Shown here: in pieces, positions 1 to 64,000 of the stretch
How the letters are laid out: each line of letters starts with the position of its first letter
Numbering within the stretch: position 1 is the first letter of the stretch
Origin: Ignavibacteriota bacterium
GTDB taxonomy: Bacteria; Bacteroidota; Ignavibacteria; UBA10030
Length of the DNA stretch: 64,000 nt
Reading direction: 5' to 3'
Assembly (NCBI GenBank): GCA_963701295.1
Contig: OY969585.1
Coordinates: forward strand, 2,464,001-2,528,000
Translations under genes and position numbers: made by a program
The notes under the pieces: model-generated
Database searches by the model: none
Seen by the model: the letters and a program-made list of their open reading frames with translations, nothing else
Told to the model about the DNA's origin: nothing

Positions 1-42
1 GGGAAGAGTTCTTTGGTGAAGAAGCTGATGCTGTTGAAATAA
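1..42 (+). CDS. 3' end of a secreted protein with T9SS-type C-terminal sorting domain (partial)
   Basis: Frame 1 reads GKSSLVKKLMLLK*, the same ending as other CTD proteins in the window (TKKMMLLK, TKKLLLLK). Confidence 0.7.
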   Translation, partial: GKSSLVKKLMLLK

Positions 43-566
43 ATCGAAGATCTCTCTGCAAAAAAAGTGTCTTAGTCGTTCCTGTTTATTTAGAGCCAAG
101 GTTTTGCAGAAATTTGAGTTCTTGGGTTCGCAGCGGGGTGATGAAGAAAAAGAGGTCGTAACTTTTCAGAATCGGCCTTTCGTGTGCTGGGGCAGGAACT
201 TACCGCTACTCACAACTTTTCATATAATCTTCGAAATGCCCATAAATCATACTCTCCCTTAATCATTGGTTAATGCCTTAGTTGGTTCATAATTACCCCA
301 AAAGATAAGTGCTTTCCAAAGCCTTCTTTGTACAGATGATTTATGGATTTGCCCCTCTTAAAAGCGATTCAGAGCTTGATAGTGAAAAATAAATTGACAC
401 ATAATTGACATATACTTCAGGAAAGTACGTAAGACTCTATAGGGTCAACATGGGTTCAATGTACTACTCTATCACAAAGCGAACCTACTCATATTTGAAC
501 AGCGAGAAGTGTTCTGATGGAATAACAGATATAATCTAATAATTTTTGTTCCGTCATATTATTCCC

Positions 567-595
567 TTGCGTTTTATTGGTGCAAACGATAAATT
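567..595 (+). promoter_or_regulatory. Candidate Pc promoter for the cassette array
   Basis: TTGCGT-17bp-TAAATT about 225 bp upstream of the first GTTAGGC. Confidence 0.4.
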
Positions 596-713
596 AAAAG
601 CGTGTGCACATAAGATACAACGTCAAAGTATCTGAAGAAAGAGGGGAATTGTTGGGAGATATCGAAAATCTAAACACCTATAGTGCCAGAGCCCCTTTCA
701 TAGTTACCAAATT

Positions 714-827
714 TGGCTGCAGACCTAGCAGTCTCTCAAATAATTTATTCATGTTAGGCTGCAATATGCAGTCTAACACTCAAAAAAGCGTATTAGGCTG
801 CGGTATGCAGTCTAATCAGAGTTAGGC
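714..827 (+). other. attI-like site with three ~39-40 bp-spaced palindromic units
   Basis: GTCTAATCAGA-GTTAGGC core (811-827) resembles an attI L/R pair; upstream units GTTAGGCTGCA-ata-TGCAGTCTAAC (753-777), ATTAGGCTGC-ggtat-GCAGTCTAAT (792-816) and a degenerate copy at 714-736; no attC precedes cassette 1. Confidence 0.65.
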
Positions 828-845
828 CGCAAACGGGAGGAATCA

Positions 846-1415
846 ATGAGGTCAACTATAACATTTCTTCTGATTTTCTCACTGCTAGTATTATCGCGAG
901 CCACTAGCCAAGATTCGCTTGATAATCAATGGAAAGTTGCAGAGCGTCAAATCAAACGTTTGTCTCCATCAGCATTTGAGAAATTGCCCATTACCATAGT
1001 GGAGGAACTAATAAAAGACGATTACACTATTCCACAATGTTCTGAGCATCCTGACCCTCACAATGTAATTTCTGGTGAATTCAAAGTTAGCGGTAAAAAA
1101 GATTGGGCGGTTTTAGCTTCAAAGGATGGTGTGTCATCTATAATCATTTTTTGGGGTGGTGTAGCAAAAGATACCACACACCTACTTGCAGAGAGAGATA
1201 TTGGCTATCTTCAAGGTGGAGAGCATGAAATCGAATACTCTCGTTTGATAGAAGTCGTAGGTAAGGTCGAGATATCTAAAAACAAAAATATTTTGAATGA
1301 CTGCTCGACGATATTAATTGACCATGACGGAATCGAAAATTATTTTTGGAATAAGGCGTCTGCCATTTATTATCTCCATCAATGCAAATGGCTTGAATTC
1401 TTTGGGTCAGACTAA
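846..1415 (+). CDS. Cassette 1: secreted hypothetical protein
   Basis: RBS GGAGG, signal peptide, GEF..GKKDWAVL motif shared with the cassette 9 protein. Confidence 0.8.
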   Translation: MRSTITFLLIFSLLVLSRATSQDSLDNQWKVAERQIKRLSPSAFEKLPITIVEELIKDDYTIPQCSEHPDPHNVISGEFKVSGKKDWAVLASKDGVSSIIIFWGGVAKDTTHLLAERDIGYLQGGEHEIEYSRLIEVVGKVEISKNKNILNDCSTILIDHDGIENYFWNKASAIYYLHQCKWLEFFGSD

Positions 1416-1429
1416 ATTATCTGTTTGCG

Positions 1430-1587
1430 CCCTAACCAGCGGCTCAAGCTGACCGGATGAGCGTGGGAGCAATTTACATTGCGTGTAGAGGTTTTGTGCT
1501 TAATAATTTAATTGGTAGTGTGAACCTATTTTCTTGGGTGCATTACGAAACTATTCAACGCGGCAGCTTAGCCGCAGTCCGTTAGCC
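1430..1587 (+). repeat. attC 1 (158 bp)
   Basis: CCCTAAC..CTCAAGCTG / CAGCTTAG..GTTAGCC. Confidence 0.92.
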
Positions 1588-1617
1588 AGCGCAAACTTAT
1601 TACAGACATCAAATTAA

Positions 1618-2190
1618 ATGGAGGTAATTATGAAAACATTTATTATGGCATGTTTTGTATTAGCTTTTTCGGGTTGCAATTTTAAGAGTGATTATAAATT
1701 AATCACTTCACAGAATGGCAGAGTTTATAGAATCGATAAATCTTCTGGAGAAGTCAGCTTAGTCGAAGGATTCACAATTACCAAGCTTCAAGAACCAAAA
1801 ACTGAAGAAGAGTCCAAACAGGAGGAATTAAAACTATTCAAGGCAATTACGTGGCCTACAATCAAATTGCCCGGAACGACTATCACTCTTGTGTTAAGAA
1901 CAATTTGGAGGGAGGGCAATATTTATTATCAATTGAATGCCTCTCCCTATGAGGGAGATTTACAGCGTTCTGCAGAATCTTATCTATCAAGCAGTAGCTA
2001 CTTTTCAATAGAAATGCGTGATAAAGACGGTTTTATTCTTCTCAGAGTCCCAATATCAATTTCACGAATGAGTGGAATTGTTGATAATAATGGGAAGCGT
2101 GAGAGTATGGAAGCAAATGATAAAATTGAATGTACATCAGGAAAATATCTATCTTTTGTAGGTTGGAATTCGGGTTACTTCCTTAAATAA
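1618..2190 (+). CDS. Cassette 2: hypothetical lipoprotein (start probably 1630)
   Basis: Lipobox FSGC; GGAGG RBS before ATG 1630. Confidence 0.8.
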   Translation: MEVIMKTFIMACFVLAFSGCNFKSDYKLITSQNGRVYRIDKSSGEVSLVEGFTITKLQEPKTEEESKQEELKLFKAITWPTIKLPGTTITLVLRTIWREGNIYYQLNASPYEGDLQRSAESYLSSSSYFSIEMRDKDGFILLRVPISISRMSGIVDNNGKRESMEANDKIECTSGKYLSFVGWNSGYFLK

Positions 2191-2204
2191 ATTTTTTTTG
2201 CGCT

Positions 2205-2362
2205 GGCTAACCAGCAACTCAAGTTAACGAAATAAGTGTGGGTACATTAAGCATGGCTCGAAACGGTTTAGTATATTTTGAAGACTTTCAACTTGAAACT
2301 CGTTTCTTTTTCGACAAACTTGAAAGTTATCAGTGCGGCAGCTTAGTTGTCATCCGTTAGCC
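2205..2362 (+). repeat. attC 2 (158 bp)
   Basis: GGCTAAC..GTTAGCC with L boxes. Confidence 0.92.
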
Positions 2363-2390
2363 ATTGCGTTAGAATTCGACGAGATAAACA

Positions 2391-3041
2391 ATGATTAAAC
2401 AAAACACCTTTAAAAGAGCGGTGAGTCAGTTCAGCAAACTCGAAAAGCGATCAAATTTTTTCGCGCTAGCAAGCAATCTAATCCATAATAGCTTCGATGT
2501 GGAGGGTTACATCTTACTCTTAGCGACTTGGAATTTTGCTCTCTTTCGATACGCAGTGAAACAATTTGATATTGAGAAGTTCAAAAACTCACTCATTTCA
2601 TTAAAAGTCCCGTTTAGTAGACTTGAAAGCCTCAAAATCGAATCAGCCGATTTGGATAAATACGCGGCAGATATTAAAATAATCTTTACATCCCTTTCCA
2701 AAATCGAAGGCGTAAAGTTTACTGGTGCACCGAAATTGATGCATCTAAAAAATCCAGATTTATTCGTTATGTGGGACGAGTACATCAGAGGTGGAAAACC
2801 TAAAAAATATTATGACAATCTTGATATCGTAAAAACTGGTCAATGTGTTATTGAGAAATATGAAAAGGATGCAAACGGTTATTTTCATTTTCTTAAAGAC
2901 ATGCAATGCCGTTTTTCTCATCTTAGTTCACCATCGAAAATGAAGACAATGGCTAAAGCGATTGATGAGTTCAATTATGTAACAATTACTTTGCCAATCC
3001 AAAAAGCAATAAAGACTGTAAAACAATCTGGCGCTGGCTAA
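2391..3041 (+). CDS. Cassette 3: hypothetical protein, possible HhH/DNA-glycosylase-like fold
   Basis: GVKFTGAPKLMHLKNPDLFVMWD motif; stop codon is the TAA of the attC R'' box. Confidence 0.65.
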   Translation: MIKQNTFKRAVSQFSKLEKRSNFFALASNLIHNSFDVEGYILLLATWNFALFRYAVKQFDIEKFKNSLISLKVPFSRLESLKIESADLDKYAADIKIIFTSLSKIEGVKFTGAPKLMHLKNPDLFVMWDEYIRGGKPKKYYDNLDIVKTGQCVIEKYEKDANGYFHFLKDMQCRFSHLSSPSKMKTMAKAIDEFNYVTITLPIQKAIKTVKQSGAG

Positions 3042-3232
3042 CCAGCGGCTCAAGCTGACCGGATGAGCCGAGATACGTTAAGCATGGCGTGCGGTGGGTT
3101 TAAGTTTTTATAATTAACTTTTCAGTACCTCGTTGGTTGAGTATAAATAAATTTAGTTATCAGCATGAACTTGTTTTGTTATAAGCAATTTGAAACTTAT
3201 CAGCGCCGCAGCTTAGCGCCGTTCCGTTAGGG
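3036..3232 (+). repeat. attC 3 (197 bp)
   Basis: GGCTAAC..GTTAGGG. Confidence 0.92.
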
Positions 3233-3257
3233 CGCGCAAAACGAAAAAAATAAATAT

Positions 3258-3812
3258 ATGATAAAATATTTAATTGTGTTGCTAGCATTTGTTCCAGCCT
3301 TTTTAATGGGACAGGTGGACAAATCCGATAGTTCAGGATCAAATGTTACAGATCAACAAGCTCAAATTAATATATACAAATTGAATGTTGGTTCAGGGTT
3401 TAGTTCAAAGAATCTTTTAGTATTTTTGTCATCTCTGATGTACAATGATGAGAATAGTTGTTATATACTTCGATATAGTTACTCAACAGAATTCAATTTC
3501 TTTGGTCCCATTCCAGATGAGACAACATGGGATATTGGTCTATTATATGGGTGGAGTTCAAGATATTTTGCGTTTGGAATTGGACTAAGTTATGTCAATT
3601 TGACCCAAAGAGGCGTTTTATTGCATAATTTATTTTTTGGCGGTGAATACCAGAAAATCACATTAGAAAGAGTTGGTGTGCCTATTCAAATTGAATTATC
3701 TGGTCCATTGTTTCCATTCCTTGGTGGTGCAATAATAGCATTCGCAAATTTAAATACGGTGAATAGTTACGTAGGATTAGTTGCTGCGATAGAAATTGGA
3801 AAATTAAAGTAG
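3258..3812 (+). CDS. Cassette 4: secreted, probable outer-membrane beta-barrel protein
   Basis: Signal peptide, alternating aromatic/Gly strands. Confidence 0.65.
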   Translation: MIKYLIVLLAFVPAFLMGQVDKSDSSGSNVTDQQAQINIYKLNVGSGFSSKNLLVFLSSLMYNDENSCYILRYSYSTEFNFFGPIPDETTWDIGLLYGWSSRYFAFGIGLSYVNLTQRGVLLHNLFFGGEYQKITLERVGVPIQIELSGPLFPFLGGAIIAFANLNTVNSYVGLVAAIEIGKLK

Positions 3813-3828
3813 CATTCTTTTTTGTGCG

Positions 3829-4025
3829 CCCTAACCAGGCGCTCAAGCTGACGGAATAAGCGTGGGTGCGTTACGCATGGCTGGTGGTGGTTTTAGGTTT
3901 TTATAATTTACTTTTCAGTACTTCGTTGGTTGATTGCAGATTAATTTGGTTATCAGCATGAACTCATTTCGTTGGGTGCAAATTGAAAGTTGGTCATGCC
4001 GCAGCTTAGCGCCCATCCGTTAGCT
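3829..4025 (+). repeat. attC 4 (197 bp)
   Basis: CCCTAAC..GTTAGCT. Confidence 0.92.
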
Positions 4026-4047
4026 GGCGCGCTCAGGAGTTAGTTTT

Positions 4048-4665
4048 ATGATTACCAAACATAACAACAAAATTACTCTACTTTTTGCTGCTATATTGCT
4101 TACTATTGTTGCAGTGAATTGTGACCATTCGACTCAACCTAAAGACGAAGTGGGCGATATCCTTCCTTTGAAAGTTGGTAATTCCTGGAATTACACAAGA
4201 ACATGGACAAGATTAGATAGTGTTGTAGTAGATTCTGTTACCATGGTAGTCCGTTCACGCGATACTGTATTAGGTGTCTCTGGTTATAATGTCGATAATT
4301 TGATTATAGGCCCAATTATCTTTTTAGAAATGTACATGCTTGACAATAGATCTGATGGACTTTACTATGTTTTATGGGCGCTTACCGAACCTCCCTCTAT
4401 ACCAAGTTTATCAAAAGCGTTACCTTTTCCAACCCATCTTGGCGAGGTGATCTCTTTTCACGGATATACTATTACAACAGAATCCATTAGTGACCAAATT
4501 ATGGTACCGGCAGGGACTTATAATTGTGTCAAGTATGTAGCAAGGACTGACTCAATTGTTATTGGAACAATATGGAGCAAGCCTAATCTCGGACTTGTTC
4601 GAACTTGGGCGAAATACGGATTAATTGAATACACGCATCAGCTCAATTCATACTCATTAAAATAG
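4048..4665 (+). CDS. Cassette 5: hypothetical lipoprotein
   Basis: Lipobox-like AVNC; PLKVGNSW and VPAGTY motifs. Confidence 0.8.
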   Translation: MITKHNNKITLLFAAILLTIVAVNCDHSTQPKDEVGDILPLKVGNSWNYTRTWTRLDSVVVDSVTMVVRSRDTVLGVSGYNVDNLIIGPIIFLEMYMLDNRSDGLYYVLWALTEPPSIPSLSKALPFPTHLGEVISFHGYTITTESISDQIMVPAGTYNCVKYVARTDSIVIGTIWSKPNLGLVRTWAKYGLIEYTHQLNSYSLK

Positions 4666-4672
4666 GCGCGCC

Positions 4673-4869
4673 AGCTAACCAGGCGCTCAAGCTGACGGAA
4701 TGAGCGTATGGACGTTAAGCATGGCGTGTGGTGGGTTTAAGTTTTTATTATTAACTTTTCAGTACCTCTTTGGTTGGGAGTAAATTAATTTGGTTATCAG
4801 CATAAACTTGTTTCGTTATCAGTATGTTGAAAATATTCAGCGCCGCAGCTTAGCGCCGGTCCGTTAGGC
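4673..4869 (+). repeat. attC 5 (197 bp)
   Basis: AGCTAAC..GTTAGGC. Confidence 0.92.
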
Positions 4870-4881
4870 AGCCAAAATAAA

Positions 4882-5391
4882 ATGACTCCTGCACAAAAAA
4901 CGCCTTTTCTCATTCTTTTTAATGCATCTATGATATTGAGATCGGTCAGCAAAAGTAAATCGTTGGGTAAAAAGTTATCTGAAAACTATAAGAATAGAAA
5001 AATTAGAATATTTAGAAAAGAGACTTTCAGTGAATTTAAGAAACTTATTAAGAAAATCGATAAGAACAATTTAGAGCAAAAACACATACACGATTCTATT
5101 AAATGCATAAGTAAGAACAGTCATACTTCTTTTGGCCAAGCTCAAAAAGGGTTAAATGTACTTTTAAAGTATTACTGTCATTTGATTTACCATAACAAAA
5201 GAAAAAGAATTGTGAAAGAATTGGATTGCCCTCTTGATAGTTTTATCTTGAAAGAGTTGCATCAATCGATATTCTTAAATCATATGAACGAAGAAATGTA
5301 TATGGCGATCCAAAAAAGCATTCCCACAGCCTCTCGAATAGTATTTGACTATAGATGGGATAAGAAGAAAATCATAGAAGCTAAAATATAA
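4882..5391 (+). CDS. Cassette 6 gene a: basic hypothetical protein (GQAQK..N..LKY / PLDS family)
   Basis: ORF with SFGQAQKGLNVLLKYY and CPLDSFIL motifs. Confidence 0.7.
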   Translation: MTPAQKTPFLILFNASMILRSVSKSKSLGKKLSENYKNRKIRIFRKETFSEFKKLIKKIDKNNLEQKHIHDSIKCISKNSHTSFGQAQKGLNVLLKYYCHLIYHNKRKRIVKELDCPLDSFILKELHQSIFLNHMNEEMYMAIQKSIPTASRIVFDYRWDKKKIIEAKI

Positions 5392-5411
5392 TTTCTATAA
5401 GGAAGGAAACT

Positions 5412-5921
5412 ATGAAAAACAAATATGGTTGTCGCCTATTTTCACTTTTTATCCTATTTATCCTTTTTTCTTTCCAGTCTAGATCCCAGCTTATTGATTC
5501 TCATTATTTAGGAAAATTGAAATATGGCATGAGTTTAATTGATGTCTCCAATCTTGATATTCAATTTTCTAATATTACTGGCGAGGGGCAAGAGAATGGA
5601 ACTGCAAAGATTCAGATCGTAACTGTGGATGTATATGACGGAGCAACCCTTTATCTAAAACATGAAAAGATTGACCATGTCGGTATAACATTCAGCTGGT
5701 GTAACTGCAGACCATATTTACCTGATGCTGTATCACCTCTTCTTTCTGAAGATTGCAAGAGAACTTTATCCAAAGTTGAAAATTATCTTACTTCTATATA
5801 TGGTAAACCTAAGATTAATAGTAATTTTGGTGTTAATAAAACATGGCTATCGTCAACTTCGAAAATTGAACTTGTCGTTAATGATGCAATGATAAATTTA
5901 TTTTTCAGCAAGCGAAAATGA
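5412..5921 (+). CDS. Cassette 6 gene b: secreted hypothetical protein
   Basis: RBS AAGGA, hydrophobic N-terminus; no attC between genes a and b. Confidence 0.7.
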   Translation: MKNKYGCRLFSLFILFILFSFQSRSQLIDSHYLGKLKYGMSLIDVSNLDIQFSNITGEGQENGTAKIQIVTVDVYDGATLYLKHEKIDHVGITFSWCNCRPYLPDAVSPLLSEDCKRTLSKVENYLTSIYGKPKINSNFGVNKTWLSSTSKIELVVNDAMINLFFSKRK

Positions 5922-5955
5922 TGTATATAAAAATATTTATAATAAGATTTTGGCT

Positions 5956-6112
5956 GCCTAACCAGGCGCTCAAGCTGACGGAATGAGCTGGGAGCAATCA
6001 ACATGGCTAACAGAGGTTTTGTGTTTAATAATTCATTTGGTAGCGTGAACCTGTTTCGTTTAGTGCATATTGAAAATTATCAGCGCCGCAGCTTAGCGCC
6101 GGTCCGTTAGGT
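5956..6112 (+). repeat. attC 6 (157 bp)
   Basis: GCCTAAC..GTTAGGT. Confidence 0.92.
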
Positions 6113-6161
6113 GGCGCATTTCCATTCAACCATTTTCTTTAAAATTAATTTAGAGAATACG

Positions 6162-6962
6162 ATGCTTTCTCAGGAAGATATCAGACAACAGTATCATAAA
6201 GGTGACCCTTATCTTAAATTTGATGGGGTAGCCAACGACAAAACTCCTAGAGAGCTACTTCCTTTAATTGATCTTATTCGCAAGGAAAGTGAATGGCGAA
6301 AAACACCATTAAGGATACGAAAAGATAATAATGGTCGTTATAAACCAATATTCATAAACGGTCTTTGCTTCGGTTTCGATGTTTTGGTAAGAGCAGATGA
6401 TGCCCAAATTAGAGCAATTGAGACTGGAAAAAAATGTACACATTATCCTTCAGGCGTTTACCCTTTAATAGTTCAAGGTTGTAACTATAACGATTTCGCA
6501 TTTCTGTCGACTGATGTGATTTCATACTGTGAAGCTAAAAAAGAATTAAATAATAACAACTATAATGAAGCTCTTTCTCAAATAAGAAATGCGTTTGAAT
6601 TAAAACCTCAAGAATCTCTTTATGCAACTCTCTTCTTTGAGATTCGACTCGAGATGAAAGATGAATTGTCAATTGATGAAGAATTAAAATATTTTGAAAA
6701 TGATATTGATTCAACTATTCATTCTGGCAGGGTATACAAATGGATACGATTTTTGGTTCAACAAAAGAAAGATGATAAGGCGTTACAACTGATTCAATTG
6801 ATCAATCGACTCCTTGATGAACAAATATTAGGTAAAAGAAAAAGCAAAATTTATGGTAGCCAAAAATCTAGTTGGTACAGTTACAAGAAAGAACAATTCA
6901 ACAAGAAAATAGAAAAAACAAAATTAAAACTCGAAACAAATTTGGTTTCAACAAAGAAATAA
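6162..6962 (+). CDS. Cassette 7 gene a: hypothetical protein with TPR-like segment
   Basis: ATG 6162 after GAGA; YNEALSQIRNAFELKP resembles a TPR. Confidence 0.7.
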   Translation: MLSQEDIRQQYHKGDPYLKFDGVANDKTPRELLPLIDLIRKESEWRKTPLRIRKDNNGRYKPIFINGLCFGFDVLVRADDAQIRAIETGKKCTHYPSGVYPLIVQGCNYNDFAFLSTDVISYCEAKKELNNNNYNEALSQIRNAFELKPQESLYATLFFEIRLEMKDELSIDEELKYFENDIDSTIHSGRVYKWIRFLVQQKKDDKALQLIQLINRLLDEQILGKRKSKIYGSQKSSWYSYKKEQFNKKIEKTKLKLETNLVSTKK

Positions 6963-6969
6963 TCACAAA

Positions 6970-7473
6970 ATGGAACAACTAGAACGTACACGCAGATATC
7001 TGAAGCGATTGAGGGAGATTTATAACCAAGTTCCTTATATAACAGATACCCGTGAATATTATATTGATGATGTTTATTCCTTCTTCATACATTGTTATCA
7101 TATTAGAGATTGGATTATTCACCTAAATCTTCTTGGTTTAGGCGAGAAAGATGTAGATGCATTTATTAATGAACACAATGAATTACGAATATGTGCGGAT
7201 CTATGTAATGGAACAAAACATTGTGAGTTGAAACGTAAATTAAGAACTAGTCGGCAACCGCATTTAGCCAGTTGGACATTTTCTTCTGACGGCATGAACG
7301 ATAAAATGGAAACCACGAAAGGAAAGTTTTGTATTCTTTCAGGAGATAAATTTTATGATGCGTTAGAACTTGCAGAGAGTTGCATGAAACTTTGGGACGA
7401 ATATATCAGCGAGCTTTACAAAAGTGCTGAAAAAAATGCGCCACCTAACCAAGCGCTCAAGCTGACGGAATGA
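6970..7473 (+). CDS. Cassette 7 gene b: possible HEPN-like protein; reads into attC
   Basis: FFIHCYHIRDW and DLCNGTKH motifs; C-terminal PPNQALKLTE is encoded by the attC. Confidence 0.65.
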   Translation: MEQLERTRRYLKRLREIYNQVPYITDTREYYIDDVYSFFIHCYHIRDWIIHLNLLGLGEKDVDAFINEHNELRICADLCNGTKHCELKRKLRTSRQPHLASWTFSSDGMNDKMETTKGKFCILSGDKFYDALELAESCMKLWDEYISELYKSAEKNAPPNQALKLTE

Positions 7474-7637
7474 GCTGAGTGCGAAATTCATGGCTAATGG
7501 TGGGTTGACGTTTTTATTATTCAGTTTTTAGTACCTATAACTTTGATACTTATCAATTTGGTTATCAGCATGAACTTGTTTCGTTTTGTATATATTGAAA
7601 CTTATCAGCGCCGCAGCTTAGCGCCAGTCCGTTAGGC
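7443..7637 (+). repeat. attC 7 (195 bp)
   Basis: ACCTAAC..GTTAGGC. Confidence 0.92.
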
Positions 7638-7660
7638 AGTGCACAGAAGGGATTCCTTTT

Positions 7661-8224
7661 ATGGAAGTTAATAAAGAACAAAATATTCCGAGAAGCTTTA
7701 AAAGCTTTCTCATAAAAAATCTCGACCGTGCTACAAATGCTGTCGGAATACTTACAATTCTTTCAACCATTGCTATCTTTGGATTATCGATGCTCGTTTT
7801 TGGATTGAACTATTCTACATGGATCACCGTTTTATATTTTGGCATATCGGGGACATGTGAGGTATTTCATATTCAAAAAAAGTCCGATCTTTACAAGAGA
7901 ATGCAAACAATCTCTGACAGTGACGATCTCATTCACAATATAGCTTCTGCAAAAAGAGTTGGCGATCCCAAAATAATTGAACAGATCAAATACGCCGGAT
8001 TTTTGTTTAATGCAATCGGTTTCGAGAAATTGCCAATTTCTGTTGGAATATCTCGCCCATTGTGTCCCAAGTGTAATCGCCCTGTTGTTATGGATGCGAA
8101 GGTAAAGTTTCCTGGACGCATTAAAATTAAATATTTCTGCATTTGCGGCTATGAAAAGTTTAGCGACAAAACTGAAAACGAATTGCGTGATCAGGTAGCA
8201 AGAGGATTGAATGCGCCTTCTTAG
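7661..8224 (+). CDS. Cassette 8 gene a: two-TM protein with C-terminal Zn ribbon
   Basis: Two hydrophobic segments, CPKC...CIC. Confidence 0.7.
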   Translation: MEVNKEQNIPRSFKSFLIKNLDRATNAVGILTILSTIAIFGLSMLVFGLNYSTWITVLYFGISGTCEVFHIQKKSDLYKRMQTISDSDDLIHNIASAKRVGDPKIIEQIKYAGFLFNAIGFEKLPISVGISRPLCPKCNRPVVMDAKVKFPGRIKIKYFCICGYEKFSDKTENELRDQVARGLNAPS

Positions 8225-8245
8225 CACAACGCTTAACCAGAAAAA

Positions 8246-8935
8246 ATGGATAAATACATGAAAAAGATAGTAATCATGCTTCTAGTTCTTCACGGAATTC
8301 TTTTCTGTCAGGTTCCATATGTTCGAGAGGGTTCTGTTGGCACAGTCAAAATTAAAACAAAAAAAGAATCTCGCCCCGCGTTTACTTATTTACCACTTAA
8401 GGATTGGATCGGCGAACGATTTATTGTATTGCCTAAACCAAAGACGCTTCAACATAATTATATCGGTCCCTATTTTGGCGAAAAGGATAAGTACAGTGGA
8501 ATTCCTTATCGAATATTAGCGGGTAAAATAGCCACGGCTATTGAAGTAAACGAATACCATTATATCAAATTCAAGATAGAAAAGACCGGGGAAATATTTT
8601 ATGATGACACTTATTTAAGCGTTCATGAGGTTGCGCTCATAGACGATATAGATAGTGCGCGTGCAAGATGGGTCGGCAAAACATTAAAGTTCAAAGGGAA
8701 AGAACTTCATACTTACGATGCAAAAGTTGACAAGGAAGATGTGATCGAAGTTCCACTTCATACACCTGTGAAAGTCGTTGATATTGTTGCAGGTTGGTAT
8801 GACGCTATGCCTGTCAGATTTATTGTGCAATTACCAGACGGAAGAGAAGGATATGTTGATGTCAACATGAGTAATACAAATGTTTCAGATAAATGGTTTG
8901 ATAAAAACCGTTTTTGGTTCTTCTTCTGGGAATAA
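8246..8935 (+). CDS. Cassette 8 gene b: secreted hypothetical protein
   Basis: Signal peptide MKKIVIMLLVLHG. Confidence 0.75.
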   Translation: MDKYMKKIVIMLLVLHGILFCQVPYVREGSVGTVKIKTKKESRPAFTYLPLKDWIGERFIVLPKPKTLQHNYIGPYFGEKDKYSGIPYRILAGKIATAIEVNEYHYIKFKIEKTGEIFYDDTYLSVHEVALIDDIDSARARWVGKTLKFKGKELHTYDAKVDKEDVIEVPLHTPVKVVDIVAGWYDAMPVRFIVQLPDGREGYVDVNMSNTNVSDKWFDKNRFWFFFWE

Positions 8936-8956
8936 AAATAATACCTGTTGTGCACT

Positions 8957-9151
8957 GCCTAACCAAGCGCTCAAGCTGACGGAATTAGCTGAGGTACGTT
9001 AAGCATGGCTTGCGGTGGGTTTCGTTTTCATTATTCAGTTTTTAGTACCTATAACTTTGATACTTATTAATTTGGTTAACAGCATGAACTTGTTTCGTTA
9101 TCAGAAATATGAAACTTATCAGCGCCGCAGCTTAGCGCCGGTCCGTTAGGG
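8957..9151 (+). repeat. attC 8 (195 bp)
   Basis: GCCTAAC..GTTAGGG. Confidence 0.92.
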
Positions 9152-9173
9152 CGCAAACCCAAAGGAGCATTTT

Positions 9174-9692
9174 ATGTCACGAATATTATTCTTTGGAACA
9201 ATTCTTTTTTTAGTGAGCCTATCCTATTCGCAACAACAAAAATATAGTCAAGAGGAATTGTTCACTATTCGTGCAAGTGCTCCACCAAAATTATGGGAGC
9301 TTTTCAATAGCATCGGATTAAATAAGGATTATGAAGTTTATGTTGGCAAACTTAATCCTTTTTATCTTTGGGGCGATTTTGATGGAGACGGAAAAGAAGA
9401 TTTTGTAGTTCAGCTACTTTCCAAAGGAATTCCATCGAATTTGCGAATCGCTGTTTTGCTTGGTGTCGGCAAAGTAATCTTTATTGAACGTGATGATAGC
9501 TTAAGATATCCAGGTCTAACCGCTTGGTATGTTGTTCCAAAAAGTGAAACAATTTCTCAAAGTCCGTACGAAAAAACAAATACTTCACCGAATCTTGTTG
9601 GTGACGGTTTTGAAATTGTAAAGGTTGAATCATCAAGTTCCTTGATCTATTGGAATGGTAGACGCTTTGTTTCGTATTGGCGCGGAGATTAA
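9174..9692 (+). CDS. Cassette 9: secreted protein with FG-GAP-like DxDGDG motif
   Basis: RBS AAGGAG, signal peptide, GDFDGDGKED. Confidence 0.8.
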   Translation: MSRILFFGTILFLVSLSYSQQQKYSQEELFTIRASAPPKLWELFNSIGLNKDYEVYVGKLNPFYLWGDFDGDGKEDFVVQLLSKGIPSNLRIAVLLGVGKVIFIERDDSLRYPGLTAWYVVPKSETISQSPYEKTNTSPNLVGDGFEIVKVESSSSLIYWNGRRFVSYWRGD

Positions 9693-9701
9693 AAGTTTGC
9701 G

Positions 9702-9897
9702 CCCTAACCAGGCGCTCAAGCTGACGGAATGAGCGTACTGCAATTTGCATGGCTGATGGTGGGTTTAGGTTTTTATTATTACCTTTTCAGTACCTCGTTG
9801 GTTAGGGATTAATTAATTTGGTTATCAGTGTAAACTTGTTTCGTTTTGTGTATTTTGATAATTATCAGCGCCGCAGCTTAGCGCCAGTCCGTTAGGG
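9702..9897 (+). repeat. attC 9 (196 bp)
   Basis: CCCTAAC..GTTAGGG. Confidence 0.92.
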
Positions 9898-9932
9898 CGC
9901 AAGCGTCAAAAACTTAAACGGACAAACATATC

Positions 9933-10331
9933 ATGAAGAAAGAACATACAATCGTCAGAAAGCTTCTTGCAACTCAAAAATGGTCAGAGGAAACCGCACG
10001 TCTAGCCTATCGTGCTCGCTACAAATGCGAGTATTGCGGCTTGGATCTACTTTCTTCTCCAGATATATACAGATTATGGCAAGTAGATCATATCGTTCCA
10101 AAATCTAAAGGCGGTTCAGACGCCATTTCAAATAAAGCCACTGCTTGCATGCCGTGCAACATTTACTTCAAGCGTAAGTGGAATCCAAGAAATAATGTCG
10201 GCCCCAAAGCCACGCGCAAACAATTGATTTTAGCAGTTCAACAATATGTTCGAGAAAAGAAAGCGGAAACAGAGAAAGAACTAATTGAAGTCCATCAAAT
10301 TGTCGGATACAATAAAAAGCTTGCGCCCTAA
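9933..10331 (+). CDS. Cassette 10: HNH endonuclease
   Basis: CEYCG...DHIVPKSKGG..N...ACMPCN. Confidence 0.9.
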   Translation: MKKEHTIVRKLLATQKWSEETARLAYRARYKCEYCGLDLLSSPDIYRLWQVDHIVPKSKGGSDAISNKATACMPCNIYFKRKWNPRNNVGPKATRKQLILAVQQYVREKKAETEKELIEVHQIVGYNKKLAP

Positions 10332-10339
10332 CCAGTTTA

Positions 10340-10655
10340 AAAAGGAAAGAGTCAAGTAAATAATATACTCCCGATGCGTTCCGCGCAATCGGAATGCAGA
10401 GTTCTTTAACATTAAGGACGACCGAATCCGTGCCGATGCCGCGTTCTCTATCGAATAGACAGGCGATTACCAGAGCAATGCCGTCCAAACCAGTTTACGG
10501 ATTTACATTCACTCATTGAAGAAACGATGGTGAAAGCGTATCTCGTCGAGCGAGATGTTCCAGATATTACCACGGCACAGCGCACTCTCTTCCCAATCCA
10601 GCGAACGATCCCGACGCAGTCGGGATCAGTTAGGAAAGCGGGCTTGAGAGGCGCG
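10340..10655 (-). ncRNA. Predicted bridge/seek RNA, copy 1 (ends approximate)
   Basis: Guide-like matches to the attC target (CCUAAC, CGCUGG) and to the circle junction (UGGUAAUAUC, UAAACUGG), each pair flanking a hairpin and closed by a stem. Confidence 0.75.
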
Positions 10656-11631
10656 GCCACTGCTGAGATTTATGCCGGCTGATCGGCTGACCTTTGAGAC
10701 CTTTATATATTGTTTTGTTTTTTAAGACATAGTAAACAATCTTCGCAAGTTCTTTGGCAACGACGGTTCGCGCAGTCGCCTCATTGGAGCGACGAGCTAA
10801 TTTCTGGAATAAGCGTTTGTATTCCGGATAGTACTGAATAGCATGAACAGCGGCATCGGAGAAGGCGATTTTGAGATACTTATTGCCGTCTTTGCTGGAG
10901 CGATGGTGCACAGAGCGATTGGAGTTATCGGCAGCAGGGACGAGTCGGCAGTAAGAGACAAACTTTTTATCGGAGTCGAATCGTTCAATGCCGTCGATTT
11001 CAAGATACACCGTGAATGCGGTGAGCTTGCCGATACCTGGAATGTGCAAGAGCCGTTGAATATCGTCGTTGGGAATCAGCACAGGATGGAGAGATTTTTC
11101 CAGCGAGAGGATCTGAGCAGTAAAAGTGTCTCTGGTATGTTGCAAGACAGCAAGTTGAAAACGATACGGATCCGGAACAGAGCCGTTAAATTTGGTCTGA
11201 ATACTGTAGAGACGCAGAAGACTGGCAGTTCGTTGCTGAACGAGCCGTAGACGAATACGCATGGTATCGCGCAGGCCGCGTAGTTCTCGGCTGATTTTGT
11301 GAGCCCGTGGAATGAGTCCCTGTCGTAAGAGAAGAGCAAGAGTTTGCGAATCGACTTTATCTGTTTTAACTTTAGCATAACTGATGGCTTTGAGATATTT
11401 GGCGTGAGCAAGGACAAGCTCGATGCCGTGATCGCTGAGAAGATCGTTGAGCCAGTACCATCCTGTGGTAGACTCAACGACTGCGTGATGAGGACCGGGC
11501 AGAGAGTGGAAGTAATCAAGAACACGTTCATTGTTATTCTCGACACGTTGTCGCTTGATGACAGCACCAGTGTCATCAACAGTGGTGATAAAACAATTAT
11601 CAGAATGCAAATCGATACCTGAGTAATACAT
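10630..11631 (-). CDS. IS110-family transposase/recombinase (333 aa)
   Basis: GIDLH, VVES, KTDKVDS, IPGIG..TA, F.S.KKFVSYC.L.P motifs; RBS AAGGAG before ATG 11631. Confidence 0.95.
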   Translation of the reverse strand: MYYSGIDLHSDNCFITTVDDTGAVIKRQRVENNNERVLDYFHSLPGPHHAVVESTTGWYWLNDLLSDHGIELVLAHAKYLKAISYAKVKTDKVDSQTLALLLRQGLIPRAHKISRELRGLRDTMRIRLRLVQQRTASLLRLYSIQTKFNGSVPDPYRFQLAVLQHTRDTFTAQILSLEKSLHPVLIPNDDIQRLLHIPGIGKLTAFTVYLEIDGIERFDSDKKFVSYCRLVPAADNSNRSVHHRSSKDGNKYLKIAFSDAAVHAIQYYPEYKRLFQKLARRSNEATARTVVAKELAKIVYYVLKNKTIYKGLKGQPISRHKSQQWPRLSSPLS

Positions 11632-11888
11632 GGGAATCTCCTTAGATTGTGGATGTTGGTGACCTAGAGAATTATCAATGTACATAATCGGGAGATTCCT
11701 TTTTGGTAATATCCAGCGGCTCAAGCTGACCGGATGAGCGTTGGTGCGTTAAGCATGGCGAGCATAGGTTTCGGTTCTTAATAATAAACTTTTCAGCGTG
11801 AACTTGTTTCGTTTGGTACATTTTGAAAGTATTCAGCGCGGCAGCTTAGCCGCCATCCGTTAGCTGCCACCACAAATAAGAGGATATT

Positions 11889-12323
11889 ATGAGAAATAAA
11901 GTTCTTCTATTTATTATTATCTATTTCATTGGATGTTCGAGTACCAAGCACACTACGATAAATAATCCAAATTTTTCTCCTGATAATATTATTTTCTTCG
12001 GTGACACGCTTGGATATAATATCATACATTTTGACACCATTTATTCTGAAACTGCTCCTTCTATATTAAATCGAATAAATCCAATTTATCCTAATAAATT
12101 AGAGCAAGATGGAATTGAGGGAGATGTCTTTGTTAGAATGTTGATTTCTGATGTTGGAGTAGTTAAAGCAATTGAGGTTTCAAAAGATAGTGACCAGCCA
12201 TTCATTCAGGCTGCTGTAGACGCCTTTATGAAGTGGACATTTAAACCAGCTATGCAAAACGATAAGCCAATATGGGTGTGGGTATCATTACCGCAACATT
12301 TTAGGCTTCATAATAGTAATTAG
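11889..12323 (+). CDS. Cassette 11: lipoprotein with TonB C-terminal domain
   Basis: PIYP...GIEGDV.V...KWTFKPA. Confidence 0.85.
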   Translation: MRNKVLLFIIIYFIGCSSTKHTTINNPNFSPDNIIFFGDTLGYNIIHFDTIYSETAPSILNRINPIYPNKLEQDGIEGDVFVRMLISDVGVVKAIEVSKDSDQPFIQAAVDAFMKWTFKPAMQNDKPIWVWVSLPQHFRLHNSN

Positions 12324-12328
12324 GTGGC

Positions 12329-12482
12329 AGCTAACCAGCAGCTCAAGCTGACTGAATGAGCTCGCTGCAAACTTCATGGCGAGCATAGGTCGGTACAGGA
12401 TTGAAAGAACCAGTATGAACTTGTTTCGTTTAGTGCATGTTGAAAGTTTTCAGCGCAGCAGCTTAGCTGCCATCCGTTAGGC
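12329..12482 (+). repeat. attC 11 (154 bp)
   Basis: AGCTAAC..GTTAGGC. Confidence 0.92.
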
Positions 12483-12506
12483 GGCAGTCAATAAAGGAGA
12501 TATAAT

Positions 12507-12914
12507 ATGAAACTAGTACCTTGGACAGAACGATTTTCCGTCGGTGTAAAGGAAATCGATCTTCAACATCGCAGCTTGCTTGACATTATAAATCAACTCA
12601 TCGTCTCTATTGAGAAGGAGAATGACTGGAAAACGACATCTGTCATTCTTGACTCCCTTATCAATTACGCCTACAACCATTTCGCAACTGAAGAACGATA
12701 TATGAAGGAAGCTGAATATCCTGAATTATTATGGCATGTTGGGTTGCATCTTGAGTTCATAAAAAAGGTATTTGAGCTTTCTCAGGAAGTCTCGTTGAAA
12801 GGAATAGAAATACAACGAGAGATGCTTACATTTTTAACGGAATGGTATACTAATCATGTTCTTGGAGTTGACAGAAAATATATGTCTAGCCTTTCTGCGA
12901 AAGGAATAAAATAA
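12507..12914 (+). CDS. Cassette 12: bacteriohemerythrin
   Basis: IDLQH, HFATEE, H...H, H....D ligands. Confidence 0.92.
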   Translation: MKLVPWTERFSVGVKEIDLQHRSLLDIINQLIVSIEKENDWKTTSVILDSLINYAYNHFATEERYMKEAEYPELLWHVGLHLEFIKKVFELSQEVSLKGIEIQREMLTFLTEWYTNHVLGVDRKYMSSLSAKGIK

Positions 12915-12927
12915 ATTTACAACTGCC

Positions 12928-13082
12928 GCCTAACCAGCGGCTCAAGCTGACCGAATGAGCGTTGGTACGTTAAGCATGGCGTACAGAGGTCAGTACAAAA
13001 TTGAAATAACCAGCGTGAACTCATTTCGTTGGGTACATATTGAAAGTTGGTCACGCGGCAGCTTAGCCGCAGTCCGTTAGGC
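12928..13082 (+). repeat. attC 12 (155 bp)
   Basis: GCCTAAC..GTTAGGC. Confidence 0.92.
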
Positions 13083-13131
13083 GCCCAAAAAGAGATACAC
13101 CTAAAAACATAATTATAATTTGAGGAGATAT

Positions 13132-14067
13132 ATGAAATTATTTAATGCTTTAATTCTTTCCGCGATTGCCTTTTTAGGCACGAGTTGCACTCCACCAACT
13201 ACGACAGTGCGTACGGACGCGCTTGTTATGAATATTCGTTCTTTTGATTGTTCATTAAACGATCAATTTTTGACTTTTGAAAATGATACAGTCAGAATCG
13301 TTTACGTGCTTTGGGCAGAACGTGGAAAGTTGAATATCTATATTCATAATAAATTATCAAAGCCTCTATACATTGATTGGAAGAAATGTTCATATATAAC
13401 TGGAAGCACCAAGCATGATTATTGGCAAGAGACAACTACTTTTGTTACAAATAATTCATCATCTTCTTTTGTTAGTGGATATTCTATTACAGATTTCCTT
13501 TTTAAACAATATCATTCTAAATTAAAAGGTTCTTCCAATGCCTTATCATATAGTTCTACGAGTACTTCTGGTACCTCAATAACGCGCATAGAAAAGCCTG
13601 AACGCATAACATTTATACCACCAGGTACAACTATTGCAGTTGGTCTTTTTACATTGTACGAAAATGATAATATCAACATTCCGACGAATCAATATATTTC
13701 AAATGACACAACCGTAATAGTGAAGAGTCAAGTCGTTAAAGTCACACGGACATATAAGCTTAGACCAGATCGTACTTATCAAGATGATTCACTTGTAAAT
13801 GGACCAGTAAAAGTGAGATTATCCTATATTAATTATGATTTAGAAAATTCACCATTCTCTTTCCGGTCATTTATTACTTATTCAACAGATGAAAAATTTC
13901 TAGCAGAAGCATATGCAAATAATTCTTTCTATTTAGCTCGTATCACACAAATGCCTATTTCTACATTTGAGTTAAAAGCATCTGCAGATTCAACAAGCCA
14001 GGATGATAGAAGTATGTGGGCAGACTCCAGGTCTTTCTATGTATTTAGAAATATTGAAATTAAGTAG
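13132..14067 (+). CDS. Cassette 13: hypothetical lipoprotein
   Basis: RBS GAGGAG, lipobox-like GTSC. Confidence 0.8.
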   Translation: MKLFNALILSAIAFLGTSCTPPTTTVRTDALVMNIRSFDCSLNDQFLTFENDTVRIVYVLWAERGKLNIYIHNKLSKPLYIDWKKCSYITGSTKHDYWQETTTFVTNNSSSSFVSGYSITDFLFKQYHSKLKGSSNALSYSSTSTSGTSITRIEKPERITFIPPGTTIAVGLFTLYENDNINIPTNQYISNDTTVIVKSQVVKVTRTYKLRPDRTYQDDSLVNGPVKVRLSYINYDLENSPFSFRSFITYSTDEKFLAEAYANNSFYLARITQMPISTFELKASADSTSQDDRSMWADSRSFYVFRNIEIK

Positions 14068-14082
14068 TAATATATTTTGGGC

Positions 14083-14240
14083 GCCTAACCAGCAACTCAA
14101 GCTGACAGAATGAGCGTGTTGCGTTAAGCATGGCTAATAGAGGTTCAGATGTTTAATAATAAACTTATCAGCGTGAACTTGTTTCGTTTTCAGCAACTTG
14201 CGGGTTATCAGTGCCGCAGCTTAGTTGCCATCCGTTAGGC
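14083..14240 (+). repeat. attC 13 (158 bp)
   Basis: GCCTAAC..GTTAGGC. Confidence 0.92.
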
Positions 14241-14547
14241 TGCACAGGCAGCGCGCTTTGTGTGAGTTGTGTTTTAAAGTATTGTGGTTACCTATTTGGG
14301 TTTTATATTTCTTTCTACTGGCAAAAGTTTCTAAGGGCGAAGTGCAGACTAAAATGTTGGTTGCTTTCTATACGGTTACGTTGTCAACAAGTTTTGATTT
14401 GAACGAGAATAAAAAAGCAGTGCAAGTTAAGTTCCAAAAAGCATCTCGGTGATGCGCTGCCTGTGCTCAGAAAAATTCGAGTTATGAAAGAGTCGGAATA
14501 TTTTGTCTATGAAGAAAGTTTGTACAACAAAGTAACAATAGCCTAAC
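14235..14547 (+). other. Cassette 14: gene-less cassette with 13-bp internal inverted repeat
   Basis: GCACAGGCAGCGC (14242-14254) / GCGCTGCCTGTGC (14454-14466); no credible ORF. Confidence 0.8.
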
Positions 14548-14700
14548 CAGGCACTCAAGCTGACGGTTGCCAGCTGGGTGCAATTAACATGGCTAAGCAT
14601 AGGGTCTGGTGCAAATGATAAAACTTTCGTTGTGGGACTTGTTTCGTTGGTTGCATGACGAAAGTTATCAACGCCGCAGCTTAGTGCCCGTCCGTTATGT
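14541..14700 (+). repeat. attC 14 (160 bp)
   Basis: GCCTAAC..GTTATGT. Confidence 0.9.
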
Positions 14701-14983
14701 TGCACAGGCAGCGCACACAGTATGTGTTACTTGCGGGGTTGGGTAATCGCGTTCTAACGGCTTTAAGTTTTAGTTACATTGTACAGATTTAGATTTTGGT
14801 TGCTTTCTATAAGTTACGTTGTCAACAAGTTTTGTTTTGTACGAGAATAAAAGCAGTGCAAGTTAAGTTCCTCAAAAGAATCTCGGCGATGCGCTGCCTG
14901 TGCTCAGAATAATTAAAGTTTTTTTGGTGTTAGCAAGTATTGTTTTGTTGAAAGTTTGTACAACAAAGAAACTATAACATAAC
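14695..14983 (+). other. Cassette 15: gene-less cassette, homolog of cassette 14
   Basis: Same IR at 14702-14714 / 14891-14903; shared ~100 bp core. Confidence 0.8.
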
Positions 14984-15136
14984 CAGCAACTCAAGCTGAC
15001 GGTTGGAACGTGGGATTTAAATTCATGGCGCTAAACACACGTTATTATTATGGCGCGAATATAGACGTGTGGCTTGGTTCGTTGATTGCATGACTCGTAA
15101 TTATCAACGCCGCAGCTTAGCGCCGGTCCGTTAGGC
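14977..15136 (+). repeat. attC 15 (160 bp, chimeric 3' end)
   Basis: ACATAAC..GTTAGGC. Confidence 0.9.
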
Positions 15137-15166
15137 GGCAGCAAAAGCAAAAGAGGAGGAATACAA

Positions 15167-15688
15167 ATGGAATCTATTTGGGTATTAATTCTATTACAAG
15201 CAATCATTTTCGGATTCTTCTGCTCCTTTATTGCAAAAGAAAAGAAGCGCGATTCTGGCAGTTGGTTCATGCTTGGCTTTTTCTTTAGCTTTCTTGCCGT
15301 TCTCGCTTTAGTTGCAATTCCGAAACAAGAACAAAAAACTCCTGTGAATGCAACAAGTGCAGTTAATGCGAAGTCTTCCAAGACGATATGTCCATTTTGC
15401 AAAGAAGAGATTCAACCAGACGCAATTCTTTGCAAACATTGTCGGAGTGATCTAACCCAAACGAAACCAATTTCTATCGTTCCTCAATCCGTGGCGAAAG
15501 AATTTTCATCCGGTAAGTCGAAAAAGGTTATTTGTCCAAAGTGCAATTTCACAGAGGAAGTTACATATCAAAAAGTATTGTCTAACGGTGCTTTCCAAAA
15601 GTTTGAGGCACATCTGGATTCTGGCTGGGAACCGCATCTCATTTGTCCAGAGTGTCGAAAGAAGTTTGCATTCAACGCAAATAGATAA
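15167..15688 (+). CDS. Cassette 16: two-TM protein with zinc ribbons
   Basis: CPFC..I..DA..CKHC, CPKC...CPEC. Confidence 0.85.
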   Translation: MESIWVLILLQAIIFGFFCSFIAKEKKRDSGSWFMLGFFFSFLAVLALVAIPKQEQKTPVNATSAVNAKSSKTICPFCKEEIQPDAILCKHCRSDLTQTKPISIVPQSVAKEFSSGKSKKVICPKCNFTEEVTYQKVLSNGAFQKFEAHLDSGWEPHLICPECRKKFAFNANR

Positions 15689-15716
15689 AATAAATAGCTG
15701 CCACCTAACCAGTTTA

Positions 15717-16032
15717 AAAAGGAAAGAGTCAAGTAAATAATATACTCCCGATGCGTTCCGCGCAATCGGAATGCAGAGTTCTTTAACATTAAGGACGACC
15801 GAATCCGTGCCGATGCCGCGTTCTCTATCGAATAGACAGGCGATTACCAGAGCAATGCCGTCCAAACCAGTTTACGGATTTACATTCACTCATTGAAGAA
15901 ACGATGGTGAAAGCGTATCTCGTCGAGCGAGATGTTCCAGATATTACCACGGCACAGCGCACTCTCTTCCCAATCCAGCGAACGATCCCGACGCAGTCGG
16001 GATCAGTTAGGAAAGCGGGCTTGAGAGGCGCG
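15717..16032 (-). ncRNA. Predicted bridge/seek RNA, copy 2 (ends approximate)
   Basis: Same sequence as 10340-10655. Confidence 0.75.
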
Positions 16033-17008
16033 GCCACTGCTGAGATTTATGCCGGCTGATCGGCTGACCTTTGAGACCTTTATATATTGTTTTGTTTTTT
16101 AAGACATAGTAAACAATCTTCGCAAGTTCTTTGGCAACGACGGTTCGCGCAGTCGCCTCATTGGAGCGACGAGCTAATTTCTGGAATAAGCGTTTGTATT
16201 CCGGATAGTACTGAATAGCATGAACAGCGGCATCGGAGAAGGCGATTTTGAGATACTTATTGCCGTCTTTGCTGGAGCGATGGTGCACAGAGCGATTGGA
16301 GTTATCGGCAGCAGGGACGAGTCGGCAGTAAGAGACAAACTTTTTATCGGAGTCGAATCGTTCAATGCCGTCGATTTCAAGATACACCGTGAATGCGGTG
16401 AGCTTGCCGATACCTGGAATGTGCAAGAGCCGTTGAATATCGTCGTTGGGAATCAGCACAGGATGGAGAGATTTTTCCAGCGAGAGGATCTGAGCAGTAA
16501 AAGTGTCTCTGGTATGTTGCAAGACAGCAAGTTGAAAACGATACGGATCCGGAACAGAGCCGTTAAATTTGGTCTGAATACTGTAGAGACGCAGAAGACT
16601 GGCAGTTCGTTGCTGAACGAGCCGTAGACGAATACGCATGGTATCGCGCAGGCCGCGTAGTTCTCGGCTGATTTTGTGAGCCCGTGGAATGAGTCCCTGT
16701 CGTAAGAGAAGAGCAAGAGTTTGCGAATCGACTTTATCTGTTTTAACTTTAGCATAACTGATGGCTTTGAGATATTTGGCGTGAGCAAGGACAAGCTCGA
16801 TGCCGTGATCGCTGAGAAGATCGTTGAGCCAGTACCATCCTGTGGTAGACTCAACGACTGCGTGATGAGGACCGGGCAGAGAGTGGAAGTAATCAAGAAC
16901 ACGTTCATTGTTATTCTCGACACGTTGTCGCTTGATGACAGCACCAGTGTCATCAACAGTGGTGATAAAACAATTATCAGAATGCAAATCGATACCTGAG
17001 TAATACAT
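16007..17008 (-). CDS. IS110-family transposase/recombinase
   Basis: Same protein as copy 1. Confidence 0.95.
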   Translation of the reverse strand: MYYSGIDLHSDNCFITTVDDTGAVIKRQRVENNNERVLDYFHSLPGPHHAVVESTTGWYWLNDLLSDHGIELVLAHAKYLKAISYAKVKTDKVDSQTLALLLRQGLIPRAHKISRELRGLRDTMRIRLRLVQQRTASLLRLYSIQTKFNGSVPDPYRFQLAVLQHTRDTFTAQILSLEKSLHPVLIPNDDIQRLLHIPGIGKLTAFTVYLEIDGIERFDSDKKFVSYCRLVPAADNSNRSVHHRSSKDGNKYLKIAFSDAAVHAIQYYPEYKRLFQKLARRSNEATARTVVAKELAKIVYYVLKNKTIYKGLKGQPISRHKSQQWPRLSSPLS

Positions 17009-17267
17009 GGGAATCTCCTTAGATTGTGGATGTTGGTGACCTAGAGAATTATCAATGTACATAATCGGGAGATTCCTTTTTGGTAATATCCAGCAACTCA
17101 AGCTGACCAAATGAGCGTGTTACGTTAAGCATGGCGTGTAGAGGTTTGGATGTTTAATAATAAACTTTTCAGCATGAACTTGTTTCGTTTTCAGCAACTT
17201 GTGGCTTTTCGTTGCCGCAGCTTAGTTGCCATCCGTTAGGCGGCAATAATAATGAAAGGATTCTATA

Positions 17268-17744
17268 ATGAGTGAAGACGTAAATATTCCTACACCTGAG
17301 ATAAATAAATTAGCATCTTTGAGTGACAGATTTTTTGCGTCATTAGTAGATGCATTTATTATGGGCTTAATCATTTTTGTACCACTTTTAATAATTTATG
17401 GATTAGATGGTATGCTTGAGTTGCAGGTTCAATATGGCTTTTTATATATCGCTATTGTGTTTGCGATTGGTCAAGTCATATTTCTTCTAGTCCAAGGTCG
17501 ATTGCTTTTTAAGTACGGACAGACAATTGGAAAAAGGTACTTGGAAATTAAAATAACCGATCTGAATGGTAATCTGCCACCGTTTAGCACAATATATGGG
17601 CTTCGGTATTTATCTATGTCAATAATTCCTATAATACCATTTATTGGGGGTCTTCTAGGTCTAGTAGACATATTGTGTATTTTTAGAAAAGACAGAAGAT
17701 GTATTCATGATTTAATTGCTGGAACAAAAGTTATTGCCGCCTAA
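17268..17744 (+). CDS. Cassette 17: RDD family membrane protein
   Basis: RFFASLVD, GQTIGK, IHDLIAGT.V. Confidence 0.92.
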   Translation: MSEDVNIPTPEINKLASLSDRFFASLVDAFIMGLIIFVPLLIIYGLDGMLELQVQYGFLYIAIVFAIGQVIFLLVQGRLLFKYGQTIGKRYLEIKITDLNGNLPPFSTIYGLRYLSMSIIPIIPFIGGLLGLVDILCIFRKDRRCIHDLIAGTKVIAA

Positions 17745-17896
17745 CCAGCGGCTCAAGCTGACCGGATGAGCGTGGTACGTTAAGCATGGCTTGTAGAGGT
17801 TTTGGTTTTTAATAATAAACTTTTCAGCATGAACTTGTTTCGTTTAGTTTATTTTGAAAATTATCAGTGCGGCAGCTTAGCCGCTATCCGTTAGGC
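17739..17896 (+). repeat. attC 17 (158 bp)
   Basis: GCCTAAC..GTTAGGC. Confidence 0.92.
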
Positions 17897-18088
17897 GGCG
17901 CGGTCGGTGCGCGCAGTAAAATGTTTATTAAGATGGTTTCGTTTTAAATTATTTCTTCGTGGTGTTTAATAAATAAGTACAGTAAAGTTTTGTTTGCACC
18001 GCCCGCGCTCGTTTGTTGGATGGTAAAAATAAAACGGAATAATTGTTTAGTTAAAATTGTTCATCGCAAAATTAAAGTATCGCCTAAC
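17891..18088 (+). other. Cassette 18: short gene-less hairpin cassette
   Basis: GCGCGGTCGGTGC (17898-17910) / GCACCGCCCGCGC (17996-18008), inner TTTATTAA/TTAATAAA. Confidence 0.8.
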
Positions 18089-18239
18089 CAGCAACTCAAG
18101 CTGACGGATTGAGCGTGGGAGCAATCAACATGGCTAATAGAGGTTTGGTGCTTAATAATTCGGTTAGTAGCGTGAACCAGTTTCGTTTTGTGAATTACCA
18201 AAGTCATCAACGCCGCAGCTTAGTTGCGGTCCGTTAGGG
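18082..18239 (+). repeat. attC 18 (158 bp)
   Basis: GCCTAAC..GTTAGGG. Confidence 0.92.
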
Positions 18240-18266
18240 CGCAGTTAAAATAAAGAGTACCATAAA

Positions 18267-21251
18267 ATGAGGCATTTATTAATATTATTAGTATTGCTAT
18301 CTATTTATATAGCCAGATCACAAACTCTGTCACTTCAAAAAGCATACCTATCATTTCCGGCTACGGGACAGCCGTATTGTATTACACATACGGATCTTAA
18401 TCACGATGGAATCGAAGATATTATTTCTGGTAATGCAGGTGGTATAAATGTGTCCGTTTTCTATGGGAGCAGAACAGCTCCCTATTATCAATCTGCTCGA
18501 CCTTTTGGAGATTCGATAAATACCGTTAGTTGTATAACAACAGGGGATATTAATCAAGATGGTTGGCCGGATATTGTGTATGGAACATACAATCTTATTC
18601 AAGATACAGTAAGCAATAAAGTGATAATATTGCAATCGTCATCCGGTGGATTAAATTTTAATCAAACTCTAGAATTCTCGTTTACCGAAAAACCAAATGC
18701 AATTTCTATCTTTGATGTTAATGAAGATTCACTTAACGATATTGTTGTTGCTCATGGTCATACGATTTCAATCTATACAGCTTCAACTACTGCAGGGCAA
18801 TTTAATTCACCTATAAATATCATTTTAACATTATCTGATTCAGCTTCTTCAATCAAATATGCCGCTATACAACAAATGCGTGCTATTGACATGAATGGAG
18901 ATGGATACAAAGACTTAGTAGTTACCGATGGGTCTAGTTTGTATGTACTTACATTAATAAAAAGTTTCCCATATTTATCTTTGCATGCACAATTTAGTAT
19001 TCCCCTTCATCAGAATGAGACCGGTCAAGATTTTGCAGTAGGGGACATTAACAATGATGGAACTAATGATGTTGTTGTCCTTTGCCGGCAAATGTATGCC
19101 GATAGTGTAGCAGTGTTCTTTAATGATGGCAAGGGAATTCTTTCTTTCAATAAAAAATATGTCTTGGGTCCACCAAATACTGATCTCGGTGAAAATCATA
19201 TTGTTCTAGCGGATCTGAATAATGACAATCGCCTTGATATTGCAACATCTAATATGTTATACACAGGGCAAAAACCAATGATAAGTGTTATGTTACAAGA
19301 TCCCAATTCGTTTGGATTTCTGCCTAGCACTCAATATGTATTGGATGCAACAAGCATAGATTTAATCATAGTTGATGCAAATAACGACGGCAATAAAGAT
19401 ATTGTTACTGTAGATCCAGATAACGCAGATATAGCACTTGTGCTTGCCAATAAAACACCGGGTGACTATTCTTCCATTGAATATTTCAATGTCCCTTTTG
19501 TACCATTTGCCATTACTTCTGGAGACATAAATTGCGATGGATATCCAGATATTATTACAACTGGTTGGGGTGATACAACTGGTGATAACTATCTCTCTCT
19601 TATACTCTCAGCAAATCAATCCGATAAATTTGATTCACCAAAGAATTTGCTCCTATCGCATACTATGTATGATCCATCAGCACGAAAGATAGAAACTGCT
19701 GATATTAATAATGATAGTTTACTTGACGTTGTTATAAGCTACCTTCTTATTCCTGGAATTCTCACTCTTCCAGGATCTGGCACAGCTGATCTATTTAATT
19801 TAGGTAGTTACTGGCCAACATCAGGCCAAGCAAATGATGATTTTGGAATTTTCGATATCGATCAGAATGATACTACAGACATTATTGTGAATAATTCAAG
19901 AAACTTCGACATAGAATACTTAAAAGGAGAGGGTAGCGGTATTTTTGATTTACCCAAAACATTATTTAGTGATACTCTAAAATCTAAATTTACCATCTGT
20001 GATGTAAATCGAGATGGTAGATTGGATATAGTTGCCCTAGAAGGAGATAATCTCGTAAGTTATGTCAATAAAGGGAACGACATATTTGATAAAGTAATAA
20101 GTAAAAGCATAAACAAGACTGTTGTAGATATGATTGCGATTGATCTCAATGGAGACGGCAATCCAGATATTGTTATTGCATTTGGCGACAACTCACAGAC
20201 ACTCGTTGTCCAGTTAGCAAGTGATTCTCTGGGTCATTTTAGTCCTCCAATTTCATTAACGGTTCCAGGACACCAAGGGACCCATAATGTGGGAATTGCG
20301 GATATGAATGGAGATGGTCTTCTAGATATCGTTACTGAGACCTTTTCAGATATTTGTGTTTTCACTGCTCTTCCTGGAGGTGGATTTTCAAGTCCATTAT
20401 TATTTCCAACTGGTACAGGAGAATGGAAATTATGTATAGACGATTTTAATGGTGATCTAAAACCCGATGTTTGCATTTGTAATGGATTCTTGGTTAAATA
20501 TGTTAAGAACTTGACTCCTGGTACTCCATCTGGGGTGATAACAAAAGCTTATATTAATTCCCCGTCAATACAGACCCCTTTCTACTTTTCAACAGGCAAC
20601 ATAAATCGATTCGGTAAGGTTATATTAGACAATTATGATGGATCGACCATCGCTATCCGAACTCACTCGGCTGCACAACCGCCAAATGTTTCGACACAAA
20701 GTAAAGTAGTTAAACGTTATTATGAAATATCGACTAATGGAAAGATTTCATCCGGTCAAATCACATTACCGTATGAATTGAGTGAAGTATCCATCGTAGG
20801 GCTAAAACCTAAGGGATTGCATTTATTTCATTATATGAACGGCGTATGGCAACTTGAACAAAGCAAAGTCAACATTGCAAATCAAACTCTTACGGCATTA
20901 ACAATTAAACTAGATGGAATCTGGGTTATGTGTGATCCAAACGATCATCCAATAACAGAGGTATTTAATGGCAATACAAACCTACCATATAAATGTTCAC
21001 TGTTACAAAACTATCCTAACCCTTTTAATCCATCCACAACTTTTTCTTTTAGTCTTGCATCAAAATCTTTTGTGTCGCTGAAAGTATTTGATATGTTAGG
21101 AAGGGAAGTTGCAATCATTATCTCAGAAGATATGTCAGCAGGAAGTTACACGCGTGAATGGAACGCAACAAATATTTCAAGTGGTGTCTACTTTTATCGT
21201 TTGCAGGCAGGTCTATTCACAGAAACCAAGAAATTGATTTTATTACGTTAA
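18267..21251 (+). CDS. Cassette 19: FG-GAP/VCBS-repeat protein with T9SS-type CTD (994 aa)
   Basis: Many DxNxDGxxD repeats; LLQNYPNPFNP..GVYFYRL..TKKLILLR. Confidence 0.92.
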   Translation: MRHLLILLVLLSIYIARSQTLSLQKAYLSFPATGQPYCITHTDLNHDGIEDIISGNAGGINVSVFYGSRTAPYYQSARPFGDSINTVSCITTGDINQDGWPDIVYGTYNLIQDTVSNKVIILQSSSGGLNFNQTLEFSFTEKPNAISIFDVNEDSLNDIVVAHGHTISIYTASTTAGQFNSPINIILTLSDSASSIKYAAIQQMRAIDMNGDGYKDLVVTDGSSLYVLTLIKSFPYLSLHAQFSIPLHQNETGQDFAVGDINNDGTNDVVVLCRQMYADSVAVFFNDGKGILSFNKKYVLGPPNTDLGENHIVLADLNNDNRLDIATSNMLYTGQKPMISVMLQDPNSFGFLPSTQYVLDATSIDLIIVDANNDGNKDIVTVDPDNADIALVLANKTPGDYSSIEYFNVPFVPFAITSGDINCDGYPDIITTGWGDTTGDNYLSLILSANQSDKFDSPKNLLLSHTMYDPSARKIETADINNDSLLDVVISYLLIPGILTLPGSGTADLFNLGSYWPTSGQANDDFGIFDIDQNDTTDIIVNNSRNFDIEYLKGEGSGIFDLPKTLFSDTLKSKFTICDVNRDGRLDIVALEGDNLVSYVNKGNDIFDKVISKSINKTVVDMIAIDLNGDGNPDIVIAFGDNSQTLVVQLASDSLGHFSPPISLTVPGHQGTHNVGIADMNGDGLLDIVTETFSDICVFTALPGGGFSSPLLFPTGTGEWKLCIDDFNGDLKPDVCICNGFLVKYVKNLTPGTPSGVITKAYINSPSIQTPFYFSTGNINRFGKVILDNYDGSTIAIRTHSAAQPPNVSTQSKVVKRYYEISTNGKISSGQITLPYELSEVSIVGLKPKGLHLFHYMNGVWQLEQSKVNIANQTLTALTIKLDGIWVMCDPNDHPITEVFNGNTNLPYKCSLLQNYPNPFNPSTTFSFSLASKSFVSLKVFDMLGREVAIIISEDMSAGSYTREWNATNISSGVYFYRLQAGLFTETKKLILLR

Positions 21252-21261
21252 GGTAATTGCG

Positions 21262-21420
21262 CCCTAACCAGGCGCTCAAGCTGACGGAATAAGCGTGGTA
21301 CTATTTAACATTGCGTGCAAAGTTTTTGATGTTTAATAATTCATTTATCAGCGTGAACTCAGTTCGTTGGTCGCAATACGAAACTTATCAGCGCCGCAGC
21401 TTAGCGCCGGTCCGTTAGGC
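21262..21420 (+). repeat. attC 19 (159 bp)
   Basis: CCCTAAC..GTTAGGC. Confidence 0.92.
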
Positions 21421-21432
21421 AGCGGGTAAAAG

Positions 21433-21801
21433 ATGAAACTCAACATCACAAATAGCACAGAAAGATTTGATAATACAAAATTCTCCAACGAGATAGTCGA
21501 TGGACAGAGTCTTCCGCTGTTCAGTACGTACACATGTCCGCGTTGTCATGAAAAGATTGGGTTCACGAAAGAAGATTTTGAAAAGAGGTCGATGCTAAAC
21601 TTCTCTAACCTTTCGTTGGATATTCAATCACAGTTCGGGAATTGGGCTGAGAAAAACGACATGAAACATCATCATTTTCTCGATTGGAGTTGTCCAAAGT
21701 GCTATCTCCCAGCGCGCGTGTACATACAACATTAGGCTGGGGGGAGACATGGTGATGCGGGAGTTAATTTGTTAAGTGTTCTAGAAATCACAGAGAAATA
21801 A
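21433..21801 (+). pseudogene. Cassette 20: CxxC...CxxC protein with in-frame TAG at 21733
   Basis: Frame continues after TAG (AGGRHGDAGVNLLSVLEITEK) to TAA at 21799-21801 abutting the attC. Confidence 0.7.
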
Positions 21802-21807
21802 CCCGCT

Positions 21808-21965
21808 GCCTAACCCGCGGCTCAAGCTGACCGGATGAGCGCACTGCAAAATTCATGGCGTGCAACGGTCTGGATGTAATTTGAAAGCAATCTACTTGGA
21901 ACTCGGTTCGTTTAGTACTATTTTGAAAATTATCAGTGCGGCAGCTTAGCCGCCATCCGTTATGT
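21808..21965 (+). repeat. attC 20 (158 bp)
   Basis: GCCTAAC..GTTATGT. Confidence 0.9.
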
Positions 21966-22248
21966 TGCACAGGCAGCGCACACAGTATGTGTTACTTGCG
22001 GGGTTGGGTAATCGCGTTCTAACGGCTTTAAGTTTTAGTTACATTGTACAGATTTAGATTTTGGTTGCTTTCTATAAGTTACGTTGTCAACAAGTTTTGT
22101 TTTGTACGAGAATAAAAGCAGTGCAAGTTAAGTTCCTCAAAAGAATCTCGGCGATGCGCTGCCTGTGCTCAGAATAATTAAAGTTTTTTTGGTGTTAGCA
22201 AGTATTGTTTTGTTGAAAGTTTGTACAACAAAGAAACTATAACATAAC
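21960..22248 (+). other. Cassette 21: gene-less cassette, duplicate of cassette 15
   Basis: Matches 14695-14983 (offset 7265). Confidence 0.85.
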
Positions 22249-22401
22249 CAGCAACTCAAGCTGACGGTTGGAACGTGGGATTTAAATTCATGGCGCTAAA
22301 CACACGTTATTATTATGGCGCGAATATAGACGTGTGGCTTGGTTCGTTGATTGCATGACTCGTAATTATCAACGCCGCAGCTTAGTTGCCATCCGTTAGG
22401 G
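22242..22401 (+). repeat. attC 21 (160 bp)
   Basis: ACATAAC..GTTAGGG. Confidence 0.9.
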
Positions 22402-22477
22402 CGCACAAATTACGAGTGGCATAATTATACAAGTTGTGTTTTGTACATCTGCAAATAATTGATTTAATGGAGTCGAC

Positions 22478-23155
22478 GTGAAAATCAGTTCTGTCCGAAT
22501 TCTTGGTTCGTTAGGGATTGGAGGAGCATTGCTCATGTTCATTGGTGATATGTGTTTGTATGGACATCTCGGTAGCGGTGGTGATTTTTGGACGAATCTT
22601 CCTCTTGTTATTTCAAATGAATCCGATATTCAAATCATTGCCGGTGGATTTATTGGTCCGATTGCCGCCCTTCTGTACTGTCTTGGCTTCTTTTCTATAT
22701 ATAAAATGATTTCCCCGAAAAGCCCAATATTGGCCATCATCGTGGCGGGAGGTGCCGTTGCATCGATTGTCATCATGGGCGCATATCATGCCATGTGGGG
22801 CATTCGGGCCTTATTGATAAAAGTTGGCTTGCCTTCGGGCGATTTTCATGAATTGTATAACCAGATCAAGCAATATACGCTCCTTTTCTACGACGCTGCG
22901 GGTGTTGTTGGAGGAATAACTTCTCTGCTTTTGTTTTTTGCTGTCTTATCCAGAAAATCGCTCTACCCCAGATGGACAGCTGTTGTGAATCCTGGATTTC
23001 TTTTCCTTTTTAGCCCATTAGCGGGTCTCATTCCCGCTCCTCTCGGAGCAATTGTTTATGGTGGGTGTTTGAACCTTGTGTTTGTAGTCTTCTTTTCAGT
23101 AACGGTCTTTTCAACTCGATCAATTATCTATGCAGACCAGATGCACAGTGCATAA
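22478..23155 (+). CDS. Cassette 22: multi-pass membrane protein
   Basis: GTG start with GGAG RBS, ~6 hydrophobic helices, SLYPRW motif. Confidence 0.8.
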   Translation: MKISSVRILGSLGIGGALLMFIGDMCLYGHLGSGGDFWTNLPLVISNESDIQIIAGGFIGPIAALLYCLGFFSIYKMISPKSPILAIIVAGGAVASIVIMGAYHAMWGIRALLIKVGLPSGDFHELYNQIKQYTLLFYDAAGVVGGITSLLLFFAVLSRKSLYPRWTAVVNPGFLFLFSPLAGLIPAPLGAIVYGGCLNLVFVVFFSVTVFSTRSIIYADQMHSA

Positions 23156-23176
23156 CATACAAAACAACCATGTGCG

Positions 23177-23371
23177 CCCTAACCAGGCGCTCAAGCTGAC
23201 GGAATGAGCGTTGGTGCAAAATTCATGGCTAATGGTGGGTTTAAGCTTTTATTATTCAGTTTTTAGTGCCTATAACTTTGATACTTATTAATTTGGTTAT
23301 CAGCATGAACTTGTTTCGTTGGTTGCAATATGAAATTATCAGCGCCGCAGCTTAGCGCCGGTCCGTTAGGG
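23177..23371 (+). repeat. attC 22 (195 bp)
   Basis: CCCTAAC..GTTAGGG. Confidence 0.92.
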
Positions 23372-23457
23372 CGCAACAATATTTTATTATCAGTGCATTT
23401 GTAAACGATTAATATATTAATATAAATGAAGCAATCTAAATTTCTAAAGGAGTTGGT

Positions 23458-24117
23458 ATGCACATTCATCTTCCTAAGGGAAACCTTGGATCTCTCCGAG
23501 GCTTTCTACTGGAATTGTTCACGATAACCTGCGGCATCTTGATCGCTATTTCGCTCGAAAGTGCGGTGGAGTCGATTCACCATCACCACCTGCTGCGCGA
23601 GGCGCGTGACAACATCCGCTCTGAACTGCGAGACAACCTCCGGTCAATAGATAGTGCGACAAAAGAAATTCCTGGCGAACTTGAAATGCTACAGAAGGTG
23701 GTTGCTCTTTGCATGCAAGAACGATCCCATCGCGGATCGGTTGACCTTCGCAAAGTAAAAAACATCAATCTCGGTTTCACTAGTTTCACAATAAGCTCGA
23801 ATAGTTGGAGCACAGCGCAATCTATTGGAGCAGTCAGCCTTATGGACTATGAAGAGATCAAAAAATACACATCGGCCTATGAGACGCAAACTATGACTAC
23901 CTCCCTTGAGCAACAGACGCTGGAAAAGTGGCTACAGTTGCAGCGCATTGGGATCATCTTGGGCGATAAAACGAATCTAAAGGACTTCTCGAATGATGAT
24001 CTTGCCGATATCGAACGCACTGCCAGCGAAGCTTTCTCTTTTACGTCTACTTTGCAGCAATTCGGTCAATCGCTGACAAAGAAGTATAACCAAATTCTAA
24101 ATTCGTCACAGGAGTAA
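23458..24117 (+). CDS. Cassette 23: single-TM helical hypothetical protein
   Basis: ELFTITCGILIAISLE anchor; paralog of cassette 25. Confidence 0.8.
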   Translation: MHIHLPKGNLGSLRGFLLELFTITCGILIAISLESAVESIHHHHLLREARDNIRSELRDNLRSIDSATKEIPGELEMLQKVVALCMQERSHRGSVDLRKVKNINLGFTSFTISSNSWSTAQSIGAVSLMDYEEIKKYTSAYETQTMTTSLEQQTLEKWLQLQRIGIILGDKTNLKDFSNDDLADIERTASEAFSFTSTLQQFGQSLTKKYNQILNSSQE

Positions 24118-24154
24118 TATATTTTCCTGTTATGATAAAATTATCATTGTTGCG

Positions 24155-24309
24155 CCCTAACCAGGCACTCAAGCTGACGAAATGGGCGTGGGAGCAAATT
24201 ACATGGCGAATAAAGTTCTGGTGGAATAAGAAAGATCCTGCGTGAACTCAGTTCGTTGGGTGCATGTTGAAAGTTTTCGTTGTCGCAGCTTAGCGCCAGT
24301 CCGTTAGGC
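24155..24309 (+). repeat. attC 23 (155 bp)
   Basis: CCCTAAC..GTTAGGC. Confidence 0.92.
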
Positions 24310-24338
24310 CGCAACATCACTAATCTAGAACATATAAT

Positions 24339-26459
24339 ATGAAAAAAACATCCCTTTTTCTTTTGTTGTTATTTAATATTTCTTTTCTGAATTCTAAAAA
24401 TTTTATGTGGAAGCAAACAAACGGGCCACAAGGTGGATCCATTGCAACAATTTGTTTTGTTGATAGCATTGTTTTTGTCGGAGGAGTAGGTGGTGTATTT
24501 AAAAGTACTATCGATGGGGATTATTGGAAATTTATGGGACTTCCTAATGTTGAAGTTAAAAAAATTGTTGTCAGTGGAAATATATTGTTTGCCGGAACAG
24601 CACGTAATGGAGTTTATTTTAGTAAAGATTATGGAACGAGTTGGGAAGAAAACAAAAATAGTTCTTCAGATTTTGGTAATATTGTTGATATGGCAGTAAA
24701 GGATACCTTTATTTTTGTTGCCACTAATGGATATGGAATATTCAGAAGGTCATTGTCTGATTCAAATTGGTCGGCTGTAAATACCGGCATTGATAACTTA
24801 AATTTCAAGACAATCATTGTAAGTAACGATGTTATTATCGCTTCTGCAGCAGGTGCGTCTGGTTCGGGTATGTTTCGAAGCACCAATAACGGTGAACAAT
24901 GGAAAAGAGTCGATCCTAATCCATATGCATGGATGGCGGACGCAATCTGTAAATACAATGATACGCTCTATGCTGCGAGGTTTTCAAACCAGGCGAAAGT
25001 TTACATCAGCATTGACGATGGTCTAACCTGGTTACTTCCTTCGGCAGCGTCTCCACCCAATGACATTATTACAAATTTATATGCGGATAAATCTGGACTT
25101 TACGCAGGTATATACAACAACGGGGTCTATCGCTCTACAAACGGAGGAATAAGTTGGGCAAATTTAAATACTGGTCTCTATAATTTATCACCGACTCAAT
25201 TAAATGGTAAGGACGGACTCATTTATTATGGATCTTATGATGGTATCAAAATCTCATCAGACTATGGTACAACATGGCAAACCAAAAATTTTGAACTAAA
25301 CAATAGTTCAGTATCGTGTATTAATTCGATTGGGCAATACACGTTTGCTGGTACTAATGGTGCTGGATTGTTTTATACTTCTGATCTTGGCGCGTCCTGG
25401 AAACAAACAATTAATTCCAATGTTTTTCCATTTGTAAAGAATATTATAAATGTCAATGATACGATCTTTTTAGTCTCAAGCGATTGGACATATGATTGCA
25501 AAGTCATCATGAGTAGTGATAGTGGGTCTTCATGGGTTCAACGTAATAACGGTATTGACGGAGGTGAAATTACTTCTATTGCTTGGTCTAAAGGGTTTTT
25601 ATACGCAAGCACATCATATGGACTTTTTAAGAGTAGCAATAGAGGATTACAATGGACGTTATTGACAAATGGATTGCCAAATAATGGACGGCCAAACGTA
25701 TCAAGTGTTGCTGCGATGGACTCTTTTGTAGTAGCAGCAAATGGAGAAAATCAAATTTATCGAAGCATTGATGCAGGAGAGCACTGGACTGCGGTTTCTG
25801 TACCAGATCAGCTTACTCCTCCGATCATAAAGGTTTCTGTAGTGGATACAGTTATCTATGCTGGTTGTTCAGAAGTGAATGTGGTATTTAATAGTTATGA
25901 TAAAGGCGCAACATGGAGGCCATTTAATATTCCATACTTCAACGGAAATGTTGAAGATATTACTGGAAATAAGGATTCTTTATTTATTGCAGTAACTTAT
26001 TCTGGAATCATAGCACAGTGTGGCAATGTTGGTGCAAAATTAATTAGTTCAGATATCATGAATCCTGATATCAGAAGTGTTTACTACTCAAATGGAAGAC
26101 TTTGGGTAGGTACCTGGGGATCTGGAATTTTTAGAAATATCGATTCCTCTGAAGTCACGTATAGTCCTTCAACAAGCGATCCAACAAATTTTCCTAAATC
26201 GATTGTACTCAAACAAAATTATCCCAACCCTTTTAATCCATCAACAACGATATCATTTTCATTACCTGCGAAAGCAGTTGTATCGTTGAAAATATATGAC
26301 ATAATAGGAAGAGATATAGAAACACTTGTTTTCAAAGAATTGTCTGCTGGGATTCATTCAGTACAATGGAACGCCAAGAGATTGACAAGTGGAATTTACT
26401 TCTATCGCTTACAAACTGCTTCATTTGTTCAGACAAAGAAGTTGTTATTATTAAAATAA
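24339..26459 (+). CDS. Cassette 24: BNR/Asp-box beta-propeller protein with T9SS-type CTD
   Basis: Repeated SxDxGxxW; LKQNYPNPFNP. Confidence 0.92.
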   Translation: MKKTSLFLLLLFNISFLNSKNFMWKQTNGPQGGSIATICFVDSIVFVGGVGGVFKSTIDGDYWKFMGLPNVEVKKIVVSGNILFAGTARNGVYFSKDYGTSWEENKNSSSDFGNIVDMAVKDTFIFVATNGYGIFRRSLSDSNWSAVNTGIDNLNFKTIIVSNDVIIASAAGASGSGMFRSTNNGEQWKRVDPNPYAWMADAICKYNDTLYAARFSNQAKVYISIDDGLTWLLPSAASPPNDIITNLYADKSGLYAGIYNNGVYRSTNGGISWANLNTGLYNLSPTQLNGKDGLIYYGSYDGIKISSDYGTTWQTKNFELNNSSVSCINSIGQYTFAGTNGAGLFYTSDLGASWKQTINSNVFPFVKNIINVNDTIFLVSSDWTYDCKVIMSSDSGSSWVQRNNGIDGGEITSIAWSKGFLYASTSYGLFKSSNRGLQWTLLTNGLPNNGRPNVSSVAAMDSFVVAANGENQIYRSIDAGEHWTAVSVPDQLTPPIIKVSVVDTVIYAGCSEVNVVFNSYDKGATWRPFNIPYFNGNVEDITGNKDSLFIAVTYSGIIAQCGNVGAKLISSDIMNPDIRSVYYSNGRLWVGTWGSGIFRNIDSSEVTYSPSTSDPTNFPKSIVLKQNYPNPFNPSTTISFSLPAKAVVSLKIYDIIGRDIETLVFKELSAGIHSVQWNAKRLTSGIYFYRLQTASFVQTKKLLLLK

Positions 26460-26466
26460 AGTTGCG

Positions 26467-26624
26467 CCCTAACAAGGCGCTCAAGCTGACGGTTGCCAGC
26501 TGGGTGCAATTTACATGGCGAGCATAGGTTTAGTTCTTAATAATTTAATTATCAGCGTGAACTCAATTCGTTGGGTGCAGGTTGAAAGTTGGTCACGCCG
26601 CAGCTTAGCGCCATACCGTTAGGG
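26467..26624 (+). repeat. attC 24 (158 bp)
   Basis: CCCTAAC..GTTAGGG. Confidence 0.92.
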
Positions 26625-26703
26625 CGCAACAAAAATTTCTTTTTCGGTGCATTTTTACACCATTTATGTAAATGAAGTAATCTAGATTTCAAAAGGAGTC
26701 GAC

Positions 26704-27363
26704 ATGCACATTCATCTTCCTAAGGGAAACCTTGAATCTATCCGAGGTTTTCTTCTTGAATTGTTCACGATAACCTGTGGTATCTTGATCGCTATTTCGC
26801 TCGAAAGTGCGGTGGAGTCGATTCACCATCACCACCTGTTGCGCGAGGCACGTAGCAACATACTATCTGAAATGCGAGACAACCACCGGATAATAGATAG
26901 TACAACAAAGAAAATTCCTGATGAACTTGAAATGTTGCAGAAGGTGGTTTCTCTTTGTATGCAGGAAAGAGCCCATCGCGGTTCGGTTGACCTTCGCAAA
27001 GTAAAAAACCTCAATCTCGGTTTCACTGGTTTCTCAATAAGTTCCAATAATTGGAGCACTGCACAATCGATTGGAGCGGTCAATCTCATGAACTATGAAG
27101 AGATCAAGAAATATACATCAGTCTATGAAATCCAAACTTTGGCTACCTCCCTTCATCAACAGACACTGGATAAGTGGCTACAGTTGCAACGCATTCTGAT
27201 TCTCTTGGCCGGAAAAACAAATCTAAAGGATTTCTCGGATAATGATCTGGCTGAGGTTGAACGCACTGCCAGCGAGGCTTACTCTTTTACGTCTACTTTG
27301 CAGCAAGCCGGTCAATCGCTTACAAAGAAGTATGGCCAAATTCTAATTTCGTTACAGGAGTAA
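26704..27363 (+). CDS. Cassette 25: paralog of the cassette 23 protein
   Basis: Same length (219 aa), collinear, highly similar. Confidence 0.8.
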   Translation: MHIHLPKGNLESIRGFLLELFTITCGILIAISLESAVESIHHHHLLREARSNILSEMRDNHRIIDSTTKKIPDELEMLQKVVSLCMQERAHRGSVDLRKVKNLNLGFTGFSISSNNWSTAQSIGAVNLMNYEEIKKYTSVYEIQTLATSLHQQTLDKWLQLQRILILLAGKTNLKDFSDNDLAEVERTASEAYSFTSTLQQAGQSLTKKYGQILISLQE

Positions 27364-27401
27364 TTCATTCTCTTATTAAAGTAAAATTATCATTTGTTGC
27401 G

Positions 27402-27560
27402 CCCTAACCAACGCATCAAGCTGACGGCTAAAGCGTAGGTGCAATTTACATTGCGCATAAAGTATTTGTGTTTAATAATTCGGTTGGTCGCGTGAACCTG
27501 TTTCCTTGGGTGCACAACGAAACTTGGGCACGCCGCAGCTTATGTGCCGATCCGTTAGGC
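27402..27560 (+). repeat. attC 25 (159 bp)
   Basis: CCCTAAC..GTTAGGC. Confidence 0.9.
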
Positions 27561-27578
27561 GGCGGAGGGAAAAACAAA

Positions 27579-28427
27579 ATGCGTATAATAACATTTGGTT
27601 CTATTCTTTCTATCTTTATCCTCACGTCCACTCTAGACGCACAAACAAATTTTGTCTTTCCATTTGATACCACTGACAGATGGGAATATGATATAAAATC
27701 TATGTTCGATTCTCCCTATCAAAGTGCTGGTCATACTACAATCCGTTTCCGCAAAGATACCCTCATGCCTAATGGTAAAACATACAGGACTTTTGCAGAT
27801 GATCGGAGTCCTTTTTTCTTTTTACGTAAAGATAGTCTGAAGATTTTCCAATACAGTGGATCGGATTCCAGCGAATTTGTTCGATATGACTTTTCGAAGA
27901 GGGCAGGCGATACCGTTCAGAAGTTGACACAATATTCGTCAATTGTTCTTAGTGCCGATCAACTGATTTCCGTTTTTGGCACTTTGCGAAGGACAATGAG
28001 CTTTCAAGGAAGCTTCGTAGATGATGATGTTGTTGATACCATAGGTATCTTATCTTTTACTCCGCAGGCAACTGATATTTGGTATCAGCTTACAGGTGCT
28101 TATGTAAATGGTCGCACCTTTGGTGTTTTAACTTCTGTTTTAAATAAAACCGATGAGATAACTAAAGCAATGTTCCTTCAACAGAATTATCCTAATCCAT
28201 TTAATCCATCGACTACACTTTCCTTTGAACTTCCTTTTCAAACAAGAGTATCTTTGACAATCTACGATTTGATGGGGAAGACGATTATCGTTTTACTCAA
28301 TAAAGAGTTAAAACCAGGTATTCATTCTGTAGCTTGGAATGCTTCGAGATATAGCAGTGGTGTGTATTTTTATATTCTTCAAGGGAAAGGTTTTCGAATT
28401 ACAAAACAAATGTTATTAATAAAATAG
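27579..28427 (+). CDS. Cassette 26: secreted protein with T9SS-type CTD
   Basis: ATG 27579 after GGAGG, signal peptide, LQQNYPNPFNP. Confidence 0.88.
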   Translation: MRIITFGSILSIFILTSTLDAQTNFVFPFDTTDRWEYDIKSMFDSPYQSAGHTTIRFRKDTLMPNGKTYRTFADDRSPFFFLRKDSLKIFQYSGSDSSEFVRYDFSKRAGDTVQKLTQYSSIVLSADQLISVFGTLRRTMSFQGSFVDDDVVDTIGILSFTPQATDIWYQLTGAYVNGRTFGVLTSVLNKTDEITKAMFLQQNYPNPFNPSTTLSFELPFQTRVSLTIYDLMGKTIIVLLNKELKPGIHSVAWNASRYSSGVYFYILQGKGFRITKQMLLIK

Positions 28428-28435
28428 CATCCGCT

Positions 28436-28459
28436 GCCTAACCAGGTGCTCAAGCTGAC
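28436..28459 (+). repeat. attC 26, truncated (5' arm only)
   Basis: GCCTAACCAGGTGCTCAAGCTGAC then unrelated sequence. Confidence 0.85.
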
Positions 28460-28509
28460 ATTTTCAAAATCATAGAGGGACACATCACGCGTATAGACCA
28501 CAGGTGATT

Positions 28510-28660
28510 TTGTCATCTCATCAGATGCCTTAAGGGTCGTGACGGGATGGCGAAAGGGTCAAGATGGATCACTGGAAGGTCTCCGAAGGGTCAAAATAAG
28601 TCGTCAACAGGTCACAAATATATAACAAAAGTATAACAAAAGGATGACAATATAGTCACG
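28510..28660 (+). repeat. Element shared (inverted) with 39543-39595, followed by degenerate ~11-bp periodic repeats
   Basis: GTGACGGGATGGCGAAAGGGTC (28539-28560) is the exact reverse complement of 39543-39564. Confidence 0.75.
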
Positions 28661-28712
28661 CCGTAAATTCTTTGTTTTATAGTAGTTGAATCAATTGAGT
28701 CCTCGATTGAGC

Positions 28713-28852
28713 TTGCCAAAATGAAAATTGATTCGAAATCAGACGTGCAAATTCAAAATTATCTCAAGGTCAAACGTGCAAATTGAAAATTAGCACGAAG
28801 TCGGGTGTGCAAATTCAATATCTATCCCAAGTCAGCACTGCAAATTTGATTT
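28713..28852 (+). repeat. 31-bp period tandem repeats (iteron-like, 4-5 units)
   Basis: (G/C)TGCAAATT at 28745, 28776, 28807, 28838 plus a degenerate unit at 28713. Confidence 0.75.
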
Positions 28853-29004
28853 TCCATCATCATTCGTTACATTATCAAAATAATTCGTAACCAAACTGCA
28901 CACATTTAGAAAGAAATTCAATCAAGAGAGATAAATAGTGGAGGAAGTGTGTAAGAAGTTAGTAACCAAAAATGTTCTATCACAAACCCATAGGAGAAAT
29001 ACAC

Positions 29005-29508
29005 ATGAACACAATAGCTAGGCGGCTTGGATTGTTAGTATTCACGCTTTACATCGCGTGTATCGTATTCGCAAATGCTCAAATAAATCCTCATGGCAAA
29101 CCAATGGATACTAAGGTGGGGGCAATTGAGCACTATGCCCTCTGGCAAGATCATGGCGGGTGGCATCTCCGGACGATGACAAAGAAATTCGAACACCACT
29201 TCCGCGGAGTTATATCAGTAAAGGGAGGAGAATTCGTTGAGGTAAAGGGCTTCAAACTTGAACGGAGAGGACCACAAAGAGACTTATTCATCGAAGGCCC
29301 AGAGCACCATGTTATCAATTTTGACTTCTCGACCAAAGGGGGGATTGATGGTGTGGATTTCCGCGTAAAGGGAAAGGAACCTATGCTCTCCTTCACATTA
29401 ATGATCGGAGAGAAAGAGCCGAAATTTGAACCAGGCCGAATCTTCATCGGGAAAAATGGAAATCATCCATCATTCAACCCGTTCGAACTTCCTGCACACG
29501 GCAAGTAG
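29005..29508 (+). CDS. Secreted hypothetical protein (no attC of its own)
   Basis: AGGAG RBS, signal peptide; GWHLR and DGVDFRV motifs. Confidence 0.75.
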   Translation: MNTIARRLGLLVFTLYIACIVFANAQINPHGKPMDTKVGAIEHYALWQDHGGWHLRTMTKKFEHHFRGVISVKGGEFVEVKGFKLERRGPQRDLFIEGPEHHVINFDFSTKGGIDGVDFRVKGKEPMLSFTLMIGEKEPKFEPGRIFIGKNGNHPSFNPFELPAHGK

Positions 29509-29744
29509 AAACAACAAGGTTTAATAATCCCTGTAGCCTATGTGATACTGTGGAAGAGGTAGTATAATGTGTTCGAGTTCAAATGCACGATCAATAAAGA
29601 CCTCGTTAAAGTCGCACATTAGAGTCTGTAATTCTATCTGCAATGAATGAACTTGGATCGTTGTGGCAGTTTAGTTGCAGATAGGTATCTGCTTCGATTT
29701 TCTAATAGATCAATTTGCTAAAAAGAAGAAAGGATCACGTTTTA

Positions 29745-30521
29745 ATGTCAACTCGTGGACTTCATTGGATTATAGTCTTTTGTTGTATATGTCTGTATTC
29801 CTGCCATCATGCCACTGAAAATAATTCTCCTATTACATTTAATCATTCACTACCGGCGCTGACCGTGCCATGGACAAGTCAAAACTCTATAGTTTGTTTT
29901 GGCACAAGTCTTACTTATGGTTATGGCGCGGGAGGGAAGGGAGAACCACCAGGCCCAATTTGGGCAGGTTCTACAGGAAACAATACCGCTGTTGTCGATT
30001 CATCGTATCCGAGGTTTCTTCAGGAAGAGCTACGGATTAACGTTTTTAACCAAGGATATGTGGGAGCTCGGGCATCCTATGGAATAACTTTGCTTAACGA
30101 TAGTGTCCTTTCAAAAAAACCTGTACTCGTTTTCTTGGAATTCAGAGCAGATGAGTTTTTACAAGGAGTTGCAGCACATGATGTAGATTCTGTTTTGAGT
30201 TTGCTTGTTGTTGACATTGCACAGTCGGGTTCGCAAGTTATTCTTCTGAGTTTTGTCAATCCAGACATGACGAGGTTCATGGGAAGCGGATACTGGACAA
30301 CTCAGGATTCAATCCGAGCAATTGAATATTATAACATGTTATCTAATCTGTCAATTCGTTATTCGCTTCCATTCATTGATTATCCGCTTCGGGGAGTGTT
30401 TGGCTATCCACAATTGATGTCTGACAACTTACATCCCAACGGTGCTGGTTACAAAATAATGGAAGAGAATATTTTTCAAGCACTTAGTGCAACATTTCAA
30501 AAAAACGGAATGCTAAAATAG
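29745..30521 (+). CDS. Cassette 27: SGNH/GDSL hydrolase lipoprotein
   Basis: FGTSLTYG, NQG..G, DNLHPN..GY blocks. Confidence 0.85.
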   Translation: MSTRGLHWIIVFCCICLYSCHHATENNSPITFNHSLPALTVPWTSQNSIVCFGTSLTYGYGAGGKGEPPGPIWAGSTGNNTAVVDSSYPRFLQEELRINVFNQGYVGARASYGITLLNDSVLSKKPVLVFLEFRADEFLQGVAAHDVDSVLSLLVVDIAQSGSQVILLSFVNPDMTRFMGSGYWTTQDSIRAIEYYNMLSNLSIRYSLPFIDYPLRGVFGYPQLMSDNLHPNGAGYKIMEENIFQALSATFQKNGMLK

Positions 30522-30526
30522 CTGCC

Positions 30527-30707
30527 GCCTAACCTGCGGATCAAGCTGACGGTAAAAGCGCGAGTGCATTTTGCATTGCGCGTAGAGGTCAAGTGCAGAA
30601 TTGAAAGTGAAGTGAATGAACTTGGTTCGTTTAGTACATTATGGAAATTATCAGCGCCGCAGCTTACTTGTCCGCCGTCTTTTGGGCGGAGCGCCAGTCC
30701 GTTAGGC
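30527..30707 (+). repeat. attC 27 with a 24-bp hairpin insertion
   Basis: GCCTAAC..GTTAGGC; extra CTTGTCCGCCGTCTTTTGGGCGGA at 30667-30690. Confidence 0.88.
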
Positions 30708-30738
30708 GTATTTTTTAATAAAATAAAAGGAATATTCT

Positions 30739-31413
30739 ATGAAAAACTTCTTTTGGGCTCTATTTGCTTTTTGTGTTGTTACCGCACATGCTCAGCAAAA
30801 TCAAAAATATATAACTATAAATGGAACATCCGAGCTTATACGCTCAGCTGATCAAATTAATTTTACTGTTCAAATAAAAATAATTGACGTGACTGTTGAG
30901 GAAAGTAAAAGAACTAATGACAAATATCTAAATGAATTATTGACAATATTAAAAAATATAGGATTCAATTCTAACGATATAGAAGTATCATCAATAATAC
31001 TTGGAAAAAATTATGAGGTTATAAGCGGAGAAAGAAAACAAAAAGGGTTTTACACAGAAGTACATGTCTCTTTCTTACTTAGGGATTTATCAAAATATTA
31101 TGAACTTACCAATAGAATAGCATCAAGTAATGCTTTTGAAATTGTAAACTCAAGTTATAATATTTCGGATTATGAACTTCAGTATAAATTGGCATATGAA
31201 AAAGCTTTGAAAGCAGCTAAGGATAAAGCAGAATACATGACACAAACCTTAGGACTAAAATTGGGAGATGTTTTAGAAATTGATGAAAATAATAATTGGC
31301 AAAGTTATTCTGCTACATCGAATACTATTACAAGAGAAAATTCACCAACTAGTGATATTTCTGGGAAAGTTACAATCCGAAGAAGCGTAAGAGTCAAGTT
31401 TGCTATAAATTAA
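30739..31413 (+). CDS. Cassette 28: SIMPL (DUF541) domain protein
   Basis: ITINGTSE...AD, ALKAAKDKAE.....G.KLG.V.EI.E, V.VKF. Confidence 0.9.
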   Translation: MKNFFWALFAFCVVTAHAQQNQKYITINGTSELIRSADQINFTVQIKIIDVTVEESKRTNDKYLNELLTILKNIGFNSNDIEVSSIILGKNYEVISGERKQKGFYTEVHVSFLLRDLSKYYELTNRIASSNAFEIVNSSYNISDYELQYKLAYEKALKAAKDKAEYMTQTLGLKLGDVLEIDENNNWQSYSATSNTITRENSPTSDISGKVTIRRSVRVKFAIN

Positions 31414-31419
31414 AAATAC

Positions 31420-31576
31420 ACCTAACCAGGCGCTCAAGCTGACGGAGTGAGCGTAGGTGCATTTTGCATTGCGCGTAGAGGTCAAGTGCAGAATTGAAAG
31501 TGAAGTGAATGAACTTGGTTCGTTTAGTACATTATGGAAGTTATCAGTGCTGCAGCTTAGCGCCGATCCGTTAGGC
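31420..31576 (+). repeat. attC 28 (157 bp), last in array
   Basis: ACCTAAC..GTTAGGC; interior nearly identical to attC 27. Confidence 0.9.
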
Positions 31577-31655
31577 AGACGCATCAAAATATGTTTTTGT
31601 AATATCTATTTGAGGGCAGGTCACCACAGACGCTTTCCTTGATCTACCTTTGATG

Positions 31656-33407
31656 TTACTTCAGCAACATCATCTTCTTTGTTAACACTGTGCTTCCAGC
31701 TTCTAATTTATAGAAATAAACACCGCTAGCAAAGTTCTTTGCATCAAAAGTAATGGTCTGAGATCCAGCATTCCTCGTTCCATTTACCAATACTGCAACT
31801 TGCTCTCCTAATAAATTATAAACTGCAAGCCTTACTTTCTCAGTTTTTGCAAGTTCGAAAGTAATTTTTGTGGATGGGTTGAAAGGATTCGGATAGTTCT
31901 GTTCCAGTTTGTAGCTACTGACGACAGACGATGGTTTCCCATTTACGCCCGTAACAATCGCGGAACCCAGCTTTGCATAACCCCAAATGCCTGCATTTGC
32001 CCACGAATTGTTTGAACTATTCCACCATTTTTCCATACCTCCGCGTCCTACTGATGCGTCATTGGAATTATCTTTCTGTAATTCGAATCCGAATGGAGCA
32101 TTAAAATTTGTTCCGTCAATTCCAAGAGCTGCAAGAGGAATCTTCACTTCCAAATAATAACCGCTTCCTTCTTCAGTGATGACGCCATTATTGCCTACCA
32201 TATCATGATCGACCATTTTGAATTGAATACCGGTTGTATCAACAGTAGTCCCGAACGCGGTACCGATATTCCCAACTTCCTTGCCCTCTAGCCAATGAGG
32301 AATAGTAAACTGGTATTGACCAGCTGCTAAGGAAGTCTCTGTCGCATGGTTATTGGATCCGTCAAAGTAGAGTTCAACAGCATCTTGGTTCCATGCGGCG
32401 TTCGTCGGAACATCTACAAGAACCTGATCCACAACATCGCAAAATAGGTACATATTATTATCGTCATAAAGTGGACGAACTGTAATGAATGAACCGAACA
32501 TTGGATCTGTATCTACAACCGGACTTTCTGCAGTGGGAGGATCTCCAACTCTAAACAAATTCATTGTAACAGCATTTGCTTGTTTATAGATCGGATCCAT
32601 TACTCCGTCAACAGTTATAGTTGTACCGGTAGGCACTTTGCTTATTTCAAATACAGTATCTACACTTCTACTGGAAAGAATAGCGGTGCCCCAAATGCCT
32701 GCATTTGCCCACGAATTGTTTGAACTACTCCACCATTTCGACATGGATTGTCGTCCAATTGTCGCGTCATCCGATTCGTCTTGTTGTAATTCCCAACCAA
32801 TATTTGCATTATCCGCCGTTGTGCCATCAATGCCTAAAGCTGCAAGAGGAATCTTTACTTCAAGCATCCAGCCGGGGAAACCTAGAGTATCACCCACATC
32901 GGAAATTTTGAATTGAATACCGGTTGTGTCAATAGTAGTCCCAAACGCGGTACCGATATGCCCAACTTCTTGGCCCTTTAGCCAATGAGGAATAGTAAAC
33001 TGGTATTGACCAGCTGCTAAGGAAGTCTCTGTGGCATGGTTATCGGATCCATCAATGTAGATTTCGATAGCATCTTGGTTCCAATTGGCGTTCGTCGGAA
33101 CATCTATGAGAATATCATCTATTGAGTAGAACAAAATATAAAGATTATTCGCATCCCACATTGCTTTGCTCATACCAGTAAGACCAGCACCGCTATCAGC
33201 TCCGCTCGTTGCAGTTGGAGGATCGCCAACATTGTAAATCCGCTGCATATTCCAGTCGAGAGTTTTCCATACATTGTCTTGTAGGCCGTCGATCACTGGT
33301 GCCACTGCTGTTTTAGGAATTTGATACACACTGTCATTCACTATCTTTGCTTCAACTAGACTGGCAACAAAAACCAGACAAAGAAGAAATAATAGTACAT
33401 TTTTCAT
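31656..33407 (-). CDS. Secreted protein with two CBM9-like sugar-binding domains and T9SS-type CTD
   Basis: PVIDG..D..W, WD.NNLY, WNQDAIEIYIDG, LEVKIPL duplicated; likely start MKNVLL at 33407. Confidence 0.85.
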   Translation of the reverse strand: MKNVLLFLLCLVFVASLVEAKIVNDSVYQIPKTAVAPVIDGLQDNVWKTLDWNMQRIYNVGDPPTATSGADSGAGLTGMSKAMWDANNLYILFYSIDDILIDVPTNANWNQDAIEIYIDGSDNHATETSLAAGQYQFTIPHWLKGQEVGHIGTAFGTTIDTTGIQFKISDVGDTLGFPGWMLEVKIPLAALGIDGTTADNANIGWELQQDESDDATIGRQSMSKWWSSSNNSWANAGIWGTAILSSRSVDTVFEISKVPTGTTITVDGVMDPIYKQANAVTMNLFRVGDPPTAESPVVDTDPMFGSFITVRPLYDDNNMYLFCDVVDQVLVDVPTNAAWNQDAVELYFDGSNNHATETSLAAGQYQFTIPHWLEGKEVGNIGTAFGTTVDTTGIQFKMVDHDMVGNNGVITEEGSGYYLEVKIPLAALGIDGTNFNAPFGFELQKDNSNDASVGRGGMEKWWNSSNNSWANAGIWGYAKLGSAIVTGVNGKPSSVVSSYKLEQNYPNPFNPSTKITFELAKTEKVRLAVYNLLGEQVAVLVNGTRNAGSQTITFDAKNFASGVYFYKLEAGSTVLTKKMMLLK

Positions 33408-33696
33408 GTTGTTTTCTCCAAAATTGTTTTTTTGAATTATTTGATCTAGCAGGTATCCAAAGATATCATTTAGATTTTTTCCCCCCATTTTAAAAACTCC
33501 TCCTTTCTTAATCGTTGGTGACCAGTTTCTTCCTTTATGTACCTCCTTTCCTCTATATATGATGACCTTCACACAACTGGATAGATAATACCTTAACTGT
33601 ACGATAATTGTTTATTATATAGAAATCACTTGTTTTTTTGAGCTAATGTGTTTCTATCATACCTCAAACGAAATCCTTTACGGTGTCCTGCCATAG

Positions 33697-33975
33697 TATG
33701 GTGTTCCATTTCTATCTAAAATCAATCCAAACCTGCTAACAAAAAAGTTCAAGAAAGCAGTTAAAAAGTCAAAGCTCAAAGATCAGCGACTTCATTTTCA
33801 TTCACTTAGGCATACTTTTGCAAGCTGGTTGGCACGAAAGGGGACAAGCATTTACGAAATTCAAAAACTTCTCGGTCACTCCGACATTAAAACCACTCAG
33901 ATATACGCCCATCTTCTTCCCAATGAACTACACAATACGGTAGCGAAGTTAGAGGGAATGGTTCCATCCTATTAA
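33697..33975 (+). pseudogene. Tyrosine integrase C-terminal remnant
   Basis: Translates HFHSLRHTFASWLARKGTSIYEIQKLLGHSDIKTTQIYAHL; no start or N-terminal part. Confidence 0.88.
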
Positions 33976-34010
33976 ACAACTTGACAGCGCCAGATGTACA
34001 AACCATCTTC

Positions 34011-34039
34011 TTGTTTTCGCATTTATTGTTTTGTATTTT
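34011..34039 (+). promoter_or_regulatory. Candidate sigma70 promoter upstream of leader and tRNA-Arg(TCG)
   Basis: TTGTTT-17-TATTTT; equivalent TTGAAT-17-TATATT upstream of the other tRNA. Confidence 0.45.
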
Positions 34040-34088
34040 AGGTATGACTCAATGAAGCAGCTTCCGATAGAATGAAAGAGAACTTATA

Positions 34089-34139
34089 CCCGAAAGGTTG
34101 AAACGCCAGGTATCAAGAGACCGGAGGCTCGTTTCGCTC
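34089..34139 (+). ncRNA. Conserved structured leader element upstream of tRNA-Arg (copy 1)
   Basis: CCGAAAGGTTGAAACGC...CGTTTCGCT, homologous to 39221-39270 on the minus strand. Confidence 0.45.
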
Positions 34140-34253
34140 GGTGTTACTTATTCGTGGCAGATTGAGTACTAATTTAAGCACTGTCAGAGTGAATTAAAAT
34201 CAAAGGTTCACTCAGGACGAAAAAAGAAACGCAGAATATAGATTGTTTTCAAT

Positions 34254-34327
34254 GCACCCGTAGCTCAACTGGATAGAGCATCAGCCTTCGGAGCTGAGGG
34301 TTGGGGGTTCGACTCCCTCCGGGTGTA
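34254..34327 (+). tRNA. tRNA-Arg(TCG)
   Basis: Cloverleaf; anticodon arm TCAGC-CTTCGGA-GCTGA; GGTTCGA T-loop. Confidence 0.95.
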
Positions 34328-34394
34328 CATCGAAAGAAAAAAACGCCTCCTTCCATCAGGGGGCGTTGATGTTTTTAAGGGAAGTGAAAAAACA

Positions 34395-34886
34395 ATGCCT
34401 TCAGTGCATGAACAATGGATGAAAGCTGCACTTCGAGAAGCGCAATCTGCTTACGATGCTGACGAGGTGCCGGTGGGGGCTGTCATTGTGCTTGAAGGAA
34501 AAATTATTGGCCGCGGGTATAACCAAATAGAACAACTGAAGGATCCGACTGCACATGCCGAAATGATTGCAATTACCGCCGCTTCCAATCATCTGCAATC
34601 AAGACGGTTAGAACAATGCACATTGTATATTACGCTTGAACCATGTCCGATGTGTGCAGGCGCAATAGTGCTCGCACGAATTCCTACACTTGTCTTTGGA
34701 GTATTCGATCCGAAAGCGGGTGCTTGTGGTACGCTATATAATATCACAGAAGATAAACGGCTTAATCACACTGTCCATGTTATCAGCGGTATTTACGACG
34801 GGGAAAGTGAAGCTCTATTGAAAAAGTTCTTTTCGAAAGTTCGAAAGTCTTCTAAAATAAAAAAAATAAACTATCTTGGACCTTGA
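34395..34886 (+). CDS. tadA: tRNA adenosine(34) deaminase
   Basis: [27 protein letters not shown]. Confidence 0.95.
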
Positions 34887-34901
34887 TCTGACGTAGTTTA
34901 T

Positions 34902-35972
34902 TTATGCAGTGACATTCTGAAGTTTTTCTGCATTGTCGGCGATCCGCAGCTTCTCAATTAACTCATCTAATTCACCATTAATGATGTGATCCAAACTATA
35001 AATCGTAAAACCGATGCGATGATCCGTCAGCCGGTTTTGTGGAAAATTATAAGTACGGATCTTGTCGCTTCGATCGCCGCTTTTCACCATCAATTTTCGT
35101 GTCGCTGCTGTTGACTTCGTTTGTTCTTCAAGTTTCATTTCATAGAGTTTGGCACGCAGCATCTTCATCGCCCGTTCACGGTTCTGAAATTGCGAACGTT
35201 CCTGCTGGCAGGCGACAATAATACCGCTGGGCTTATGCGTAATACGGACGGCCGTTTCTACTTTGTTCACATTCTGACCGCCTTTTCCGCCCGAACGATA
35301 AGTATCCAACTGAAGATCGGCAGGATTGATTTCCACTTCCACTTCTTCAACTTCGGGCAGCACTACGACAGACGCCGCTGAAGTATGTACGCGTCCTTGT
35401 GCTTCCGTTTCAGGAACCCGTTGAACACGATGCACACCGCTTTCATATTTCATCACACCGAATGCACCATCTCCCGAAACAGCAAACGAGATTTCCTTGA
35501 AACCTCCTTTTCCGGTTTCACTCCAATACATCAGTTCAACTTTCCAACCTTTGCGCTCAGCATATCGGGTGTACATCCGGTAAAGGTCTGCTGCAAACAA
35601 GGCTGCTTCTTCGCCGCCTGTACCGGCTCGAATTTCCATAATAAAATTTTTCGTATCGTTCGGATCAGGTGGAATCAATAACAACTTCAGCTCGTCTTCT
35701 AATTGAACTATTTGGACCTTCAACCGATCATATTCTTCTTGTGCAAGAACCTTCATATCTGGATCGCTTGTAGAATCCAGCAGTTCTTTACTGCCGTTTA
35801 AATCGTGGAAAATCTTTTTGTAGCGTAATCCGGTTTTGACGATTTGCTCCAACGAGCGAAATTCTTTCCCCAACTCACGGCTCTTTTGCTGATCAGCAAT
35901 AATAACCGGATTGCTCATCAGCGTGTTTACTTCATCGTAGCGATGGAAAATTTTTTCCAGTTTGTCAATCAT
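34902..35972 (-). CDS. prfA: Peptide chain release factor 1
   Basis: GGQ, PET recognition motif, IRTYNFPQ. Confidence 0.97.
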
Positions 35973-35979
35973 AGACTCT

Positions 35980-37056
35980 TCACATTTTGTTCGTTAAAGA
36001 TAATGTATTGATACTGCCGGAATCCGGCTGCAGAATATATTTTGAAGGATCTTCCTGACCCAAGGCACAACGGAGCGCAATCAATGCGACTTCGATTTGT
36101 GCTGTATCCGGTTCTTTGGTCGTAATCTTCTGAAGCAGTAAGCCGAGAGCGATTATAATCCTGCCCCACCATGTTGTGCTGTGCTTTGCAGAGAATTTTA
36201 TGATCTCATATGCTATGCCGCCTACAATCGGAATGAACGGCAGATGTGTGAAGAGGCGAACCGGAAGAGTAAGAGTTCCCAGCAATTTTAAAAGAAATAT
36301 ATCAAGCACGCTGAATGACAAAATCGCAACAAAAGCCACGATGAGCAGAAAACTTGTTCCGCATCGTGGATGGAAACGGCTGTATATTTTTACTGATTCA
36401 GGTACAAGCAGAGATTTTAATTCGAAAGCAAACACTGATTTATGTTCAGCACCATGGTATCGGAACAACCGCTGAACGTCTTTCATAAGCGAAATTCCGG
36501 CCAAATAGAGAAGCAGAATCGTGATACGAATAGCACCCGCCGTAAGATTGAATGCTACAGCGGTCTGCTCAATAGCAAACACTTTTGTCGTGAGATATAA
36601 TGGGACAATGAAGAATATTCCGATGCCAAGCGTGAGCGCAAAAAATAGTGTTCCAATAAGAGCAAGGTTCGATTGGGACTCGGTCTTCTTTTCAGAACCA
36701 TTTCCTTTGACATTGTTCTTCTCTTTTCCTTTTTCCGTATCAACATCAAGCATAGCAATCTCGGCTGAGAAATTGAGTGTCTTTATACCAAGGTACATCA
36801 TATCAATAAGTCCGATTGCGCCTCGTACGACAGGAACATTCAACCATGTATATTTTTCGGTGACCGATTTGTATTGTTGTTGCTGTACAATAACCTGGCC
36901 GTTTGCACGCCGTACTGCTGTTGCTACAGAACCAGGTGCACGCATCATGACGCCTTCAATGACTGCTTGACCGCCGACCTGCATAGGTTTATTAGGATCA
37001 TAATCGGGGTTTGTGGGAATCCATTCTTGTTTTTCTTTTTCCTGCACGAGCATCAC
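35980..37056 (-). CDS. DUF1385 membrane protein
   Basis: [26 protein letters not shown]; typical prfA neighbour. Confidence 0.92.
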
Positions 37057-37137
37057 CTCATCTTTCTTATGAAATATACGGAAGTTTTTCTATGCTAACA
37101 ATTTGAGACGAAAGAGAAGTTTGGCTACATTGAATCA

Positions 37138-38982
37138 GTGAAGCAAATATCAAATATACGGCGCATAGAACTGCTCGCTCCTGCTAAAGATTTAGAAAGC
37201 GGAAAGGCCGCTATTAACCATGGTGCCGACGCAGTGTACGTCGGTGCTCCTAAGTTTGGTGCTCGTGCTGCCGCGGGAAATTCATTGAATGATATTGCTA
37301 AACTCATTCAGTATGCTCATCGTTACTGGGTGAAAGTGTACGTTGCGCTTAATACGATTCTTTTTGATGATGAATTAGATGAGGCGCAAGCAATTGTCCA
37401 ATCCCTTTTTGAAGCCGGAGCTGATGCTTTGATTATTCAGGACATGGGATTACTGGAACTTGACTTGCCGCCTATTTCCCTTTTTGCCAGCACACAGACA
37501 CATAATTATGCGCTGGAGAAAATTCAATTCCTTGAGAAAGTTGGATTTCAACGCGTCATTCTTGCACGTGAATTGTCATTAAAACAATTGATCGAAATTC
37601 GTACAAACACTACAATTGATTTGGAATTCTTTATTCATGGAGCACTCTGTGTCAGTTTCAGCGGACAATGTTACCTGAGTCAAGCGACACAAGGGAGAAG
37701 TGCCAACCGTGGAGCGTGTGCCCAGCCATGCCGCTTGCCCTATACATTGTTGGACGGCAGTGGAAAGATTCTGGCAAAAGATAAATATCTTCTTTCTCTC
37801 AAAGATCTCAATCTCTCAGAGTATCTTAAAGATTTGATCAATGCAGGTGTTTCATCGTTCAAGATTGAAGGAAGATTAAAGGATATGAATTATATAAAAA
37901 ATGTCACAGCATTCTATCGACAACGAATTGATGAGATTTTAGAAACAGATTCGTCTCTTTCGAGTGCGTCATCAGGACGGACAATGCCGGCGTTTCGACC
38001 CGATCCGTCAAAGACGTTTAATCGCGGATTCACCGATTATTTTATCCGGCGCCGGAACAAAGATATTCTTTCGTCTCACACACCAAAATCGGTTGGAGCT
38101 TGTTTAGGAAAAGCCGGAAAGGTACGGCGAGATCACTTTCTTCTCGAGACTACAGAAACATTGCATAACGGTGATGGCATATGTTTTTTCGATCAACAAG
38201 AAGTACTCTGTGGCACTCATATTAACAAAGTAGAAAGAAATAAAATTTACCCTTCTGAATTTAAAGGAATTGAAGAAGAGACAATGATCTACCGAAACTA
38301 CGATCATCAGTTCGCTAAAATACTTCAAGAAAATAAAACGAAACGTCTTATCAATGTGAAAATGCAATTTGAAGAAACTGAAAGTGGTTTTATCCTCAGT
38401 ATTGAGGATGGCGATAATGTGAAGGTCTCCGTTGTTCAAAACAATAAAAAAACTCCTGCAAAGAACCTAGGTGCAGCAGAGGAGACGGTTCGGCGTCAGC
38501 TTATGAAATTAGGAGATTCGATCTTCGTTTCAGAAAAGCTTACTATTATCTGGAGCCAGCCATATTTCATACCGGTCAGTGTTTGCAACGAATTGCGGCG
38601 TCAAGCGATTGCTCAATTGGAAGAAAAACGAAAGAAGAGATTTCCACAGCATCATTCAAGCATCCTTCCGAACAGTGAACCATATTCGACGACACGCTTA
38701 GACTATTCTGCAAATGTTGCGAACAAGAAGTCAGAGTCGTTTTATCGTAAGCACGGCGTTGAGATCATCGACCCGGCATTTGAACTTCAGCATAGGAAGA
38801 GAGCGACTGTTATGACGATGAAGCATTGTCTGCGATTTCAATACGGTCTTTGTACCGGTCAAGGTACTGCCGACGCTGATACGCTTTTCCTTCAAGATGC
38901 TAAGAATACGTATCGATTGGAATTTGATTGTGAAGTATGTCAGATGAAAATCGTGTTTGAAAAGAATGCCAGAGAGAAATGA
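37138..38982 (+). CDS. U32 family peptidase-like protein with long C-terminal extension (RlhA-like)
   Basis: ELLAPA, HGALCVSFSGQC, NRGACAQPCR, KIEGR. Confidence 0.92.
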   Translation: MKQISNIRRIELLAPAKDLESGKAAINHGADAVYVGAPKFGARAAAGNSLNDIAKLIQYAHRYWVKVYVALNTILFDDELDEAQAIVQSLFEAGADALIIQDMGLLELDLPPISLFASTQTHNYALEKIQFLEKVGFQRVILARELSLKQLIEIRTNTTIDLEFFIHGALCVSFSGQCYLSQATQGRSANRGACAQPCRLPYTLLDGSGKILAKDKYLLSLKDLNLSEYLKDLINAGVSSFKIEGRLKDMNYIKNVTAFYRQRIDEILETDSSLSSASSGRTMPAFRPDPSKTFNRGFTDYFIRRRNKDILSSHTPKSVGACLGKAGKVRRDHFLLETTETLHNGDGICFFDQQEVLCGTHINKVERNKIYPSEFKGIEEETMIYRNYDHQFAKILQENKTKRLINVKMQFEETESGFILSIEDGDNVKVSVVQNNKKTPAKNLGAAEETVRRQLMKLGDSIFVSEKLTIIWSQPYFIPVSVCNELRRQAIAQLEEKRKKRFPQHHSSILPNSEPYSTTRLDYSANVANKKSESFYRKHGVEIIDPAFELQHRKRATVMTMKHCLRFQYGLCTGQGTADADTLFLQDAKNTYRLEFDCEVCQMKIVFEKNAREK

Positions 38983-39032
38983 AGAAGACTTGGTATGCAC
39001 AGGAAAGCCTGTTGTGAACGGGCTTTTAGTTG

Positions 39033-39106
39033 TGCACCCGGAGGGAGTCGAACCCCCAACCTACAGCTCCGTAGGCTGCCGCTCTATCCAATTGAGCTAC
39101 GGGTGC
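39033..39106 (-). tRNA. tRNA-Arg(ACG)
   Basis: Cloverleaf; anticodon arm GCAGC-CTACGGA-GCTGT. Confidence 0.95.
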
Positions 39107-39220
39107 ATTCTAATATTCGTTAATTTCTACAACTGCCTTCTTTTTGAGTGAATGGAAAAAACCTCTTTTTCACTCCGATGGTAACCAATTTAGTAACTAG
39201 TGCTATAAACTAAAAACGTT

Positions 39221-39270
39221 AAGCGAAACAAGGCTCCCAGGCTCTAACACTGAGCGTTTCAACCTTTCGG
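39221..39270 (-). ncRNA. Conserved structured leader element upstream of tRNA-Arg (copy 2)
   Basis: Minus strand CCGAAAGGTTGAAACGC...TGTTTCGCT. Confidence 0.45.
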
Positions 39271-40726
39271 TTCATTTACATTCGTTTTTGGAAGTGTGTT
39301 TCTTTAATGAACTAATAATATACCAAATGATAAAAGTGAATTCAAGTTTTTTAATCATTGCAAGAGTAAATTTTACAATAACAAGCAATCTCATTTATAA
39401 AGAAGAACTAAGGGCTAGTGCAGGAAAGATAACATAATTCAATAGTCGTTATCCAAGCACCTTCTGTAATACCACGCGCGACCATTTACCACATTCCGGT
39501 ACTCGTTTGCCATTTTTTTCTGATCCATTTGTGATCCTTTGCGACCCTTTCGCCATCCCGTCACAACGCTCTTTAGGCATCTGACGAGATGGCAAGACGA
39601 TCATATAGGACAAAAGAATATCCAGAAAAATTCTGGCTAAACCTCTTTCCATTTCGGTTTAGATTGATTTCTCTCCTATATCGAAGTTGAAACTCCTGTA
39701 AGGTTTAAAAACGGGTCCCATATTTAATAGTTCGTCATTGTAAAGCGTCCTATGGCATGTCTTGGCGGTGGCGAAGATTTCCAATATCTCAAGGATGTTG
39801 GTTCAAACAGATCCAGTTTCGTTCGTGAAATTGTCGAACAAAATAATCTGCTCATACAGAAACTCAATTCGTTGATAGGAGAGGGTATGCCATTCTAAGT
39901 CCATCCCTACCAACGCTTATCAGTAAGAAAGCGTCGTGTGCGGTTTGTTAGTTGCAGTTGCCCATTACCTCGGCAATACATATTTCTTTGTCTCTATAAA
40001 AACCGCCAGCTTTCAATTGATAGAAATACACGCCATGTGCGAAATATTTGCTTCGAAAACAACCGAGTGTCCACATGGATATTGATTCTCGTCTACAAAT
40101 GTCTTGGCTAATTTTCTAAATCCGATAATTTAAATTGATTATCACTTTTTTATGCAACAACGGTGTATTTAAATAAAAGATAAAATAACTTGACTTTTTA
40201 GAAAAGCCTTCATATTTTCGACCCATAAAATCGTTTCAATAATATATGAATCAGTTCAATAGGGGAAAGTTTTTTATAAGTGTTTGGTTTCACGTGTCAC
40301 TTCAGAGAGACATGTAAGAGGCAAAATTTTTCAGAGGAGGTTCTACTCTATCAAAATGTTTCTGTGTTTTTAAAGTACGCCAAGAATATACGTATTGACA
40401 AATAGTAAGACATGAGAAAGATCGATATCTGTTCGTGGAGGATAGTGCATGATAACAAGAATCGATTAGGCTTCAGAAAGCGGGGAGAAATTAAAATTTG
40501 ATATAACTTTTTTCGAGAGCTTTTATCATCTTTTATATATGTGCTTGATTGTTGATGAGATCACATGGCTATCATGAGGTGTATATCCTTCTGAAATTAT
40601 TTACGCAATTTTGAGTTCTCATAGGGGAGGATGATAGCTTGCTGTTTTTTTCTCAGTTAGGAAACGCTGAATAACTATCGCTTAGGGATGATAATAGTAT
40701 ACTTAAACTGAAAGGAGACATCGGCT

Positions 40727-43700
40727 ATGCAGCAACTGAAAAAGGTGGCAACGATTATTCTGTTGTTACTATCATCGGTCTCGCCGTTGTGGTCAGGCAC
40801 GACCGGAAAGGTTGCCGGGAAAGTAGAGGAGAAGGGAAATGGTGAACCTGTAATAGGCGCCACTATTATAATTGCAGGAACATCTCTGGGAGCGGCAACA
40901 GACATCGATGGTCATTTTACGATATTGAATGTTCCACCAGGGACATTCAATATTCAAGTCTCATTTGTCGGTTATAGGAAGGTTATTGTAAGCAATGTTC
41001 GAGTGTTCATTGATCAGACCGCACTCCTCGATATTTCTATGGAACCCGAAGCTATCGAAGTAAATCCAATGATAGTTGTCGGCGACCGATTGACTATCAA
41101 GAAGGATGTGGCAACCAGCGTTGCATCGGTTTCGGATAAAGACGTTTCATCTCTCCCAATTGACAATGTCGTGAGTGCTGTCGGTTTGCAGGCAGGTGTT
41201 CGTGGAGGTTGGTCTTCTAATCCAGCTACCGTTGTTGCTCCCAGTTATATTTCCGGCCCAAATGGTTATGTTCGTGGAAAAGTCAGCGTTCAAGGAGATT
41301 TGACTATCCGCGGTGGAGAAGGGGATAATATTCTTTTCATGGTAGATGGCGTCACGATGCGTGATCCGAGAAATAATGAGCCGACAACTAATTTGGCACT
41401 GAGTGCTGTAAATGAAATTTCTGTTGAACGAGGTGGATTCAATGCAGAGTACGGTCAGGTACGGTCGGGAATAATTAATGTCGTGACGAAAGAAGGGAAT
41501 AAACAAAGTTACTCAGGAAGCATACAAGGAAGAATAAGTCCTCCTGCACCTAAATATTGGAATGGTGACGGCATACCCGATGTGCATGATCCGAACTCAT
41601 ATTTCATGCGCCCTTTTTTCGATCCGAATGTATGCTGGACAGGAACAGCTCATCCTGTAGATCCGACGAAGTGGGATAAATATACACTTACCAAATATCC
41701 CGTATTCTCTGGTTGGAATGCGATTTCACAACAACTTTGTTCGGATAATAATCCGAATAATAACCTGACCCCTCTAGGTTGTCAACAGGTTTTTGAATAT
41801 GAAACGCGAAAGAATTTGCCAAATAATCAGCCGGATTACGATATTGATGGCGGTTTTGGCGGACCAGTTCCATTTGTTAGTGAAGCGCTTGGAAACTTAC
41901 GATTCTTTACTTCTTTTCGAACAACGCGCACCATGCTTCTATTCCCGCTTTCACGACCTGATTATAGTGATTACAACGGGACTTTGCAATTCATTACAGA
42001 TATTACTCCAACGATGAAATTGAGGCTTTCAGGTATGGTTGGAAAAGAATATACAATAAGAGCTAACTCGGACGGCAACGGTACCTACCAGTACCTCCAG
42101 AATCCAGCAGACATTGCTGCCCAAGCTCTTGGATGGACTTCAACTGAGAATTATATTCGTTTATTTTCAGATTATGCTTTCTGTACTAGTGACATTGGAA
42201 ATCAATCTGTTTCAGCTAAGTTGACACATAACTTTGGTTCTAATTCGTATTATGAAGTATCCATCGCACAGTTCAGGCGTGATTACAATACACAACCAAT
42301 TGCATTGCGAGACACATCTCAGAAGACTGAAATTCTGCCTGGCTTTTGGGAGGATAGCAATCCATTCGGTTATTGGCCCGATCAAAGTATCCCGCAAGGT
42401 ATTATAGTATACGGCGGGCAAAATTTAGCCAAGCCTCGCGATTTTACAGTTGTGAACTCAACGACGATAAAAGCTGATTATTGCAGTCAGGTGAATTTTC
42501 AGAACCTGGTGAAAGGGGGAATCGAGTTTGTATATTATGATCTGAATTTCGACTATGGACTCATCGATCAATCTTCCGCAGGCAAGGCATATTCCAATCG
42601 TGTCCAAATGCGCACTTTTCCGATACAAGCCGCCGCCTATCTTCAAGATAAGTTGGAAGAAAAAGGGTTCACTGTGAATCTGGGTTTACGATTGGATTAC
42701 AGTAATCCCAGAACTAATTGGTGGAATGTGGATCCGTACGACATAGCTTTTTTTGAGCCTACTGGTAATGATCTCAGCAACATATCACCAACAGAGCCAC
42801 CCAAAGAACAATGGGAATTGAGTCCACGCTTAGGGATTGCCCACCCAATTTCTGAAAACTCAAAATTGTTTTTTAATTATGGTCACTTTACAGAATTGCC
42901 CCAGTATGAAAGTATGTTTCGTGTTGAACGGAACACAGTGAATCAAGTGACAAGTTTTGGAGATCCTAATCTCACGCTCGCAAAAACGACATCTTACGAA
43001 TTGGGCTTCGACAACATTTTGTTCGAAGATTACTTACTTCAAATTGCAGCATTTTATAATGATGTTACTGATCAACAAGATTTTACTCAATACATCTCGT
43101 CAAGCGGCGGGTTTAATTACTATGCATCCACGTCGAATAATTATGAGGATATTCGAGGATTTGAAATCACGCTTCGAAAGACGAATGGACGGTGGTGGTC
43201 AGGGTTTGCCAATTATACTTATCAAGTGAGTAGCAGCGGGCATTTTGGACATGCACAGCAGTTTGACAATGCCCAGTTACAACAAGAATATAACGATGAA
43301 ACAATAAATCTATACCAGGACCGGCCAATTCCCGCACCGTATGCAAGACTCAATTTTAGTCTGTATACACCGGACGATTGGGGTCCTACTGTTCTTGGAA
43401 ATAAGATATTAGGTGGTTTTAGACTCAACACCGTTTTAGACTGGCAGGCAGGGAATTGGACAACCTTTAATCCGAATAACATCGCTTCCATCGCATACAA
43501 TGTTGAGACAGTAGATTTCTTTAATACAACATTGAGAATTGAGAAAACGGTATCCTTCGGAAAATTCAGTGCAAAATTATTCGTTGACATCAATAATTTG
43601 TTCAACACGCTGAGATTATCCAATACCAGTGACCTTGACTATATGTACTCGCTTCACTTACCAGCGAGTAAAGCGTATGCCAATATTCCTGGAGATGATA

Positions 43701-44023
43701 AGGTGGGAGATTACCGAACGCCAGGTGTGGATTGGCAGCCTGAAGTGTACCAATATGAAATCCAGAAAAATGACGGCAGCTATACAGTTGCTCCTGATGA
43801 TGAACGTGCGATTTTTTACGAAGGAAAGAGCGGGAAATACTGGAGGGTGAATAAAGATCAAAACACAGGAAATACCTCATGGGCGCAGGTTGATCAAGCG
43901 ACAATCAACCAGATTAATAAAGATAAAGCATATATTAATATGCCGAGTATTTCTACCTTTTGGTTCTTAAATCCACGTCAAATCTTTTTCGGTCTAAAGG
44001 TATCATTTGATTTAGGCCAATAA
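40727..44023 (+). CDS. TonB-dependent receptor with carboxypeptidase-regulatory-like N-domain
   Basis: GTTGKVAG..GEPVIGA, IRGG, GGFNAEYG..SGIINVVTK, SPRLG, NPRQIFFG. Confidence 0.93.
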   Translation: MQQLKKVATIILLLLSSVSPLWSGTTGKVAGKVEEKGNGEPVIGATIIIAGTSLGAATDIDGHFTILNVPPGTFNIQVSFVGYRKVIVSNVRVFIDQTALLDISMEPEAIEVNPMIVVGDRLTIKKDVATSVASVSDKDVSSLPIDNVVSAVGLQAGVRGGWSSNPATVVAPSYISGPNGYVRGKVSVQGDLTIRGGEGDNILFMVDGVTMRDPRNNEPTTNLALSAVNEISVERGGFNAEYGQVRSGIINVVTKEGNKQSYSGSIQGRISPPAPKYWNGDGIPDVHDPNSYFMRPFFDPNVCWTGTAHPVDPTKWDKYTLTKYPVFSGWNAISQQLCSDNNPNNNLTPLGCQQVFEYETRKNLPNNQPDYDIDGGFGGPVPFVSEALGNLRFFTSFRTTRTMLLFPLSRPDYSDYNGTLQFITDITPTMKLRLSGMVGKEYTIRANSDGNGTYQYLQNPADIAAQALGWTSTENYIRLFSDYAFCTSDIGNQSVSAKLTHNFGSNSYYEVSIAQFRRDYNTQPIALRDTSQKTEILPGFWEDSNPFGYWPDQSIPQGIIVYGGQNLAKPRDFTVVNSTTIKADYCSQVNFQNLVKGGIEFVYYDLNFDYGLIDQSSAGKAYSNRVQMRTFPIQAAAYLQDKLEEKGFTVNLGLRLDYSNPRTNWWNVDPYDIAFFEPTGNDLSNISPTEPPKEQWELSPRLGIAHPISENSKLFFNYGHFTELPQYESMFRVERNTVNQVTSFGDPNLTLAKTTSYELGFDNILFEDYLLQIAAFYNDVTDQQDFTQYISSSGGFNYYASTSNNYEDIRGFEITLRKTNGRWWSGFANYTYQVSSSGHFGHAQQFDNAQLQQEYNDETINLYQDRPIPAPYARLNFSLYTPDDWGPTVLGNKILGGFRLNTVLDWQAGNWTTFNPNNIASIAYNVETVDFFNTTLRIEKTVSFGKFSAKLFVDINNLFNTLRLSNTSDLDYMYSLHLPASKAYANIPGDDKVGDYRTPGVDWQPEVYQYEIQKNDGSYTVAPDDERAIFYEGKSGKYWRVNKDQNTGNTSWAQVDQATINQINKDKAYINMPSISTFWFLNPRQIFFGLKVSFDLGQ

Positions 44024-44042
44024 AAAACAATCAGAGATAGCC

Positions 44043-46504
44043 ATGAAAAAACAAATTATAAAAACGAGAAATAAATTTTCAATACTCATCGTAGGGCTAC
44101 TGATCATGTGCTCGGTTCATAATACCTTTGCTCAACGTATCAGATGGCTCGGCATCACACAATTGCAATCGCAGATTAATGAAATCGGTGCAGAATATGA
44201 ACTGGAGTTTTCGCAAGGAAGCATTTTCGATTTTTATGCATGGCCTGTCCAATATGGCATTGGCCAGACTACCTGCCGGATGAATGCACTCTGGATTGGA
44301 TCCAGGAATTTTGACGATCCTGTCGAGGGTGACATAAAGAGTGTCAAAGTAATCGGGTCGGGTCCTCGTAATGCTCTGGATCGTGTTAACGAGATTTTTG
44401 AACAAGATTTAAAATTGTTTGGAAGAACCAAGCATCCAATGATTACCGTCGATAATAAAAATGCCAGTGCGATAGATTCATATGACAAAGTAGATGTTCT
44501 GGATCCGAATCTTGAGGCCGACCGAATGGTTCAGGTAATATTCAACACTTCTATCGGGGTTTCAGTTACGAAAAAAGTAATGGCTTTTGATTCTCCATAC
44601 CATGATAGCTACTTCATTTACGATTATGTGTTCAAGAACACAGGTATTTATGATCGAGCTGGAGATGTCAAACAACAGACACTGACGAATGTCTATTTTT
44701 ATTGGATGTATCGAAATGCACTTGCCGGTGTGTCGTGCAACGGTGCGTCATCCACATGGGGAGCTTTTGGCTCTACGTGGGGAAATAGTACACTCAATCA
44801 CGCATTCGGCGAGAATCCACTTGCTCCTGGTTTTGATATGAGGGGATTCTACTCATATTACAGCCCAGTTCCTAATCGAACGAGTACTTATGATGCAGAC
44901 TGGGGATGTCCCAACATATCCGGAGATGGGATGCTGGGTTCTTCAATGTACACTGGTTGCGCAACACTCCACGCCGATAAAAGTGCAACAGATACCACGG
45001 ATGATCTCAATCAGCCGACGACCACATGGTATATCGGCTCCGATATCAATATCATGCAGCAAAACGTCAGTCAATACAATGAAAGTTTTATGCAGGATCG
45101 ATATAATTGCATGAGTGAAGGACATCCAACGCAGCAACATGATGACATGATTTTTTCTCAGGTACAGACTATTTCGCTATAACCTATTCAGATCCGAGAA
45201 GACAAACAGGGGGAGGTGTTAGTCAGGGTCAGGGATATGGTCCTTACACGATTCCTTTTGGTGATAGCATTCATATAGTATTTGCTGAAGGAGTAAATGG
45301 GATATCATGGGAAAAAGCCCGAGAGATCGGAGCCAAGTGGCTTCAGTGGAATAATTCTGGTGCAGGTCCCACTCTTATCATGCCAGATGGAAGTACCACA
45401 ACAGATTATAATGCGTATAAAAAAACATGGTGTTTCACAGGGAAAGATTCTATGATGCAAATGTTTCATCGTGCTCTGCGAAATTATAAATTAGGCTATA
45501 AAATTCCTCATCCACCTCCTCCACCGCAACAATTTACAGTTGCTTCCGGTGGTGACCGGATTTCGCTTTCATGGTCAAATAATGCTGAAAGCTCATCTCA
45601 CTTCAATGGCTATGTGATTTACAGATCTCGAGGTAACGTGTTAGATTGGACAAGCGTTTATGAAAAAATCTTTGAATGTGACAAATCAAATGTGGTACAC
45701 AATTTTGATGATTTGACCGCGCTTCGAGGATTTGATTATTATTATTACATCCAATCGAAGGATGACGGAACACAAAATGATATCGCACCTGGTGTTCCAC
45801 TCACAAGCAGTTTGTTCTGGACGGTGACGAGCGTGCCTGCAACCCTTCAACGGCCTGCTGTTACTGCACCCCCCAAAGAACCGGTTGTAGATACTGTCAA
45901 CTGGAAACCGACAGTAGCGAAGGGTGTCTGGGATTCAACTGTGATCGGAGGCTATTATTTTGCATATAATACGGTAACCTATAATAATTCGGAATATGTT
46001 TGCCTTCGGGATAGTACGCCAGGAATGATGCCGGGAAAACCGAAAGGTACATTCTATGCGAACTTTCCGGATACTTCTGTTTCTTGGAAACCAATAATTT
46101 CTAAGGGAGCATGGGTTTTCGGATCTGCTTACAGAAAATATAGTTATGTAACAGATAAAGGTGGGGTTTATGTTTGTGTGAATGATTTAGCTGCAGGTTC
46201 TATGTTGGAACAAGTGAGGGTTGTGCCTAATCCGTATGATATCCGCTCTCGCGTGTTTCAATTTGGTGCACAATCACAGTATGACCGCATAGCTTTTTAT
46301 GGACTTCCCCCGACCTGCAAATTGATGATTTTCACTGAACGGGGAGATAAAATTTGGGTGAAAGATCATACGAATGGTACAGGTGATGAACTCTGGGATT
46401 CACAAACGTCGTCGGGACAAATAATCGCAAGCGGCATTTATATTCTCTACGTCGAAGTTCCCGGAGGTGGTTCAGTAATACGTAAATTTGTGGTCATCAG
46501 GTGA
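44043..46504 (+). pseudogene. Large secreted protein split by a frameshift at a T6 run (ORFs 44043-45182 and 45380-46504)
   Basis: Frame of the second ORF is open from 45146; one extra T at 45151-45156 fuses them; ends with VVPNPY..SGIYI..KFVVIR. Confidence 0.8.
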
Positions 46505-46515
46505 GGAGAAGACCA

Positions 46516-47577
46516 ATGAAGAAAATAATAGGTAGTTTCATCGTTATGTTTCTTGTGTGCTGCCTGACCATAACAATCGGGAATGCACAAGAGAATCAAA
46601 AGCTTGCACAGACCGGATTTCAATTTTTGAGCGTTGTTTCGGACGCACGAGGCGCAGCGATGGGCGAAGCGATGACAAGCCTTCAGACGACAGCCTCAAG
46701 CTCGTTGTTCTTCAATCCAGCCGGGATGACTGAGATGAAGAATTTTGTGGATGCAACAGCAAGCGTTAACGAGTGGATTGCGAATATTAAGCACTACATG
46801 TTCAGCATAGCGATCAATCCGGCTGGAGGCAATCTCGGAACGTTTGGGTTGAGTGTACAAAGCGTGGATTATGGAGATTTCTACGGGACCGTTGTTGATC
46901 AGACATCGGATCTGGGGTACCGAGATACGGAGACATTCAAGTTGAATGCGATGGCGGTCGGTATTGGGTATGCTAAGCGACTGACAGATCAGTTTAGCAT
47001 TGGAGGGCAAGTAAGATTGATTCGGCAAGATTTGGGACCGAGCGTAATTCCAGTATATGGGCAGAAAGTTATGATCGACAGCACGGGAAAACAATATACG
47101 GTATATGATACGACCTCGACAACAGTGTCGAACAAGTTGATGCCGCTGGTATTCGATTTCGGGACGCAATTCAAAACTGGCATCAAGAGCTTGGTGTTCG
47201 GGATGTCGGTGAGGAATTTTTCAAAGCAAGTGGAATATGTTCAGGAAGGATTTCAGGCGCCGCTGGTATTTAACCTGGGAATCTCGATGAATTTGTTTGA
47301 TCTTCTGACAGATGTTCCGGAAAATCAATCGCTCTACATGAGTGTGGATGCGACTCATTACGTTGATCATCCTGAACAATTAAAAGTTGGGATCGAATAC
47401 AATTTCATGAACGTACTGAAATTGCGTGGTGGTTATGTGTCGAAGTCAGATTATGATGAGAGTTCGTTTTCCTACGGATTGGGATTGGCGATCGTGGGAT
47501 TTGAATTTGATTATGCGTATACGCCGTTTGGAGTGTTCAACAAGGTTCAGCGGATGACCGCACGATTTTCATATTGA
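46516..47577 (+). CDS. PorV/PorQ-family outer-membrane protein
   Basis: QFL....ARGAAMGEA, FFNPAG, FDYAY. Confidence 0.88.
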   Translation: MKKIIGSFIVMFLVCCLTITIGNAQENQKLAQTGFQFLSVVSDARGAAMGEAMTSLQTTASSSLFFNPAGMTEMKNFVDATASVNEWIANIKHYMFSIAINPAGGNLGTFGLSVQSVDYGDFYGTVVDQTSDLGYRDTETFKLNAMAVGIGYAKRLTDQFSIGGQVRLIRQDLGPSVIPVYGQKVMIDSTGKQYTVYDTTSTTVSNKLMPLVFDFGTQFKTGIKSLVFGMSVRNFSKQVEYVQEGFQAPLVFNLGISMNLFDLLTDVPENQSLYMSVDATHYVDHPEQLKVGIEYNFMNVLKLRGGYVSKSDYDESSFSYGLGLAIVGFEFDYAYTPFGVFNKVQRMTARFSY

Positions 47578-47597
47578 GATGAAGAAGGAGAAAGAGC

Positions 47598-48839
47598 ATG
47601 AAATTTAATAAATATGAAATAATTGTATCCTTGATGATCATCGCAATACTGGTTATCATTCCAGGGTGTGAGTTTAATGTCACACCGTCCCAGTGGGATC
47701 AAAGCTCCCATCAAGGGGTGATCGACAGTATCATGCAAATTGATCCTGCTCTCGAGGCAAAAGCAGGAGTTAATACAATTACGATAACTGGAAAAAATTT
47801 TGCGTCGCTGCCTGATTCAAATATCGTTTATGTTTCAAAGATGGATGGAGATAAAAGCACGGTGACTGCAGATATATTCTTTACATCTTCATCTTCCATC
47901 ACCATCTATCGTCCAAACATTGTTTCAGATTCCTGCAGGTTTGTCATAGTTTCTCCGAAATCTCTCGTTGTGGCACAATCGGGATTGTACAAAATCGATC
48001 CCGTTTTGGTGAAATATGGAGCATTCCTGGATAACAGGCCATTGGGTGTCGTTGCCGGAGATAAAGATGAAAATATTTACGTTGTTTATTCATCAGAAAA
48101 AACAATATATAAAGTTGCCTCCAATGGGCAAAAAACGCTATTAAAAACGCTGGCAATGTATCAACCGTATGGTGGTAAAATCGGGCCTGATGGAAAACTT
48201 TATTTGATGGAAAATAATAAGTCATCTCTTGATGTGATAGATGTTCAGGCAGATTCATCGTCACAATTTAATATTGGATCCAATGTTAAGTGCGGCGACT
48301 TCGATTCGCAAGGCAATCTTTTCGTTGCAGGTATTGGGAGCGATTTGGTAACAGTTGCTCCGGATCATACGGCTAAGCGCTCAGGTAATTTCCAACCTGA
48401 TGTGATTCTGGATGTTCGTGTATACAGTGATTACGTTTATGTTGTTGATAGCACGAAAAATCCCACAGCCACTAAACCTTCAAAATCTATCCAGCGTTGT
48501 AAAATCGATTATACGAATCATACGGTAGGAAGTCCGGAACTGGTGATCGATTGGACTACAACTGGGCAGTACGCATCTTGTTTGATAACAGGAATTACAT
48601 TTTCTTCAGATGGAAAAATGTATGTCGCGACTAATTCACCGGATCCGATTCTCATTGTTGATCTGAATACAAAAAACGTAAGTACTCTTTATAAAGATAT
48701 TTTGCCATCCCTATGCAAACAATTTTTTTGGGGGAATGGCACCTATCTCTATATGATAACGGGCAACACATCAAACCCGGCATTAGATTGGACACTGTAC
48801 CGAGTCGATACGGGAATCAACGGTACTCCATTCTATTAA
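47598..48839 (+). CDS. Lipoprotein with IPT/TIG domain and beta-propeller
   Basis: Lipobox IPGC, ITITGKNF, propeller-like repeats. Confidence 0.82.
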   Translation: MKFNKYEIIVSLMIIAILVIIPGCEFNVTPSQWDQSSHQGVIDSIMQIDPALEAKAGVNTITITGKNFASLPDSNIVYVSKMDGDKSTVTADIFFTSSSSITIYRPNIVSDSCRFVIVSPKSLVVAQSGLYKIDPVLVKYGAFLDNRPLGVVAGDKDENIYVVYSSEKTIYKVASNGQKTLLKTLAMYQPYGGKIGPDGKLYLMENNKSSLDVIDVQADSSSQFNIGSNVKCGDFDSQGNLFVAGIGSDLVTVAPDHTAKRSGNFQPDVILDVRVYSDYVYVVDSTKNPTATKPSKSIQRCKIDYTNHTVGSPELVIDWTTTGQYASCLITGITFSSDGKMYVATNSPDPILIVDLNTKNVSTLYKDILPSLCKQFFWGNGTYLYMITGNTSNPALDWTLYRVDTGINGTPFY

Positions 48840-48911
48840 GAAAAAAAAGAAAATATAGTCGATCTTTCTTTTTGAAGACCGACTTTATTTCATGCGACTT
48901 CTTACTGAACA

Positions 48912-49250
48912 TCACGAGTGTCTATAAGAGGCATCGAAATGCTCAGGTGTATAATTTGCAAGCAAAAAGTTGCCAATATATTTAATGAAATTCCGAAGAG
49001 ATGCCCTGTAGATTGCTACGGTTCCTTGAGAGAAGCTTCCCTCTGCATACGAAAGGAAATCGATAAGAAATTCAGATAAAAGCTTTCGCTTTGTCTTCTG
49101 CTTTCGCTCATAATCTTCCATTTTGACAGACTGAAGAAATCGAAGTGCGGCGAATTTGTATGTGCAATAATGTAGAGACCTTTTGCTTTTTCCTCGTTTG
49201 TTATAAAACCAGATGTAATGGACACCATCGGCATGCCTGGATAGAAATAT
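48912..49250 (-). pseudogene. Tyrosine integrase N-terminal remnant (start apparently mutated to ATA)
   Basis: GAGG RBS then IFLSRHADGVHYIWFY..AALRFLQ..LSEFLIDFLSY..T.AIY..SLRNF; truncated before the catalytic domain. Confidence 0.72.
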
Positions 49251-49342
49251 CGGAAACCTCGCTTTCTAAAGGCGAAAGGTAACCAACAAGGTAACTACTG
49301 AGGAAGAAAATACAGAAATCAGAATATATTTACGTTCGACTC

Positions 49343-49398
49343 ACAGCTTAGAAGCCAGCCGCTTTATCCAATTGAGCTATGGGTGCATTCTAATATTC
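49343..49398 (-). repeat. att-like partial tRNA-Arg (5' half plus upstream flank)
   Basis: TATCCAATTGAGCTA.GGGTGCATTCTAATATTC also at 39085-39118. Confidence 0.85.
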
Positions 49399-49678
49399 AA
49401 TGTCATTGAGTCTTGTCAGATAAGGGCGGGATTCTGAAAATTGCATCTCCTAGTATAAAACATTCGCAGGCAATTTTCGAACTACGAGTGCAGGGAAATT
49501 TATATTAGTATAACGATAAATCTCTTTTTTTGCAATTGAAAGTTGGAAAACAATTCTTGTTCTGGCTTTGTACGATATTTTTAAAAATGTAAAAAAAGGT
49601 GAGCTTGAAAGTTCATTCTTTTCTGATTTCTTCTTATCATGATACAGCAAATATAAAACAATTGGGAACATATCCACA

Positions 49679-52588
49679 ATGAAAAAAAATCTTATCCATC
49701 GCGTTATTGGCGTAATCGTCCTATTCATTTCTGCCGTTCAGTTCATCAAAACTGCACAGGTTTCTGTCCCATTTTGGGATCCGGGCGAACTCTCTGCTGC
49801 TGCCTACTTGATGCAGGTGCCGCATCCGCCCGGCGGGCCTCTCTTTTCGATCGTGGGCAGAATATTCTACATGCTACCCATCCCTGGCGATCTTGGTTTT
49901 AGGATGAATCTCATGTCGTCTGTCGCGAGCGTCTTTACAGTTCTTTTTTTATATCTCATCGCAGTCAAAGTCATTGAACACTATAAAGGAAAACAATCCG
50001 GAAATTCGTTAGAAACATTAGGGACGTACCTCGCTGCCGCCATTGGAGCTTTAACGTTATCGTTCAGCGATACGTTTTGGTTTAATGCCGGTGAATCTAA
50101 TTATTTTGCAGTAAGCATGTTGCTCTATTCTTCTATTGTATGGTTGATGATGGTGTGGAATGAAAAAGCCGACGAACCGGGAAGTGAACGGTATCTTTTG
50201 ATGATTGCATACATAGCCGGTTTATCAGCCGGACTTCATCTGATGAGTGTTCTGACGATAATCATAGTAGGGATTATTGTGGTTCTTCGGAAGTATGTCA
50301 CTAACAATGAAGAATACTTACAATCATCATATGTCTTTCTGGGGCATATGGTTTTGTTGTTCATTGTTGCGGCTATTCTTTGGAGCGGAGAAACTGCTAC
50401 ACAACCGCCCACACAAGAGATGACCAGTGCATTCGACAAGAAATTCATCATTGCAATGGTGATAGCGAGTCTTGGAGTTCTGGTCGTCTTTAGAAAAAAA
50501 GTTCTTCGACGAAACTCCATTTATCTCGCTCTCCTTGTTGGAGGTATTGCTTTCGTTGTGATCTTTTCCGGCATTATCAGATATTTTCCTAAGTTGTTGC
50601 TCTATATTGCGGGAGATCATCTTGAAGGAGGTCTTCTCGTCCTTGTGGGAGTAATGGCAGCAGAAGGATTGGGAGTTTATTATGCCATGAAGCAAAAGCG
50701 AATGATCCTTGCCCTCTCTCTTATAGCGGCACTTATTGCGGTACTCGGTTTTACGACATACACAATGATTGTTATCCGTGCGAACGCAAACTTGCCAATG
50801 AATGAAAATCATCCGAAGTCGTTCGCACAACTTATTACGTACTTGAATCGAGAGCAGTACGGCGATTTTCCCATGTTTCAACGCCGCTGGTCGTCAGAGC
50901 CGGAAAAAGTGGGCATCTATACAAAATACAGCAGTGATCTCGATTTCTTCTTACGCTATCAAATGGACCATATGTTTCAACGTTATGTTGGATGGAATTT
51001 TATCGGGAGAATCTCACATGATCAAGATGCAGGAGTGAATTGGAAAGGATTTTTCGGTATTCCATTTTTCTTGGGCCTTTTTGGTCTGTACACGCACTTC
51101 CGAAAAGATTGGAAAATGGCATCTGTCTTTCTCTTCACATTTATTTTAATGGGATACTTAATTACCTACTATCAAAACCAGCAGGAGCCGCAGCCGAGAG
51201 ATCGTGAATATTTTTATTGCGGAGCATATTTCGTTTTTGCACTTTGGATTGCGCTTGGTATCAAAGGGTTGCTTAATCTTGTCCAGGAAAAGTTGACATC
51301 GCCATCGGCAGTGAAACCTGCATTTATTGGAGTGCTCGTGCTCAGCACGCTCTTTGTTCCTGCAAGAATGCTGCAACTTAATTATTTTACGCATGATCGT
51401 TCGAAGAATTGGGTGCCTTGGGATTTTGCATACAACATGTTACAGACATGCGAACAGGATGCAATTCTTTTCACTCAGGGTGATAATGATACATTCCCTT
51501 TGTGGTACATGCAGGATGTAGAAGGTGTCCGGCGGGATGTGAGGATTGTGAACTTGAGCTTGGTGAATACATCATGGTACATCCTCCAGATGAAGAATAC
51601 ACCAGCGTACGCAGAGGCAAAAGCAGTGCCGATGAATATGCCTGATTCATACATTAAAGATATTCAACCGATCGCTTGGGAACCGAGAAACGTCGAGTTA
51701 CCCATTTCAAAAGAAACGATCCAACACTTTCAAGAAGAGAAGGGAGTTGTCCTTGATTCATCTATTGTCAATAACGGAAAAATTACATTCCTGCTTCCTA
51801 ATACATTGCAGTTTGGCAAAACAAAAGCGCTCCGTGTCCAAGATATTGCTGTGTTCGATATCATTATGGCTAATGAATGGAAGCGGCCCATTTATTTTGC
51901 CTCTACTTGTTCACCGGACGCAAAGATTGGATTGGAAGACTATATGTGGTTCAAAGGATTGAATTGGAAGCTTGAACCAATGAAGGCCTCAGAGATAAAT
52001 TATGGATTAGATCCTATGAAGCTCGAAGCAAATCTTATGAACGAGCCCTCAGATTATTCCAAAACTCCAAAATATGGATATATATTCCGTGAATTGGCGA
52101 ATCCAAAAGTATTTTTTGATGAAAATACAATTCGCATTATTTCCAATTACCGGGCAGCATTTCGTGGACTTGCCGCATATTACATAAACGTTGAAAAAAA
52201 TCCGCAGAAGAGTATAAAGGTGTTGGACAGAATGGAATCGCTTATGCCGCATACAAAAATTCCATATGGATGGCAGAGTGCATGGCAAATGGCGAATTTC
52301 TATCATTCTCTAGGGCGTATGGATCGTGTGAAGGAAATGGCAACAGAGATTGAACCGGCTTGTCTCAGTCTTATTGAGAAAGGCGACGTGGAGATGAAAG
52401 ACTATTACAATCCGTACCGCGCACTTCTTGATCTTTATGAGATGACAAAAGAACAGGACAAGTCACTCAACATTCTCCGGAAATTAGCGGTGCTCTTTCC
52501 AAAGGATCCAAGCATCAACCAGAGGATTCAAGTGTTAGAGCAAATGAGTAAACTCTCTGCTGCACCCGTACCTGAAAAAGGAAAGTAA
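49679..52588 (+). CDS. DUF2723 membrane glycosyltransferase-like protein
   Basis: WDPGE, VPHPPG.P, YLNREQYG, GDNDTFPLWY.Q.VEG.R. Confidence 0.92.
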   Translation: MKKNLIHRVIGVIVLFISAVQFIKTAQVSVPFWDPGELSAAAYLMQVPHPPGGPLFSIVGRIFYMLPIPGDLGFRMNLMSSVASVFTVLFLYLIAVKVIEHYKGKQSGNSLETLGTYLAAAIGALTLSFSDTFWFNAGESNYFAVSMLLYSSIVWLMMVWNEKADEPGSERYLLMIAYIAGLSAGLHLMSVLTIIIVGIIVVLRKYVTNNEEYLQSSYVFLGHMVLLFIVAAILWSGETATQPPTQEMTSAFDKKFIIAMVIASLGVLVVFRKKVLRRNSIYLALLVGGIAFVVIFSGIIRYFPKLLLYIAGDHLEGGLLVLVGVMAAEGLGVYYAMKQKRMILALSLIAALIAVLGFTTYTMIVIRANANLPMNENHPKSFAQLITYLNREQYGDFPMFQRRWSSEPEKVGIYTKYSSDLDFFLRYQMDHMFQRYVGWNFIGRISHDQDAGVNWKGFFGIPFFLGLFGLYTHFRKDWKMASVFLFTFILMGYLITYYQNQQEPQPRDREYFYCGAYFVFALWIALGIKGLLNLVQEKLTSPSAVKPAFIGVLVLSTLFVPARMLQLNYFTHDRSKNWVPWDFAYNMLQTCEQDAILFTQGDNDTFPLWYMQDVEGVRRDVRIVNLSLVNTSWYILQMKNTPAYAEAKAVPMNMPDSYIKDIQPIAWEPRNVELPISKETIQHFQEEKGVVLDSSIVNNGKITFLLPNTLQFGKTKALRVQDIAVFDIIMANEWKRPIYFASTCSPDAKIGLEDYMWFKGLNWKLEPMKASEINYGLDPMKLEANLMNEPSDYSKTPKYGYIFRELANPKVFFDENTIRIISNYRAAFRGLAAYYINVEKNPQKSIKVLDRMESLMPHTKIPYGWQSAWQMANFYHSLGRMDRVKEMATEIEPACLSLIEKGDVEMKDYYNPYRALLDLYEMTKEQDKSLNILRKLAVLFPKDPSINQRIQVLEQMSKLSAAPVPEKGK

Positions 52589-52608
52589 TTTCGTCACAAT
52601 TGAGCTCT

Positions 52609-53781
52609 ATGGCGCACGATGTCCATATAGTCGTTAATAAGCACACGCCGTATGCTGTGAAAGCGTTTGAGCGGATCGGAAAAGTAACTGCGCTCGATAC
52701 ACATGAAATTACGAAGGATACAGTCAAAGATGCCGACATCCTGATCGTTCGTTCCGAGACGAAAGTTGATCATACTTTGTTAGATGGAAGCCATGTGAAA
52801 TTTGTTGGAACGGTGACAATCGGAACCGATCATGTGGATGAAGAATATCTTGCAAAGAATGGAATTACCTTTGTCAGTGCTCCAGGTAGTAATTCACATG
52901 CGGTTGGTGAATATATCACAGCAGCATTATTGGAACTGGCATATACCAAGGGTTTCTTGCTTAACGAAAAAACCATCGGTATTGTAGGAGTCGGCAACGT
53001 TGGTAGCAAGGTTTGGCACAAAGCAGAAGCTTTGGGAATGCAGGTCCTTCTGAACGATCCACCTCTTCAGCGTGTGGGGAGAAGTTATCCATTGCATTCC
53101 TTGGAAGAGTTGATGGAGGCGGATATCATTACGCTCCATGTTCCGTTGAACCATGCAGGACCTGATGCGACATATCATCTTTTTGATGAAAATCGAATTC
53201 GCAAGATGAAACGAGGTGCCATTCTCATCAACACATCACGCGGCGGCGTTGTGGAAACAGAGGCCTTGAAACGTACATTGAGTGATGGTCATCTATCAAC
53301 TGCTGTGCTTGATGTATGGGAGAAAGAACCAAATATCAACACATCTCTCCTTGAACTCATTTCATTAGGAACACAACACATTGCAGGCCATTCGTTAGAT
53401 GGCAAGCTCAATGCGCTTCGGGCAAATTACGAAGCGGTCTGTCGTTTTCTATCAAAACCGATTGACCTGGAAATCAATGCATCTTTACTGTATCCTGTTA
53501 TTCGAGAAATTAAAATTGACACAATGCACGGTCAGATACTACACACACTTCGAGATATCGTGAAGCAGTGCTACGATATCAATGTAGATGACCGGCTTCT
53601 GCGTCAAATTATATCGTTTCCAGAAGAAGAACGTGGAAAGTATTTTTCTCTACTTCGCACAGAGTACCGCATTCGGAGAGAATTTCCCAATTCAACAGTG
53701 TCCTTGTCCAATGAAGCAGAGAATCTTGCTGATATGCTTCAACTTCTTGGTTTTAAAGTAACGAAAGAAATATTGTCATGA
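52609..53781 (+). CDS. pdxB: 4-phosphoerythronate dehydrogenase
   Basis: [43 protein letters not shown]. Confidence 0.9.
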
Positions 53782-54248
53782 GTGAAAGATTCCAAGCACG
53801 TATTCTTAGAATCAATCCGGACCAACGGGATATTCCCTTACCTGCGTATGCAACGGAAGGGTCTGCGGGAATGGATATTTGTGCTGCAGTAGAAAGGGAC
53901 GTAGAAATTCCACCGGGTGATACAATTTTAATTCCAACAGGATTTATCATTGAATTGCCGCAGGGACATGAAGCGCAAGTGCGGCCAAGGAGCGGTCTTG
54001 CTGTCAAACACAATATTGGAATTCTCAACTCACCGGGAACAATTGATTCCGATTATCGCGGTGAAGTAAAAATCATACTCACAAATTTTGGAAAGAAGCC
54101 GTACGTTATTCGCCGCGGGGATCGCATAGCACAAATGATTGTCGCAAAGTACGAGCGCGTGCAATGGAAAGAAGTATCGTCACTTGCTGAATCTGTGCGC
54201 GGAGAAGGCGGATTTGGTCATACAGGAATCACATTAAAAGGGGATTAA
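53778..54248 (+). CDS. dut: dUTP diphosphatase
   Basis: [33 protein letters not shown]. Confidence 0.97.
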
Positions 54249-54252
54249 TACA

Positions 54253-55569
54253 ATGGCTCAACAAAGAACAAGGAAGAACACATCGCGAACGAAATACATG
54301 CATCAGAACGTATCGCAGGAAATGCGCTGGGACTCGGTTTTTTCATCACTTGGCAGGATTGAGATTGTGCTGCTCATCGGAGGCGTACTTCTGTTACTTG
54401 TGCTCATCTACACTATTCACACGATTCTTTCTCCCTTTCTTGCACTTGGCTCTATTCTCTTTATTCTATTTCCATTACGTCGCTATGTGCTTGCACGGAA
54501 TCTTATGTGGTTGGCGATTATTCTCTTTACATTATGGTTTTTGGATTCCGTTTCGACAATTCTTGCGCCCTTTATTGTATCCATGATCTTTGCGTATATG
54601 CTCAACCCGGTTGTGGATCTCTTTCAAAGCTGGAAAATTCCGCGTTGGGTTAGTTCGCTCATACTTATCCTGCTCTTCATTTCAGGTATTACACTTATTC
54701 TCTTTTTTGTTCTCCCCATTGCGCTCTCACAGTTTGAAGGTGTTCTTGATTTGCTGTCGAAACTCACGAATGAATATCAAAGTACGTTTTGGAACAGCCA
54801 TCTGATTAAAATATTAGAGAATTATGGCATCTCTGTAAATGAACTTCGTAGTGCATTTGCCAGCCAATTGACGCCTCGGTTTGAAGATATTCTCAAAACG
54901 GTTATCAAGGCGCTCGGTTCGTTAATGAGCAGCATTTCAGGTTTCATTACACAAATATTTTATATCATTTTAGTACCCGTCCTAACATTTTATTTCTTGG
55001 CAGATTTCCCCAAAATCAGCCATCGCTTTTTGATGCTCTTTCCTCGCAGGAATCGCGACCGTGTAGAAAACTTTATGAACCGAGCTGATGATCTTATTGG
55101 ACATTATTTACGTGGAGCGCTTTTAGTAGCGCTTTTAGAAGGATTTATTATTTCGGTGGTCTTTTCTATTGTCGGGATAAAATATGCTTTCCTTTTGGGG
55201 CTCTTGGCATGTCTCTTCGATTTTGTTCCCTATTTCGGTCTTATTGCTATTATGGCGCTTTCTGCATTAGTTGCACTCTTCAGTGAACCGCCTGTCTTAA
55301 CAAAATTAGCTATTGCTCTCGTCTCCATTTCTATCCTTCATATGGCGGAAGTCACCTTTCTCTCGCCGAAAATAATCGGCAGTAAAGTGGGAATGCACCC
55401 GCTGCTCATTATTCTCTCTTTGCTCATCTTCATGTATTTCATGGGTTTTATTGGGCTGCTCATTGCAGTTCCGACGACAGCGCTGGTGATATTGTTTATT
55501 AGAGATTGGGAAGCACGAAGGCGCGGAGAAATTCCCATGCCAAAAGATTCCTCCAAAGCGGGTCTTTGA
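54253..55569 (+). CDS. AI-2E family transporter
   Basis: AYMLNP.V, VPYFG, P.IIG..VGMHP, G.LIAVP. Confidence 0.92.
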   Translation: MAQQRTRKNTSRTKYMHQNVSQEMRWDSVFSSLGRIEIVLLIGGVLLLLVLIYTIHTILSPFLALGSILFILFPLRRYVLARNLMWLAIILFTLWFLDSVSTILAPFIVSMIFAYMLNPVVDLFQSWKIPRWVSSLILILLFISGITLILFFVLPIALSQFEGVLDLLSKLTNEYQSTFWNSHLIKILENYGISVNELRSAFASQLTPRFEDILKTVIKALGSLMSSISGFITQIFYIILVPVLTFYFLADFPKISHRFLMLFPRRNRDRVENFMNRADDLIGHYLRGALLVALLEGFIISVVFSIVGIKYAFLLGLLACLFDFVPYFGLIAIMALSALVALFSEPPVLTKLAIALVSISILHMAEVTFLSPKIIGSKVGMHPLLIILSLLIFMYFMGFIGLLIAVPTTALVILFIRDWEARRRGEIPMPKDSSKAGL

Positions 55570-56249
55570 TGTCAGGTGCGCTTTATCTCGTTGCCACTCC
55601 TATTGGCAATTATGATGACATTACATTACGAGCGATAAAAGTGCTCAAGGAGGTAGATGTCATAGTGTGTGAAGAACGAAGTGAAGGACAGAATCTCCTT
55701 CGCCAGTATGGAATAGATAATCAAGTAGAGACACTCAATGAGCATAACGAAGCGGCTGCTGCGAGTGTCATTATCAATGTACTGAAAGAAGGGAAATCCA
55801 TCGCATTAATTTCCGATGCGGGCACACCTGTGTTTTCTGATCCCGGAAGAATATTAGTTGAAAAAGCCATTCACCAGAACATCAAGATTGTTCCTATCCC
55901 CGGTGCTTCCTCGCTCCTTCCTGCGCTCATCGTTTCAGGATTTCTCATCAAGGAATTTGTATTTGCTGGATTTCTTTCGCCCAAGCGAGAACGGCGTCTT
56001 ACCGAATTGCGCGAATTTCGGAAGGAGCGCCGCACAATTGTTTTGATGGACACGCCATACCGGCTTGTTCAGCTTTTACGGGATATGGCTGACGTCTTTG
56101 GAGAAACGAGACGCGTGTGCGTTGCCTTCGATCTGACGTTATCAACGGAAGAAATCTTCCATGGAACTGCGCCAATACTGTACAAGAAATTCCAGAAGGA
56201 AGAGAAGAAGGGGGAATTTGTAGTGGTGCTGGAGGGAACGAAGAACTAA
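55569..56249 (+). CDS. rsmI: 16S rRNA C1402 2'-O-methyltransferase
   Basis: LYLVATPIGN.DDIT.RA, SDAGTP..SDPG, KGEFV. Confidence 0.93.
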   Translation: MSGALYLVATPIGNYDDITLRAIKVLKEVDVIVCEERSEGQNLLRQYGIDNQVETLNEHNEAAAASVIINVLKEGKSIALISDAGTPVFSDPGRILVEKAIHQNIKIVPIPGASSLLPALIVSGFLIKEFVFAGFLSPKRERRLTELREFRKERRTIVLMDTPYRLVQLLRDMADVFGETRRVCVAFDLTLSTEEIFHGTAPILYKKFQKEEKKGEFVVVLEGTKN

Positions 56250-56561
56250 GCGTTCATTTCAGGTGTAGAAAAATATAACTGCCTTCTATAACAAAAAGGA
56301 TTCCTGTCTCAGCCATACTAAATAATATGGCGGCAGTACTGCTATTCCAAAATTTCTTCAGAAATTTGTAATGATTATCGATTATTTAAAGAAATACATG
56401 TTTTTTTCAAATATCTTTATCATATTATTTCCATCAAATCCATTAGCATAGTACTATTTGATCGGCTAAGCTGCATTTTATTTTTTAGATTTTGCATTTG
56501 CTCGTATTCCCAGCCGCTCGTATAGAAAACTATATTGCATATGTTTAGATGGAGATGGTTG

Positions 56562-58970
56562 ATGCTAGGTCAGACTATTTCACACTACAAAATCCTCAAA
56601 AAACTCGGCGACGGCGGTATGGGAGCAGTCTACAAAGCCGAAGATACCAAGCTTCAACGAACTGTCGCCCTGAAATTTCTTTCCTCTGAATTGACACGAG
56701 ATCCGGAAGCAAAGGAACGTCTTATCCGCGAAGCACAAGCCGCATCTACCCTCCAGCATCATAATATCTGCACTATCCATGAGATCGGCGAAACTGATGA
56801 CGGCGAAATGTTCTTCTGTATGGATTATTATGTAGGTAAAACGCTGAAGGAAAGATTATCGCAGCTTCAGGCAAAGAATGAACTGCCTATGCCTGCTTCA
56901 GAAGCTCTTGATATCGGAATCCAGATTGCACAAGGTCTGGCGAAGGCACATGAAAAAGGAATTGTTCACAGGGATATCAAACCGGCCAATATCATGATTA
57001 CGAACGACAGCGTGGTCAAGATACTCGACTTCGGGATCGCGAAACAATCCGGAAAAAGCAAATTGACACAAACTGGGAAAACCATCGGAACAATCGCCTA
57101 TGTGTCTCCGGAACAGGCGGAGGGGAGGAATGTTGACGCCCGGACGGATATCTGGTCTCTTGGCGTCGTGATGTATGAACTGTTCACCGCGAGACTTCCA
57201 TTTGAACATGAGTACGACGCAGCGATCATCTACGCGATTCTTGACAAAACACCTGTCGCTCCTACAAAAATTGGAGCGAACATTTTGGAAGATTTGGATC
57301 ATGTCATTCTCAAGTGTTTAATGAAAAATCCCGATCATCGATATCAGTCTGCCAATGACCTGTTATCGGATTTAAACGAAGTTCGGAAAGCATTTGCTGA
57401 CGATGATTCGAAAACAGCTATACAAAAACGAAAATATTCCTTTGACAGAAAATGGACAATATGGGAAAGACGCTTTAAAAACAAAAGAAACATCCTTACT
57501 GGTATTGCGATAATAATTCTTGCACTCTTCTTTGTGTTTATCCTGCCTCAGCTTAGTCATAGAACAAAAGCCATCCAATCTATTGCCGTTTTGCCCTTGG
57601 AAAATCTTTCAAGCGACAAAGAACAGGAATATTTTGTATCAGGTATTCATGATGAATTATTAACAGATTTATCAAAGATTAAAGCATTACGTGTTATTTC
57701 AAAAACCTCGGTCATGCGATACGAGAATACAAAAAAATCTGCGTCGGAGATCGCCAGGGAGTTGAATGTGGACGCCCTTGTCGAAGGCTCGATCATGCGG
57801 GTTGGCGATCAAGTGCATATCAACGTTCAGCTGATTGAAGGATCGACGGACAACCATCTATGGGCGGAAAGTTACGACCGAGACGTACAGAACATATTGA
57901 TAATGCTGAGCGAGGTAGCGCAAGCTATCGCAGGAGAGATCAAGATTGCCGTGACAAATCAGGAAAAAGATAGGATAGCTGCCGTACATTTAGTAAAACC
58001 TGAAGCGCATGAGGAATACTTAAAAGGACGGTATTTATCTTTTCGTTATGACCCCGCGGGGTTTCCAGATGCACTGATGCATTTTCAGAGATCCATAGAA
58101 ATAGATCCTAATTTCGCTCCAGGATACGCGGGTCAGGCCACAGTTTATTTTCTCTTGGGTTATTTTGGGATAAAACCAGACCCTGAGGTCATTCCGAAAG
58201 CCAGAATGATGGCGATGAAGGCGCTTGAAGTAGATGAGGCACTCGCTGAAGCGCATACTATGTTAAGCTGGATTAAGCTATGCTATGACTGGGATTGGCA
58301 GGGTGCAGTTAAAGAGGCACAGCGGGCGTTGGATCTGAATCCCAACGATGCTCAAGCCCGACATGCATATGGAGATTATTTGATGTTCGCCATGAGGAAT
58401 GTAGATGAAGGATTGCATCAAGTTGTACTTGCCCGTGAAATTGATCCCTTTTTCCCTATATCGGTCATTCCTGCAATTTATCATCTTCAACTAGTCTATC
58501 GATACGACGAAATAATTAGTGAGTGCAGAAAACTCCTAGCGACGGATCCCAATTATCCTGATGCGCGCGGTAACCTTCGGGATGCATTATGGTTAAAAGG
58601 CAATTACGAAAAAGCCTTCGTTGAATTTCAGAAAACCTGGAATTGGAATGAAGAATTGAAGGCAGCAATGCAACGCGGCTATAGAATTTCCGGACCAAAA
58701 GGCGGAGTGGGGGAATTGGCATTAACGTTTGCGAAACAATCCGTACCCTACACGGGTTCTGTCCTCGGAGTTGCCACACTCTATGCGTTTATTAAGGAGA
58801 AAGATTCAACGATCGTATGGCTTGAGAAGGCATATCAAGAGCATTGTCCACAGCTCATCTACATTAATGGAAGTCCGACCTACGATTTTCTCCTCTCAGA
58901 TCCACGCTATCATTCATTGTTGCAAAGGATTGGTTTCCCAGAGACAAAAAAGGAAAAGCCCAATGGTTGA
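56562..58970 (+). CDS. Hanks-type Ser/Thr kinase with TM, TolB-like and TPR domains
   Basis: GDGGMG.VY, HRDIKPAN, DFG, SIAVLPLENLS, TPR repeats. Confidence 0.93.
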   Translation: MLGQTISHYKILKKLGDGGMGAVYKAEDTKLQRTVALKFLSSELTRDPEAKERLIREAQAASTLQHHNICTIHEIGETDDGEMFFCMDYYVGKTLKERLSQLQAKNELPMPASEALDIGIQIAQGLAKAHEKGIVHRDIKPANIMITNDSVVKILDFGIAKQSGKSKLTQTGKTIGTIAYVSPEQAEGRNVDARTDIWSLGVVMYELFTARLPFEHEYDAAIIYAILDKTPVAPTKIGANILEDLDHVILKCLMKNPDHRYQSANDLLSDLNEVRKAFADDDSKTAIQKRKYSFDRKWTIWERRFKNKRNILTGIAIIILALFFVFILPQLSHRTKAIQSIAVLPLENLSSDKEQEYFVSGIHDELLTDLSKIKALRVISKTSVMRYENTKKSASEIARELNVDALVEGSIMRVGDQVHINVQLIEGSTDNHLWAESYDRDVQNILIMLSEVAQAIAGEIKIAVTNQEKDRIAAVHLVKPEAHEEYLKGRYLSFRYDPAGFPDALMHFQRSIEIDPNFAPGYAGQATVYFLLGYFGIKPDPEVIPKARMMAMKALEVDEALAEAHTMLSWIKLCYDWDWQGAVKEAQRALDLNPNDAQARHAYGDYLMFAMRNVDEGLHQVVLAREIDPFFPISVIPAIYHLQLVYRYDEIISECRKLLATDPNYPDARGNLRDALWLKGNYEKAFVEFQKTWNWNEELKAAMQRGYRISGPKGGVGELALTFAKQSVPYTGSVLGVATLYAFIKEKDSTIVWLEKAYQEHCPQLIYINGSPTYDFLLSDPRYHSLLQRIGFPETKKEKPNG

Positions 58971-60465
58971 TCTGGAATCATTGTTCGAATTGGCTTCTAT
59001 TCTAGAACAACAAAACGATTTCCATGAAGTCCTGCGACTCACAATGCAAAAAGCAGCTAGCTTGATGGAAGCAGAAACCGCTTTAGTCATGATGATCAAT
59101 CCGTCGACAAGGGAGACTGTAAAAACGATTTATAGAGAAGAGCGGGGAGTAGACAATAACCGCTATCAATTTGTGCATACATATTTCAGCGGCTGGGTCT
59201 TTGATAATAGACAGCCATTGCTATCTGAGAATATCCAAAACGATTCTCGATTCAACAAAAATATCTTAAAGGATCTACCGATAACATCAGTCATGTGTGT
59301 CCCATTGATGGCCGAAGGTATAATTACAGGAAGTCTACTACTTCTTAACAAATTGAACGAAGGAGGATTTTCAAAGGGCGATTTTGAATATCTAAAAAAG
59401 TTTGCAACCATCATTTCACCCTTCGTACGAAATGCCAATAAGATCCAGCAATATTTTACGACGAAAATTCCTGATGACGCTCTATTAAAAAAATACGAAG
59501 CGTATGGGTTAATTGGCAAGAGCAAGGCATTTATTGAATTATTGAACTCTATCGAAACATCCGCCAGGTGCGATGTACGTGTTTTACTGGAAGGTGAAAG
59601 CGGTACCGGAAAAGAATTAATTGCTAAAGCCATTCATCAATGTAGCTCCAGAGTACAAAATAAGTTCATTGCCATCGATTGCGGAGCCATGCCAACAAAT
59701 CTCATCGAGAGTGAACTCTTCGGTCATGTCAAAGGAGCGTTTACAGGGGCAACCTATAATCGTAAAGGGTTGCTCGAAGAATCGAACGGCGGAACTTTAT
59801 TTATGGACGAGATTACAAATCTACCCTTGGATATGCAGTCTAAACTGTTGCGTGTACTTCAAGAAGGTGAAATTCGGCCACTAGGAAGCAACCAAATTAA
59901 CAAAGTCGATGTGCGTATAATTTCAGCATCGAGTATTTCACTACGCAAACTTGTTGAAAAAAAACAATTCCGCGAGGATTTATTCTATAGACTAAATATA
60001 TATCCAATCTCAATTCCATCATTGAATGAACGGCAAAAAGACATTCCCCTCTTGGCAGATTATTTTATTAAAAAATTCTCAGAAAAACAGAAGAAGCAGA
60101 TCGATTTATTCCATCCGGATATAGTGGATTTTATTCAACAAAGATTCTGGCCGGGGAATATACGGGAATTAGAAAATTTTGTTGAACGCCTTGTTACCTT
60201 GACCCCTCCCGAAATGAAGTCTTTTGAAGCAAACATGTTGCCATCAGAATTCCAAAAAGAATTTAAAAAAATAAAAAGGATTGAAAAGACAAAAAACACC
60301 AGCTTATTACTAGAAGAAAGCATGACCGATTATGAAGAGAAGCTCATACGGAAGGCACTCATAGAGAACGATTGGAATCAGTCAAAAGCTGCTAGAGTTT
60401 TGGGTATTTCCGAACAAACAATACGATATAAAATGCAGAAATTAAAGATTCTTAAACCAGAATAA
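58963..60465 (+). CDS. GAF-domain sigma54-dependent transcriptional activator
   Basis: GESGTGKE, GAFTGA, WPGNIREL, Fis-type HTH. Confidence 0.95.
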   Translation: MVDLESLFELASILEQQNDFHEVLRLTMQKAASLMEAETALVMMINPSTRETVKTIYREERGVDNNRYQFVHTYFSGWVFDNRQPLLSENIQNDSRFNKNILKDLPITSVMCVPLMAEGIITGSLLLLNKLNEGGFSKGDFEYLKKFATIISPFVRNANKIQQYFTTKIPDDALLKKYEAYGLIGKSKAFIELLNSIETSARCDVRVLLEGESGTGKELIAKAIHQCSSRVQNKFIAIDCGAMPTNLIESELFGHVKGAFTGATYNRKGLLEESNGGTLFMDEITNLPLDMQSKLLRVLQEGEIRPLGSNQINKVDVRIISASSISLRKLVEKKQFREDLFYRLNIYPISIPSLNERQKDIPLLADYFIKKFSEKQKKQIDLFHPDIVDFIQQRFWPGNIRELENFVERLVTLTPPEMKSFEANMLPSEFQKEFKKIKRIEKTKNTSLLLEESMTDYEEKLIRKALIENDWNQSKAARVLGISEQTIRYKMQKLKILKPE

Positions 60466-60680
60466 TCTCTCGCATACCAACGCTCTCCCGATTAATCATA
60501 AATATTCTCCAATAATTCCTCTCATTTTTTGCGAGAAAAATCCCAATAAATTCGGCATTTTCGCAACTCGCAAATCTATATCATAGATTTCACACACTTT
60601 TTGTATCTCTGCTCATAGTAACAAAAAGCTAAGTCTTTGTTATACAGCAATTTAAGCTTAAGAAATCAATAAAGATTCGG

Positions 60681-60695
60681 CGGCACATCATTTGA
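60681..60695 (+). promoter_or_regulatory. Candidate sigma54 -24/-12 promoter
   Basis: CGGCAC-N5-TTGA, between the activator gene and 60778. Confidence 0.55.
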
Positions 60696-60777
60696 GTTGC
60701 TATGTATCGTCAAATGATTTTATCCCACAATAATTTCACCTAAAATAAAATGATAAACATTATTAAAGGAGTTTACC

Positions 60778-62244
60778 ATGAAAAAAAATACTTCATATGT
60801 TTGGATATTAATATCCCTCTTTATTCTTTTACCTTTGATAAAGCCTTATAATGCTTTTGCACAAACTGACATCCCCGCAGGAAATATCAACGGCATATGG
60901 ACGTTAGCAAACTCGCCATATCACATCAATGGTGAAGTCACGATTCCCGACAGTGAATCTCTAACGATTGAACCAGGTGTGAATGTCATTTTCACAGGCA
61001 GTTACAAATTCAATGTGCAGGGACGATTGCTGGCAGTTGGCACTCGACAGGACACAATTACATTCACGGCACAAGATACAGCAATCGGCTGGCATGGGAT
61101 TCGTTTTGTGAACACTCCTGCAACAAACGATACAAGTAAGATAATATACTGCAAGTTGCAGCATGGAAAAGCTACTGCAGGAAACTATTATGATCAAAGT
61201 GGTGGAGCAATTTGTTTCTGGACTGCTTCACCGATTTTGACAAATTGTACAATTTCGAATAATAATGGTACCACTGGAGGCGGAATAATATGTTGGACTA
61301 AAGCAAATCCAATCGTATCGAATAATATATTTGCAAATAACAGTGCCTGGGATGGAGGCGGCATTTATGTTGGTAACTCTTCAAATCCTCTTATCACGAA
61401 TAACATTATCGTTAACAATCATGCCTCTGATAATTGTGGAGGAATCCGCTGCTACTCAAATAGCAAACCAGTGATTATGAATAGCGTTATTGTTAAGAAC
61501 CAGTCCGCTTATGGAGGAGGTATTGATTGTCGTGATCATGCAGATCCAATTGTTATTAATACTATTATCTATTGGAATTCCGCTGATACGGGTAATCAAG
61601 TCCTTATCGAGACTATAGATTCAGATCCTTCGTTTCTCTATTGTGATATTGAAGGGGGCAAAAATGAGTTTATGGGTAGCGGTGCTGGAAATAACTACAC
61701 CGGTTCCTACGTAAACAATATCGAAAGTGATCCTTTGTTCGTAGATTCCGCTAAGAACGATTTTCATCTTACAGATCATTCGCCCTGTATAGGTGCAGGT
61801 GCTGACTCAGCTCAAGTATCTGGAAAGTGGTATTATGCACCTGTTCAAGATTTTGAAGGTGATCCAAGGCCCAATCCCGCAGGCTTTAATCCAGATATGG
61901 GAGCGTTCGAAAGTGTATTAGGCAATTCATCGACAGGCATAAATGGATTAACTCAACAGCTTCCAAATAGATTTCAACTATGCCAAAATTATCCGAATCC
62001 ATTTAACCCTGTGACAAACATTCAGTATTACCTGAGCAAACAAGCACGGATAACACTTAGTGTCTATGACATACTTGGCCGTGAAATATTGGTTTTAGTT
62101 AATACGGAAAAACCTGCGGGAATATATCAGGTGTCATTTGATGCAGGGAAACTGGCAAGCGGTTTTTATTTATATCGAATGCAAGCAGAATCAGAAAACG
62201 GTTACATTTTTAGCGACATAAAAAAACTGATTCTAATTAAATAA
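60778..62244 (+). CDS. Secreted right-handed beta-helix protein with T9SS-type CTD
   Basis: GGGI repeats, DPLFVD, SPCIGAG, DMGAFE, QNYPNPFNP. Confidence 0.9.
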   Translation: MKKNTSYVWILISLFILLPLIKPYNAFAQTDIPAGNINGIWTLANSPYHINGEVTIPDSESLTIEPGVNVIFTGSYKFNVQGRLLAVGTRQDTITFTAQDTAIGWHGIRFVNTPATNDTSKIIYCKLQHGKATAGNYYDQSGGAICFWTASPILTNCTISNNNGTTGGGIICWTKANPIVSNNIFANNSAWDGGGIYVGNSSNPLITNNIIVNNHASDNCGGIRCYSNSKPVIMNSVIVKNQSAYGGGIDCRDHADPIVINTIIYWNSADTGNQVLIETIDSDPSFLYCDIEGGKNEFMGSGAGNNYTGSYVNNIESDPLFVDSAKNDFHLTDHSPCIGAGADSAQVSGKWYYAPVQDFEGDPRPNPAGFNPDMGAFESVLGNSSTGINGLTQQLPNRFQLCQNYPNPFNPVTNIQYYLSKQARITLSVYDILGREILVLVNTEKPAGIYQVSFDAGKLASGFYLYRMQAESENGYIFSDIKKLILIK

Positions 62245-62271
62245 TCAAATCATTCAATAAAGGAGGTCGTT

Positions 62272-62925
62272 ATGAAAAACTTAATTGTATTTAATCTGGT
62301 TTTAATTCTGGGACTATTTATTTCCGGTTGTGATAAAAAAGGTCCGATTGAACCGGATAAGGCTCAGGGAAGTATTTCTGATCCAGCATTATCAACTGTG
62401 CCAGAATCAAGTGAAAAAGTTGAATACTCGAAAATTACAAAACTAAACTTTACCGGCACGGAAGATCTTGATGCCGTGAGCGATCCTTCTCGTCTCCTTG
62501 ATCCAGGTACTGTTGTCGTAAAAGGGGATAAAATTCACATTAGTGGTTTTACAGTTCTTGATGATTTGACAGTCACGGTTGAAGGTATGGGCACGATGGT
62601 CGGTAATACCAAAATTGTGATTAATGCTCTTTGGGATGCCCAAACATATTCCGGGCTTACATGGGGTTCTTTTGTGAAAATATTTGGCGGTAAAGAAGCC
62701 TGGAAGGGAACGTTCAGATCACATCGCGTGAAGATAAACGATTCAGAATGGATAGAATACCTCAATTTCACCGGTGACGGTGTGGGTGACAATGAGGGTA
62801 TGAAAATGATCGGTTCCAGTATACTCACCGCTGATATGCCTGTACCTTTACGTTTTTCCGGACCGATCAAGGGTGAAATTATTGTACCGCCTCACATAAA
62901 ATGCGTACATAATAATACGTTATGA
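62272..62925 (+). CDS. Hypothetical lipoprotein
   Basis: AGGAGG RBS, lipobox ISGC. Confidence 0.8.
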   Translation: MKNLIVFNLVLILGLFISGCDKKGPIEPDKAQGSISDPALSTVPESSEKVEYSKITKLNFTGTEDLDAVSDPSRLLDPGTVVVKGDKIHISGFTVLDDLTVTVEGMGTMVGNTKIVINALWDAQTYSGLTWGSFVKIFGGKEAWKGTFRSHRVKINDSEWIEYLNFTGDGVGDNEGMKMIGSSILTADMPVPLRFSGPIKGEIIVPPHIKCVHNNTL

Positions 62926-62947
62926 CGTATATTTCGCCCTTTTAGAA

Positions 62948-62986
62948 AAACAGAAATGCCTTCTATATCGGAAGGCATTTCTGTTT
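62948..62986. terminator. Bidirectional intrinsic terminator
   Basis: AAACAGAAATGCCTTC / GAAGGCATTTCTGTTT between convergent genes. Confidence 0.85.
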
Positions 62987-63004
62987 GTTGCCAATAGAAT
63001 TTGA

Positions 63005-63550
63005 TTAAGGTAATAATACTGCCACCGCAACCACAGAGGTCCATAAACCGTTCTTATCACCTTCTGCGGATTGAGTGACATTAAACGTGCGGACTATCTT
63101 ACCAGACATTTTAAAGATTTTTTCTCGTTCATCCCAGTTCGTGTTTGGATCGAATTGCACACCGAGTGTTGTCGCAAGCATCGAAGCTGCGAGGTCTTCA
63201 GCATATTCGCCAGCGCGTTCATCAGTTTCGCCGAAAGGATGGTGTTCGGAAAGATAGCCATAGACTGTATCGTCGGCTGGCTGCGCAACGCCAATCGATG
63301 ATGCAATGAGGCGATTAGGTTCATTGGTCGCATTTCGTGCCATCACACAAAATGTAATTTGCCCTGCGCTCAATTGTTTGATCCCTTCATCCTTCGGAAT
63401 GCGCTTGCAGCCCGGAGGATAAATACTCGAGACGGTTACAATGTTACATTTTTCGATGCCGGCATCTCTCAATGCAAGCTCGAACGATTGCAGGTAGTCT
63501 TTGTGACGGCCAACACCTTTCGTAAAAAATATTTTTGTGGGAGTAAACAA
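63005..63550 (-). CDS. Pyruvoyl-dependent arginine decarboxylase
   Basis: [25 protein letters not shown]. Confidence 0.92.
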
Positions 63551-63579
63551 TTTATTGCCTCCAGCTTATTGATCATAAA

Positions 63580-64000
63580 TTAATGTTTAACTTTTAAAAA
63601 TCTTCGTTTACCAACTTTAAGAATAAATTCACTTTTATCCGGCAGAAATGCATTGGGATCAGTAACACGTTCACCATCAATACTCACGCCGCCCTGATCG
63701 ACTAAACGGCGCGCTTCGCCTTTTGAAGCGGCGAGCTTTGCTTCCGCCATCAATGCGGTAATAGTCATAGGAGTGCTTATCGTAAATTCTTCAATATCAT
63801 CCGGAATACTTTTCTCTACAAATATTCTATCGAATTCTTCTTCCGCGGCGGTTGCAGCTTCCTGTGAATGATACATCTGTACAAATGTTCGTGCAAGAGT
63901 ACGCTTAATATCTCGTGGATTGGTTTTCGGATTGTCCAATGACTTTTTAATTTCCAAAAGCTCTTTCTTTGAAACATCAGTTGCCAGTTCGAAATACTGA
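63580..64000 (-). CDS. tyrS: Tyrosine-tRNA ligase, C-terminal part (runs off window)
   Basis: NPRDIK..LA, S4 domain SKGEARRLV.QGGV, KVGKRRF. Confidence 0.92.
   Translation of the reverse strand, partial: QYFELATDVSKKELLEIKKSLDNPKTNPRDIKRTLARTFVQMYHSQEAATAAEEEFDRIFVEKSIPDDIEEFTISTPMTITALMAEAKLAASKGEARRLVDQGGVSIDGERVTDPNAFLPDKSEFILKVGKRRFLKVKH

Follow-up and report, generated by a model that had tools for sequence, protein, structure and literature searches.

What brings an insertion sequence to the same position of an integron attC site, copy after copy, in an Ignavibacteriota chromosome? The window analysed here, a stretch of 64,000 nucleotides, holds two copies of such an element. We consider it very probable that this IS1111-type element carries a predicted bridge/seekRNA which reads both strands of an attC end as well as the element's own joined ends, and in this way guides insertion.

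The element is an IS1111-type insertion sequence with a DEDD IS110-family transposase, and its target is the attC recombination site of integron cassettes. The window holds two copies of its 1377-bp body with a CTGG junction and the genome nine, all of them 100% identical; two further genome copies are ~81% identical, and these as well as the nine identical ones all sit in attC-like sites. The following features define the copy studied here (copy A), its neighbour and the interrupted site.

10336..11716, minus strand: IS copy A, body 11712..10336 plus left CTGG at 11716-11713, with the right CTGG at 10335-10332; identical to eight other genome copies
15713..17093, minus strand: IS copy B, with orientation and attC position as in copy A, in a different attC (G000 2479713-2481089)
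11713..11870, plus strand: interrupted attC, its larger part, CCAG...GTTAGC
10323-10335: R''-side part of the interrupted attC, GCGCCCTAA-CCAG
11696..11704, minus strand: left subterminal inverted repeat AAAAAGGAA, read directly, following the 8-nt extension ATATTACC and complementary to 10339-10347
10339..10347, minus strand: right subterminal inverted repeat TTCCTTTTT, read directly, followed by AAA and the junction

The attC-like repeats are ~150 nt long, follow each cassette ORF and have inverted ends (CCTAAC ... GTTAGC). When folded, an intact copy gives an imperfect hairpin (z = -3.46), and the genome encodes an integron integrase adjoining one array (453 bits, cut-off 265). Elements targeting attC sites of integron cassettes reportedly form an IS1111-attC group.

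The borders of copy A were fixed by comparison with uninterrupted attC repeats. Copies A and B are 100% identical in their interiors, and the sequences around them part precisely at ...GCTGG|ATATTACC and ...TTTAAACTGG|TTAGG, so that both occupy the same attC position, as had been originally noted. Since uninterrupted attC-like repeats contain a single CTGG each, CTGG is a junction shared by element and target. All nine identical copies interrupt an attC-like repeat at ...CTGG|TTAGG in one relative orientation (NNNCTGG|TTAGG-type ends), sharing only the junction bases with their target and without classical target duplication. The subterminal repeats AAAAAGGAA/TTCCTTTTT measure 9 bp, with extensions of 8 nt (ATATTACC) on the left and 3 nt (AAA) on the right, CTGG excluded. 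These lengths are near, although not equal to, the 7 or 6 bp (left) and 3 bp (right) stated for IS1111 terminal extensions in PMC11187229.

The gene inside the element supports the same classification, with matches to PF01548 (DEDD_Tnp_IS110, 1.8e-16), PF02371 (Transposase_20, 5.7e-18) and the NCBIfam model NF033542 "IS110 family RNA-guided transposase" (169.8 bits, cut-off 140).

10630..11631, minus strand: transposase gene, 333 aa, DEDD/RuvC-like, IS110 family, UAA stop at 10632-10630

Ahead of the ATG lie 81 nt of non-coding sequence (11712-11632), and 294 nt (10629-10336) follow the stop codon. The longer non-coding region is described as lying downstream of the gene for the transposase in the IS1111 group and upstream in the IS110 group (PMC11187229), and here it lies downstream. 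The best transposase identity in a search of 72,556 plasmid records was at most 34.5%, hence the protein is likely to represent, as judged from sequence, a lineage apart from the ISPa21/ISKpn4/ISPst6 cluster. A plasmid nucleotide search with the element gave no match, and a Klebsiella plasmid protein (24% identity) tried as a stand-in for ISKpn4 was dropped as its locus is not in an integron. Homologous elements were found mostly in MAGs labelled Ignavibacteriota.

The 3' part of the element, beginning in the last transposase codons, is predicted to encode an RNA with a target domain and a donor domain, its extent being drawn from conservation and folding.

10434..10658, minus strand: predicted bridge/seekRNA, target domain ~10658-10578, multi-loop donor domain ~10577-10437
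10646..10654, minus strand: 5' strand of the P1 stem, GCGCCUCUC, in the last transposase codons, pairing with 10580-10589
10580..10589, minus strand: 3' strand of the P1 stem, GAGAG.GCGC, pairing with GCGCCUCUC
10629..10634, minus strand: target guide 1, CCUAAC, containing the UAA stop and complementary to the element-sense G|TTAGG right of the insertion point
10607..10627, minus strand: apical hairpin of the target loop, a perfect 9-bp stem, GAUCCCGAC-UGC-GUCGGGAUC
10598..10603, minus strand: target guide 2, CGCUGG, in the sense of the left flank and junction, which would pair with the bottom strand

The guide words, the hairpin and the closing stem are all present as originally read. In the target domain the closing stem, GCGC.CUCUC..CCC with GGG..GAGAG.GCGC, also pairs CCC (10642-10640) with GGG (10594-10592). 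Single-sequence folds predict the target domain, with z-scores of -2.15 and -2.04 against shuffles, a modest excess that would also suit an ordinary structured UTR or terminator in which the matches to the flanks are chance or attC remnants inside the element. An Rfam search matched no family, two tRNAs aside.

Comparison with relatives makes this last explanation hardly credible. We drew 40 distinct RNAs of common architecture from 78 related loci; 26 of the 79 sequences (78 loci and this copy) fell outside the strict parsing pattern, and 14 of them, inspected by eye, had the same architecture with small differences. Over the 40 RNAs, 89.8% of the cells in the fold were paired; sliding the partners brought this down to 42% or less. 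Cells with changes on both sides of a pair numbered 132, where shuffles gave 38.9, and 0 of 500 shuffles attained the score of the real data; the covariation across homologs that had been proposed as a check on the structure was thus found. P1 alone showed six pairs changed on both sides, with 96% of cells paired, and these compensatory changes bear out the target-loop stem that had been predicted; in a diverged genome copy CUCUC/GAGAG is replaced by CUGAC/GUCAG. The apical hairpin is replaced in sequence in relatives while its stem is kept (4/4 tested pairs changed on both sides). Furthermore, when the 325-nt 3' region was shuffled 20,000 times, the individual guide words turned up at rates of 5.6%, 8.4%, 0.045% and 0.39%, and no shuffle held all four, which excludes a chance origin. 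Each match consists of two halves on opposite strands that flank a conserved helix, as in the published bridge/seek layout, and the words change with flanks that lie outside the element, both of which speak against this explanation.

The latter point was quantified in 34 distinct RNA types (47 of 49 rows, the two left out lacking a left end in one case and having a truncated flank in the other), with the left ends of distant relatives located by a motif-anchored finder; the shuffle tests take elements and hosts as independent and ignore kinship. Guide 1 matched the right flank at 95/170 positions (shuffled mean 73.8) and guide 2 the left flank in 130/204 (99.7), both values being reached in 0 of 10,000 shuffles. 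Guide 2 variants following the left flank include CGCCTGG, GACTGG and TTGCATTG: L074 carries GACUGG with flanks GACTGG and GTTAGAA, the L055 group combines TTGCATTG (8/8) with GTTATGTGC (9/9), and L066, a sibling of that group, has GTTAGGTGC in guide and flank alike. In 31 of 38 RNAs the transposase reading frame ends at the UAA within guide 1. Taken together, the compensatory changes in the target stem, the covarying guide words and the in-frame stop make the bridge/seekRNA reading well supported by comparison, in agreement with the original prediction that an IS1111-type element aimed at attC carries guides for target and donor downstream of its transposase.

The original prediction also held that the RNA is aimed at the most conserved attC bases. 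This stands for guide 1, which reads GTTAGG; guide 2, in contrast, reads a variable spacer base and appears to select a subclass of attC. The GCTGG subclass makes up 8 of 9 occupied sites against 31 of 121 unoccupied ones (Fisher p = 2.6e-4; p = 7.9e-4 after removing one duplicated flank pair), and guide 2 base G10602, which distinguishes GCTGG from CCTGG, appears to pick this minority.

In the donor domain, two words match the element's own ends and several further elements of structure can be placed.

10572..10577, minus strand: UGCCGU, likely 5' strand of the donor-domain closing stem
10563..10572, minus strand: donor guide 1, UGGUAAUAUC, complementary to G+ATATTACCA (junction base and left end), 10/10 here
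10499..10501, minus strand: inner stem UCC, pairing with GGA at 10559-10561
10490..10497, minus strand: donor guide 2, UAAACUGG, in the sense of the right end and junction, covarying with the right end
10458..10485, minus strand: hairpin 3 (GACGGCAUU...AAUCGCCUGUC), which includes ACGGCA (10484-10479)
10437..10442, minus strand: distal GCGGCA, likely partner of UGCCGU, preceded by a conserved GAUAG at 10448-10452

Donor guide 2 matched the right end at 231/238 positions (shuffled mean 196.5, reached in 0 of 10,000 shuffles) and tracks it through six variants (AAACTGG, AAAATGG, AAAGTGG, AAAGAGG, TAAGCGG and AAAGATG). For donor guide 1 the agreement with the left end is weak although above shuffles (74/170, mean 66.9, reached in 21 of 10,000). 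It is the least tested of the four, since in relatives usually only 6-7 nt are matched and the first five bases never vary; its position 6 switches between A and T in two groups, together with the left end. All four words covary with flanks or element ends, the RNA itself being a prediction.

A short seekRNA of ~80-100 nt could instead read the target only, with the protein recognising the ends through the subterminal repeats and the donor words kept for RNA structure or as promoter. Published IS1111 seekRNAs are described as 70-100 nt long and analysed for their target matches (PMC11187229), and donor guide 1 would suit this possibility, being mostly invariant, matched over 6-7 nt and able, through AUAUC, to pair with a conserved GAUA(U) word within the RNA itself. 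Against this, donor guide 2 follows the right end and position 6 of donor guide 1 follows the left, as given above, and bridge RNAs with a donor loop are predicted in 93% of IS1111 elements (PMC11208160). We regard the target-only RNA as improbable.

How the donor loop is closed differs from what had been predicted, namely a simple internal loop in an RNA of 175 nt (10655-10480) closed by UGCCGU and ACGGCA. The two words are indeed complementary as sequences, with six pairs and no mismatch in this copy as well as in L002. In six of eight close relatives, though, the proximal partner is lost or changed without compensation (ACGTCA, ACGCCA, TCGTCG), and in a distant group it reads UUGCC, identical rather than complementary to the 5' strand. 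Its changes are instead compensated within hairpin 3, a separate covarying hairpin to which ACGGCA belongs; starting at an invariant GG, it forms in 35 of 38 RNAs with differing sequences and also in the MFE fold of this copy. Even a fold of 10665-10470, which omits the distal GGCA, lacks the UGCCGU/ACGGCA stem in MFE and centroid alike, and once the distal region is included the proximal word is the MFE partner of UGCCGU in none of the 40 RNAs. We regard the 175-nt form, too, as improbable. The distal GGCA is the MFE partner in 26 of the 40 RNAs, while in 13 the GCC of UGCCGU (10576-10574) pairs with a GGC at the foot of the target domain (10658-10656), and the GATA..GGC motif holding the distal word is present in 38 of 38. 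The distal stem has 4-6 bp and is nearly invariant, with compensated variants in L015 and L073. Most likely, as modelled, the donor domain is a multi-loop closed by UGCCGU (10577-10572) and GCGGCA (10442-10437), whose arms are most likely the GGA/UCC arm and hairpin 3. The third pair of the inner stem is AU in 33 RNAs, GC in 4, UA in 2 and unpaired in 1. Because the distal GGCA likely closes the domain, the predicted RNA runs to about 10434, ~45 nt past the end at 10480. RNAalifold on a MAFFT alignment of the donor domain gave almost nothing (-0.12 kcal/mol); as the variable hairpins were misaligned, it was replaced by anchored counts in scripts.

Returning to the RNA with both domains, insertion might proceed as follows. 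The RNA would be made from the 3' part of the element, starting in the last 11 transposase codons, perhaps from a TTGACT-N17-GATATT promoter present only in the excised circle.

10350..10355, minus strand: TTGACT, which circularisation would put 17 nt upstream of the left end's GATATT, a predicted junction promoter of putative function

Of 38 distinct elements, 35 have the arrangement TTGAC[T/C]-N17-GATATT. The RNA would bind the transposase; guide 1 (CCUAAC) would pair with element-sense GTTAGG to the right of the crossover and guide 2 (CGCUGG) with the opposite strand to its left, while UGGUAAUAUC and UAAACUGG would likewise pair on the circle junction TTTAAACTGG-ATATTACCA, with strand exchange at the shared GG. 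In relatives the two guide sets have no more than the last 1-2 bases in common, and in ~20 distant ones the junction begins with T, whereas both guides carry G there. The core of IS621 is CT. Here it is G-rich instead (GG or TG). No circle joint or empty site was found in contigs of the likely source run and six RNA-library runs compared with the element, and loose contig ends at 11713 were rejected as a signal of excision, being other attC copies.

Other features of the layout can be set beside IS621 (Durrant et al. 2024, PMC11208160). Its bridge RNA likewise has target and donor domains, one guide per DNA strand and a short shared core, and recombination here would, as there, join circle junction and target. 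The RNA of IS621 lies at the left end, whereas ours lies at the right end with the guide order reversed, the subterminal repeats are longer here, and the donor site here probably lies within a multi-loop, unlike IS621 and as noted for many IS1111 elements (PMC11208160). Closer counterparts are the attC-targeting IS1111 elements ISKpn4 and ISPst6, for which a seekRNA was shown experimentally, and ISPa25, for which one was predicted (Siddiquee et al. 2024, PMC11187229). The novelty originally attached to this locus was thus overstated, and the element is a new lineage of a known kind rather than a new mechanism. Like that group, as described in PMC11187229, it combines a DEDD transposase with a long non-coding stretch past the gene, subterminal inverted repeats and an RNA, here predicted, at the 3' side, in which the top-strand match stands 5' of the bottom-strand match around a hairpin, the guide order given there for IS1111 seekRNAs. 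The ISKpn4/ISPst6 group is described from Proteobacterial plasmids or integrons, whereas the element here is chromosomal with relatives in Ignavibacteriota MAGs. RNA-guided attC targeting by IS1111 elements would hence reach into the chromosomal cassette arrays of a lineage from the environment that is distant from clinical Proteobacteria, and the ~40 RNAs form a natural series for reading guide changes against target changes.

The position of the RNA relative to the gene also differs. The RNAs in PMC11187229 are described as mapping downstream of the gene, whereas here the first stem strand and first guide are inside the CDS; the term "stop codon" does not occur in the main text of that paper, which gives distances in its figures. 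As the predicted RNA starts inside the CDS, searches limited to non-coding ends would truncate such RNAs. The stop UAA consists of the guide bases that would read TTA of the attC core. Whether this overlap is functional, coupling translation to RNA folding, or incidental is a separate matter, and we think a function rather doubtful. Were it functional, a ribosome ending the transposase would cover the guide domain in the transcript it is translating and unfold it, new transposase might be loaded onto its own RNA in cis, and expression would be limited. The transposase C-terminus would also be tied to target identity, since two lineages with CCUCAC in the guide 1 position lose the stop; their flank still reads GTTAG...

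RNA-library contigs over the 3' region come from relatives (85-96% identity) and, as they may be DNA carry-over, were not counted as expression. Two RNA-library studies share an identical span, 10417-10568, in the contigs of these relatives.

The IS1111-type element at 10336–11716 (minus strand) recurs in the window at 15713–17093 with an identical interior, and outside the two copies divergence starts exactly at ...GCTGG/ATATTACC and ...TTTAAACTGG/TTAGG. The transposase ORF (11631–10630, minus strand, 333 codons) contains both IS110-family domains, passes the NCBI model “IS110 family RNA-guided transposase” and terminates on a UAA within CCUAAC (10634–10629). The whole genome, a single 3.64-Mb contig of 42% G+C, holds nine copies at 100% identity and two at about 81%. 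With a best transposase identity to the plasmid collection of at most 34.5%, the element is likely a new lineage of an already known IS type, one that is RNA-guided and here predicted to be so. The two sister copies (G000, the whole genome: 2408636–2410023 and 2396491–2397732, outside the window) share an identical left flank (..GTTGTTAG) and are probably old or duplicated; in both, CCUCAC replaces CCUAAC, lengthening the ORF by four codons, and the second diverges past position 1245. Four further matches to the last 47–74 nt of the IS (82–94% identity), with no transposase gene nearby, may be remnants or the right ends of other elements:

G000, 1810050–1810108, 2384985–2385033, 2382032–2382078 and 3333530–3333603: isolated IS right-end matches

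Direct reading of the minus strand placed every word of the bridge RNA put forward in the original prediction where it had been proposed:

10634–10629, minus strand: guide 1 (target guide), CCUAAC
10627–10607, minus strand: perfect 9-bp hairpin
10603–10598, minus strand: guide 2 (target guide), CGCUGG
Minus strand: stem closing the target loop, GCGCCUCUC..CCC with GGG..GAGAG.GCGC
10572–10563, minus strand: donor guide 1, UGGUAAUAUC
10497–10490, minus strand: donor guide 2, UAAACUGG

Shuffling the 3′ region 20,000 times never produced all four guide words together. The core of that interpretation was also borne out in relatives, where both the stem and the guides covary. A scan restricted to a single genome from each species yielded 78 loci with transposases 43–91% identical, nearly all from Ignavibacteriota or “Bacteroidetes”-labelled MAGs with one from a Gemmatimonadota MAG, and elements at 82–91% protein identity lay in MAGs labelled Ignavibacteriota. 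A strict pattern fitted 53 of 79 sequences (the 78 loci and this copy), and the common layout was also present in 14 non-fitting sequences, those inspected among the remainder. In an alignment of 40 distinct RNAs the target-domain stem was rich in compensated changes, including column pairs 15/97 (CG, n = 21; UA, n = 17) and 19/92 (GC, n = 19; AU, n = 13; UA, n = 6). Across the whole structure 89.8% of cells were paired, compared with at most 42% when partners were slid by 1–3 columns, changes on both sides were found in 132 cells versus 38.9 in shuffles, and none of 500 shuffles reached the observed score. Within this element's own genome, a diverged copy has CUGAC/GUCAG in place of CUCUC/GAGAG and a different apical hairpin. 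The lineage is useful as a natural covariation series.

Element ends in the relatives were located via the right-end word and the left-end motif. Guide 2 tracks the left flank (CGCUGG with CGCTGG, CGCCUGG with CGCCTGG, GACUGG with GACTGG, and UUGCAUUG with TTGCATTG, an 8-of-8 match). On the right, guide 1 likewise keeps step with the flank, GTTAGG.. or, at locus L074, GTTAGAA; in the L055 group it matches GTTATGTGC (9 of 9), and L066, a sibling of L055 from the same MAG, has GTTAGGTGC in guide as well as flank. Donor guide 2 tracks the element's right end through AAACTGG, AAAATGG, AAAGTGG, AAAGAGG, TAAGCGG and AAAGATG. When each distinct RNA type (n = 34) was counted once, in shuffles that ignore relatedness, matches of guide 1, guide 2 and donor guide 2 exceeded all 10,000 re-pairings and those of donor guide 1 all but 21, the latter being the weakest guide because it is nearly invariant. 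Within each element, guide 2 and donor guide 2 have only their last one or two 3′ bases (GG or TG) in common, hence the CTGG identity seen here is an extended match and not a four-base core. In about 20 distant relatives (within L019–L077) both guides end in GG, with TG at the integrated left junction and TG or GG at the right, which may reflect resolution of a core heteroduplex or an unread base.

For attC-targeting IS1111 elements, Siddiquee et al. (PMC11187229) describe seekRNAs that co-purify with the transposase and carry the top-strand match 5′ of the bottom-strand match; the guide order in our predicted RNA is the same. Of 38 distinct RNAs, 31 have an ORF of 300 codons or more that ends in frame on the guide-1 UAA, and the other seven, with an interrupted upstream frame, retain the local tail QWPR-x-x-(S/N)-P-x-x, so the overlap is a family trait. 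Two lineages with CCUCAC have lost this stop, which is therefore not indispensable. One CCUCAC relative (L061, 63% identical) has no stop for ~55 codons, hence its frame would cross the whole predicted RNA. Searches of the text in one literature collection returned no paper on a guide overlapping the stop codon, nor one on attC-targeting IS1111 elements in Ignavibacteriae.

The donor domain departed from the original prediction in its closing stem and in the extent of the RNA. The proposed strands UGCCGU (10577–10572) and ACGGCA (10484–10479) are mutually complementary in this copy; this pairing was rejected, as in close relatives the proximal partner reads ACGTCA, ACGCCA or TCGTCG or is missing, and in a distant group the proximal word, UUGCC, is identical to the 5′ strand and not complementary. 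The proximal stretch instead forms a hairpin from the invariant GG of UUUGG, kept with differing sequences in 35/38 RNAs, and a conserved GAUA(N)..GGCA word lies beyond it, 21–46 nt further downstream, in 38/38. Single-sequence folds of 40 RNAs that included this distal word paired the 5′ GCC to the distal GGC in 26 and to a GGC at the target-domain base in 13; no fold used the proximal word. The distal stem, as judged by eye, is changed on both sides in the most diverged members (L015, UGGCC/GGCCG; L073, GUCC/GGAU), and the inner stem GGA/UCC varies to GGG/CCC and GGU/ACC. We lean towards modelling the donor domain as a multi-loop with its guides in single-stranded joints, an arrangement that Durrant et al. 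(PMC11208160) give for many IS1111 elements. Nearly all relatives have GAUA(U/G) (10448–10452, minus strand) shortly before the distal GGCA; it has the sequence of the top strand across the junction base and left end, and it complements AUAUC in donor guide 1. AAAGAAC (10401–10407, minus strand) is similarly widespread, 65–100 nt before the right end.

All nine identical copies interrupt the same word of one repeat family, GTCAGCTTGAG-NNN-CTGG/TTAGG, of which uninterrupted members possess a single CTGG. These repeats behave as attC sites: they are ~150 nt long, follow each cassette ORF and have inverted ends (CCTAAC ... GTTAGC), an intact copy folds into an imperfect hairpin (z = −3.46), and one array adjoins an integron integrase (453 bits, cut-off 265). 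Insertion is at the R″ end in the cassette sense, with the transposase gene antisense to the cassettes. Among 121 unoccupied attC-like sites CCTGG precedes TTA in 55 and GCTGG in 31; GCTGG sites hold eight of the nine copies (Fisher p = 2.6e-4, or 7.9e-4 once one identical-flank copy pair is dropped), a site choice that fits guide 2, which reads CGCUGG.

AttC-like repeats occur in at least eight genome regions, and integrons are already recorded in Ignavibacteriae (PMC9024848). The window has at least 28 full or partial ~150-nt repeats matching the interrupted one (1433–31574), in a cassette array that fills most of its first half with small plus-strand ORFs between repeats. Just past the array's end lie an integrase-like fragment (33718–33930, plus strand, 61 bits, 92-aa frame) and, near it, a tRNA gene (34254–34327). 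The sole full integron integrase (G000, 3566721–3567662) is ~1.07 Mb away, beside an array with two IS copies. Adjoining the first window copy, a cassette ORF (9933–10331, plus strand, 132 aa, HNH-like by eye) uses as its stop codon the TAA within attC word CCCTAA/C, the same word that, as CCUAAC in the guide, contains the transposase stop; the IS inserts 4 nt further on, leaving this ORF unbroken.

Circularization would bring a conserved TTGACT, placed 17 nt from the right end, to face the left-end GATATT, an arrangement shared by 35 of 38 distinct elements and a predicted junction promoter that recalls the one of ISEc11 as cited in PMC11187229. Peat and wetland metatranscriptome assemblies contain relatives' contigs over the 3′ region, which are silent on transcription, strand and ends. 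RNA-library contigs of relatives from two studies (X15 and X17) both span exactly 10417–10568, the donor domain only.
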